Source of the DNA: Thalia democratica
Lineage: Eukaryota
Length of the DNA stretch: 64,000 bases
Assembly: GCA_965202585.1 (NCBI GenBank)
Contig: OZ241827.1
Location: forward strand, 57,970,001-58,034,000
Direction of reading: 5' to 3'
Of this stretch, positions 1-64,000 are shown piece by piece; position 1 is the first letter of the stretch; every line of letters starts with the position of its first letter. Position numbers and translations under genes: made by a program. The notes under the pieces are model-generated. The model was not told the DNA's origin, searched no databases, and was given only the letters and a program-made list of their open reading frames with translations.

Positions 1-799
1 CGATTAAAGTTATTAAAAATACAATGCCTCTATTGGTGCTTCATAAAAACAATTTCAAAAAAAATTGAAGTTAATGCTATTGAAGCTTATTTCTGAAAGT
101 TATTTTGTTATTAATTTAAATAAAAATTATGTTTTAAACCAAAAAATATCTCAAAGTTTACTACTGTTTTTACAACAGAAATTAGTTTATGCGATTAGAT
201 AACTTGTAATATTTTTGATTGTTGTGTTTAAATAAAAATAAAAGTTAAGCACTAAATAAATTCAAGTTTATGTAAACGTCACGTGATAAAGTTACATGTG
301 ACAAACACGTGTTTTATGTGTTGTTTTTAATCTGTTTTAAAACGAAATATTTATAAGAAAACAGTTTCCAAAAATTATCTTTTTTAAGCTTTTTCAGTAA
401 GTATATTTTAATTTTAATAGTTAATACTTTTAGTTAAAACAAAAATTAACAACCTTGTCTATATCAATTTATATAGCTAATTTCAGATTACACGTTGCTA
501 ATACAGTAACTTGCTATGTTAAGTATGCAATTCTTTAGTAATAACAGCCGATATGGCACGCACTTTTTAGCCGAAAAACGCTGTGTTCAAAAGACTTTTT
601 TTAGAATTTAAAAACGTACTAAGATTACCAATACAGAATTACTTAGTTATAACATAAAATATACTTTTTTAATTTACGTTAGTTAAAACTAAAGTAACCA
701 GAAATAAGTAATGAAATTTATTATTATATCTTAAATCCAATATTTAAAACAAACATACTGAAGTCTATTTATTTAACGACAATAATGAACAGAGTAATT

Positions 800-1130
800 T
801 AGACTTTCATAACCTACGATTTAAACATAGGAATAAAAAAATTAGATAAATGAAAATAATGAACACTTCATTTGGCATCTACATATCCAATGATTAAAAC
901 ATAAATGTAAAATACGTATAAAAATAAAACCTTAAATAACTTTTAGATAAACAAAAACAAGGAACAGTGCAATTTGACATTTATATTCCCATGATTGTAA
1001 AATAAATGTAAAAAGCGTATAAATAAGCGAAATTAACGAAAATAGGAAATAAGGAAATAATATAAAATATGAATATAGCTATTGACATTTTCATAACTTA
1101 TGATTGAAATATAAATTTAAAAATTTTGCT
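800..1130 (+). repeat. Degenerate ~75-105-bp tandem repeat
   Basis: Recurring gacattt.cata…atgatt…ataaatgtaaaa motif near 802, 876, 977 and 1084. Confidence 0.5.
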
Positions 1131-2013
1131 TTAGTAGTCGTTTGTAAACTTTAGTGGTTTTAAACATGTTTGTACAAGGCTTAATGTAAGTAATTATAGA
1201 CAAAAATTTCCTAGGTACGCATTTTTGAGCTGTGTTTAAATTGCGTACCTATTTGGCAGGTAATTGTACTAGCAAACAGTAATGATTTAAGTATAACAGC
1301 AGTTTGATTTTAGAAAAGTATGAAATTAAACAAAATAAAAACAAAACCTACAATTTTATGCTATATAAAAACATAAGAAATACTTTAAATAATACGCAAC
1401 TTTTTAGGATATAAGCAGTTTATTAGGCAGTGAAATAAAGAATAAAAGTAAAAGAACACAAAATATGATTTGTTAATATCTTATATATTGAATATCTTAT
1501 AATCAAAATAAGCTTTAAATTTAGGAAACTAATTATATTCATAATATCATAACTACTGAGATTTAAAGCTCATTTAATTTGCTTATTGTTTGCTTTAAAG
1601 GAAAAGGCTGTTTCGAAAAACAATTAAAAAAACTAAAAAAAAGTCATTTTAAGTAGCAGCACACTAAACAGGAAACACAAGTAAATTTCTATAACTAAGT
1701 TAAATAAGAAACTAATTAGGACTATAACACCTTTTAAAAATTAAAGGCAGTTTTTATAAACTTTAATAGTTAAACTTTCGTCAGAATAAATCTTTAGAAT
1801 GCATTAAAAAAAGCTTCAGCAAGTTTTAATGCTTTCATATATATAAAACGCTTAAAGTGCCATAACTTAAAACTACCATTAACTACAGTTTCATAAACTT
1901 ATATAAATAAAAGTAAAGTAAATTTACATAAATAAAGTATGCTAATGATATTTCTTGGTCATTTCTATAAAATTAAAATTAAATAAAATCTAAATTTTTC
2001 CCTGCACCCTCAC

Positions 2014-2230
2014 AAGTTTTTCGCTGCAGGGGATTCTGTTGCAGGGGGCGGAAACCTGAGGTCGTTTCGTCGCTAGGCAACGCCCCCTGGCGGTCTGCTT
2101 TGGCCTGCCCTTGTAGTAGCAGGCAAGAATTCTCGTTTTTATGCCTTGGCTGCCGCAAGTTGCCGAGCAAACGGACCAGGGACTCGGTCTCCAAACTGGC
2201 TGACATCGGACGTTTGAACAGCTTTGTTTT
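2014..2230 (-). CDS. ADAMTSL1/3: Exon 33: TSR12 end and TSR13, [27 protein letters not shown]…[11 protein letters not shown]
   Basis: 217 nt, phase 2-0, GTGAGG donor (read-through stops after VRVQGKI). Confidence 0.92.
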
Positions 2231-5200
2231 CTGGTTAAAATGCTTTGTTATACCATTTTTAGTTTTTAATTTTCAAAATATTATAATAACAAGAAAGATG
2301 TGAAGTATCTTTCTCGTTAACACAATATACAATGAAATAAACTGGTTTTAATCGTTAATAAATGACGTATTGTTTCTGCAGCTTTATTATTACAAACGTA
2401 CTTTTCTGGTCTCGGCAGGTTTTTGCAGTGGGACTTTTGGACGATTGTCCCGTTGTTAGCCAAGCAGTGGACCTGCCTCAGTTGAATTCCAATTCCGTTT
2501 CCGTAACACTTCTTGCTACACTGTTGATTTGTAACTTAGGTTTCACAAAAAGGTTACTTAGTTAATTTGTTGATAAAAAAGAAAGAACTAAAATACATAT
2601 AAGATTAATTAACCAGCTTTTTTGAACTTTTCTACTGAAGCTGTATCAAAAGTAGAATTCTAAAAAATAGGTGAGTATGATAATTTCAACTCTTCAAAGA
2701 AACAACTGAATCTAACCTGTTTCCATGGTTTTGGCTTCCACCCAGGGCACAAGTTACTGAAACAGGTTTCTTTTTGGGGTGGAAGTTGCTGGTTGCTACG
2801 GCAACTTTCCATGGCAACCTGACGAACAGTTCCGTCTGACATGAGAACCACACAGGATATTCTCCTAAATCTTGTTCCATTTCCGCAATCAACTGAACAC
2901 TTGCTCCATTCGTTTGCGTAATATCTGTAATATTATTTGTTGTTAAAACTTTGTTTCTAATAAAGAGGTATTAAACGGTTGTTGTAGTACTTGTTAAAGA
3001 CTTGAACATAACAAATATTTATGTTACTGCTCTTTAAACATAACATTTTTAAATGAAAATACGTTAAAAAGTACGCAATAGTATAATGCATTAATTTTTG
3101 TGGTTTTAAAATCTTATTGTATGTAGATTTTATGCAACTTGTGAAAAGCCTAAAATTAGTTACAAAATTTAAACATAATGCTTATTGCTAAAAAAAATGT
3201 AAAAAAAAAATTATGAAACAAATTGTAGTTTTAGTTCAAAGTATTCTTTTTACTATAGAAAAATTAAATGCGTTAAAAGTTAAATTAAAGCCAAATATGA
3301 GTGATTAAAAAGTCAGCACTTGACATTAAAGACCAATTATTTCCTGTAAAATTTTTAAATAACATGTTTGAACTCTACCCGCCTAATCTAGGTAAGAATT
3401 TAAATGACCTAAATTCGCTGAAAAATGTCCAAAATGCTATGATTGTTTTTCTAACTTCAATTTTTTTTCATAAATGTTTTTATAGTTCAGTATTTATAAA
3501 GGCATAAAGAAATCGCACGTCATTTTATACGTACTCCGCATGTTTATTAAATATTTTTTTCTAGACATAAATAAAACTTGTTTTTATATTGTTTGTAGAA
3601 CAAAAAATAAAATATTTGTTTGTAATGTACTTGTTTGTATGTTGTTTCAATTAAGTTAAAAAAAAGTACCAACTGTGGCTGACAGTCTCTTCTGTTGCAG
3701 GGCCGGGTTTCAACTTGCGGCTTGGCCACTCCTTTGCAGTACCAATCGTCCACCGTCCTCACCCCGTCTTCTATGCACACCAGCTTGTCAGTGATGGTTC
3801 CCGCGTTCCCGCACTTTGCACTGCATTCCGTCAACCCCTCCTTTCGGTACTTGTATACTGAAAATAAATAAGAAAGTAGTTTTTAGACTTTTTCATAACA
3901 CTTTGTTTTTTTGATCGAAAGTTATACTTTTTACGTTTTATCTTAAAAAAAAATTAATGTAACTTACAATATGTTTCTTTAAAAATTGTTATGAAAAGTA
4001 ATATCAACGGAATAAAGCATAATACGAATTTTTAACAATATCAAAAACATTTAAATTTTATTTATCGTATACGTAAAATGATAGTAAAAAAAACCTTAAA
4101 ATAAAGCGGATAGAGCTTTAAAAATTTGAAGCTTCAAAGTAAACTTACTGGTAATTTTCAGTTGAAGACTAGCATCTGCCGATCCTGCTGTGTTTGTTCC
4201 CTTGCAAGAGTAATCGCCAACTGAAACGTTGTTGAAATTGCTGATTGAAAGAACTTTGTCGTCGTGCATCAGTCTGTATTTTGTCGAATTGTTTGTTGTT
4301 TCTATGGCGTTTCCTTTGAACATCCATTCTATTGTTAGTTCCGGATATCCAGTCAATGGACAACCTTTATGTATCATTAACTAAATTATTTATCTTTATT
4401 GATTGTTAAATAAGTTTAGTCAATAATAAAACCTACCCATCATTACAGTAGTGTTCGCTTTAACTTTGTAAATTGGACTATTATAACCGGTTAATAAAAG
4501 TTCTGGAAGTCCATTCATTTCATTTGGTTTGAGAATTACTCCATCATTTGAAATATGAGGCGGGTCTGTTTGTTTCATAAAGTTTTAATTTTATCTTGAA
4601 AAAGCAATTTTTAAGTTAAATGCAGTCAAATTATATTTACTTTTAAATTATTAGAAGAAATAAATACTCTACAGGTATTGTATAGAGTTTAAATATTGTA
4701 GTAAATGTTGTAATTTATTGTTTAAGGTAACAGTATGAAGTCTCACTGACATAAACATTTAATTAAAAGCTTGTTAAGTTTAAGCAAGAGAGAAGTTTCG
4801 GGCCATAAAAAACTTTGTTCGAACCTAACTACTGTTTAATTTCTGATAATTGATGCAATGGTTTAACTATATTTAAATGCTTCATTTCTTAATTTAACAT
4901 ATAACTTCCTTTTGAAAGCAAATTAGTTCTCGTTTAAATATTGTTAAATTTATAAAAATTAGTACTTGATTGTGGTTTTACATTATATGTTTTTAAAGAG
5001 TTATTAATAATTTCAACTTTTAAAAGTTAAAAACTTTACTCACCGACAATTTCTAGTATAGTTGCTTGGTAAGAGCTACCAAAAGGGTTTGTTGCTAAGC
5101 AACTGAAATGTCCCGTATCAGCCAAAGTGGTGGGAAATATTTCCAAAGAATTGTCGATTAAAATTTGCGAGTTTCTTTGAAGACCGTTGACGTCTTTGTT

Positions 5201-8200
5201 CCATTGAACAAATGGTTCTGGTGAGCCTGTAACGTTTATTTTTAATAAAACATAAAACTTGTCATGAAATAAAAAATTTGTCTTTTATATCTTCAACAAA
5301 CTTTGAAATTAATCAATGTTTCTACTGTGTGATTTTAATAAAACACCACTGTTAAAAATTCAACGTTGCTATACATTCAATGTACAAATTAGATATCAAT
5401 TTAATTTTAAACTACAATAGCAGCTGCTTTGGGTGTAATTTTCATTATTTTTGACGTAATGTACAAAATGAAAACTCGTAAAGTGTATGTAATACAACTT
5501 GCGTATTTCTTAATTAAAGATAGTCTGGCGGAAGTTTTGTAATTCTTTGACTTAAGTTCTAAATCTTGCAAGTTTGCAGACTTAATTCAATTACGTGAAA
5601 GTATGATTTGAATTATGAAGTATTTAGTGTATTCAGAAAGCTTAAAGTTAATGTAAAGCTTGCTACTTTTATATTTAAAAAACATTTTATAAACACTTTA
5701 AATAAGTTAGTTAATACTAAAATTAGCCGTTTGAAACAAAGTGAATATTTTAAAACTATAAATAATATTTCACTTTATTAACCTCTGGTCGGGCATCTGA
5801 TAACAACGCGGGTCCCTAATCTCGCCCTGACATGCGACCCAACTGTCACTGTCAAGTCCATGGACACAAAATCGTCAACACCTCTGGTCGTGGACAGAAT
5901 CTTGGGTTTGTTGGTGACTGACAGTGAAACCATTCGGCTGTCGTTTCCCCACTGATTGGTTGCCATGCAAACGTAGTTACCAGCGTCTGACGTTTCCGGG
6001 GTGAAAATTCTCAGGGATCCATCACCGAGCTTGATCATTCTGTTTGATTATTTTCTATGTTTAATTATGAACGATTAAAAATTAAAAACTGATTCAAGGG
6101 GTTAAAAGACTGTTTAATTTTTACAATTCTACTTTTTTTATTGTAACGAGACACATCTCAAAAAGTAACTGAACTTTATATAAAAATTAAAAATGCTCGT
6201 ATAGGTCTAACTTATTATATTATAATGGTAAAACGGCTCGAAATAAATGATAAATAAAAATAAAGATATAAATATTTTGACATCCATATTTTACTAAGTT
6301 TTGAAACTTCTTTTAATCCTATATCAAACAAAAAAGAAACTAATGTGCATATAGGTCTTATTAATAAGTTCACAATATTATAAAAATAAATTAGTATTTA
6401 AAAAAAGACTTAACTTAAAATATCCAATATCAAATGAATTCAGTTTTCGGGTTTTCAATTACCAGGCTTTTAAAAATCGTGTATCCATTCCAAGTAGTAT
6501 AAAAAATGTTAAACAAAAAAACTGTAAAAATAATAAATCAAACCTATCATTATTTCTTATTTCGTGTCCGTCTTTCATCCATTTCACTTCAATAGGGAAT
6601 TCCCCTGTAACCTCGCAAAAAATGGTCACCCGCCGCGACCCAACTACCACCACCGACCCTCCGACGTTGACTATGACGTCATCATTGTACTGAAGGGGGT
6701 CGATTGTCGGCGCAACGTGGATAGATGGCGCCTTTTTCACCCCGTTTTCGTCGGTAGGGGGAGGCGTTGTCGTGACAACCACAGTGGATTGTTTCGAGTC
6801 CAACGGAAGATGCTTTCGTTCTCTGTAGCCTAAAATTAAATTTAAGTTTGAGAAACAGAATATAAAGTATTATGTGTGTTACGTCGAAAGCTAGTTAATA
6901 AAATCAAAAAAAAAACAGATTTATTAGAATTTTTTAATAGCATGAAGTTATTGAAACATTTAATATCAGTTTTTCTAAAAGTTTTAGTAAAAAATTTTAA
7001 GAATTTAATAATCAAAAATAATTGTAAATATTTAATTTGAATAACCTAAAAAGTCAGTTTTAGCAGGCACAATCTCTTGTAGTTGGACGACGCTGTAATC
7101 GTTGATTATGTGAGGTTTCTTTCTAAATACCTTCTTCTTCACAGCTTTAATACCAGCTGCGAGCTTCAGATGCTGCAAATGTTAAAAGTTGAAACGCGAA
7201 GTTGTGTGTACACATGGAATTTTAATACAATTAACTTGTACGATGGAAGTCGCTCCTATGCTAAGAATTTACTGAACAGATATTTAAACTTATTCGGTCG
7301 TGTTGTTACAAACTCAAAAAAAAATATTACCTAATGATTTTTGAAAGTAAAATATTTTAATACTAATTTATAGCAAGTGTTTTAAAATTAAAGGCAACTT
7401 TTTATTTCTTTATGTAACAATCGACAATTAAAAGTCAAAAACTTTTCTATCGCTGTACTTGGTAATGGATTGTTGAAAAGCTTGACCCCCTTCTTGCAAA
7501 TGGTTCTCTTTGACTTGCACTAAACCTTTATGTGATCTGCTGGCAGCTCCTAAAGGTTAATTAGGTACAAGTTAATCTTTTAAATTTTTGATTAATTGCT
7601 TTTCATGTTCCTACAAGCGTTGTCATGCAATGTAAAGCTGTCATACGTAAAGTGACAATATTATTTACTTTTGAACTACTGCATACTTTTATAAAGCTAA
7701 GCTTTTTTATAATTTTCTACTAATAATAGCTGAGAAAAATACTATACAGTTCTTATTTAAACCAAAAGTTTTAACATAATATGAAACTTTTTATTATTAT
7801 AAATTTCTTCAAATATTTTGTTAAATTAGTGTTACAAATTAAGTTAAACTTTGAGGTTTTGTTAGGTTACAAAGGGTTACGTAATTCAAAAGCTCGTTTA
7901 AACCATGTTAAGTGAATGAATTTAAAGAGAAACAATAACTGATAATGCGTTTTTAAGAACTTTTTTACAAACCCGCTTTAGAAAGCTCTTAAATTTTTTA
8001 TTTATAATGCAGTTTTCATTAAAAACATTGTATATCATTTATCAGCATGTAAATCACGTTTTTAATTAAAATAATAAATTTTCGAGAAGCTGCTGTTTGC
8101 TTTAATTGAACCGTACACAAAATTACAAATGACGTAATTTGTATACACAAAGAGCTGATTCAGAAATATACTGAAGTCAAATGTTTTTTCCCAATCTTTA

Positions 8201-11200
8201 ATTTAAATAACTACTGAATTTTCAAGCTAACTTAATTTTTGACATTTTAAAAAGCATCTAAGCGGTATTAAAATAGATTAAACTATTATTAAGGTAGTTT
8301 AGTAACAAAATTATAATTAAAAATAAAAATTGTTTTACTAACTCAGCCCTAAAACGCAAAAACAGTCACAAATTTTAATTAAGTTAGTTTAAATTTTGCT
8401 TTTAAAAATCAATTTTATTAAAAGGTAATAAAGTGTAAACAATTTAAATAAACTTTTGTTGATAAGAACGAGCAGCCTGCTCCTTCCCTGTCCTCCCTGG
8501 CACTTCACCATCTGCCTCCTCCTCATCCTGATCTTGCTCATCTTCAGGTTGCCCCCCTTCGTCACCATCACCTTCCCCCGCCTTCTCTTCACCCTCCGCT
8601 TGTTGACAAACCACGCGTGTTTTGATGGCGCACCGCTGAGTAAAAATAGATTTAATTAGCTGAAAAAAAAACATTTAGGACCGCCTCAATGTAAAAATAG
8701 CTTTAATTAGCTCCAAAAGGAAGACTGATGTCCGAAAATATCGCCCAATAACCAAACATTACAAAATTTTCACTACAAAACTCATTATAGCGATATGTGA
8801 CTCCTTTGAAGCCAAAATAGCAAAAGTTATTTGCAAATATTTGTTTATTTTAAAATTTAAAACTAGGCCACCGTCTGAAGTTTTCGGGTAAACAGGAGGC
8901 GAAATTTCCTCTGATTGATGTCACCTTGTTTGCCCACTTGCCATCAAATCGTCAAATGAGCAAACAAAGCGGCAGATAATCAAAGCTAATTGCCTTCATC
9001 GTTCTCTCCCATTTGCCGATAAGTAAACTTTATTTTGTAGCGCATTGACCTTGAACGTGACGGTGTTTATTGTTTGCATTAAAACTCACTTTTTGAAGCT
9101 GCACTTGGCGATGATGGTTGTTCCAGGGATGACGAAGGCCTTCAGCGGGAGGGTCAGTTGGAGGGGGGTTTTTCTTGCCGATTTTTGCACGAATACTCTC
9201 AGCCCTCCGTTGATCTTGGTCGGGTTGGGCCTTCTTTGGATGATTGTTTGCCCTTCTTGATTCGAAGCTGTAAAATACTTAATTAGAACAATATACAAAT
9301 TACTAAGACGTAGAAGACTTCAAAAGGTAATGAATTATATTTAATTAGACACAAGGTTGACTCACCCAAGCTGGACATACATTTCCTGTGCAGTGAGCAA
9401 CTCCTTTTCGCCGGAAGTGCTTTCAGGTTTTTGCAGTAAATCGATTTCGCACTAATTTTGTGCCAATTTCCGTTTTTCATGTACATGCAGACAACTTTTC
9501 TTGTTTGCCAACCTTTTCGTAACTTTGTGCAGTCGCCTTTGCACTAAAAAAAGATTTTAGCTGTGCATTTTTGAGTTTTTGAAAGTCATTAAAAAAGTAA
9601 ATTAACAAAGATAATGTTATTTATGAGTTATAGTAATAAATGCTCAGTAGTAACATTTTTATATACAATATTTTAAAAACTGTTTTAATTGTTGCTAATT
9701 ATGTCAATTACAAGCAAGATACTTATTAAATTAAAAAATATACATACTTCACTCCAATCTTCCGCAGTGAATTTCGGTTCGCACTCTTTAACTTTGCACT
9801 TTCTTCTTGTCAATCGATACGGTTTGTTCTGCGAACAGTATTTTGAAGGCACCTGAATCAATTTGCCTGTACCTGTTCTTTGCTTGCACAGGAACGAAAT
9901 TTCATGAAACCCGTTGCCACATTGCTCAGAACACTGAAATGTATTACTTTTTTTCAATGAAAAATTCTCAAAATAGGTGAGTAGACTAAATTACTTGGCT
10001 AAGCTCAATGAATGGTCTTAGTCTTTTTACCTTGTCAAATGTTCAGATCTCGCTTAAATTGGTTTAATAATCTAAGAAAAAAATCTTACTATCAAGAATA
10101 TATTTGGTATGTTAATAGGCTTACAAGACTAACCTTCCCGAGACCAGACTTCATCCAGACAGGGGGACAGGTGGCAAACCCGCAAGGTTCAACCGACTGA
10201 GGTTTTGGGTTTGGGCACATGATTTCAGGCATGACGTCATCGTTGGTGACGTGGTGAGTGGAATTTTCAGGCATGAATTTGCACGTGACAGATCTTTTTC
10301 TGATCCCTCTGCCGCACATTTTCGAGCACGAACCATACTGACCTATTTCCCATCTGAAAAATTATTTGAAGGTTTTTAATATATTTTTAGTTTAATATAT
10401 TATTTTAAAGTTATTATAAGGAGAGCCTATTGAAAATATTAAAAACAGTTTAATTTAACTTACTTTTTATTTTTATTTATCAAAAATGTTACTTTAAAGG
10501 CTATGTCTTAATTATAAACATAGATACATTCAGTTTTTTTAAAGACACTAGTATAATAACTATTAAAAATTCAAACTATATCATTTAGTTTTTTTTTTCT
10601 AATCAAGTTTTAATGAAATTTTTTAGTTATGTTTAGATAAAAACAAATAAACTTATTTCATACAAACATACCAAATCAGATTTTTTTATTTAAATTCAGC
10701 TTAAGTATGAAAAACCCCAAAACGAAGTGACATCAAAAATTACTTTGAACAGGTAAACTTGTTTTATAATTATTAAATGCTTTATTACACTATCGGCTCG
10801 TTTGTAGCTTATGCAAACATTAATTTTATAATAAGTATTTTAAAGTTTAATGAGTTTATGCGAAGAAAACATTTTAAAATTTACTGAAATTAATCCTCTA
10901 TATAAACAAGTTGTGAAGTGTGTTTTTTTCTCATGTACTACTTTGTTGGTTGTTATTGTATTTTAGCATTTCTAATTACATTAAACTTTTATGTTAAGCG
11001 TATAACTTCCCTCATTTATAACATGATGCTAAAATGATATCACAGTAAAAAGTTTTCATTTGACACTATAAAAACCTTGTAGCAATCAAGTTTTTTATTT
11101 GGTACAACATAATTATTTTAAAGTTAAATAGTTATGACAATACTAAAAACTGTTTAGAATTGTTTCTTAAAGGTACTAACCTAATTGGGATACTTTGACA

Positions 11201-14200
11201 GGGTCCAATAGCAACTAAAAAAACTGCTAGGTAAAAATAATAAGTACTTAAAAAGATTATGTTTGTTTTATACATAACATTCCGAAACTGCTAAATATAA
11301 GTAAAGTTAGTTTGTTTTATTTTCAACTAAAACTTCAATTTAAAAAACATTAAATAAGTTATTTCTATGCAAAGTAGTAGTTATAGAACACTTTCTAAAA
11401 ATATATACTTGTTCCAAAAACGTTTAAAAGTACTAAGCTGTTTTTTATCACGATATAAAAGTTTAAAAAAAAAACCATGATATATAGAATACGAAGTTAA
11501 ATTGCAAACCAAAACAAACCAAACTAGTTTTAAATTCAAAAACATTTCTCTGACCTTGTAAACAACAAAGTTAACAGTATTTAGTGAAAATAATATTTTT
11601 GATTTTAATACACTACAGCTTCTTTGTTTAACAATCCTTATATAGACAGACTGCAACCTTTTCTGCAGAAAGCTTAGATCAAAGTTGTCATAAAATTCAC
11701 CACTACTTGAAATTGAATTGACATCATAATGAATATGCTTTCGTGTCTATGCAATTTTATAAACTCATTCAAAATAAAATTTTATTGTTTTTAGTCTCGT
11801 GTAAACAGCTTACATCACTATATTCATGCAGTTGTCATTGAAAAATGTTTTGAGAATTTTTTTAATTAAAATCGCCACAAAACTTTGAAAAGGTCAGTTG
11901 AAAATTGTATGAAATATGAGTAAGTTTTTTTAATAAGAAGGTATTTATATTTAGATTTCAAACTTTTCACACGAAATTGTAATGTTGACAGAAAACAAAA
12001 ACATTGACGAATACAATGTGTTACTAAATCTGTCTGTCATAAACTTCAGCTTTAAATGAAATTGTTTCAGCTTAAGTCTGGTTCAAAGGTAAAATGCTAC
12101 TTTTAAACCTCAAGCTTTAAATTTGATTAAAAAACTTAAAAGTAAAACGTAGTTACTAAAAATATATCATTCTCCAATGAAGTCTTTTGAATCTTTCTTT
12201 TATATCCTGGAAACAAAAACAACTGAAATATCACATAAAACAATGAAAATTTTGTTTCTTAAATATGAACATTCGCAAAAATTAAAATTATACTAAATAA
12301 TTTTTTTAAGAACAAAGTACCTACAAAAAGTATTTTAAAATTTTCTATTTTTTTTATTTTTGCAACAAAATATCTATTGTACTATTTTAACATCATTTAA
12401 TACTAATTCAGTTTAATCAAGTGCAATAATTAAATAGTTTTGAGCACTGAGACTGATTTGAAATTTCTACTAAAAAAATTCGGCATCAAAATAATTCTGC
12501 AACATGTTCTCACAACTTTATATACCTTGCTATTCTAACAAAGTCTGCGGCAACTGAACGTTCAAACGATACACAAAACGTAGTTATTGCTGTTTAAAAA
12601 CGTTGCAAACGCTTTCACCTTTTTCTGTGTCTAAAACCCAAAGCAAACACGAGTTGAATGGCGAAGAACAAACGATTTCAATAAATATTTGCTTATGTTT
12701 GTTATAATTCTCCACAATTTTTTGTTTTTATTTGCACTTTCACTCATTTCCGAACTACACCACTTCACTGCCTACGTTAAAACTTTTAAAACTTTTCACA
12801 AGCTTCTGTACACGGGTAATTCTGCGTAGAATCACAAGCACAGGGCTGTTTGTACAGTGAAGCCGTCTTGACTGGGCTTAATGCCGGAAACGCGTTTTGT
12901 TTGGTTAGGAAAGTGCGCATTTGGTGTCGTAAATGTGTCTTTTATTTTTGTTTGGAAATTCGACCGGTCTCATTTTTATGTTCGTGAAGCGTTTGTTGTA
13001 TACGCTTTTCTTTATGTAAATAAAATTTACCTACGAAAACAGTTTTTATAGGTAAAACGTAAATGCTCTGCTTATGAAGAAGCTATATTTATACTTCTGA
13101 AACGTCATACAATTTACAATTTTAACATAAGCGCCAACATTAAAGAACTTTTCAGAAAGCACAAAGAGTTGAAAAAATTTATGGAGAAAAAATAATTAAA
13201 AAATATATATTTTGTCTCAATTATGATTTAAGTTTAATACTGTAAATAGTTTTAAATAACTATTATATACTCTATGCAAAGAACTAAAATTAAACCGTAG
13301 TAACATCAGTGTAATAAAGACAAAGTTCAACATTAATAATCCGGCTTATTCATTTTTTCAACTGGCCGTTTCTGCACAGCAGTTTTAAAACTTTCAGAAC
13401 CGGAGAGCGCATTAAAATACTAGCGAGCGCAGCCGACCGCATTGAGTTGTGAAATCAACAACTCTCACGCCGATTCGCATGAGCGGTCACCGGCGCAAAC
13501 ACAAAGTGGTGGGGATTTGTTCTCTGTGGTGTCAGAACAGCGTCTCGTCGGTTGATTAAGCCGCGCTAATTCGTTGCACTGGAGTGATGGATCACATCAG
13601 TATAAATACATCATACCGCTTCCTATACAAACGAAATCGACCTTATATGCCACAATGCAGTTGTAATACTGCCGTTCATAAACAGTATCCTGCGCATGAC
13701 AGTTTCGTAATAAACAAACCGTACTCATAATAACTTAATGGATGGTACTTTTTTGCTGAGTTTGAACGGATAAGAACGTCGTTGATGACGATTTAATTTT
13801 AAATAACAATAAAATTATGGAAATCAGTGATTTTTAGTTCTTTTAAAATTTTCTTAACACTAAATGTTAGTGCGGTATCTTTTTTGAATAAATTTTATAT
13901 AATATTTATAACAGTTCTTTTTTGAAATCGGAATTACAGTAAACTTAAGTTAAAAGGAGCTCACATTTAAAAATATAAGCTTGAATATTTTTTTTTTAGT
14001 TTTTCTTTCATTTTGAATTAATAACTTTAGTATATCAACTATGAAAATAAATTTTATTTAGAAATTTCAGTTTTTAATGTTTCCAAAATGCAAAAAAAAA
14101 AGAAAAACTTTAATCATTTTAAACAGCACTAGTTGAAGTTATTTAATCTAATAACTAAATAATTAATAAATCTGAATAAAGTATTATAAAACATGACTTA

Positions 14201-17200
14201 AACCAAACACTTCACTATCAAGATAAACTAGTTTTAAATTCTAATTATTTATAACATTTGGAATATTAAAAACCTTTTTATACTTAAAACTGTAAAATTA
14301 ATACTTAATTGTTTATTTACCTTTTTTATAACTTTTAAAATAAACTTAGACTATAAACTTCCAATTACCAAAAGCTTTTTACTTTTAAATATATCACACT
14401 GGCAAAAAAATTAATTTCTAAGCTTAAAAATTTATCTGTTTACAAATATATTAGTTAAATTTTTTTTTTTCTCTAGAAAATGCGAAAAAAAAAACTGAAA
14501 ATACTTCTATTTATTATAAACAATTGAGGTTATTTATTCTAATAACTAAATAATAGATATTCTGAGTAAAGTATAATAAAAAATTACTTTAAACCAATCC
14601 CTAACTATCACGACAAACTTTTTTGAAATAACTTGTTTTTAGTTCAAGGTATTTAAAATATTATGGATACTGGTAAAGCTTCTTGAACTTAAATTAAGTA
14701 ACTGGTTTTTACTTATAAATTTAAAATAAACTTAAACATCTACTTTAAACAAAACAAAGAAATATTTTTAGCTTTTTAACCGGACTTAAAATACCTCAAA
14801 AACCTTTTAACTTCCAATTACCAAAAACTTTGAAAACCTAAGCCGATCTAAGCAGCTACTAAATAAAATCTGAACACAAATTATTCGAGCTTGTGTCTTT
14901 TGTCGAGTAGCTACTGTAAACACACAGCGCAGCCATCGCACTATTGTGCTACAACAGAGCCTGCGACAAAAACAAAAAAGAAAAAAGGTTTTTGTGTGTC
15001 GGGGTGGTCGTAGTACAACAAATTGTTGAAGTGGCACAGAAGTGCAACTCGTTGTTTTTTCATGACAAAAGACCACCAATGAGTTTTTATACGAACTTGT
15101 GTGTATTATTGCCGCAACAAGATAAACTTACTACAAGTTGGTCTATGACGTAACTTTTTAAAACTTTTGGGAGAATTGAGACTTTTGTCCTGTTTTTTTC
15201 GCACAAAAAAGACGCTTGTTCATCAGTTTTATTTTACTGTATTTTTATATTTTACTATAAACTTTTCATAATGTAAGCATTGTAATGATGATGACTGCTT
15301 TCTAAATTTGAAATTTTCGAACCAAGATGCTTTTGATCAAAAAAAGAAATTCTATTAATTAAAACTGCTTTTCATGCTAGTAACAAAAATCTAAATGCCT
15401 TGTGAAAACACAAAAAATATTTTTACAAATGCAAGGTTGTTTAGCCGAAAACTTCAGTGTGTTAGCAGCACAATGCGTTATCGGATTAATGTCGTTTTAA
15501 AACAACATAAATACAAATTTTCATAAGATCTGACACCGGGCCAAATTAAAGGTGTGCCGACGAACAAAGCTGAAAACCTCAAAATTTAATAACCAAGTTG
15601 AAACTTTCGCGTTATTACTAAACCCTTAAATTATCATTTTTGTTTTCGATTGGGATTTTAGCGTTATTAGCTTGTAATGTTTCGTGATATTCGGAAGTTT
15701 GCAAAGGTCTTTAGTGCTAATTTCGATACAAAACCGTATTACAAAATCGTCATGAAGTTAATTAAAAAAAAAAACGTTCATAGTTGTTAGCAGTTTCTTT
15801 TTTGCTACTATTTTGTATACTTATTATACTTGGTTGTTCATTAAAAAAATTGATTTCAAAAAAATTACGACATTATTTTTGACTTAAAAAGTATTCAATA
15901 AACTTTTTTGACTTATAAACTAAAAATCAAAACCTACAGTGCCTAAATAGCATTACTACTAGTAATAAAAGCATGCTTAGCTTTCTAAATTAAAGATAAT
16001 AATACTTGATTTAAAAAGATCTCTATGAATTTAGCTTTTAAATAGTTTTAAAACTAAGTTATAATGTTAAAAAAAATATATAGCGAAATAGCTTACAAAA
16101 TCACATCACATAATATTTTATTATCGAAAGATGTTTTATTGTCAAACACAATTAATACTCGTTTAGGGTTGTAAAATGATGTTGTTTAATCTCATAAACA
16201 TTGCTTTTATTAGGTAAAATAATACTTCAACTCCTAAAAACTTCAAAGGAAAACTTTTTAAAATGACTATTAAAAAAACCTCAAGTTTTTATTTTCTTTA
16301 AAAAATACTTTTTGTAATAAATTTATCTTTGATCTTTACTACAAAAATAAACATATTGTTTGCAAACAACAAAATAACATTTTAAAACAAACTTGATAGT
16401 TAAAAACTCTCAGTAAACGAATGTTTTACTTCTAAAGAAGATTACCTTGAAAACATTTAGTTTATAGTGTTTTATTCTAGAAACTACAAAATATACTACG
16501 TTATACTATCTTAAACCAAATTTTAAGCTAGTGTCATAGTCTTCAATTAATTTAGGATCTATTATCAGCGTGAATTTTCTGCTACAGCTATTTGAAATAT
16601 AGTTTTACATAATTTATTGTAACAATTAAGGCTTATCTTTAGCTTTTTTTAGAAAAAAAAAATTCACTAATTTGAAAAGTGTTTACAATTAGTTTTACTT
16701 AACAACATAAGTAATACTAGCTTTTTTATACAAGTCCTTTTGAACTGTTAAATGACAAAATGCAAATAAAAACCGTTAACATGACAGTTATAACCAAACA
16801 AATAGTACTAATCTAATTTTGCTTTGTGACAAGAAATTTGTTTAATTTATAAAAGCTTGTACATTAATGACTAAGCATTCACAACATTTTTCACATTAAA
16901 TATTTTTTAAGTTTTTAAGCCATGTAGTTTTAACTTTAAATTTGTTTTCCTAGGAAATAAACTCTCTTGCACAATTTGATAATAAAAATATTAATTGAAA
17001 TTTATTTTCATTTTTATAACATCAAATATTAATTTAATATAATTTATGTATTATAAGAATGATTAAGAAAACGCATGAAGTTTGTGATTAATTAAGTGAA
17101 AACAACTAAAATTACACAAAAAAATAGATTACTTAAGCATATTTGAAGGTTTAAAATAGGTAGATCTTTTTATCGAGCTATATCGGGTACTTTTTTATGT

Positions 17201-20200
17201 GTATAATTGCAGTAATTTTGCAAAAAAAGGCTCCAATATTTTGATGACGTCCTATCTTATTTTGGGTAGTTTACTTTTTAAAATTATACAAAAAAGTTAC
17301 TCAAATACGTCGCGCTGAAAAGTAAATGACACAATCTGGCTATATTAAAAGTCGTACTTCTAGTTTTTGGAGCTTTATTTTTGTAAACACAAGAATAAGT
17401 GTCTCTGCCAATAAAAAAACACACTTTCATTTTTATGTGATTTTTAATTGTAAACAAATACAACCACATGCATAGAAATATAAAGAAAACTATTTAAATT
17501 TTTTAAATGTAAAATTGTTTAATTTACTTATCAATGCGAGGTATTTTGTAATTTTTTTGCACAATTTTTAAGAGAAAACTACCCAAAATAAAATATGACG
17601 TCATGAAAACATTGGATCTTTTTTTTTTTCCAAAATTGCTGCAACTAAAAGTATTCAATATTTAAAATGACCCATAAAAAGTCCCACCGGTTTAAAATGC
17701 TCATTAATGTAAAACCACAAAGTTATCTTAATAATTTAGCTCTCAAAAATTTCAACATCTTATTTTTGCGTTACCGTTCATTTTATTTTTGATATTTTTA
17801 AACCAAACTTTGTAAATGATAGATGTCAATTATAAAAACGTGTTAATTTGATTATAACACTCTACCGTGCAAAGCTAATAGATGATATCGACGAGTGTTT
17901 AAGTGTTAAATGATCGAAATAGATCAAAAGATAAAAACACATAAGAAACGCTCTTTCAAATGTTTTTTATGCAAATATTTACATTTGATTATCTGTTTGC
18001 AACTATTTGTAGTTTAAGCTCGCTCTGGTATTCTAATCACAAAAAAAAAAAAAGCTCTTTGTTTTTTATTTTTTTGTTGCAATTTGTTTATCCATTTTTC
18101 TTAAACATATTTGTTCTATTCAAATATTAGATAAGAATTCTATATTCAAAACTTTCTTTGAATCGACCAACCTGAGTAAGTTTTAAATAATAAATAAACA
18201 AAAAAAAACATACTTTTTTAATAATATAGTTCAACTATAAGTTTAATTACAGTTTTTTTTTGTTTTAAAAGTTACATATTTTTTAAATATTTATTAAAAC
18301 CAGTTAGAAACACAATTAAAGATATTTTTTTGTAAATAATTTTATTCAAGCAACGTCAAATTGTTTACAACTCGGTCATACTTTTTTTTCTTGTTTAGAA
18401 AGTATTTTAAAAAGTATTTCTTTTTGAAATTAAAATAATAGTTAATAAAAACAAAATATATTTTCCATCTTAAAAAACAACAAACTAACTGGGCTCTGAC
18501 TTTACGCGATGCCTCGTTCACCAGTTCAACAGAACTCCTTTTATTATTAAGCGGGAAACTACTTTCTAATGGAAGCCTTGTACCTGCATTCCCGCTTTCA
18601 ACCCCCGAGCAGTTTGATTGCGGCTTGTTGGCTGTGGAACAATCGCCGGTTGGTTGCCAAGAAACGGCGGCGACAATAAGGTTGCCGTGGAGACGCGGTT
18701 CGAGCGAAATGACAAAAACGATGACAAATTTGTATAATAAAAATTTGCTGCTACTTCTAGCTGCTGACATTTTTTTCACTTTTTTGATATCATCTGACTA
18801 CTTGAACAATTACTCGGTGCTCTGCTTTGTTGGATCTCTGCCTCATAATTTGTTGATAAGCATGCTCGTATACTTTTTTACATTCAACTAGGTTTTAATC
18901 GTTGAAATGGTGATTTTGATTGATGAAAATTAATTAACAACCAGTTGGGCAGAGTCCAAGTTTTTATGCTATTTTCTAATTATGCTACTCTTACTAATAA
19001 GTTTGATAAAGCAGGAAACTAATGAGATTAAAACTGACTACATTGTAACTCTTTGTTTATTGGCGTCTATTCGTTAATCTACGATGAAAAATTTATTAAT
19101 TGTTTAACTATTTTTGTGTACTTTGCTTTGCGATCGATTTTAATAAGTGCAAATTTTCACATTGTCTAATGAACACTGTCATAGCTATTGATGTGTCAGC
19201 AATTATTTAGTTTGTAATAAATACTATAAGTTCTGCTTAGATTTGCAAAAATCATTCATAGCAAGTAAAGCTTGCATACAAAACAGGTAAATTAAATTAC
19301 TTTAAGGTGTAGTCAAATATACTTGTAGTAAAAAAATAATTCAAGTCTTTCTAGGTAAAAAAAGTCCAAGTTAATAAAAGCTTATCACTTATAAAAAAAG
19401 CTTACTAAAACATATTACACTAATGATTTCATTTCTTTTTTCTTTCTGTTTTTAAGTTTTTAACGAGTTAAAATCCGATAAATACATAACTTAATAGAAA
19501 ACTTTTACTGGTATTGTGATTTAACCTTTTTTGATAGTTTGACTAATGAAAATTCGTCTTAAAGAAATTATAAGAGAAGTTTCTAGACTACTCTTTATTA
19601 ATCCAGGTTGAATTAAAAAAAAATAATATTAAAACAATACTGATTTAAGAAGCACTATAAAAATGTATTACAGTCTTTGAACTTTATCTACACTCTAAAA
19701 CAAACTTAAAAAAGAAATGCAATTTTTTAGCTTATCAGCCTAGCAAAAATTGTTTTACTCAAAAATTTTCTTGTCTAACTCTGCTCGTACACAAGTTCCT
19801 ATGCAAAGCCTTACATACTCAAAATAATTTGTGAGCAAAGAAGTTCTAGCCTTTTTCCTTTACATGGAAAGTTATCTCATGTTCGCTATTTACCTGTACT
19901 ACAAATGCTGTTATTTTTCTACAATTTTTGGTCTAAAACAATTGATGTAGTTTCATAAAGTTTTAATCGTCTTGTTGAATTATAAAGAAACTTTTGTTTT
20001 GTGCTTTAAGAAAATTTTTATGTACATAGCTGTCTTAGTTTTATATAAGAGTTATAAAACTAAATTAGTAGTTTATGTACGAAAGTAGTTCGATTATATT
20101 ACAAAAATCCCTTCTTTTAACATTATAAACTTTAAAATAAAAGTGTTAATTATTTACTATAAAACGGTCGTCGTTTTAGTTTTTTAAATTTACTAAAGTT

Positions 20201-23200
20201 TTTTGTTTTGTTGAAATTTTAACTACGTATTGAAATATCTACTGTATAACTAAAAATAATAGTTTGTTCTAAATGTTTTTATTAAGTAAGTCAATTAAGG
20301 GCATTAGGAATATAAACTTATCAATGTTTACAATATTTTTTTTATAAACTTAATGTTTTTTAACAAAGTTGAGAAATTGGTATCGAAACGCTTTAAGTTA
20401 AAATTAAGCCTCTTGTTAAGGATTAACAAAAAGATTGTAGTTGAGAACTGTTATAATTGGTTACGTAATTCAAAATAAACTTAAATGTTTAAAGTTTTAA
20501 GTGTAAATATAAACATTAAGAAGCAGACAAATTGATGAAACGTAATATTTGAAATAAAAACTTCAAGTTTATTTTAGATTGCTTTCAGAACATTACCGGC
20601 AGCATTTTAGGTCTTATAAGCTGACTCAAAATAAAACAGATTCAAAGGAAACCCTTTATCCCTGCTTTGCCGAACAAAAGATTACTAAATTGCCTACATA
20701 AAAGGTATCGTTTCAAGGCAAAGTCATAAATATATTGAGGTGCAACACTTCAAAAGGATGCTTGAGAAAAGTTTTGAGTGATTGAGTTTTACCAGTTTTG
20801 AACTCCTCTTAGCGTTGACAGCTTCTTACGTATTAGCTCGCTCAATAAGAGTCTCTAAAGAAGCGAGATAAGATCTTAACAACATCAATCATAAGAGTTG
20901 AAAGTCCCGATAAAAGGAGACGTACTGAAGCATACTAACGCCTATATTTTACGCCTAAAAGATAGTTTAGATAAACTTACATGACAAGTTGAGTAAATGT
21001 TGAAGAAACTTTTGAAAATATTTCTTTAATAGTCCTTATGAGCTTTGTTTTACACATTTTAACAAATTCTAGACTTAGATGGATATCATATTTGATGAAA
21101 ATTTTGATGTCAACGAATTTGTCAAACTAAAGGTATTCTTTTTTGATTTCACATGATTTGTTCTCTCTATTTAAGTTTTGAGTTACTTTTTAAAGAAATA
21201 TTTGTGCTGCTTTCCCTTGTCTATTGTCGATTCAATTGCGTTTCACTTGACTTAGTTTGATCGTAATGATAGGTAATTTAATTTTAGTAAGGTTAAGAAA
21301 GATACATGATACCTGAATACTGTTACTTAAGCAGTGCGCGTTGAAAACAGGCCAATTACACGGCTCTTATGTTCCCATCAGAACACTTCTACAACAAATT
21401 AAGTCATTTTTTACCTGTTTTCTCTTTTTGACGGGCAACCCAGAAAACCGTGCTAACGTTTCTCATGCAATTTTGTTTCACAAAATAGAAAAAACGCCAT
21501 CAAATAATAAATCCAACGCAAAAAAAAGTTACCTGGTTTCGTTTTCAGTTTTTGGTGGAACGGGACAGGGGTCCCTCTTGCAGGTGGCCAGCTTTGGAAG
21601 GGGATGTTTCGATCGATCGCATCTGCTGTCTGATGCAAGGCGATTTGTGAGGTTGTCGTAGCAGAACGGTATTGATACGGACATTCCTATGAAAATACAA
21701 TAAATGAAGTTTTATAATTTTTGATAAAGCTGTTAAAGCTGTTTTTAGTAAGAAGTAATTTAAACATTATTTCAAACTCTAATATTTACAAATAAAATAT
21801 TTAGTTTTTTTTTACAGCCCAATGAATGCTCGAAAAAAGCACAACTTTCGTAATGCGTTGTTTACAAACAAAAACTTTTTAATAAGGCTGTAATTTCAGA
21901 TAAAACCTTCAATGTCCAAGTAAAATTGTGTTGACAGTGTCAATTCATCGCCATTACTAGCATACTTTCACGGCTTGAAAACAGGTTATGGGCTTCATCC
22001 TTTTAAAGTCGGATCAAAGCCGCGATGTGTTTGCAACCCGATACGATGGAGGTATTTTCGCAGGTGCCGACCCAACAACAAACAGGTGCCAGCGTATCGA
22101 GTTGTGCCGAAAATATCGAATTATCCGCTCGTAATTGCCTCGCTTCATGCCGCCAACAACGCTAATTTGTCCGAACGACAAACGTTTTTGAATATCTGCT
22201 AATCCCTTTTCGCCCGGTCTAAGCCCTTGCTTAAACTAAGGTTTTAATTTCACATTGCTGGAGGAGTTTTTGTCTGAAATTGTGCTAAAGTTCAAACGTT
22301 AAAGTGGACAATTTGGTGTCTGGACACGCAAACTTGGGTACAGACAAAAGGTAATGGCGTGCAGAAAAAGTGCTAATTGTATAATTTGTCGGATGTTAGA
22401 AAAAATTCTGGCTTTTTGCCTTTTTTTACACAAAATGGCGCAATAAACTTTATTTTACGTTATAAGTAAAAATATTATTTAACTGTCTTATAGTAGTTTT
22501 CATTGTGCATTTGAATTTACGTAATAGCAAAGTATATTTATATTTAATTAAAAGATTTAAAACTATCGTCTATCATAAGGTTAAATAAAAATTATATTTT
22601 TTATAGAATAACAAATAGTATGTTTAGGATAGAAATATTTCAACCAATTAAAAATATAAAAAGATGCTTTACTTTTTTTCTGTTAAAACAACTTAAAACA
22701 GTAATTTTTGGCCATATCATTAAAATTAAATTTGAGTGGTAAAACGTTTTAGAGGTTACAAGTGTTTACTTGTTGCAAAATGTTATACACGGATTTCTGA
22801 TCAAATAAGTATTAGTGAAAAGTTTCTAGGTAATTAACTTATGCTACAAAGCTAAATTAGTTTAAGGTTATCACAACACATAAAAATTTACTAAGTAGAA
22901 AACAAAATGTTACATCCATAAAAATATATAACTAATTTATCATCGATTTAAGTTATTTTTTAAATTTTAAACTTAAAAGTAAATTCATGGCGGCTAACTA
23001 AGCTATTAGTGTTTAATCTTCTAAAACCTTTTTTTAATGTGTGATAAAAATTAACAAGCTAAGCTGTGTGCTACGCATCGATTTTTTTAAAATATAATTT
23101 AGTTATATACATATGTTGTGATGATTAACGATTGAAATAAACTCAAGATCAAACAATTATTTTTGCCTATTTATTTCATATACTAAACAGATTTATAAAA

Positions 23201-26200
23201 CGTAGACATCATACCATAAGCTAATTTTGAGTAGTTAAAACACTTGTTTAAATTTAAACTAAAACAAATCTAAAAAACAAAAGTCAACAGTGTTACACGT
23301 TTACATACTGAAAAGAGATTATTAAAATACAATTTTATTATTTTTTTATCAATATTAATTAATAAAAGTGTGAACTGTTTAGGTATAATTAATTTACCCT
23401 TTTTGAAGTTGAATTTTGATAAACACAAGTAATTAACTACTGTATATATACTTACAATATACCTACTTGTATATTTTTTTTATTACACTTTTAACATTAG
23501 AAAAAAAAAATTATTAATTAATTCTTATCTTAGGATTATTAATCTTAAACCTTTTTTTGACATTTTATACATAAAGTTTTTTATTGTCGACTACTCTATC
23601 AAAATATTCCTATTTTATTCGTGTTTATAAAAAATACACTAATGTTGTCATACTTTTACATCTTGTTATCTTTTTATTTGTTATAAATTATCAGTTGTGA
23701 TTGATTTTTTATAAAAAACACAGACAGAAATATTTAAATAAAACTATTTGGTGCCGAAAAGAGTTTTTTCGCATTTAATAAGAATTAGGAAAGAATTAAA
23801 TTTTAGGTCAATCTAAAATAATAAAGTATATTTAATCTGTGAAAGCTTACAGACGATTACTGATGAATATTTTAACTAGTAACACGCGTAGCTTGCACGC
23901 GAACAATACTAAAACATTTTTATATTTTACTTATTACATTTTACAAAACACCAACCACAGAATACAATAACAATTTTAAAGTTGTAGATAGAATACATAG
24001 ACAAAACAAAAAAAAATACAGTAATAAAACAACAATAGTCATATGTTTTCTACCTTTTTAAATATACGCAAATTTTTAGAATAAACTTAGATAAATAGTA
24101 TTTGAAACTGGTAAATCTGTGTATTTAAAATTTAAGAACTTTATTATTCTCACCAAATCCACAAGTGACGCTGCAGCTTGTCCACTTGACAAATCTCCAC
24201 ACAAACTCCTCCTTGACGACCACCACCTCCTTCTCAATCACCCTGACAACCGATATCGGCGACCCCATCGCCTCGTTCACCCGCCGATGCGCGTCGAAGG
24301 GGCACAAACCCAAAAAGCATTTCTGCAAGTATTAATATTGTAGAGTTTTTCTTTTTGAAAAAAATCTCAAGAATTGTTTAGATATAAAACAAAAAAAAAA
24401 CAATAACTTAACAATTAATAAAAGTTTTTTCTTCACTATGAAAGTAATTTTTTTCAAGTTAAGTTTCGAGTAAAGCAGTAATTCAGTCAAATTTAGACAT
24501 TAGCTAGCATTAAAGTTATCTTTAAAATAAACATTTGATAGTTTTGAGCGAAGTCCCCTTTCGGCTTTGTGACGCTTGTAAAATCACCTTCTTTCAAATG
24601 CCACCTTACACAAACTACAAAACCCTCAATCTCCGAAGCAAACATTACAACTGCCGTTTGTTTAATCAAAAGGTCACAACCCAGCGACGACACGACATTT
24701 GGGGTATCGGCTCTTATCGCAACAAATAATCCAAAGTCAAACTTGTATGGCTTTTAAAATTAAATCTAGCTTGTTAATGCTGCCGTTTAATAATAGGAAG
24801 TTTTTTTTGGATAAAAATATTTTGTGTTGTCACTATAGCTCAGAACTAGATTAAAACATTTCATAAAAAAACTTCTAGTCTGTGCTAATGTTTCTGAGTT
24901 TATCTAATGTGTTAATTGATTAGTCAAAATACTTTGTACCTTTTAAACTTAAATATGGCCTCCATAAAACTTTAGTTTGTGTGTTTTTTTTTTAAGTTTC
25001 ACGTATTTTGAATTTCTCGGAATTGTTTTATATTTTTATAAAAACTTGTTAAGCTTTATAATTAAAAACAAAGACTTAAAAAGATAACACTTTTAAACCA
25101 GAATAATTAGATAAAACAAAGACAAAAGGAAAACAGTTATCCTATAAAGTTTTGAAAAAGAACAAAAAAATACTAAAAAACGAACTTTTTAAACTAAAGA
25201 TTAATTTTGAGAAAATATTAGACAAGCTTTAAATTTTATAAATTAAACGTTATAATTTAACATAATTTTTAAGTCTTTTATAGTTGAGGATATTACGTTT
25301 ACTTATAAGTATCTTCTCTGCTGCCTTCTTTGCTGATAGTTTTTTTTTACTGCACTGTTTTCCTTTAATTTTTTATTATTAAGTTAATTTTTAACACAAA
25401 GTTATCAATAGATTTTCAACATCACAAGCATTTAAAAACAATTTTAATTTAAAATCATTTCTATTTTACAAACCTCGGTGTGAACGGGAGCCGGTCCCCT
25501 GCACCTGGGTTCGCTCTTGTACAACTCCTCCTCTTTTGTGATCCCCTCCTCCACGCATTCCACCCTCCTCGTCCTGAATCCTCCCATCCCGCAAGATTTC
25601 GAACATGCGCTCCACTTCATCGCCTTCCACCTGTTTGTTATTTAAGAAAGGGATATTTTTGCTAAGATGGTTGTCTAAAAATGTTGTGTGAAAGGTTTTG
25701 TAATAAAATTTTGGTTTGGCATAAACAATAATTTTCTGTTTAGGTTTTAGTTTTAGTCTAAAAAAATGTAACAGCTGCTGCGTTTTTCAGACTGAAGTTT
25801 AGGAACATCCATAAAGTTCGTTTCTGGATCATTAAAGCCTATCTTTATTGAAGTAATGTTAATTTTAAGTTTTACAAAAAGACTAGTTTAGTTTTTGAAT
25901 TATAGAATAATCAAGCTTAAAAGTATTTAACTTGAATTATTTACGATCAAAGTAGGTTATTAAAGTTTTTATTTTATTTAACATAACTAAAGTAGCTTGA
26001 AAACTTACTTGGCAACTGGAGTAAACTTCAATACTGTTAAAGGTTTATTCTGTTTGCTTTTCTTTGATTTTGTTTTCCGCAAGTATTTCCTGGCGTTTTT
26101 ACCTAAAAAAATCACTATAACTGCTAAAGTAAAATTTGTATTATACACAAGACAACTATTTTTCACCAATCGTTTAAATGAGGTGTTATAACATTAAAAA

Positions 26201-29200
26201 ACCCTAGCAACTAGTAAGTCTAATAAATGTTTTTTATTCAAGTGTAAGAAAAAATCTTCAAATATACCTTTTAGTGATGTTCAAAAACTCATTATACATC
26301 AACTAAGCTCACAATAAGGTATCACTAAAACAAAGTTGAAAAATAAGTTTTATCACATTTTCCAATCAATTAAGCAAAAGTTTTATACGCAAGCATAGGT
26401 CATTAAACAAAGTTAAAAATTAAGCTTTGTTGCTTACAGCTAATTGAATTACTATAACGTTTTCTAAATTAAATTAAAGTTTACCTTTATCACATCTGTG
26501 TATTGATCTACCATTTTTAACATTGAAGTTAAAACACTTATTATTTTTGATACATACACGTCATTGAAAATTGACTAATATATAATAATAATCTATAATA
26601 TATTTTTATGACTCTTCAAATATATAAAAATGCTTCAAAAAACATAATTTTACGAAATTATAGAAGTTACTAACCCTTTTTGCAGACTTTGTTACACTCC
26701 ATCACAGTGTTGGGTTGTCGTCTTGTGTCACAATTTATTGTAGGAGTCGCTCTGTTGTCGCATATAATGTACCTATTTCGCACTCCACTACCGCAACTAA
26801 CACTACACTGTTCATTAAATAACATAAATAAAAACATGAGCTAAGGCAATTCGTTATAGTAACTAAAAATTGCTTTATCGTTGGTTAAGTTTATATACTG
26901 AATACAATTGAAGTAACCAAATAATTTGTTTTTTTATATAAAACAGTCTATTTCTTCATTGTATTGAAAAAGTGTTAACTTGATATTTTTTCAATAACTT
27001 TTATTTAGAAATTTTTTCAAGCTTCTTTATCTTTAAAGCTTTTTGTTGCAAAAAAAGCTCAGCCAGCTTACATCGGACCAGTTTCCAACGATCCACTTCG
27101 GGCACTCGAACGTGTTGCACGCTTCAATAGTTTCCGGCTTCACGAAGTTCCCGCACTCCGACTCGTCCTCATGGATCCTGATCACATCTCCGTTGTACTT
27201 CTCCTCCACGCACCTGATCGTCCTCTGCAGCGTCCCGTTCCCGCAACTCACGCTGCAAGCTCCCTTCTCGATCGTCCTCCAGCTACAAAATTAAGTTTTT
27301 AGCGCCACGGAGCGGAAAGATAACATGATTAAGCGTAACAGCATGTATTTTTTTGGCTGTGTTGATTTTAAAGAGCTTTAGCGCGCCCTAGCGGTAAAAG
27401 TAAGCAAGAAATAACTCACGTGTGTATGCTCGAGTATTCGTAGTGTTGTTCTGGGTACTTGTAAAATCTGTTGTGAAAAATTAATAAAAAACTATAGCGT
27501 TAAATTGCCTAAATGTATACTATTTAAAAACATAAAGTAAACAACTAAAATGATAAATATTGATTTTTTTTTTCATAGCACTTAGGCACTTACATAAGGA
27601 TACAGACTTGTTTAAATTTAAATTAAAGAAGATTTTTTTCCTTGGAAAAAATTAATTAATTAAAATTTTAGTTTATTAAAAAAATGCCATTAAATATCTT
27701 TTTTATTTTTTGCATTTTTAACCATTCTAAAAACAAAATTTACTAAAAAAGTTTATTTCTTTTTATAATATACACAAGACAACTATTTTCACCAATCGTT
27801 TAAATGAGGTGTTATAACATTAAAAAACCCTAGCAACTAGTAAGTCTAATAAATGTTTTTTATTCAAGTGTAAAAAAGAAGCTTTAAACTATACTTTCAC
27901 CAACATACCTTGTTCCATTGATTGAGGGGCGCGCTTCCTTGCATAGGGGCAGCACACATTTCACCTTGAGTATTTTCGCCTCACCCAAACCCTCCTCAAT
28001 GCATCTGGTGTCAGGAAATTTTTCAGAGCTGTTCGAAGATTTGCACACTTGCCTCATTTCTTTGTAGCCTGAAATGTATTGAGGTAGTGTAAAAATGTGT
28101 ATATTGACTTAATTTCTTAATTTTAAGTATATAATTTCAGGTAAATTTTCCTTTTTTATTACTAATTGTTAAAGATGTAAAAAAATATTACGTAATTTAA
28201 TCTAAAAACTTTACTATAAGCAATAACTGAGGAAAAGTTACCAACAAATTAATATATTTTTTAACGTGTCCTTATATTGAATTTTTGTTTCAACAGGTTT
28301 TGTGTTTTTCAATAGCAGAAGTTTGGATAAGTTTGTTGAAAGGTTTAAGTATAAACTTAAGTCAATGCTACAGTTAACAAAAAAGTATATAATGTGATTT
28401 CACTTTAGTCAAACTAATCTATTGTTTATGAAATATATTCTGCTTAAATTAAACTAAGTAGTTGACTTGTAGGTTTTATAAGTTCGAACTTAAACTTAAT
28501 TCGAACCACAATAGTTTTATATTATTTTGGTTCACAAACCGCATTGATCATTTGCAACATTTTGTAAAAATAATGTTCTTTAATTGAAACCAAAGACAGA
28601 AATTGAACTGAACTAATTCAGGTTTTTACATTTTAAGCGTTTGATTACTCTTAGAAAATAAATAAATAAAATTCGAATTCTAAACTTACGACAACCTTTT
28701 TTACCGCTAACTATTATGATTTTGAATTGTTTACTAATACGCAGTACTAATTTATTTTAAACTTGGTAATGGATTATAACACCAGACTATTATAAGTTTA
28801 TTAATTGACGCTTTGAATTTTTAGAAAAAAAAAGTGATTAATTTATTACTTAACTTAATTGGTTTTGAGACATTATACTACTTCTAATCTGTTTGAAGGT
28901 TTGCTTGAGTTTTTTATTGAAATTTTTTTAAGTTCTGATGCAGCAAAAATTATGAGTCATGGAAGTCAAGTTGGTTGAAGACTTAATAATATCAATAATT
29001 TTATACAAAAAAAACTAAAGTACTTAGTGACAAAGTAATGTTTTAAAAGTATATTAACTATCTAAACATTCTAAAGCTATGCAAATTAGGCTATAGAATA
29101 AAATCACTTTATACAAATTATAGTGGTCAACATTTTTTTTTAGCTGTATTTATTTTATTGTCCTTATGTGTATAAAACGTTTAAAACTTGTTTAAAACTA

Positions 29201-32200
29201 TATAAAATTACTATCACAATTAAATATCAAAAATTGTATTTGTTTTTATAAAGTGTTTTCTTTACTAAACTCGCTGTGTAAAGATGAGAAGTTTCTACAT
29301 GCACTACAGTGCTCTAAACAAACATTTTTAAACATACTTGTTTGTACAAAGAAAAAATTAATAATATAGAATAAAAAAAATATGTACCTTTTTTATTGGC
29401 TTGTAGAGGTGGTTATTACTGTATTTAAAATTTTAGTCTTTAAGGTAAACAGTCATTAATTATTTTTAAGATTAATAAACTGTTAAAGTATTTATAAGTT
29501 AAAAATTATTCATTATAATTTAAACCAACAGGACCAATTTTAAAAACAACTAGTAAATAATATGATTTTTACAATTTCTAATGATTTTTAAAATGTAGCA
29601 GCTTACCATCGCCGCAAGTGGTTGAACATGGAGCGTGGTTGCCAGTAGCAACGGGCAGCGACCAGATGACGGGTTTAAGTTTGTAGTATTTGTATCTGAT
29701 GGTTCTGGCGCCCTCGTGCGGATGCTTGCATCCCTGAATGAACGGGCACATTCTGTTGACCATCATCGTCTGTCGTTTTACCTACAGTATTTTTAAAATT
29801 TTGATTTAATTTTAATTTTCTTAAAAAAGCTTTGATAATTTACTCAACCTAAAATAGAAAATAAAGACACTGTAGCATAAAAACAATTTGCTTCATTGCA
29901 AGACTCGAGTTTATTGTATTTATTTTTAAATACTTTGTTAGTAGTTTGTAAATGTTAATTTATTTTTATTAAACTTTTTGTAATATAACTTTGATTATTT
30001 TTGAATAAAAAATTCAACATATTTTGTTGTGAGACTGTTAAAACAGTAAGTACAAATAATATTTACAAGTATGAACACAAAATATATTCGTATAGCTCTT
30101 TTTCTACATTTATAAAAAATTATTGACAAAGTTTATTTCTGCCTTTTGTGGGTACACATTTATTAATTTATTTTAGTAGTAAAACTATTTTTATGTGGAC
30201 ATTTTAGTATGAAAATGCATGATAAACTACAATTATGAAATGACACAATCTCGTATTATGCTTGAAAATATTCTTTAAAATGTTGCTATTGTACTGATAA
30301 ATTTACTTCGTAAGGCTTATGGGAGCTTGTACAAAGTATAAATTATTCAATTACTGGTTTTTGTTAGATAATTTTTTTGGCATTTTACATTCAACGTACA
30401 AAATATTTCTACCATTTATTGTCAAGAAACTTGTGCTTTATTTTTTCAAATAACTTGAGATTTTTTGAAATTCTAGCGCGAAATACTTAAAACTAACATA
30501 CCTAAAAAACATATTTTTCATTAACGTTTATAAAGATTTAAAACTTACAAAAAAAAACAATTATTTTACAAAATTCAGGTGATATTTTAATTACCTAAAT
30601 GAAATAGTGTTTATTAAAAATGGAAAAAATATAACGAACATAAATTTAAAAAGTGTGAAAGAAAAAAGTAAAGAGCAAGAACATAATTTTATAAAGTTAC
30701 TTAGTAATACAGCATGCAAACTTACTACAACTTTTGCGTTTTCTTTAATCGGCCCTGCGAGAGAGTAAACAAAGTCGTCCAAATTTGACAGCTCCTCGGC
30801 ATCAGCTAGCGGTTGTTTTGCTTCTTCGTTCACTTCTATCAAGCTGAGGTTTTTCTCCTCAGATACTATATCTGCAATGCAGTTTGTTACGTAAGCCAAA
30901 CATAGTTGTCGTGTATTAGTAAAATCAAGAAGCTTACAATTGTATTGATTGTTTTTTGTTTTGTTAACAGTTACTTATTTATATGGAATTTTTATTACGG
31001 CTAAAAAATATTTTAAGTGAGCATGAATAAACAGCTAATGTACATAACGACAAGAAGCTTAAGTAAAATATCAATTGCACTCGATATAATACTTATGAAT
31101 ATTAAACTAATTTACCGAAGCTAACATCCCCGGAAACTATAATGTTTGTGCTTGATGCTGGGATCTCCGTGATTGTTTCTGAAAATTTGTTAGTTAATTT
31201 GAACTAAAAATTATCAATTATCAATAGTTACCTTTGTATTATTATTTTTTACTTTTTCAAGTAAAAATTTTGTTTTAACAATATGATAGACTTTGATTTA
31301 TACTAGTGACTGTCGTAACAAAATTTTAAAACTATAATAGTTCCTGTCTTTTAAAATTATTTATACTACTTTACACTATATATTAAGCAAATTATCTTAT
31401 ACTTAATACTTATGACTCCTTGTTTAAAAAATACTAGATTTTAATTTTATTAAGTTATAAATGGTTTTGTCAAACCTGTTTAAATTTTTACATATGAGTA
31501 AAATTCTATGCATTATAAAAATAGAAAGTTATTTTATTTTTGTGCCTATTATATTTAATAGCTATGATTTAATAAAAAAAATATTTTCACTTTATTTTGT
31601 CTACTTCAAGACGTTAAAACTGAACTTTTAATGAAGCGATATAACGTATAACTTCATAAAATGATCAATCTTTATATTAAAATTTTTTGTAAATGTCAAT
31701 TGCAGTAACGTCCACAATTTAATACAGATATAGCGTCAGCAAAAGATAAAGTATCAAAATTACTTGAAACCAGGCACATAGCTTGGTACTATGTATTCAA
31801 AAAAACTTGCTTTTATTTTAGCTTGGAAAGACTCTGCTTTCTTAGCTTTAAGTATATAAACAATGAACTTCACCGCACGATCTACAACAACAGCATTTAA
31901 ACTTAGTTATGCACTCCTGAGAGATAATTTCGACATGTATGTATTCTCTAGCATTTTTAGTGTCCTTAAAATTAAAAGAATAAAATGCATCTAAATTGTA
32001 TAAATTTAGCGCATTAAAGATTTAATATGTCAAAAAGCTGCATTGCAAAATTGATTCTAATGGAAACTGTAGCTTTTTCTTCAAAAATAAAAATAAAAAA
32101 TTTTGTTTAACAAAAATTTGCATAATTTAAAGACGTTTATATTGACTACCTTAAATGTTTGATTTTAAAATCAATACAAATGTTTTTGAGTTACATTTTA

Positions 32201-35200
32201 GTTTTCTTATACTTATATTAAAAGCAAGTTTTATAGGTTTACACAAGTGGCAACACATAGAGAGTCATAGGGGGTGTGGAGCAAAATAAAATGCCTTGTA
32301 TATAGTTATCACTCATACTTCAATACTTTATTTTTAAAGAATCAACATAACTGCATATTTTCTTATTAAATTCAATAAAATTAGAGGTGATTTAAATTGC
32401 TGTTTTCCCTTTAGGACGTTTCCCGCGTCATTTCAGATGTTTTAATTTTTTGCAGATACGTAACAGCTACTTCCGTGCTTGGAACTAAAACAAGTAACTA
32501 TTAAAATAGTTAAAATACTACTAGCAATATAAAAAAGTGTAACTTACGATGATTAAGGAGTTGAATACAGTTTAATAGTCTTGTAAACCGATTTAAAATT
32601 AAATTTAAGTATTTTCTAAACGAGCACTTTGCAAAACATTATCAATCATTATGTTGTTTATACTTTTTATACAATTGTAAACACATTAACTTCGCATCAC
32701 TGTCTCTATGATTTAGAAATAACTTCTTTTTTCTACGTTATTATTTAATATAATTTTCAACATTGTTAAGAGATTGAAAGAATTTTCTTTTGATTTGCAA
32801 TTAGATATAGTTCTTTTTTATTTCTCGCAATATCACGCTTTTTTTATAATTCAAAATACATTTTTTTAAAATTCAAAGTTAATTAAATTCATGCAAAACG
32901 TATCATGCATAAATTTTAAAAACATTTCTTTATAACTAAAAAATATATTTAATACTAACGATACATCTTTGTTTTAATTTTCAATGCTGATAAGTAATCT
33001 TTTGACTGTTTTTTTTTGTGAAACTTTTAAATTTATAAAAAACTGCTTTTATAACCTATGTATATAATACCAAGTACTTGCATGTTCTTCAAAGAACAAC
33101 GAGCACAGTTATATAATTTCTTACTATGTACCACTATCGCTTGATGACGTCACAATACCGCTGATCAATCTGCATGAACTTCCGTCTCCTCCGCAAACTC
33201 CGCATTCGTCATAAACTTCTCCTCCGTACAAAACTCCGTCGCATCCCGCTCGCTGTGGAGTATTTTTTTTTTTTTTTTTATGTAATAAAAAGTTTCAATA
33301 GTAATAAATAGCTTGTTATGTTAATTTAATGTAAAAAACAAATTTAGAAACTCATTAAAGATTTCTTTTTACTTTTATGTACTGAATATAGTTTTTTAAA
33401 CTAAAAGCTGAAAAATACAGTAATAATTAAACTTATACTTACTTCCATACTTTAAATTTTCAAAATAAATTTTATACATTTTGCATAATTAATTCATTAA
33501 AAAAAAAGCAACAACCGAAGGTGTAGTAGATCAAAGGTTTCTCATAAATTATAAAATCATGTTTAAAGTATAACTTTGTTAAAGTAAAAAACATCCTGAA
33601 CACAAGTGTTCTTAGCATTTGTTTATGGCTATCAAGTTTCTGTCTGACTCAAGATGACTACAACAGGAAAGTCTTTATCAAAAAAAGTAGAACATACAAC
33701 CAAAAGTATCTGGTTATGCTATATTTTAACAACTTGCGCAAATACTATTGTTTGAACAGCATTCGGTATTGTTTAGTTAGAATTACTCAAAAACAGCTTC
33801 TTTCTAAACTGTTCTTTTTTCTCACTGTATTTTTTACACAATGTTTTCAGCTACTACTGAAGTTATACACAAGAGTAATCGCGTTTTGTGATTACAAAAC
33901 GAAAAACCATGAAATCGGTATGTATGATAAACACACACCAGTAAAATTTATTTTTGCTGTTCCCAACTTGGCTATGGCTTATTCTGATTAATTTAATTTC
34001 GACCTCTGTAACACGTTTTAAACCGTGTTAAAGCGAAAAAAATCTCAACTCATTGCAATTGTTTCTGAATTTCCGCTAAAATAACTTCAGTTCACGACTT
34101 AATAAAGCAAACATTTACATTAACAAATCACATATGCAGACCACATAGACATGTAAATTGCAAAATAACATGATTATTATCGCATTTATGTTAAACAAAT
34201 GATTTAGCAAACGAGCCAAAAAAATTTTGTTTCAATTACAGTTTTTCTTTTTGTTTTTTTTTTAATTTTTGCTTAGAACCAAGTTTTCCTTTTCATCATT
34301 TGTTTAAAATCGTAAACTACTCCAACTCTTTATTCATAATTTTATAAGCATAATGATAAAGTAATGTGTTATTTTATACTTTGTGAACCATATAAGGTGA
34401 ATGAATTATATGACAAAAAAGTTAATGATGGGAACAATAATCACGTGAATGATGCGATTTATTACATTTTCAATTTTCACTAACCAAGATACACGCAATC
34501 TCTTTATGAACGCTGTATTGTTGCTCATTATACGCAACCACAGCTTTTTTGTTTTAAACAACCAAAAGAACAAAAAAATCAAACAATGGAGATTACAGTT
34601 GTCAAGTTTATTTAAAGCTAGAAGCACAAAGCAGGCTAATTAAACTGACGAAATTATCGACAGAATTAAAAAATTCCGAACGGTATTTTATTGAAGAGAG
34701 CTGGATTTTTTTGCTTGGAAAAAATCCTCAAATATTTCTCAACTTGACCTCAACCGACCCAACTTGATATAAAAAGACGAACTTTTCGTTTCAAGTGCGC
34801 AAGGAAATCCCAGCATTTTATAACAAACTGTTTTCATAATTGACAAAGCACTAAATGCCAAAGGAGAAAATGTGAGCTTAGTACTCCGTCTAATCTAGAC
34901 AACTGAAAATTCAATGGAAGTTTGTTGGTGTCCGTGATGAGACTGATTAAAAAACTCGTTTATTTTTATACTGTTTCACATTCAAGAAAAAAACAAACCA
35001 TACAATTGTTTAAAACATGATTTTTATACGTTGTTTAATGTTGTGATGAGAAGCGTTTTTGAAACTTTATTAAAATATATTTATGTAAAGAAAATATTAA
35101 AGCCTATCTTTAAGTATTAAATTTATTTGTTCTACTTATTTATCTTCTCACTTTGCATTTTCCTTCGATGCAAACCCCGAAACTCTTTTTCGCCTGGCAA

Positions 35201-37864
35201 CGGGTTCCATCAACAACCTTGTCGGTTACCATGGCAACCTTGCCCGTCACGCTCGACCTGCAGTGGAGGGAACAGTGGGAGTTTAGGTCCTTCTGCAGCC
35301 TGTGGTCGATGAGGTCGGAGGCGGTCAGCACGGGAAGCGTCCACTTTTGCGTTGCCGAGTTGAAACTTTCGCACTGGCGTTGTCTGAAGCTTACAGAGAA
35401 CTGCGGGCAGTCCTGCAATTTATTTTTTAATTATGAAATTTGCTTATGTTTTTAACAAAAATTATCTAGAAGTTAATTTTTTATTCTACGTTTATAAACT
35501 TTATAAAATTGGGTATTTTTAATAAGATCCTCTTTTAATTATATGTTATATCAATCCAGCAAACAAAACTAATTTAGAGTTAAAAGTAGCTTCCTTTTTA
35601 AATATGTTTTCTTTAAGTTTTTGATAAAAGAAGACTGTAATTTAACTTTTTTGTCTGCATGTAGTTTATAAGATTTTTTTATAAAAAAAACTTTTATTTC
35701 TTATATGTTGTTATATCAACAACCTCAAACTATTTTTATGGTATCTAACTGTATCTTAACAATTATTTTTTACAACTAGTTAATACAAAAAGACTTCATG
35801 ATTCAATTACATTTTTCAACTATTACCTTAAAATAACAATTAACTTTAAATTTTTCCTCAATCTTTGTTTTTACATTACGAACATCATGACTAATTAAAG
35901 AGTGGCAGTGTAACAATTTCGTTATAAGGCTGAAAGCTTTGCACCATTATACATAAAACTATTCTGATAATAACTTCAATGGACGCCTGCATAATAGACT
36001 TTATTGATGCAAGGATTTGGTAAAACTTCTACAAACAAAACATTGTGAAACTTTAAACTTTGCTTAAACCCGGCTACTGTTTTCAAGCACCGCAGTTATC
36101 AAGAAACTTGCAAATACTTTAATACCCTTATTGGATCCCAACACACTGGAAAGTGTTTGCTTTGCGCTTATGAATGCTTTTCTCGTGTCTGCGGGTTACT
36201 ATGACTCACAACAACATAACTGACCTTACTACGACCAAATAGTTTATATTAGTAATTTGTTAGTAAAATACGTACCTCAGTCGAGCATAGTTTGTATCTA
36301 TGATTTTCTCCAATGCATGTTCTGCAAAACACTTGCGTTAAATAATTTTAAAACTAAATAAAAACGAACCTTTTAAAATCTTAATTTATTTTATTAAAAA
36401 TTTTATAACATAACAAGCAAAACTATTTAAAGCTAATAGCTAAACTATTTACAGAATAACTTACGTTTTATGATTTTTGAAATATTGCAAAATTTAAAGT
36501 GTTGCATACAAATGTAATACAGATGTTATATACAAAAATTACACCAAACTTAAATTTTCTGATGAATTTGCTTTTTTCTTAGATCAAACAGTTTGTAAAG
36601 ATCAAACACTTTTATTGAACGGGAATTTTATTGTGTTTATTGTATTTTTGGATCTTTAATTAAGGAAAAAGTTTATTTTTAAAGTTTAATTATTCACCAC
36701 AACCAAAGAAATTTAAAATTAAAAAAAAAATTCTAACCCATTTAAACAAGATCTTGAAGACTTAGAAATTCCAAAACCACAGGTTTTTGTACAATCTGAC
36801 CAAGTTGACCATTCTGACCAAAGAGTGCGCACCTGTTGGTATTTAGAATTTATATTTAATTAATAATTAAATATTTTACTACAACTTAAGTTTGTAGATT
36901 TGTTTAATAATCTAAACAAACTTTCAATGACATTATAAACGTAACAACCAACAATGTTGTATGAGAAACTAAATACATGAAATATAATTAATGCAATTTA
37001 CAAACACTATAAACATTTCAATTAATATAAGATAATAAATACTTACTAGTAGCTCAATAAAAAATATCTGAGTGCTCAAAAATTAAACAATAACTGATAT
37101 TTGAAATCAGTTAATCATAATAATTGATGCTTTACAATGATAAATCGACATGTAAAGATCCAATTATATGAAAAACAGCAAATTGAAAAAAATGAAAAAC
37201 TTGTTCATAGATATTTTTAAATCATTTATACTTTGAAAAGTTATGAAAATTTTCAATCTTACATGTTTGACTACGCTGTGCCACTCTTCATCATCGCCGC
37301 TTCCCCCTGTCACGTCATAATCCTCGTCGTCTGACGTCACGAATTCATCTGCCTTGACTATTATCTGCAAGAAAGTTAAAAGTGAAATACAAGGGGTATC
37401 ATGCTCAGAACGATTAGTTTCGAATGGATTAATAAAAACTTGCCAGTCATTTAAATGCAATAAAAATGTTTTTGCCGCTAAGCTCATGTTACACCTGCCA
37501 TACAAGGAATTTAATTTTATGTACTTTTAAATATTTTAATGATGGTCAGTACCATAAGTTTATTTTCTATAAAGAACCGTCACTTATAAGCTATCAAAAA
37601 ATACCTTAGCTTTACATAAACCTTCTTGAAACTCAATTATAACTTTTTTAATTATTTTAATTTATGGTTTTAAGTGTAGCTTTTATTATTTTAAAATTTT
37701 TTAATAATTCTAGTTTAAAAAATGTTTAAAAATATTTAAGCAAGGAATTTTTATTCCCCTGTTGTTTGAAAAGTGGTCATTTAAATCCATTCAAACGTTA
37801 TAAAACACTTGAAATCAACGTAAACAACAAAAAGGAAAGTTGCACAGGCACGCAATAATCTCAT
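2014..37864 (-). CDS. ADAMTSL1/3: ADAMTS-like protein 1/3 (punctin/MADD-4 family), 33 coding exons, ~1,719 codons; C-terminal PLAC exon not found in window; 1-nt frameshift in exon 17 as assembled
   Basis: Manual exon chaining with GT-AG sites and consistent phases. The architecture (13 TSRs, ADAMTS Cys-rich module, spacer, 4 Ig, no metalloprotease) and local sequence (e.g. [29 protein letters not shown]) follow long-form ADAMTSL1 as recalled. Confidence 0.92.
2402..2520 (-). CDS. ADAMTSL1/3: Exon 32: TSR12, [19 protein letters not shown]…[10 protein letters not shown]
   Basis: 119 nt, phase 0-2, GTACGT donor. Confidence 0.92.
2717..2924 (-). CDS. ADAMTSL1/3: Exon 31: TSR11, [16 protein letters not shown]…[17 protein letters not shown]
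   Basis: 208 nt, phase 2-0. Confidence 0.94.
3674..3857 (-). CDS. ADAMTSL1/3: Exon 30: TSR10, …[12 protein letters not shown]…[10 protein letters not shown]
   Basis: 184 nt, phase 1-2. Confidence 0.93.
4149..4364 (-). CDS. ADAMTSL1/3: Exon 29: Ig4, [18 protein letters not shown]…[24 protein letters not shown]
   Basis: 216 nt, phase 1-1. Confidence 0.94.
4437..4565 (-). CDS. ADAMTSL1/3: Exon 28: Ig4 start, DPPHISNDG…VKANTTVMM
   Basis: 129 nt, phase 1-1; followed by a 72-nt intron. Confidence 0.88.
5044..5226 (-). CDS. ADAMTSL1/3: Exon 27: Ig3, [11 protein letters not shown]…[26 protein letters not shown]
   Basis: 183 nt, phase 1-1. Confidence 0.93.
5783..6039 (-). CDS. ADAMTSL1/3: Exon 26: Ig2 end / Ig3 start, [22 protein letters not shown]…VVIRCPTRG
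   Basis: 257 nt, phase 2-1; DxGxYxC motif. Confidence 0.95.
6544..6829 (-). CDS. ADAMTSL1/3: Exon 25: Ig2 N-half, …[29 protein letters not shown]
   Basis: 286 nt, phase 1-2; Ig C…W motif. Confidence 0.93.
7046..7172 (-). CDS. ADAMTSL1/3: Exon 24: linker [42 protein letters not shown]
   Basis: 127 nt, phase 0-1; bridges to exon 25. Confidence 0.7.
7443..7549 (-). CDS. ADAMTSL1/3: Exon 23: linker [21 protein letters not shown]…YSDRK
   Basis: 107 nt, phase 1-0; donor GTTTTT weak, so the 3' boundary is uncertain. Confidence 0.65.
8454..8635 (-). CDS. ADAMTSL1/3: Exon 22: Ig1 C-half, [45 protein letters not shown]…
   Basis: 182 nt, phase 2-1; Ig Trp and Cys positions retained; donor GTTTAT weak. 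Confidence 0.85.
9090..9267 (-). CDS. ADAMTSL1/3: Exon 21: Ig1 N-half, …[37 protein letters not shown]
   Basis: 178 nt, phase 1-2, GTGAGT donor. Confidence 0.9.
9366..9543 (-). CDS. ADAMTSL1/3: Exon 20: TSR9, [19 protein letters not shown]…[12 protein letters not shown]
   Basis: 178 nt, phase 0-1, GTGAGT donor. Confidence 0.9.
9748..9933 (-). CDS. ADAMTSL1/3: Exon 19: TSR8, CSEQCGNG…[17 protein letters not shown]
   Basis: 186 nt, phase 0-0. Confidence 0.93.
10134..10353 (-). CDS. ADAMTSL1/3: Exon 18: TSR7 and TSR8 start, [16 protein letters not shown]…[17 protein letters not shown]
   Basis: 220 nt, phase 2-0. Confidence 0.94.
11181..11214 (-). CDS. Candidate 34-nt microexon, (V)[11 protein letters not shown], phase 1-2
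   Basis: tttttttttag acceptor, AG|GTTAGT donor, ~41% GC within very AT-rich intron. Confidence 0.45.
14134..14830 (+). repeat. Old diverged tandem duplication (units ~14134-14380 and ~14525-14830)
   Basis: Shared blocks ttattta.tctaataactaaataat, tctga.taaagtat.ataaa, tttaaaataaactta and aacttccaattaccaaaa. Confidence 0.75.
17184..17690. mobile_element. MITE-like element with ~150-bp diverged terminal inverted repeats
   Basis: 17184-17328 matches the reverse complement of 17521-17690 (…ccaat.tttt.atgacgtc.tat.ttattttgggtagttt…); TSD not resolved. Confidence 0.75.
18490..18770 (-). CDS. Candidate internal first coding exon of a short isoform: [29 protein letters not shown]…ASRKVRAQ
   Basis: AAAAAAATG start with upstream in-frame stop; hydrophobic N-region; GC-rich open frame; CA|GTTAGT donor in phase 2, in frame with exon 18. 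Confidence 0.5.
21533..21685 (-). CDS. ADAMTSL1/3: Exon 17: TSR6, [29 protein letters not shown] / [23 protein letters not shown] (frame switch near 21600)
   Basis: The two halves of the TSR Cys pattern lie in different frames. The exon is 153 nt where 154 is needed. Confidence 0.88.
24154..24322 (-). CDS. ADAMTSL1/3: Exon 16: KCFLGLCP…[18 protein letters not shown] (TSR5 end / TSR6 start)
   Basis: 169 nt, phase 0-1, GTGAGA donor. Confidence 0.92.
25474..25630 (-). CDS. ADAMTSL1/3: Exon 15: TSR5, [17 protein letters not shown]…[12 protein letters not shown]
   Basis: 157 nt, phase 2-0. Confidence 0.92.
26009..26102 (-). CDS. ADAMTSL1/3: Exon 14: basic linker [32 protein letters not shown]
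   Basis: 94 nt, phase 1-2; needed to reconcile exon 13 and exon 15 phases; tttttag acceptor, GTAAGT donor. Confidence 0.85.
26142..26247 (+). repeat. Intronic direct repeat, copy A (~105 bp)
   Basis: Identical to 27769-27873 apart from one T-run indel. Confidence 0.95.
26675..26807 (-). CDS. ADAMTSL1/3: Exon 13: TSR4, [16 protein letters not shown]…MECNKVCKK
   Basis: 133 nt, phase 0-1, GTTAGT donor. Confidence 0.92.
27072..27282 (-). CDS. ADAMTSL1/3: Exon 12: TSR3 and TSR4 start, [16 protein letters not shown]…[16 protein letters not shown]
   Basis: 211 nt, phase 2-0. Confidence 0.94.
27420..27467 (-). CDS. ADAMTSL1/3: Exon 11: linker [16 protein letters not shown]
   Basis: 48 nt, phase 2-2, cacaacag acceptor, GTGAGT donor. 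Confidence 0.8.
27769..27873 (+). repeat. Intronic direct repeat, copy B (~105 bp)
   Basis: Identical to 26142-26247 apart from one T-run indel. Confidence 0.95.
27909..28068 (-). CDS. ADAMTSL1/3: Exon 10: TSR2, GYKEMRQVC…[20 protein letters not shown]
   Basis: 160 nt, phase 1-2, GTATGT donor. Confidence 0.9.
29607..29781 (-). CDS. ADAMTSL1/3: Exon 9: spacer end / TSR2 start, …[11 protein letters not shown]…[10 protein letters not shown]
   Basis: 175 nt, phase 0-1, GTAAGC donor. Confidence 0.9.
30726..30871 (-). CDS. ADAMTSL1/3: Exon 8: spacer, DIVSEEK…[12 protein letters not shown]
   Basis: Spacer xGP motif; 146 nt, phase 1-0, GTAAGT donor. Confidence 0.87.
31116..31178 (-). CDS. ADAMTSL1/3: Exon 7: spacer, [21 protein letters not shown]
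   Basis: Spacer IPxxSxxI motif; 63 nt, phase 1-1. Confidence 0.85.
32238..32322 (+). repeat. Dispersed repeat fragment, copy 1
   Basis: tttacacaagtggca…gagtca…tgccttgtata.agtt…actcatacttca also found on the minus strand at 60170-60238. Confidence 0.7.
33132..33252 (-). CDS. ADAMTSL1/3: Exon 6: [32 protein letters not shown]…
   Basis: GCD…[13 protein letters not shown] hallmark; 121 nt, phase 0-1. Confidence 0.95.
35152..35412 (-). CDS. ADAMTSL1/3: Exon 5: [14 protein letters not shown]…VVDGTRC…VCIEGKCK (Cys-rich module)
   Basis: ADAMTS FRxxQC and VxDGTxC motifs; 261 nt, phase 0-0. Confidence 0.93.
36276..36321 (-). CDS. ADAMTSL1/3: Exon 4: [15 protein letters not shown] (TSR1)
   Basis: 46 nt, phase 2-0, GTACGT donor. 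Confidence 0.9.
36738..36832 (-). CDS. ADAMTSL1/3: Exon 3: TSR1 start, [32 protein letters not shown]
   Basis: WxxWxxW and CxxTCG motifs; AG/GT; phase 0-2. Confidence 0.93.
37263..37364 (-). CDS. ADAMTSL1/3: Exon 2: [34 protein letters not shown]
   Basis: ttgcag acceptor, GTAAGA donor, 102 nt, phase 0-0. Confidence 0.85.
37820..37864 (-). CDS. ADAMTSL1/3: ADAMTSL exon 1 (tentative): [15 protein letters not shown], signal peptide N-part
   Basis: ATG at 37864 downstream of a promoter-like island. A phase-0 join to exon 2 gives a good signal peptide (…VVYIIVKA/DE). The donor GTTGAT is weak. Confidence 0.55.
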
Positions 37865-38150
37865 AAATTTCAAATTCCTCAAAATTCAAACAAATCGTTG
37901 AACAAAAAGAAGCAAGCGGCAGAAGTGATTGCTCCAACAAACAAAAGCTTGCGTGACTGCGCGCACAAACCTCCACTGCTGCTGGGGGTTGGCGAGCAAA
38001 CAGCACGTGGTGAGAAGTTGTTACGTCACAAAGACCCGCCAAAAGCCTCTGTTTGTGACGTCACTGTTTTGTATCGAAGACAAGTTTTGTTTACGGCGAC
38101 GTTGACCGCGCAACCTACTTTGTTTTGTTTTTTGTCGGGCAATTAGCGAC
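37865..38150 (-). promoter_or_regulatory. Probable promoter/5'UTR island of ADAMTSL
   Basis: CpG-rich island just upstream of the ATG, with GTGACGTCAC (38055-38064), TTACGTCA (38021), CACGTG (38004) and a GC box (GGCGGG on minus, ~38035). Confidence 0.6.
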
Positions 38151-41100
38151 ATAGTGTTTACCTTCAATAAACGAGCAAATTACGCGCGAATTACGAAATA
38201 AAATTTTGTGTGTTTATCTGCGCGCTTTAATTTGCAATTTATTGAGCGCATTATCTTGTTTACGGATTGTTAATTGTTTATGAAGGTGAATGGCTTGTCT
38301 GGTTTTAATTTTGCGTGTCAATGTAAACTAATGCTTGCTTGTTATAATTTATCACGCAATGTTTAAATTTACATCATACAATAAAGTACATCAATCTACT
38401 GAGCCAGTTCATAACTTAGAACCCAATTAATTTTGTTTACAAAAACTTGATGTGTTTGATAAATTTTTTGCTTAGGGTGCCATTAATGCAGCATTAAATT
38501 TCTGCAAACGAGCACAAAAAATTTCAAATATTCAGACATATAAAATCAGGTATTTGTTAACAATCTATCAATCATTTAACATGTACTGACAGATGGGCTT
38601 ATGATACCACAAAGATATTTTAACATATTTACTCATTTAAAACTGATGTAAATTAAAGATACTTTCAAGCTTTTAAGTATGAAAACATCGAAAACCGAAA
38701 CTTTAACTTTCAATTTTCTGAACTGTGGTTATTTTTAAACTTAAAAGCATTAAATTAATCGACAAAAAATCATTTTCGTGAAGTTAAAACAAAAATTTTA
38801 CCAATTCAAGTTATTACTGATAATTACCGATTATTTAAAGACCTACTTTTAAACATAACATAATATGTGTTATCGCATCAAAGCATGGGAAAATGTCAAA
38901 ATTTCACCATTGTTTCTCAGACTTAAGCTGTTTTACTATATATAACAAAGCGAGTGTCATGTAATATCTTGTCATTTTGCTCAGTCACTAAACAGCAGAC
39001 GCTGTTATCTTGCACACAGTTATCAATTGCTGTAGTTAGGAGCGCGTTTTATTTGAAGAGCAAATACTTTCAATTGGCTCGGTCGCTACAGAAAAGTAAG
39101 ATAGCTGCAAGTATTCACCTGTAAGCTTATTTAAAAATATATTTCTATGAAAAGAATGATTTTTTTTTTCACATTTAGTTTTTTTTTTGAGAATCTAATT
39201 AACATACGTATAAGCACTAAATTTATTTTTTTTAAGTGTATGTGACCATGAAAAAAAACAAGTATTATTTCTCGGAAATTTATTTTGAATTAGTCGTTGT
39301 AAAAATGTTTCTAAAGAAAAAAAATCCAGAAGCAAATAAATATTATTTAAGCTCAAAAAAACTTTCTCCGGGTATACAATATCACAAGCGTAGGCGTTAC
39401 ACGAACAGTCACGAGTTTACAGCGAAATGACAAATGTTTATTTGAATTTTATTTTTATTTTTATTCGCTTGCAACCGCACAATCCTTCTCTGTCACAACT
39501 CGAGTGCCTTTTAAATATTTCACTTTTTATTTTTAAAATTTTGCGTTTAAGGCCAAAAAACGCCATCAGTTTACATTAGAAATTCCCTTTCAAGCACTTA
39601 AATTTTTTACCATCAGAGAATTTTTTACTTTAGGCTTGTCTGCCGTTGCTTGAAAAAATGAAAAGTCTGGAAAGGGTTTTGAAGCTGAAATAAATACTTC
39701 GACCCTGAAAGAATCTTATAAAAAGAAAGTATTTAAAGCTGTCGTGGTGAAAATTAGAAGGAGCTGTCAAGCGACTTAATCTCATTCTTCTTCGAGAGGC
39801 GAGTAAAACGCCCCTCAGATAAAAAGGAAAAGTTTTTGAAAAAAATACAGAAGCGAGTGCACTTCAAACCGTGCCACCAACTGAAATAAGAAATAAATTT
39901 AAAAGTTTAATCACGCCATGCCTTTCCCGTTCGCAGAGAGCCTCTTCACAATATGCTAGTATTAAATCTGGCGTTGCCATTAAAATTTGTTCAAAATATA
40001 AAGTAGCAAAGTAGCACAAGAGAGTTGAAGCGGTTGAAAATGTCTGATGATAAGAAAAAGTTAGTAGGTGGCTCGCCGATTTAATCACTGTGGAAAGTAA
40101 TTGTAAATAAGATCTGACAAGCATATAACCTTGGCTGACTTGCGCGGTGCTAATAACACGATTTCACTGCAAATTTCAAGTAATTAGCTGCTAAACCGCT
40201 GTTTTGTAAACATCAGGCGTCTTGGGTAGCTTTGAAGTTGCTGTGTTTCCAACAAAAAATACTTGTTTAATTGGGTTTAATTGTCCAGTAATAGCTTTAA
40301 GTTGTTTCAACACTTGAAGTAAAATTCATGTTAGTGCAAAAAAGCAGTTAACAATATATTCAAACTTGTCTGTTCCTTAATTAGCGTCTTAACTGTAAGT
40401 ATTAACAAGCCTGATAAAAAATATTTAACAAAACAGTACACAAATTCCAAATTGTTAATAGAAAGTCAACAACATGCTTGGCTTAAGGTTCGAGATTAAG
40501 CAAAATCCGCAGCATGGTAAAAATCCTGAGTAGAATTCTAACTAAAAAAAAGTCTGAAAAAATCAACTAAAATTGCGCGCGTGCCTTGACAGGCCACTGC
40601 TTATAATGCTGCTGAATTTTAAACTAAAATTAGAAATTCGAGCCATGAACTTGCCGCGAACGGAAGCATTCGAAGGTCGAGTATCACGGAGTGAATGATG
40701 TTTGACCAGAAAAAAAATAAATTTTGCGTGGGATGAATGTGCGGTGCTTAAAATAAAGAAGTTTTTTGTTTCATTGTGCTTTTTTAATAGGTTTTTTTTC
40801 AACAGCTGTTGTATTTTTTCGTGTTTTTGTTACTTGTGCACTTTCATTCATTGTTAAATATTTGCTTGCTACCTGTTTAAGCCTTGAAGCAAACAAGTTG
40901 TTGGGACAAAAGCGGTTTATATATAAAACTTTTGTTTTCATTTCTCGGCAAAAAAAAATTTGCATGCAAATAACGTTTATTTATATTTAATCCGTGTATT
41001 ATGCGTTTGTTTCACTCAAACCGCAGTAGGCAAGCTTTAATTTCGAGCAATGAAAAAACTGTAAATATGCTCACTTATTGCACGTGTTTCGCTGTATTAA

Positions 41101-44100
41101 CGTTCAAACTGAAAAACAAGTCAGCTGAGCACAATGGGCTCCTTTACATCAGTTTACCCTGGCAATTTCTCTTTTGTGAGCGAGATACTACGGCCTCAAT
41201 AAAAATCAACACAATCAAATACTTTGCATATTTCAATCTGTGTGTGCTTTTTTTTATAGAAAAAGACATATGGCATGATCGGTTTTTCGTCGTGCACACA
41301 CGAAGAAATGAAGCTTTGTAACGAACTTTTTTAAGCGTTTACGAGCTTTTTTTTTTGTTTCAGCTAGGTATTTGTGAATAAAATAATATTTTTGTATGCT
41401 TTGTTTACAAAATGTTTAACACAAACATATATTTAGCTTCTCGTAAAAACCGGTTAGAAATTCAAAAATTGCTCGAAATCCATTTAAGGTAATGGTAATC
41501 TGATTTAAACGAAGATGCGCAAAAGTTGAAAAAATAGTTTATTTAAGTGATAAATTTGTTATGAAATGCTTCTGAGAGGTAAAAGGGTATACTGTGTAAC
41601 TGAATACTATAATTTAAAAAGTCCGAAACCAGTTGGTATTAAGGTAACAAGTATTTTTGTGATATCATGTTATAAACTATTTTATAGCACTAAGTGTGTT
41701 TTGAATTTTAAAACATTTATATGAGGAATACAATTATTTTGTATTTTTTTCTACAAAGTTCAGTTATAAAGGTATAAACTTTTAAAATTTTTGTAAAATT
41801 TGTTTTAAAATTTAATACAAACTAAAACTTCCTGGCTGTAATTTAAAATAACATTAACATTAAAATGTTTAACTTTTATTCCACTAACTTGTTTTAAAAC
41901 ATTTATGACATAACAATCTAATTAAAACCTACTTAAGTTAACCTTAACAGTTTAAATGAACTTTTAAAAGCAATTGCTTTAGTGGTTTTAAGTTTCTTAA
42001 AGCTGTAACTTTTAAATATTAAAGTTTATAAGCTTAGCAAGTGTGAGAAATGTCCTAACAGAAATCGAAACTTCCTTTAAAACAGCTCTTAACTATTCAT
42101 GTACTTTTCTTATTTAGCTCATGTGTTCTTTTATTGATCCTAGTTGTTAAAAATAAGTTTGTCTATATATAGATGTTCAAAAATACTTATAATATACTTT
42201 TGTTTATGAAATGAATATTTTTATTAGCCTAAAGTTTCAAATTACTTTTAGTTTTGTATGCAAAATCTCTTTGCTTTTTTTCTTAACTTACAAATTAACT
42301 TGTTATGTTTAATTGTTCCTAGCCTATATGTTTATAAAAAATGCTGATAATAATAATACTTATAAGTGAATTTACTACAATAAAAAGAATGTTGATGAGT
42401 AGCTAGCTAATTTTACAAGTTATTTTGAAACACGTCAAAAATGTTTGCAGCAAATTTAACATGAATAAACTAAGCTGTAAAATGAATTTATTGCATAACA
42501 CATTTTTATAGCAGCAGATTATAAAGGTCAAACTGCTTATAAATTATTTATGTGTGCATACTTTAATATGATTTTGATAAAAATTGTTTCAAAACATGTC
42601 ATTTTCAGGCTTCGTTTTTTAATTAAGACCTGTGTATATGTTAGAAATTAGTTCTAAATAATTTACTGATTAGAAATAAAAATTGTTTATATAAAATTAA
42701 ATCTGATATTTTTTTAATACAAAACCAAAGCTTAACCCAAAGTACTAAAACCAAACTTTATCAGCCACAAAAGCCACCAAAGGCATTAAATAAGATTTGA
42801 TGTTTACGTTTGATACAAAAAACTTCGAAATTGTTCATGCAAAACGCTTTTAATTGATTGATTGTTTGCAGTTATCATGTTTAAGAATTCATCAGCGGAA
42901 AAGTTAAAAATAAGCAGCGTTGTTATCAATTTACTTTTATTTTTATCTTATTTGTGCTCTCTGTACGCACATCAAGAAAAAACGCAAACATGCAAACTGT
43001 TTAAAAAAAAAAGTAGTTGTTATCAGCTTGCCGTTTACAAAACAAATAAGAGTTTTGCTGAAACAAAACAAAAACGTTTCCTATTTTGTTCCGATCACGT
43101 TTTTGTGCCGACTGTTACTGGAATTCGTTAATTAAATTACCATGCTTAGTCAAATAAGTTGAACATAAGACTAAACACGCGGAAGACAGTTTTCAGGTTG
43201 AATAATTTGATTTTAATGACTAGAAGCATTAATTCTTCGCCGTTAAATTCGCTGTTTTTACGGATTTGGAACTTACTTGAACCTGAGTGTGGAGGTTCAA
43301 CTAGAGTAGAAAATTACCAAAAACAAACGGAATGTATTGAGAAACGCTCTCACTTGTTTCGGCCCATAGTTAATACTGAATGGCTTAACATGCACTTCTC
43401 AGTAAGCAATTGTTGCGTCATAATGTTTGCACAGGAATTTAATTCCTAAACCTCTCAGCGTTCTGAGAAGCTGACCGGCAGGTGCAATTTGACACTGTTC
43501 CACATGATTTCAGGGTAAAGGGCAAAGCGCTTGGTTGCCAAGCGACCAGGGGATTTGCTGACGTCTGAGAGACTTTAGAAAGCAATTTGTGATGCGATTT
43601 GAATGGATTGTGATGTAATTTCGCCGTAATCTTTATCCCGCTCAAGCCCCCATTAAAACAAAAGCAGAGGAGATAAACGACAAAAGTGATGTTTGCGACT
43701 GAGGTCGGGAAAAGCTTCAGACATACAGATTTCAGAGATTAAATTACTGGTAAAAGACAACAGTCGCTTCAATAAAGCAAGAGACAGGTTAAGACAGTTT
43801 TTATATTGAGCTTCTTAGCTCAAATCAATTAAAACAGTTGTACTTGCATTAGCTTTTAAGCATATTGTCATTATATATAGTTTTTATTGAGAAGAAATGT
43901 TTATAGTGATGTGTGTAAAAAACAAACCTTAATTTAACTTTAGGCTAAGCTTCTACAATATTCTTAACAGCTAAACAGAGTGATTAAAATGACTTTGGTT
44001 ACCTACAAGTAATTTTAGTGGTTATTAAAATTACTCATTAAAAAAAAAATCATACACACTTTAAGATATGTATACATAAAGCAGCTGCTTATTCTTTTAT

Positions 44101-47100
44101 CTTTTATCGATAACCGAAAGTTTTTTTTTCGTACATCAAGTCCTTGGACCAAATTTTTGAGCGCTTTTTTCTCGTTTAATAAAGAATACTCTTAATTTAT
44201 TAAAAATATTCTAGATAAACTTCTTAATGGACAACAAGTGTTAAGTTTTTTTTTTGCCAAGGATAAAAGTTAATTAAGCTGTTGATGTTTTATTAAGTTA
44301 AGGTTAATAAAAACTATAACACAGCTTAAATTAAGCTCTTACAAAATATATAAAGAAACAATTCAAAAAGCTTTAATAGACACATTTTTAACACATTCCT
44401 TACTCAGCTGAAAAGAAAAGTTTTCAGAAAAGTGTTAGCAATGCAAAGTGATTCCAAATAATCAAACTAGCTACTAGGCAGAGTTATCTCTACAATTGTA
44501 TGAAATTAGAAACAAGCCAGACAGGCCACATGAAAAAGGCTCAGCTGCGCAGCCAATAACAAGCAGGCAGAGCTGCCTGTCAAGTAACAATATAGTGGAC
44601 TCTTTGTTCTGCTATTTCGCCGAATAGCCGGTGCCTGTGACTGACGTTTGATTCCGAGATAATTGTGTTGAATGTCGAGTGTGTTGAGAAACTATAAAGA
44701 CGACGCAAGCGGACGTCAAATACAAAGCAACATTGTTTTGAGTACCAGAGGTCAGCCAGGGTGCAAGGCGACGCCGAATGTTTTTATCGAGGGCTTCGCT
44801 CTCAGAGAACGGCTTAATTTGCTTGCTACATAAACACAAAAGTGCTACTGTTCGCAGCGGATTACCGTTGTGATACGAGGATAACCATCAGAAAACTTAC
44901 TAAACCCAAATCGAGCTCGAGCTCAAAACAAGATAAAAGCTGTCGAGTATTAAACAAACACCTCACAGCAGCGGTGGCCACCTCATACAAAGTGAACGAT
45001 CAAACGTGCAAAAGCAACGCCAAGCAAACTTTCAGCAGCAGAGAAAACTTTCGCTTTCTCTTTTCAATGTGTGTGTAAACGATGCCTGCCCGAAAGAATG
45101 CTTGCAAAATAATCGATTAAAGTTGAACTTGAAGCTACTTGCTCGCCTCATGTAATCCCGCTGTATATATATTTATGTGTTAGGTGTGACTTTTATTAAC
45201 GCAAATCGGTGGACTTGGCCTCGTTTTACGTTATTCATCTAGCGCTACGAAATTCGCATGGACTTTAATTGACCCTTTTTCCAATTTTTAGCTATTCTTA
45301 AGCTGAATTATTCAATTTGTTCTGATAAATTTAGATAGTAATTTAAAGTAGAAAACATATTGTTAAAAATTACAAGTTATAAAAATAGTTTATGAATTTT
45401 ATAAAGCATTTCTTTTTTTGAAGCCTAAAAATAACAATTTAAGTTGAAACTTTTGTCTCATATGTCTAAAAAACACAAAAAAACACACAAAGCAATAAAG
45501 TTCAAGTACAGTTTTAACATTATGGCATACGTGCGTAATCAATTCTAATGTAAATATTTACCAAAAGTAATCAATACAAAAGGGTGAAAATAAACGCTGT
45601 AAAAGTTTGATAAGTCATTCAACATTGGCGGAGAGTTTAAGAGACGGCAGTTTACATTAGTGCGTATTTTTTGTATATATTTTTGTTAAGTAACGGTGCA
45701 ATGTAAGTTGTTGCGACGGCTGTGCAAGCAATTTGGTTGCCATAAAAAGCGCTGAACAAAGTCTGCGGTGTTTTGTTTTGCATTCAAACGTGCGTATTTT
45801 GCATTGAATGAACAACTTTTATTTTGGTGTTTATTCTCAGTAAAAAAGCAACAAGAAACATTTGTGCTTTCTTTCAACCGTATTGTACTAAAAATCGAAC
45901 ACAAACTCTCAGCTACTTAATGTTATAAAACTTGGGAAAAGTTCCACGTGAATTAGTAATGAAGCACTTACCAACAGCAAGAGGAGGCAATAGCAGCAGT
46001 GATGTGTTTTCGTGTGAATACTCGCAACCCGAGTCATTCCAATTTATCAACTCAACTCTTGATGTTTTCGTCTCTTTGTGTTTTTTCCACCGCACAAACT
46101 TTATTCTAAGCAAAATTGTTTCAGCTTTCAGTTTAGATCGCTGTTAATCTCTTTTATTTCAAAAGTTTAAATGACTACACGGCGTCTGAAAAATTAATAG
46201 TTGAACGGTTAATCTGTTAAATCGCGTGTGTTTATTACGGGCTATTTGGGACGCGAAGGCAATTATAAACAATGATGAAAATTTTATTGTCCAATAAAAA
46301 ACACTGCGGTGACCCGTGTTGCGGTCATAAAACATAAAATTAATATTTTAATTTGTTTTTATTGCATTGTAAACCTTGAAATAATGTTTGCAACTAAAAT
46401 AACAAAAAACAGAGTGTGAAGAAATATTTCTTGAAAAATATAACCGTTATCACGAACCGTATTTATTTAACCTTATTTTTATTTAGCATATAAATAAAGT
46501 ATAGCAATAAAATTATTAAAAAAACATTGTTGAATTTACAGAAGTTTAAAAACAAAAAGTAAATAAATAAACTCACAAAGTAAGTCTGCAATAACTTTTA
46601 TTGATTTTCAAACAAAACAAATCTTAGCAACTGAGCTGTAAAACTTTTAGCTGCAATTCAAAACGTGATCTTAAATTAATCTGTTAAACAACTACTGTAA
46701 ACAAAATCTAATAAAACAAAGCTCTGCATAAACAACCAAAGTGTTCTATTTAAAAACCACTTCAAACTTCACCTCAAGCAATGACTCTTAAACAGCTCAC
46801 ACACGTTAACAGATCTTATTAAAACTAATAAGCCTGCAGGTTGTCATACATTGCAGGCAATTAAGCGCTCGTTTAATTAAAATACAAAGTATAAACGCAC
46901 TACTACAACTAAGTGCTATACGGATAGCTTAATAACATCTCGAGCTGCTAAGCGCGTTTCTTTTACTTTGTTTGAAAATTTCTCTCGTTTTATTTTTAGC
47001 CGAGCAGCGTTCTCTCGTTTTAGATTTGAGCTGACCGAAGCTCAGTGTGTTTAATATATATTTAGCGAAAAATGTATTTCTTTCAGTGCTAAGTAACTGC

Positions 47101-50100
47101 TTGTTACTTTTTTGGCGTGACCACTTTATTTTATAGCGGCTTTTGTACCTTTTAAGTTGACTGTAAACAAAAATGCAAGTCGTTTTGCTATCGCTGTATC
47201 TTTACGTATCAAAAACAAACAACAGAGATTGACTTTCGTTTCAGAAAGTTATCATAGTTTTTTTGGCTAAACAAGTACTGAAAAAAGTGTTTGAATATTT
47301 TAAATTTTTGAGTAAACAAAGTTTTTGCATTCAATCGTTTCTTTAAACTGAAACCACACAAACATTGAATGAAAAAAAAGATGTTTATTGCTACATTCCG
47401 ATATTTTATCTATGATTTCTTTTAAAAGTACAATACACGTTTAAACTCACAAAACTTGAACTATAAAACGATGTTTAGAGAGTTACTAGAACTAAATATC
47501 TACTTCAAAAGCTTAATGACTTACAAAAAAAATAAAGCAATGTTTATTTGTTGTTGCAAATAAAAGTAAACTTTTAACTAATTGCTTTGATTGAAAGAGT
47601 ATATGCGCGTTGTAAAAATAAAATGCAATTTTTTTTAATCTCCTTTAATTGAACAATCAGTTTTGGTTTAAAAGCATTTTCATGTCTGCTTGTTTATCAA
47701 TGATTGTAATAAACAAGCAAACAAACTATACTCAAAATTTTATATTTAATACATTTTTTTACTTCCTCATTGCATAAACTTCAAAATAATTAGCACGCTT
47801 TTAAGATTTCAACAGACACAATTAAAATTTTATTTCCATATAAAGCGGTATTGATTGAAAATTTAGAAACAAAAGAAGGTTTCTATTCCAGACCAGGTTC
47901 ACAAAACACCGAAATTATTAATTAAAAGTTTCAGACTGGAAAAATCATTTTAATGTGTCTGTAACGCGTTTGATGTTTCGCTGAATCGACGGCATGAAGT
48001 TGACCTTATCACCAGCCTGTTCGACTAATTACCGTTGAAATCCTCTCGAAATGTAATCGCGGATTAGCGACTTTCCGCAGAAATCATTCAGATTCACAAT
48101 AACAACAGCATATTTAGAGAATTACTGTCTAGGCAACAAAAATTGAAACAATGGCCTCGTTTAGTCGCCAATCTTAATAAACTGAAAACCTCGGCAACCG
48201 CCATGGTGAAAAATAGCAGACTGCCGCAACACCTGCAAAAAAAAGAAGTCTGTTTGTCGAAACAACAAAAATTTAATCGCGGCACGTGCTGCTCATGAAT
48301 GGGGGTTTCCCCGACCAAAAACCGTTACTTTTGCCACCATCGGGGTGTCAGTCGCGCTAACGAGGCCTCTAATTGGGTGGAAGCGGTGTGGAAGTTTGTA
48401 GGAATTAATTTCTAACTTGATTTGCAGCTCGTAATGACCTTCTACAGTTTCACATTCAGACGTCTGAATTCTCAATATGCAAAGTTTCGTGTGAATCAGC
48501 TTCATAAGTTTTGAATAAAACGCTATAATAATTTTTCTTAAATCAAAAACTTTGGATTTTCAAGACATCTTCTTCTAGCTTTTAGCGTTTTGTATTATCA
48601 AGGAGACACTTGGAATTAGTGAATAATATTTAGGTACAGCATTATAAAACATTGTATAAACTAAAATGTATAAACAGCCTAAAGATAAAAAGCTATTATT
48701 AGCATTTATAAGAACATCAGGCTTTTATCATTTCGCATAAAATTACTTATCTATATATAGAGTATACCAGTAAATAGTTACATGCCTATATATAGTAAAT
48801 AAACCATGCTAACTGTCAGTTTATGTATGCATAGACTAAGTTCTTTTTATCAAGTGTATTAAACCGCTAATTAGCTAATTGTATTATAAAAACTTTATTT
48901 TAAGCTAGTCTAGTGAGCATTTATATTTTGGTTTTAATTAATTTTAGAATATAAAAATGTAATATGCAATTAAATAAAATAAAAGTTGAACTTGTTAAAA
49001 CTTCCTTTTTTAAAAAGAAAAAAATATATATTGAACATATTATAATTAATGACAACTTTCCTATAATTTAATGCTTAACAGTCTAATTGAGTGAAACTTT
49101 GAATTGTAATTAAATTAAATCAATACTTTAATTTTACTAGTATTTAATTTTTGTTTATTTTTTTCCTTCATAATTATATAAAATTTTCTGTGGCGAAATA
49201 ACAAATAAACTTTTTTTGATTAATTAAAATTAAGGTGAAAACAACTTAAAATTTTAATATAGTCCAAAAGTTAATATGATTTAATCGAATTTACAAAAAA
49301 GAACTTTGCGGTCATTCAATTTTTTCACATTCACTCAAAGAAGTGTGTGGAATTTTAGAAGCACATGTTGACAAATAAAACTAAATTTCATTAACACAAC
49401 ACTTGTTTGCACAATTCAAAATAAAATTAGCAGTGATATAACTGTCGATTTTATTTATTTAACTTTATGCCATTAAGTAAATAGTTCGAAGGCTGATACG
49501 TTTTAACAAGACTATTTTCAATTAAGTTTATTTATTTGCACAATAAAAAGCTATGTATAGATTTGAAAGCTGTAAATTTTATATTGTAAAAGTTTATCTA
49601 CAGTTGTTTTTGCGTTCAACAATGGCTTACTTGTTCGAAAATTTTTTATATGTACATGTCAAAAATAAATCAGAATTGTCGGTGCTTCATAATGATCATT
49701 AAATTATGAACGAAACCTAACGTAAACAACATAATTTAATTTGTTTATTCTAGCAAATTATCCGAACTCGATCACTTAAGTACGAGCGGTTTTAGCCTTT
49801 AATTTATTCAACATGTCAAACAAAGTTTTTTGAGCAATCTTGATGTGTTTAATGATACTTGAAGATGTTTACAGTACTTTAATTAGCTGTCCGCACGCTA
49901 AAGTAAACGTGCAAGTTTATAAGTTTAAAAAACACTGATTTAAAACACATTGTCAAAGGGAAACCAACGATTTTCAGAGAAATCAGAAACCACTAAAACA
50001 GCTGAATTTTCATACTTTTTTTTAATTTCTATAGGAAAGTGATTTTCAGCACTGCCAGCGCTATTTCGGGTATTATCTGGAATAATTGCTTGATTTAATC

Positions 50101-52330
50101 TAAAGATAAGGAAAGCGCCTCGTGATTTGAACGTACGAAATATTTGTCACACATTCGTGCCTTTAAATGGCTTAAAATTATAGGGTTTAAGACAATGATC
50201 TTAATAAAGAAGTTTGGCCTTCTTATTGCCAGGCAGATAACTTGCTCTTAAAATAATTTACATAGAAATCAAACGCGTTGTTTATTTAACTTTTACGGTG
50301 TTGTTGTCGAAAAAAGTTTTAAAATGTTGAAAATGTTGTATAACTTTTATAGTAAGTTTGCTTTGAACAATACTAGTTTAATGTGAGCTTTTAAAGCTGC
50401 TAAAAATAGAACTTAATGAGTTTTTATAAAAAGTAATGGAAATAACTTTTGCTATGTTGAAAAGTATATAGAAGTAGGAAAACAACAGCTTTAATCTTGT
50501 TTAAACTATACTAGCTAGTATTATAATTTGTGTACATGTTTATTTTGTTACTAAAAAATTTTTTTTTACTACTACAAATGCTGTTTAAATTTTAAATATA
50601 TAACCATAAGTAGTGAAAAAAGTAAAGTATTTCTACAGAAATCAAAAACTGAAATTGGTTTTCAGTTTATTCTATGCATTTTGTTTTTAGTAGCAGTAAT
50701 TGATTAAATAAAAACAAAACATACACTATCTTAAGATCGTTTTTATGATATATCCAAACTGCTACTAAGTTGTAAAGCATAGAAATACTGAAGATTTTGT
50801 TCTAGAAAATAATAAAAACTTTAATAATTTAAAACTTCAAGCTAATAAACTATTCTCATAGTAAAAAGATTAAAACAATTAAAAACTTTCTTAAAACTTG
50901 TCTTTAAAAACAATACAAATATTGTGATTAAAATTGCCAGTATTACAATATGATTTGAAATTTATATAAAGAATACAAATATTTTATAGTTCACATGAGC
51001 TTTTATTTTTTAAACAAACTTGAGTTTTTAAGGTAATTACGTGACAAACAAATGTACTGTCGTTGTTGATTAGCTATAAATAAGATTTTAAATACATTTG
51101 TTTATTTATAGATTAAAGTGTTGTTTACAACCTATCAATTCAGAATGAAAGTAATTGTTATTGCTTATTAGTTTGATAACAACAACATTTAAAGAAAAAT
51201 TTGTTTAAAAAGTAATATAAATCGCTTCAATCTAATTTGTGCTAAATAAAGCTTTGTATTAGACTGTTTGTCTTTAGATTATAGAATGTAATAAAATAAG
51301 TTTATCTGCTTAAATGTAACTAAAGTAATTTTACTGTAAAACTTTGTATAAAGATTTTTGATTTGAGTGAGACTAAATTTTTAATATTTTTATTGTTTTA
51401 TGCTTGCCGTTATCCTAATTAACAGGTTTTGAACAAATCTATTCTTATTTAAAAGAAGAACTTACAATTTTCTTTTTCAACTTATATTTATTTAACAGTT
51501 TGAATTTTTACAAGCTCAATTTAAGAAACATACTTATTGGTTAATCAAGCAAGTTTTAAGTTGTGCTGTACCAACAAAAGAACTGTGTAAGAAATTTTTA
51601 AAATTTTGCAAAAAAAAAACAATTTTTATCGACTAACAAACAAACAAAACTTTCGTTTTTGAAAGACCTTAACAATAAAAAAAGTTTTATTTATTTTTAT
51701 CAAGAATCTTTACAATAAGTTTTGAAAATGGAAAACTTTTGTTAAAATTAAATTATTATTAAATGTTATGTAGTATGTTATGTTATATACATTTGTAGCC
51801 AAACAACAGTTTACCAAGTGTTTTATTTAAAAATCTTAGTTTAAATAAAATTAAGTTTATGTTTTAAAACTGCAATGTTTTAAAACAAAAAGTAGAAGTT
51901 TTTTTTAACTACTACTGTATTTAAAGTTTACAATAACTTTGTAGAAAATACTACAATGAATGGTTTTAATACAACACTGTTTTTGTATATTATGTAAAGC
52001 TGTTGTGAAATTTGAAACTGTTTTTTCAAAAAATCTTAAATGATATAGAAAGTTATTTGTTTGAAAAAATCTAAGCAACAAGAAAAGTGTTTTTAACATT
52101 ATAAAAAATCTTATAAGTAATAGGTACTGTAAAACAAAAATTTAAACACAAGAAACAATGAACAAAACAAATAGTGTCAGATAACGGAAGTTAAAACGTT
52201 ACTCTTTAAGGCTTTGAAATCAGAATGCAAATAAGTTTCAGGAATTTTATTGTATCGTTTCTTTATTTGATAATTTTTAAATCGTTATAATAAACAATTT
52301 TACAGTAATTAATACTATCGGTTAGTACTT

Positions 52331-53680
52331 TTATTATTATTAAGTTTATTGTCCAACGAAGGACCTAGGCATTAAAACCTAAGCCACTTAAACTGAAAGA
52401 CATTAACATAAAAAGAAAAAAAAAAAAAATTACAGTGATTAAATAAACATAAACATAAAACTTATACAAGACACAAACTGAATAAATTAAAACTTTCACA
52501 ACCAAAATATTCAACGATTCCAAAGTCATTAATCTCCAATTATACATTACAAAGCAACAAATCCCTGTAACAAGCATCTCCTGTCAAAATTCTTCAGAAC
52601 CTGTCTTCATCTTGCAGAACATTGATCTCAGCTACTATTTGCCATTCGTCATGTTTTCAAAGTTTCACCACGGCAAATTCAGTCAAAAATAACTTCAAAA
52701 ATGTGGCAGCAACAATTCACAAATCTAGCTTAGGAATCAACTGAGTATCCAATAATTTCAAAATCTAAAGCCCCAAGCACATTAACAATAGACCTTCCAA
52801 AAATCAAAATTGAAAAGTACCTAAAACCTACAAGGGGAAGGTGTAGCTTACAGATAAACTACCAATAAACTACATACCACACACCAAATCAATGGCTAAA
52901 GAGATGAATAAAACTAATTACTTATAAATTTTACTGGTAAATATTTTATTTAAATCAAATCTTTTTAAGTTTAATCGAAAATGTTTAAGATTTTTGCACG
53001 ATACTAGTTCATTTGGAAGTTTGTTCCACATTTTTACCGAATTATAGAAAAAAGATTTGTACCAACCAACATAGTTGAAATTATATTTGCATGTATATTT
53101 TCTATTATTACCTCTGAGTGAGTAATTATTTTTATAAGGTTTAAAGAAAGTTTGAGAATCAATATTAGTTTCATTGTTAATCAGTTTAAAAAAGTAATGA
53201 GATCAAATTAAAGTCTTCTGTACTGTAAAGTTTTTATATTAAGCTTTATTAGTCTGTCTATGTAAGACGTATATGAAATGTTGCACCGATTAAAGATTAA
53301 TCTCGTAAATTTTCTTTGAATAGATTCTAGTTGGTTGGTGTCTTTTATAGAATATGGAGACCATAAAGGTGTGTTGTATTCCATCTTAGGACGGTTGTAA
53401 ACTAGATACAGTTTTTTAAGAATTACCAAATCCGTAGATATAACGCTTTTTAGAATTTGAAAAGATAAAATTGATGCAGTACGGTAAATATAGTTAATGT
53501 GATGGTTCCATTTTAAATTATATGATATAAAAATTCCAAGGTCTTTAAATACTTCAGTTTTAGGTAAGATTGCATTGTTTATTTTAAAATCAAACGTTGG
53601 AATAGGTGTACTTTTGCGAATATTCAAAACATGACATTTGCTGGGATTTAGGTTTAATCTCCTTTCTTTTAACAATTTTT
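52331..53680 (-). mobile_element. 5'-truncated, decayed CR1/L2-type LINE (RT C-terminal/thumb region plus 3' tail)
   Basis: NPSKC…KDLGI…LKWNHHI…RPKMEY…WSP…LESIQRKFTR…RRL*FDLI, then frameshifted …MWNKLPNE…; AATAAA plus (TAA)4 at 52331-52350. Confidence 0.85.
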
Positions 53681-54970
53681 TTGTTAAATTAAAAAAGGCT
53701 ATTCTTCAAACTAACTTACAAAGTATTTTTTCTTACTGTCATAAGCAGCCCAAGCACATAAGTAAACTGTACCCTGAATTATGAAACTTTACAGTACATT
53801 ATTCAAAACAATTATTTAATCGATAACTAATAGTGTTTAGACTCCTTAAACACTAATACACTAAAATTAGTATTAAAAATAAACATTAGTCACCTAAAAG
53901 CTTATTGTAAGCTTATTGCGAGGTAAATTTTGAAAACTTTAACATAAAACAAGTTTGTTTACACGAATATTTTGCTTTTCAATTTAAAAAGAACAATTCT
54001 AAAAATATTAGTTTTAGGTTTAGAGGTAAATTTTTGTAAAACTTTTGATATGAAACAAATGTACTTACTTAGGGTTTCACTAAAAGGTGACATGGTCCAT
54101 TTTAGATAGTTTTAACACGTAAATAGAAAAATATGGAGAAATTTTTATTTTATAGGGAATAGCGAGCAATACTTACGTTTGTTTTATCAAAACACTATAC
54201 ACTTTAGTTTGATAAGAAATTAAAAAACTTATTTAGAATTATTAAATGTTCAAACTGTCGTAGTGAACACTTGATAAATTTATTTAAAAAGCGAATGTTG
54301 TGGAGTGTTTTGCGCAGATAATTGTTTACGTGCTTCTAGTATTAAAAAAACAAACATATTTTTATAAAAAAACAAACATATTTTTATATAAGGAGTAAAC
54401 TTCGTTTGAATTAGGATAAAATCAGCGCGTTTTCTTAAAAAAGGCAGTTCTAAAAACCATCCGTCACTAAACATTGTTAAACTGTGGGAAGTAACGTCGT
54501 AGAGAATCTATCACTCAAGATATTAAATCAATAGTTGCTATCGACGCACAAGGGACTAAGAGTTCGGAAATTCACTACGATTGTTGGGCGATAGTTAGTA
54601 TAAATTCGAAGAAACTGTTAGTCTTTTGACTATTGTATTATTTTTTAATCACGTGTTGTAGTTTTTGCATGCACTTATTTCTCTTATAATTTTGTAAATA
54701 AATTTCACAACTAAAAAAGAAAAATATTTTAGCTTAAACCTACTTTATTAAAATCATATATGTCGAAACATCATAATAAGAATAAGGATAATTATAAACC
54801 GTTGTCTTTACAACAAATCACTACGCGCTCGAATAATAAGAAAATGGATACCAGGGCAGATACAGCAGCTCACAAAACTAATAATATAACTTATTAAAAA
54901 CCTTTACTGAAGTTCCTTTTTAAGTAAAAGTTACTGCAACTGTTAACGATTCACTCTATAGTATAAGAAT

Positions 54971-55583
54971 GGGAACGGGTCTAAATTGCACGAAGACAAA
55001 AATGCACGAGGTTACTAAATTGAACGAGAAAAAAATTGAACGAGTGCACAAAGATGCACGAAGCCAAATTTTCACGAGGGCACACAATTGCACGAAGGAA
55101 CAAAATTTCACGAAGACGATTTTGCACCAAGGGTCAATTTTTCACTTGTGAAGTTTTTCACGAGAGTAAAAAATACAGATAATAGAAAATAATAAAAATC
55201 AGTAAAAAAAAAAAAATTACTGACCGACGGTAAGGGCTAGGGGTAAAAAAAAAGTAACTAGGGATAGTAAAAAAAAGCTACTAATAAAATAGTTATGAAA
55301 AAAAAATTTTTTAAATAACTTACCGACCGAGGGTAAGGTTTAGGGATAACAGTGATAGTAAAAAAAAACTAAATTTAAAAAACATTAAAACTAATACAGA
55401 AACTAAAAATGTAAAAAAAATAACCCGTGCAAAAATTTCTCCGTCCGAAATTGTCTGCTCGTGCAAAAGTGACCCTTCGTGCAAAAGTATCTTCGTACAA
55501 TTTTATCTTCGTGTAATTTTGTGCCCTCGTGCAAATTAGTCTTCGTGCAATTTTGTACACTCGTGCAAATTTGACAGCTACCT
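54971..55583. mobile_element. Non-autonomous foldback/MULE-like DNA element with modular inverted arms
   Basis: Left arm of (A/T)TTGCACGA(A/G)G-type subrepeats and right arm of reverse-complement CGTGCAA repeats; flanking TATAAGAAT (54962-54970) and TATAAAAAT (55584-55592) form a 9-bp TSD with 1 mismatch. Confidence 0.8.
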
Positions 55584-58500
55584 TATAAAAATAAATACAA
55601 ATAACAACAATCGTAAACGGTTGTTAAATTACTACACTGCTGTAAACTTATATTAAAATTTAACTACTAATTTTTTACTATAGAAAATTGTTCTATAAGT
55701 ATGTATGCCTTATGTTTCAAAATTTTCAAAAAATGGTCTTTAATTTGAAAAAATAATAAGTTTTTTGTATAGATTATTTTTATGTCTCACCACTTATGCT
55801 AACCAGGTAGTGTAATATTAAACTTTTAAACCTTTTTACACTTCTTAAACTTTGTTAATTTGAACTTTTTTTAAGCTTTAAGATAAAATTTTAAATAAAA
55901 CTTATTGATAGGATAAACTCAAGTAAAGAAAAAGCAAATATTTATAATAAAATACCGTTCATAGCATTAAGAGAATATGCTAAAAATAAACTATTGACAC
56001 TACTGCTTTAGACATGAAATTGTACAATATTTTTCAGAGACTTACTTTTGAAAATGTTTTCTACAACAATATGGAACATAGATTAGTTTTTCATTTACAG
56101 TTAATATTTTCTTCGAAAATTATAACCATTAATTTAACCCCATGTAAAAATTTTCCCCTAAAGTTTTATTCTGAAACTACTGTTTCCATAACCAAACTTT
56201 TATCTTTAACTTAATATGTGTTATAATAGAAACTTTAATCAATACTTACCTTAAAAATATTATTAAATTTGTTTAGAGCGCAAAAGTTGTATACTAAAAA
56301 TACAGGACGACGAATACCTACTGTTGTTTAGATGTATCAATATTGAAAATTTCAATAATTGATTTAGTATACTTTATAGTCACTTTAAGGTTTAAACCTC
56401 AAAAATGTTTAGCGCTTTCAAATTTTAGACACAAGGGAACCCTCTTTTTTATTTGTTTCATCATTTTCTAAACAATACTTAATCAAAATACTTTAGTTTT
56501 ACAATTCGTTAGTAGGTTTCAAATGTTAAGAATACTTTTTATAGAAATGTTTCTACTAAGTAAAAACAACTTTTGAAAAACAAAACTAACAAACAGGTAT
56601 ATAACCAGTTTTAACTTAGTTTAAACTATGATTCTTATAGTATTTTACAAGAACAAACTAATTTCATATTTTCTTGTATAAACCCATTTAAAAAAAATAA
56701 ATTTTATAATGTTATGATTAAAAATTTCCTTCATACGTTTTATAATAGCTATATAATTTCAGATAAACTTTACTCTGTATTCAAATTTAAGGAAATATAA
56801 TGGTTTAGTACAGATATAGCGCAGCACTGATAACATTACAAATTTTCACAAATTACCTAATCGCTGAAAATTAAATGAATTATTAATCATAAACTTAAGC
56901 TTATTTTAAGATTCAAACATTATCATCTAAATTAATAAAAAAAAGGTAGGAATAACAGTTTATGTAAATGTATATAAGTTGTAAATTATATGAATTTGTA
57001 TCAATGTTATAAATAAAGTACAAAATTCATAGTTTTATAAAAACTGAATTATTTTTAAAACAAAAATTTTAACAAAATGTTGTTGTCTTTGATAATAAAT
57101 AAATATTTACTAAACAAACATTTCAAAATAGTTTAGTTTTTCCATTAGTAACTTCGTATATAACAAATAAGCAGCATTATCGTTCAAAAGAGTGTTAATG
57201 AAATGAAAAAAACTATAAAATAAGTTTCAAAAACTTTTTTTTTTCTCAATATATGTAGACCAGTTTAAGTTATTTAACTATTTGTGGATTTCAATAGCTG
57301 ATGATAGAAATTACCCTAAACTAGCTCTTAACTAGCTAGTTAGCTAATTCGAACCTGTAATCAAAAACAACTTGTTTGTCTCTACACTTTAAATGTAAAT
57401 ATTGTTTGGACTTACTAAAGATTTCATATACCTTTATAGACTTAAAATTAAGTAGTTGTTTTCACTGATATAAAACTTTTCATACTGGTTTTGTATATTA
57501 TTTTAATTTTTTTAACTCAATATTATAACTAAACTTCAAAGATGATATTTAAATACACTTTTAATAAATTGTTATCCGTTTAATTAATCAGGGGGAAAAA
57601 TCGTTTGAGAACCAGACAAAACAGCGATTAGTAGATAAGTTTGAAAAAAGCTGTACTAAATGTACAATGCAGTAAAATATTTTACTAGAAATACTTTAAA
57701 AGTACAAAGCAAATCAGCATACACTTTATCAATGGTTAACAACATCCTTATTTTAAACAATTAACAATGAAATCCTTCACACTTATGGTGTTTTATTATG
57801 AAACAAAAACATACGTTTATGTGTTTACACAAGTGTTTATGTACGAATCAAATGTGGGGATATTGTTTTTATTTGTACCAACGCGTAGCTTTTTCAACTA
57901 CATTTTATCAAATTGTAACGTTTTACTTTACAAAAAGTTTAGTTTTGCTGTTTTCAAAACAGATGAAACTTTTAAGTAAATAAGAAGTGACAGTTTTCAT
58001 AAATCTTTATGGAAGTACTTTAATCTCAATCATTATTTTACCAAAAAAAAAACTATTTAGTTTTTACAACTTATACGTTTATGCATTTCACTAATTAAAA
58101 ATATATTTTGATTTATTAGCACCAAAATTTCTATTTTTATTTTGCCAATATTTAAGATGACATATTCGAATAACTCAAACCTACATAATACAAATATTCT
58201 GAAGATATATAGATTTACATACAAATATGTTTACTTTTTTCTTAACCGATATTAAGTATTTAATTTATATATACAAATTATTAAATTTAAATAAACTTGA
58301 TTTATATTTATAATTTAAAATTCTTTAAAAGTATTTCTAATTAATTTTTGTGATAAAAGTTAAAAAAAAAACCAAACCATAGAATCACTAATCATGGTAA
58401 AACAGAAACTTTAATTTTTAAGTAATATTATCAAACAAATGTATAATCTTAAATTGTACCAAAACTAAAGCTAATGCAATCAACTTATTAAAAAAATCGA

Positions 58501-59678
58501 AAGTTACACTGTATATTTCAGTTCCGTTATGAAAAGTAAAAATTAGAGCGACGGCCCACGAATACTTTTATTTTATAAATTTGGAACGTGACCACCAAAT
58601 GCCTAGCTATCCCTGACTTACTGTTTATTGAGTTAATTTTAAGAAGAAATATTCACTGAGCTTATTACTAATAGCAGAAGCATTCAATAAACAAAAGTAT
58701 TTCATGATTCTTAGAACTTTTGTCGACATTTTATATTTTCACTCTATTTTTACATCATCAGTCCCATCCACTGATGACGTAAACGAGGTTTTTGACTTTG
58801 TATCAAACAAAACGAATTCAAGCAGCTCTTACTTGAGTCATCTTAAAAAACTGTAAATATTCTACGTAATATCATCTACACATAAATTTAACAGCTATAT
58901 TTTCGATCAGTGCGTTTTACTTCCTTTTATCAAGTTCACAATTAAACCAAAACTGCAACAATTTTTATTATAGTGATCATATAAAATTAAAAAAAATAGC
59001 TTTTAAATCAGGGCAAATTGGTTTAAAAACCTTTTTTATTTTACGAAATCAAATATGTCTAAAATTTTTTTTTTATTCTAAATTATATGTAGAAATTAAT
59101 TTTAAACGTACAAGAGTGTTTATTAATTAGAAGCAAGTCAAAGAATTGAATTTAAAAATTTTAACTACTGATATCTGCATAAACACAAATGAAAAAAAAT
59201 TAAGTATGTTTGAGGTTACGTCTAATATGTATTAAGACTAAAACTAAACTACTTTTGCTCAATATTGTTGTGATGTATACTTTGAATAAGAACTCCGAGT
59301 TCTTTGAAGTATGACTTCATAACCAAAATGTTTTTTCGTACACCGGGTCTTTAGACAAAACTTTTTGAGGGTTTTTTTTTGTCGTAAACCAATAAAAATA
59401 GTTGAAGGTGCTTGTACTAATATTTTGATAAGTTAAACGGTTAAAATTTAATCTAATTCAATATAATAATTCTTGAAAATAGTATTTTTTCGGCACTGCA
59501 CAACAAAAGTGCAGAACAAATACTTTTTGTATATTTTTGAGAAAATTACAACAATACTAATTGAGCAGTTATTCAGAGTTCTTTATTTATGCAATTCTGA
59601 GAATCCTGCTACTCAAATTATTTTTTATCAAAAAGCTACCTTCACGTTAATACAGGATACAACGTTTATAGATTGACA

Positions 59679-59757
59679 ACTAGAGGCTTTTGCGGTCACG
59701 ACTGACTGAAGAGACTAGAAACGAAACTCGAGTATCAGTCTACCGAGAGCTTGTAGT
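59679..59757 (+). ncRNA. Minimal type-I hammerhead ribozyme (Penelope-like element / retrozyme type)
   Basis: GACTGA-CTGAAGA-G(ACTAGAAA)C-GAAA-C(TCGA)G-TA^-TCAGTC: intact core, 6-bp helix I extended by further pairing, 1-bp helix II, palindromic helix III loop. Confidence 0.8.
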
Positions 59758-60169
59758 CTGATGACATAAGTGGTATGACCAATCCTTTATGTTAGTTTTA
59801 TAATAATAAAAAGTCAGAAATAAGCTAAATAAGTTTATTATAAAGTAAGGTTAAATTTTGATGTTACTTTGTTCAAATCAAATAATCTAGCTTATAATTT
59901 ATACTTATGCTTAATATTTTGTTATTTTATTCTGTTTTATAAACTTATTGATTTTTTCAAAATTTTATATAAAATTTTACTAGTGTAGGTTTAGCATTTG
60001 ATAAATCAACTTATAAAAACTTTGCTAAATTTTGTATTAGTACATGTAATATAACAACAAAATACTTAAATACACAAAAACAGCTAATTTATAGTGCAAA
60101 AATAATAATAATCTATAAAGGAAGTATTTTGTTAATTAAAAATAAGATGATTTGTCAAAGTTGGAATGC

Positions 60170-60238
60170 TGAAGTATGAGTAGAAACTGTATACAAGGCA
60201 GTTTATGTTGCGCTTGACTCCTGTGCCACTTGTGTAAA
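60170..60238 (-). repeat. Dispersed repeat fragment, copy 2
   Basis: Matches 32238-32322 in the opposite orientation, with indels. Confidence 0.7.
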
Positions 60239-61893
60239 TCGATTAAAACTTTGAACCTAAATAAGTATAAGAAAATCATAATTTAACTTAAAAACAAGTT
60301 TGATAAGTCTAAAATTTAAAATTTATATAAAATTTTTCGCAACTAAGAAGTAATTTGAAAAATTTATTAAATTTATTTGATAAACATTTTAAACTTTTAG
60401 GACTTTATCAAAAAGCAGAAAAAAATTACAAAAATAAAGTTCAACACATTTAATGATACTGTTTAATTTATAACAGTTTAAAAATCTTGACATTTTCAAC
60501 AAATCTTACTTGGTTTTTTTAGCCTCAATTTTACTAAAAATTTAAGTTTTTAAGAGTAACATTGTTAACTTTACAACTTTCGCAGATTTTGTGGAATTTT
60601 TAAAAATCGAACATTTAACGTAGTCAGCAAAAACATCATTATATTATGCAAACTTTTGTAACATATAATTGTATGATTTTGAAGAAAGGGCTAAAGATAT
60701 TATTAGAATAAATTTTGCAATTCATAGCTTTTTAATAAATAAAATCTACATGAGATAAATGTATACAAGCGCTCAAAATGTTTGATCCTAAGACCTGGTG
60801 CACAAAAAAATCTTTCGTTTAACGAGTCGCACACTACTTGGATACCTTTTAACGTTTTGTACAGGGCAAGTTAGATGTGTTTAATACATCTAATTTTTAC
60901 GACACTAAAAGTGCTAAAGAGTAAATTTAAATAAATACTAAAAGCCAAAAAAGCAGTGCCTTTTTAAGCTTATAAATTAAAACAAAAGCTCTTTGTTCCT
61001 AAAGAACTCTTCATATAATACTAAAAATATAACTTTAAGTTTTAAACATCTAGAAGTTGTTCAAAACATTTTCTACCAAACAAACAAAAAAGTACACGAT
61101 GATTAAAAGTATAGTAGAACATTAATAAATTGCACGTTAAAAAGATTGAAGTTTAGATTTTGTTTAGCTTTGATTGTCAAATAAAGTTTCTTTAAAATAA
61201 GTATATAAATTATTTAATTGATATAAACAAACACTTTAAAACTTTATAATACTATTTGCAATACAAACAACAATTAAAGTTAAAAACATAGACAACATAA
61301 TAAAAATAGTACCATAATGATAGCAACAAGATTTTCTCACTTTAATTTGTTTTAACTCATTCTAATCTCTTTGTTATCAACTTTAATTTTTTTATTGTAT
61401 ACTTGATAAAAACAAAAAGACTCTTTGTTAGTTGAAGATTGGATTACTCAATTTTTGATTTACTTGCAATAATTTGAAATGCTATCAATTAACTTGTATT
61501 TCATTTTACGATTGAAAATTATGGTAATTATTAAGTTATTTTTTACTATCATTTAAAGCAACTCAAGCATATTTTATATAAATAAAATTGTTTTAAACAG
61601 AGTTAACTTTAAAATCAAGTTTTAAAGTGTTAGCAGCTTTTTTAAAATTTAGTTTAACATTTTTATACATTTGTAAGATTTAACAACTTTTTTTTTAAAC
61701 TGATTTAAAAACTTAAGTAAAAAATCGGATATTTTAGCATGTAAACAGATCAAAGGTAATATAAAAAATACCATAAGCATTACAAATGTTAAAGTTATTA
61801 ATAATTACTGGCTAATCTAATTTTTTAGAGGATGAACTATTTACAAAGCTCCTTTTGAAAAACCTAAGAAACACATGTAAAAGTAGTACTTAC

Positions 61894-62090
61894 GCATGTC
61901 CTTTAAACCAACGTCGTTATCAATTTTCAAATTGTTAAACTCTTCCGAAAGGTGGCGGTTGTCTGCATGTTTTCCCGCCAAAGTTGCAGTGAGCCGCCTG
62001 ATTTTCTTCTTGTTGCTTTTAAGTTCAAACTGTAGCTCTTCTAATTCTGAGTTCAATTTGCTGTCTGCACTACACGCATCTTGTTTCCAT
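61894..62090 (-). CDS. Coding exon of an unidentified coiled-coil protein gene: WKQDACSADSKLNSELEELQFELKSNKKKIRRLTATLAGKHADNRHLSEEFNNLKIDNDVGLKDM
   Basis: atcacag acceptor, GTAAGT donor, 197-nt open frame with heptad-like Leu spacing, GC above the flanks. Confidence 0.65.
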
Positions 62091-62532
62091 CTGTGATAGT
62101 GAAATTTAATAAAATAATTAAAAGTGTGTTGTAGTAAATAATAAACTGATAACTTACAGATATCGTTTTAGTATATTGACATAATAATCAAGTTCAGTTT
62201 TTTTTACTAAAGATAGATTTACTGATTAAAACAATGTTTTTTTTTTGTTTTGAAACAAAAAATGCTCATTGTTTTTCACATAAGTAAATTTTAAGAGTGT
62301 TTAAGACAATAGTTTAAGTTATTTTGTAACCATAATGTAAATTTTGTTGTTTTCAAATGACTGCCAGGGGGCGTTAGACGGTTGGTTCTCAAATCAACAC
62401 AATAAAACTATAACAATGTTTGTTATTGCGCTCAGTTAGGCCATAAGACCATTGATTATAAGAACTTTTTTATTATTTTCTTTTTATAAGATCTTAATGT
62501 TTATTTGCATTATTGTATTATATTGTGCTTAC

Positions 62533-62576
62533 TTCGGCCATAAGATCGTGCAAGAAGCACATAACAATTTAAGACT
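62533..62576 (-). CDS. Possible preceding exon of the same gene (SLKLLCASCTILWPK)
   Basis: ctcag acceptor; AA|GTAAGC donor in phase 2 matches exon 61894-62090. Confidence 0.3.
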
Positions 62577-64000
62577 CTGAGTAACTAGAAAGACCTATTT
62601 TGGTATTTAAGATTGTGACATTCAAACACTTTAAGAACATTTATATTTGTAGAACTTTAAGTTTATTTGTTGTGTTTATTTTCGCGGTTTTATTCTGCTG
62701 ATATATTGGCTGCTTTTTCACTTCTAATTTCATTTACATTAAAATCACATGTTCAATAAGCTCAGTTCATTAAAGAAATTATTTATATTAAGTTTGTTAC
62801 ATACTTAAAAATTACAAAGTTAAACCTGATGAGTAAGGTAAATCTAGTAAAAGCCTTAAGAGCTAAACGCGGTTTAGCACAAAAAAGGGGACTTCCCGCA
62901 ATTAAAGGTGGTTCCTACCACAGGCCCTCGAGGACTAAATTTTTTTTGTATACAACATAGAAATGCATTATGACAAACATAAAAGTAGTTATAGTTGTTT
63001 TTTATCTTATTTAAAAATTTAACTTTTAGTTTACTTTTCTGAACAAATTCAAATTTTTCTATGAAATATTTTGTTTTATGCGATATTTGTTTTTAGGGAA
63101 TAAAATTAATTTTTAGTAGTTTAGAGTTTTTCTGTCTTTTCTAATTATAGTTTTAAGACTATCTAGTTAACAAAAGTAAGTTCATTAGCGAAATACAAAT
63201 TTTCTTTTAAATCAACACCTTTTCAAAAAATATGGTTTAAGCAAGTAAAAAAATGTAAAATATTTGCTTTGATATTCCTTTAAATGTTACGTCATATTAT
63301 TCGACTTCCTATTTTTACTACTTAATTTACAGTTGTAAAGAGAAAAAAAACATTCATTCAATTTTTTTTCAATTGAATTTAGGGGATCTACTTTAATAAA
63401 GTTTTTTTAATTTTTATTACTTATAAAGTCTAAACAATCAAACCTAAAAGTTTTTAATTTTGTTTTCGTTTTTATAGGTTAGAGTTAACACGAAAAAAAG
63501 TATAACTTTGTTCATTTTTACATGTTAATTTCAGAACAATAGTTTAAAGATTTTAAGAATATTTTTATCTAAGATAGCTCTATTTAAGATTTTATTAAAA
63601 GTGTAGATGTATAATTTATTGTAATACTCAAAGAAGTTTAATACAAATTTGTATACATGTTAACATTAAATGTAATTTTAGAAATTAAAAACCAAGTTGT
63701 TGCTACGTTCAGTTTGAGTTTGTTTAAAGTTTATACAGAATAGAACATAACTGTGGTTTAGTAAGGTTTTATTTTCATTAAACTTAAAACTAGTTTTCTT
63801 CATATTATTTTAGGTTTTTTATTTTTCAGCTTTAAAGTATTATCTAATATAAAAAAATTATTAAATTCGCAACTACTCTGGTTATTTTTGTCTTATACTA
63901 ATTTGGTTTTATTTTTAAATAATTTTTGTAATTGTTTTATCAAGTACACCTTATAAGTTTTTAGGTAAAAAAATAGGTTTATTTTAGATTCAAATAAATA

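Follow-up and report, generated by a model that had tools for sequence, protein, structure and literature searches.

A likely alternative first exon within intron 17 of a punctin-type gene, one of eight such exons in a paralogue cluster

The question raised by this locus is whether an open reading frame lying deep within a long intron of a punctin-type gene is the beginning of a second, shorter product of that gene. A sequence-only reading of the window, that is, of the whole stretch of 64,000 nucleotides analyzed here, had proposed that it is. Our preferred explanation, which we hold with a probability of about 0.68, is that intron 17 of this gene contains an alternative first exon and likely a promoter, which together add a short secreted isoform to the long one, and that this exon is one of eight in a recently expanded cluster of paralogues. 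Transcription would most likely start at 18.94–19.05 kb. The transcript would then be spliced from 18490 to 10353, an acceptor also used by exon 17, and translation from the ATG at 18770 would yield an N-terminus resembling a signal peptide and a unique stretch of approximately 55–70 residues, rich in Ser, Gly, and Asn, followed by the shared C-terminal half of the protein, with three TSP1 repeats, Ig domains, and a further four TSP1 repeats.

Gene layout and the intronic reading frame

The domain content revealed by Pfam characterizes the host gene of the start exon, which is carried on the minus strand, as ADAMTS-like and of the punctin type. Eleven exon ORFs match PF19030 (TSP1_ADAMTS), eight of them above the curated cut-off, and the best E-values lie between 1e-11 and 3e-11. 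The 5′ part of the gene possesses additional TSR exons together with a match to the ADAMTS Cys-rich module (ADAMTS_CR_3; 33127–33294), which at 21.5 bits only just exceeds the cut-off of 21; no spacer domain was found by Pfam among the exon ORFs scanned. Intron 17 (21532–10354) measures approximately 11.2 kb. On its upstream side lies exon 17 (21533–21686, minus strand), the last exon specific to the long isoform, which is covered by RNA contigs at 21533–21687 and whose phase-2 donor at 21533 joins exon 18. On its downstream side exon 18 (10135–10353, minus strand) begins at 10353, preceded by TTTTTCAG, and would supply the short form with its first TSP1_ADAMTS repeat (Pfam E-value 8e-11). Counting exon 18, three TSR exons are found 3′ of the alternative exon; these are followed by I-set Ig exons (6462–4099; individual Pfam matches at 6462–6869, 5781–6047, 5039–5284, and 4099–4380), which are situated between the TSR blocks, and by four more TSR exons (3550–1993). 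The predicted short product thus contains the Ig block together with seven TSP1 repeats. A rough search for Cys-rich ORFs, covering positions 1–2300 of the window and 12 kb to 2 kb past the 3′-end of the gene, did not find a PLAC exon.

Within the alternative first exon, coding sequence occupies 18490–18770 (minus strand) and opens with an ATG at 18770–18768, which is preceded by AAAAAAA (A at −3), an in-frame TAG being present upstream at 18800–18798. From here 93 codons and two further bases (281 nt) can be read without a stop before a phase-2 donor, CA/GTTAGT, is reached, where the last base of the exon is 18490; the intron side of this donor (GTTAGTTTG) occupies 18481–18489 on the minus strand. 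The phase-2 join to exon 18 reads ...RAQ-WEIGQ at the start of the TSP1_ADAMTS repeat. Read through the donor, the frame has a length of 142 amino acids and is the longest ATG-ORF of intron 17, the runner-up having 61. The probability of encountering no stop over 92 codons is 0.006 at the composition of the exon itself and 0.0001 at that of the intron. The alternative exon also represents a GC island, at 47% versus 27%.

The 5′ leader extends at a minimum over 18771–18935 (minus strand), where a contig from run X5 is unbroken from 18761 to 18935. With a leader of approximately 165 nt and 281 coding nt, the whole exon comes to about 450 nt. The leader contains four upstream ATGs, at −113, −93, −76, and −23, which open short ORFs of 1, 6, 18, and 5 codons, respectively. 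These were counted against the preferred explanation, and they matter if transcription starts at approximately 18.94–19.05 kb.

The predicted peptide begins with an n-region, MSAARSSSK, of charge +2, or a net +3 up to the core when K14 is counted, and continues with a core, FVIVFVISL, which has a mean Kyte-Doolittle value of 3.36. K14 stands immediately before this core, as a lysine that interrupts the hydrophobic region. A crude signal-peptide rule, consisting of a positive n-region and a 9-residue window with a mean Kyte-Doolittle value of at least 3.3, was passed by only one of the 100 ATG-ORFs of at least 40 amino acids in the window, namely that beginning at 18770. Changes in the hydrophobic core among the paralogues remain hydrophobic. 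Candidate cleavage sites are VIS/L and AVS/W, the latter of which is AAA/W in the most distant relative (L037). The N-terminus is probably signal-peptide-like and the product probably secreted. The remainder of the peptide is rich in Ser, Gly, and Asn, and the 93-residue sequence matched no family in Pfam.

Toward the end of the peptide, KR or KRR is found at residues 77–79, 14 residues before an RKVR motif that is itself located two residues before the Trp of the TSR. The latter motif is REVR in the seven other copies and in the Tara lineage, and the tail of L037 contains RKLGRK. Judged by these RxxR/KR motifs alone, the cleavable pro-segment suggested previously is rather doubtful. The features on which that suggestion and its companions were built are all to be found in the DNA: the ATG at 18770 with AAAAAA and a stop upstream, the 93 codons and the CA/GTTAGT donor in phase 2, the NKRS and RKVR motifs near the end of the peptide (as NNKRS and RKVR), the join to exon 18 at 10353, and the TSR-Ig-TSR content of the downstream exons.

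RNA contigs and the putative internal promoter

Contigs of four runs were compared with positions 17500–21900. Those from X1 and X3, both of which are marine metatranscriptomes, are confined to 18490–18797, plus exon 17 (21533–21687) in the case of X1; the exception in the flanking intron is a single low-depth X1 piece at 20725–20800 (depth 3.4). Since the intron is nearly empty in both runs, the signal is attributable to neither DNA contamination nor intron retention. The coverage in X5, a run whose kind is unrecorded, is RNA-like, with exons at a depth of 70–300 and introns at 0–6.

The contigs break at the donor, ending exactly at 18490, and there carry 30 further letters, the reverse complement of which matches the beginning of exon 18. 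With 8.4 kb between the two sides of the junction, the splice is read from these loose ends of contigs rather than from a full joint. The same 30 exon-18 letters are found at the donor of exon 17 (21533), which indicates that the two exons use a common acceptor directly, with no adaptor exon, and hence that long and short forms both exist. Among the RNA contigs over 17500–21900, no joint was seen from the exon 17 donor into the alternative exon. A cassette exon and intron retention were rejected on the pattern of RNA contigs on this same stretch. The lack of exon 17 among the X3 contigs might suggest independent expression; we do not read it so, since these contigs derive from the diverged lineage, in which exon 17 may be too dissimilar to pass the 92% likeness cut.

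The X1 contig is identical to the family consensus. The spliced X3 contig exhibits exactly the eight differences that typify the Tara-lineage DNA contigs L039 and L040, plus their GCT-CA exon end, so that the same junction is present in a second, related lineage. Transcription of the exon and its exact splicing are established for the gene family and for the sister lineage. None of the RNA contigs has the letter of the copy in the window at 18534, 18611, 18633, or 18745, all of them having that of the consensus or of paralogues instead, and the exon-18 letters at the loose ends match five paralogues, with two mismatches in 30 to the window's own exon 18. As all of the RNA contigs carry paralogue letters, we only infer the use of this particular copy; Logan contigs merge near-identical paralogues and lose rare variants, and the missing private letters therefore neither prove nor exclude it. 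The junction from 18490 to 10353 that had been predicted is thus seen, through loose ends, in the family and in a second lineage, but in no contig with the letters of this copy.

Over 18.82–19.26 kb, the depth of X5 declines from 22 to 2 to 0. Together with the end of the X5 contig at 18935, this fading suggests a 5′-end near 18.94–19.05 kb, with the proviso that contigs cannot show a start. A TATA-like box at 18968–18961, approximately 30 nt upstream of the contig end, reads CATATAAA in most copies and two relatives; the copy in the window and two others have CATAAAAA instead. It forms part of a conserved upstream block (18936–19120, minus strand), which is a putative core promoter. Alignment with L037 reveals that 19110–18902, a stretch that reaches into the 5′-end of the leader, is 85% identical with a single indel, a value that exceeds those of the leader (66%) and the ORF (77%). 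A conserved upstream block and the lack of a joint with exon 17 fit an internal promoter, which would drive the short form. The results of a scan for sigma-70 promoters and terminators were set aside, since the model is bacterial.

Copies, relatives, and constraint

The exon and approximately 1 kb of its flank occur as eight genomic copies, which are about 90–95% identical and each of which resides in intron 17 of a punctin-like paralogue. Seven are found on the same contig (C2) at 57.68–58.15 Mb, where both orientations occur; the eighth is on contig C761. Copies of exon 17 are present upstream of all eight and, where found, copies of exon 18 lie 7.5–8.8 kb downstream of the seven on C2; the host gene is one of at least seven tandem paralogues. 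All eight copies retain the 281 nt, the ATG, and GTTAGTTT, the last of which is also the same in the Tara-lineage contigs, and there is no indel within the exon. The open frame is kept in seven of the eight, the 57827k copy having TAA at codon 2. The exon peptides of the paralogues are 87–94% identical and share the same donor, phase, and splice to the next TSR exon. The copy in the window shows six differences from the family consensus (four of them non-synonymous), which is among the fewest of the copies. G54C and E90K are private to it, R9K is common to two other copies, and R79S is found in one other; in addition, it has A at −2 of the ATG where C is found elsewhere. None of the RNA contigs displayed these changes. 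By its letters, this copy is not degenerate.

Outside the genome, a phmmer (HMMER) search of 1.8 billion representatives revealed only three related clusters, all close relatives. The related clusters, P0001, P0002, and P0006 (phmmer and word-index search), occur in marine metagenomes, on short contigs in which the sequence continues past the donor. The third phmmer match, P0003, is a repeat protein and seemingly unrelated. Among JGI metagenome contigs nothing was recovered with a 35-nt invariant pattern or by peptide alignment. The L038–L041 group, to which the Tara-lineage contigs L039 and L040 belong, possesses an in-frame insertion of 6 nt and has kept the donor, its intron being unalignable from approximately 40 nt onward. 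L037 is the most distant, with 65% protein identity; its ORF is 77% identical and its leader (18901–18771) 66% identical with seven indels. It retains the hydrophobic core exactly, together with the motifs WQP, DCS, and ESGNAGT (ESGNxGT).

Divergence among the eight copies is 0.052–0.056, with no indels, over 18935–18490 (ORF 0.052; leader 0.056 with one gap column). In the flanks it is 0.10–0.165 with many indels, and it rises to 0.135 directly past the donor. The low values are limited to 18935–18490, so that the constraint matches the extent of the transcribed exon; it does not, however, take the form expected of codons. The dN/dS ratio for the eight copies is 0.70 in the alternative exon, 0.15 in exon 17, and 0.08 in exon 18, and the numbers of variable sites at the three codon positions are 13/17/15, 4/4/14, and 3/0/13, respectively. 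Synonymous divergence among the copies is 0.07 in the alternative exon versus 0.11–0.18 in exons 17 and 18; conservation thus extends to synonymous sites, which suggests a constraint acting on the nucleotide sequence. A search of Rfam with 17500–21900, at E-values up to 1, gave two matches only, both at chance level, so that no known RNA accounts for this conservation. The in-genome dN/dS of 0.70 and the codon-2 stop of the 57827k copy were counted against the preferred explanation.

Between lineages, the fixed differences separating the in-genome consensus from that of the L038 group number four non-synonymous to five synonymous (dN/dS 0.24; binomial p 0.04). ORF indels across lineages measure 3, 6, 3, and 6 nt (3, 6, and 3 nt in L037 alone), and the indels in the L037 leader 2, 6, 2, 14, 5, 2, and 3 nt; two of the in-frame indels are located in triplet repeats and hence weigh less. 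That the frame should be conserved among relatives, as the first exon of a short isoform would lead one to expect, is borne out by the in-frame indels and by the seven open copies, and contradicted by the stop in the 57827k copy. In our reading, the exon is coding and its protein sequence moderately constrained. Such a degree of constraint is usual for signal and linker peptides. Relaxed or unpurged changes in young duplicates, combined with an additional constraint at the nucleotide level, would explain the remaining pattern.

How else might these observations be accounted for? The exon family could be real and the copy in this window silent or minor, with an internal promoter that is weak or off, such that no short isoform arises from this gene. 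This is an unlikely outcome, albeit one to be taken seriously: the private letters at 18534, 18611, 18633, and 18745 are absent from the RNA contigs, the exon-18 sequence to which the contigs are spliced belongs to paralogues, the TATA-like box is CATAAAAA where most other copies have CATATAAA, and two of the private changes (G54C and E90K) are non-synonymous. Nevertheless, the ATG, the frame, the donor, and the 281 nt have all been kept, and with its six consensus differences this copy is among the least diverged; the TATA variant also exists in two other copies, and given that Logan contigs merge paralogues the absence of the private letters is not evidence. Less probable still is an exon that is transcribed and spliced but whose ORF gives no working protein, so that it would be a 5′ exon with a non-coding or regulatory role, for instance in an unproductive or uORF-controlled transcript, conserved at the RNA or DNA level. 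The dN/dS of 0.70, the even variation over codon positions, and a synonymous divergence below that of the exons would agree with this, as would a leader conserved as much as the ORF, the four upstream ATGs, the codon-2 stop in one copy, and a peptide without a Pfam family. It is opposed by the presence in all copies of a frame in the single phase that fits exon 18, by ORF indels that are in frame across lineages whereas those of the leader are not, by the between-lineage dN/dS of 0.24, and by the retention in L037 of the hydrophobic core and the WQP, DCS, and ESGNxGT motifs. Moreover, if this ATG were not used, the transcript would offer no plausible place to begin a secreted TSR protein.

It is very improbable that the short form is made without a promoter of its own, either through a cassette exon after exon 17 or by spliced-leader trans-splicing at the AG at 18795–18794. 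An acceptor-like TAGTCAG is indeed present 24 nt upstream of the ATG, but no joint leads from 21533 to 18.8–19.1 kb, the donor of exon 17 going directly to exon 18. The X5 contig is, furthermore, continuous over 18794 to 18935, with no loose end listed at 18794, and the block at 19110–18902 is promoter-like in being better conserved than the leader. AT-rich genomes yield many Phe/Ile/Leu-rich ORFs, which might lead one to regard this frame as a chance intronic ORF that reached the RNA data through a retained intron or DNA contamination. This we discard almost entirely: it is refuted by a flanking intron coverage that is nearly all zero and by contigs that end at the donor with exon-18 letters, and it is at odds with the ORF and signal-peptide statistics and with the pattern of conservation. 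An alternative first exon in intron 17 is the reading that we retain, in which translation, secretion, any later cleavage, and a promoter belonging to the short form are steps that we infer.

Comparison with known punctins

In C. elegans, madd-4 gives rise to long and short isoforms by means of alternative promoters, madd-4B having its own exon 1 and ATG (PMC11385328). The C-terminal moiety constitutes MADD-4S, in which seven TSP1 repeats are accompanied by one Ig and one PLAC domain (PMC9083331, PMC13142758), and ADAMTSL1 and ADAMTSL3 (punctin-1 and punctin-2) are given as punctin orthologues (PMC13142758). The arrangement proposed here resembles C. elegans madd-4B/MADD-4S/PunctinS in that a separate first exon with its own ATG is found inside the long gene and is combined with common C-terminal exons. 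As in MADD-4S, the short form would be without the Cys-rich and spacer part and would contain seven TSP1 repeats plus Ig. The layouts differ: whereas MADD-4S has four TSR, one Ig, and three TSR, the order here is three TSR, several Ig, and four TSR. Unlike MADD-4S, a PLAC exon was not found here (in the crude scan), and unlike madd-4B, the gene is one among at least seven tandem paralogues. Neither phmmer against the 1.8 billion representatives nor the word-index search revealed sequence similarity between the isoform-specific exon and madd-4B. Since the first exon is unlike anything beyond close relatives, its resemblance to MADD-4B is architectural and not a matter of homology or of demonstrated function. 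Of the long/short architecture inspired by that protein, what stands is a first exon spliced to the exon-18 acceptor, as seen in RNA at the level of the family; the comparison with MADD-4B holds architecturally and does not extend to homology.

In its domains the long form is comparable to vertebrate ADAMTSL1 and ADAMTSL3, sharing with them the TSP1_ADAMTS repeats and the Ig domains that separate TSR blocks, together with the borderline match to the ADAMTS Cys-rich module. In a limited literature search, no C-terminal short form of ADAMTSL1 or ADAMTSL3 produced via an internal signal-peptide exon was found, nor any description of such a short form outside nematodes. Punctin/ADAMTSL proteins are organizers of the extracellular matrix. 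Synapse-organizing activity, comprising neuroligin and UNC-40/DCC binding and GABA receptor clustering, characterizes the MADD-4B type of short isoform, and the choice between long and short isoforms sets synapse identity in C. elegans. It is tempting, though decidedly speculative, to suppose that the long/short punctin design is old, or has evolved repeatedly, in ADAMTSL1/3-type genes and survived an eight-fold gene expansion in a marine animal of the plankton. On this view a separate function would fall to the short forms, perhaps in a cell-cell or synaptic matrix, and the synonymous constraint would reflect an overlapping regulatory element. If this is true, the design of an internal promoter plus a signal-peptide exon placed ahead of the TSR-Ig-TSR half is not peculiar to nematodes.

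An internal start exon that is backed by RNA and present throughout the family places the same gene design in a distant marine animal, which does not imply the same function. Its isoform-specific sequences lend themselves to the design of in situ probes, reporters, and knock-downs, and for annotation purposes each paralogue possessing the exon calls for two transcript models.

Copies of the start exon among clustered paralogues

At least seven punctin-like paralogues are clustered, in both orientations, between 57.68 and 58.15 Mb of the contig that carries the window (G000:C2); the loci on this contig and on C761, another contig of the same genome, are designated L001-L036. The exon dS between the clustered paralogues is approximately 0.1-0.18. 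The intronic start exon, that is, the alternative first exon within intron 17, is present in seven of seven C2 paralogues, where it is situated 7.5-8.8 kb upstream of the respective exon 18. An eighth copy is found on C761, with a copy of exon 17 upstream of it.

The start exon of paralogue L006/L013 (G000:C2:57827381-57827659) is intact apart from a TAA at codon 2; no in-frame Met follows this stop, and the short form of this paralogue therefore cannot start there. Two extra exon-18 copies, L025 (G000:C2:57865174-57865430, plus strand) and L024 (G000:C2:57896796-57897073, minus strand), exhibit 93-95% identity, and neither has an exon-17 or start-exon copy in its vicinity; these probably represent partial 3′ gene copies or stand-alone short genes.

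The start-exon peptide and the opposite strand

Residues 58-64 of the start-exon peptide (window 18586-18600, minus strand) read ESGNAGT, a motif retained in all copies and in the distant relative from a marine metagenome (L037); only metagenome contig L038 differs, with ESGNGGT. Given its acidic residue followed by Ser-Gly, we speculate that the motif could serve for glycosaminoglycan attachment. Opposite the start exon, the other strand likewise contains an open frame, of 149 codons (window 18442-18888, plus strand). Since the splice direction places the RNA of the start exon on the minus strand, this second frame probably arises as an incidental consequence of the coding frame.

Upstream block, intron 17 and flanking sequence

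The most conserved portion of the block upstream of the start exon (window 18916-18937, minus strand) contains TTAATTAATT and CATCAATCAA, which we take to be homeodomain-like and PBX/Hox-like, respectively, and which are possible regulatory sites. Both are unchanged in every relative outside the genome with a contig covering these positions; CATCAATCAA varies internally in some in-genome copies.

Elsewhere in intron 17, the eight copies share additional highly similar islands at window 19797-19896, 20658-20755 and 17769-17953, where identity reaches 0.93-0.95 and indels are few or absent. No RNA contigs above background were found at these islands, which may be regulatory elements or young gene-conversion tracts. 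At 17647-17793 the contig depth in sequencing run X6 is approximately 3,000, versus a few hundred in the surroundings, which identifies this segment as a repeat family within the intron. Upstream of the gene, a 165-aa ORF (window 53211-53705, minus strand) resembles a reverse transcriptase fragment from a non-LTR retrotransposon.
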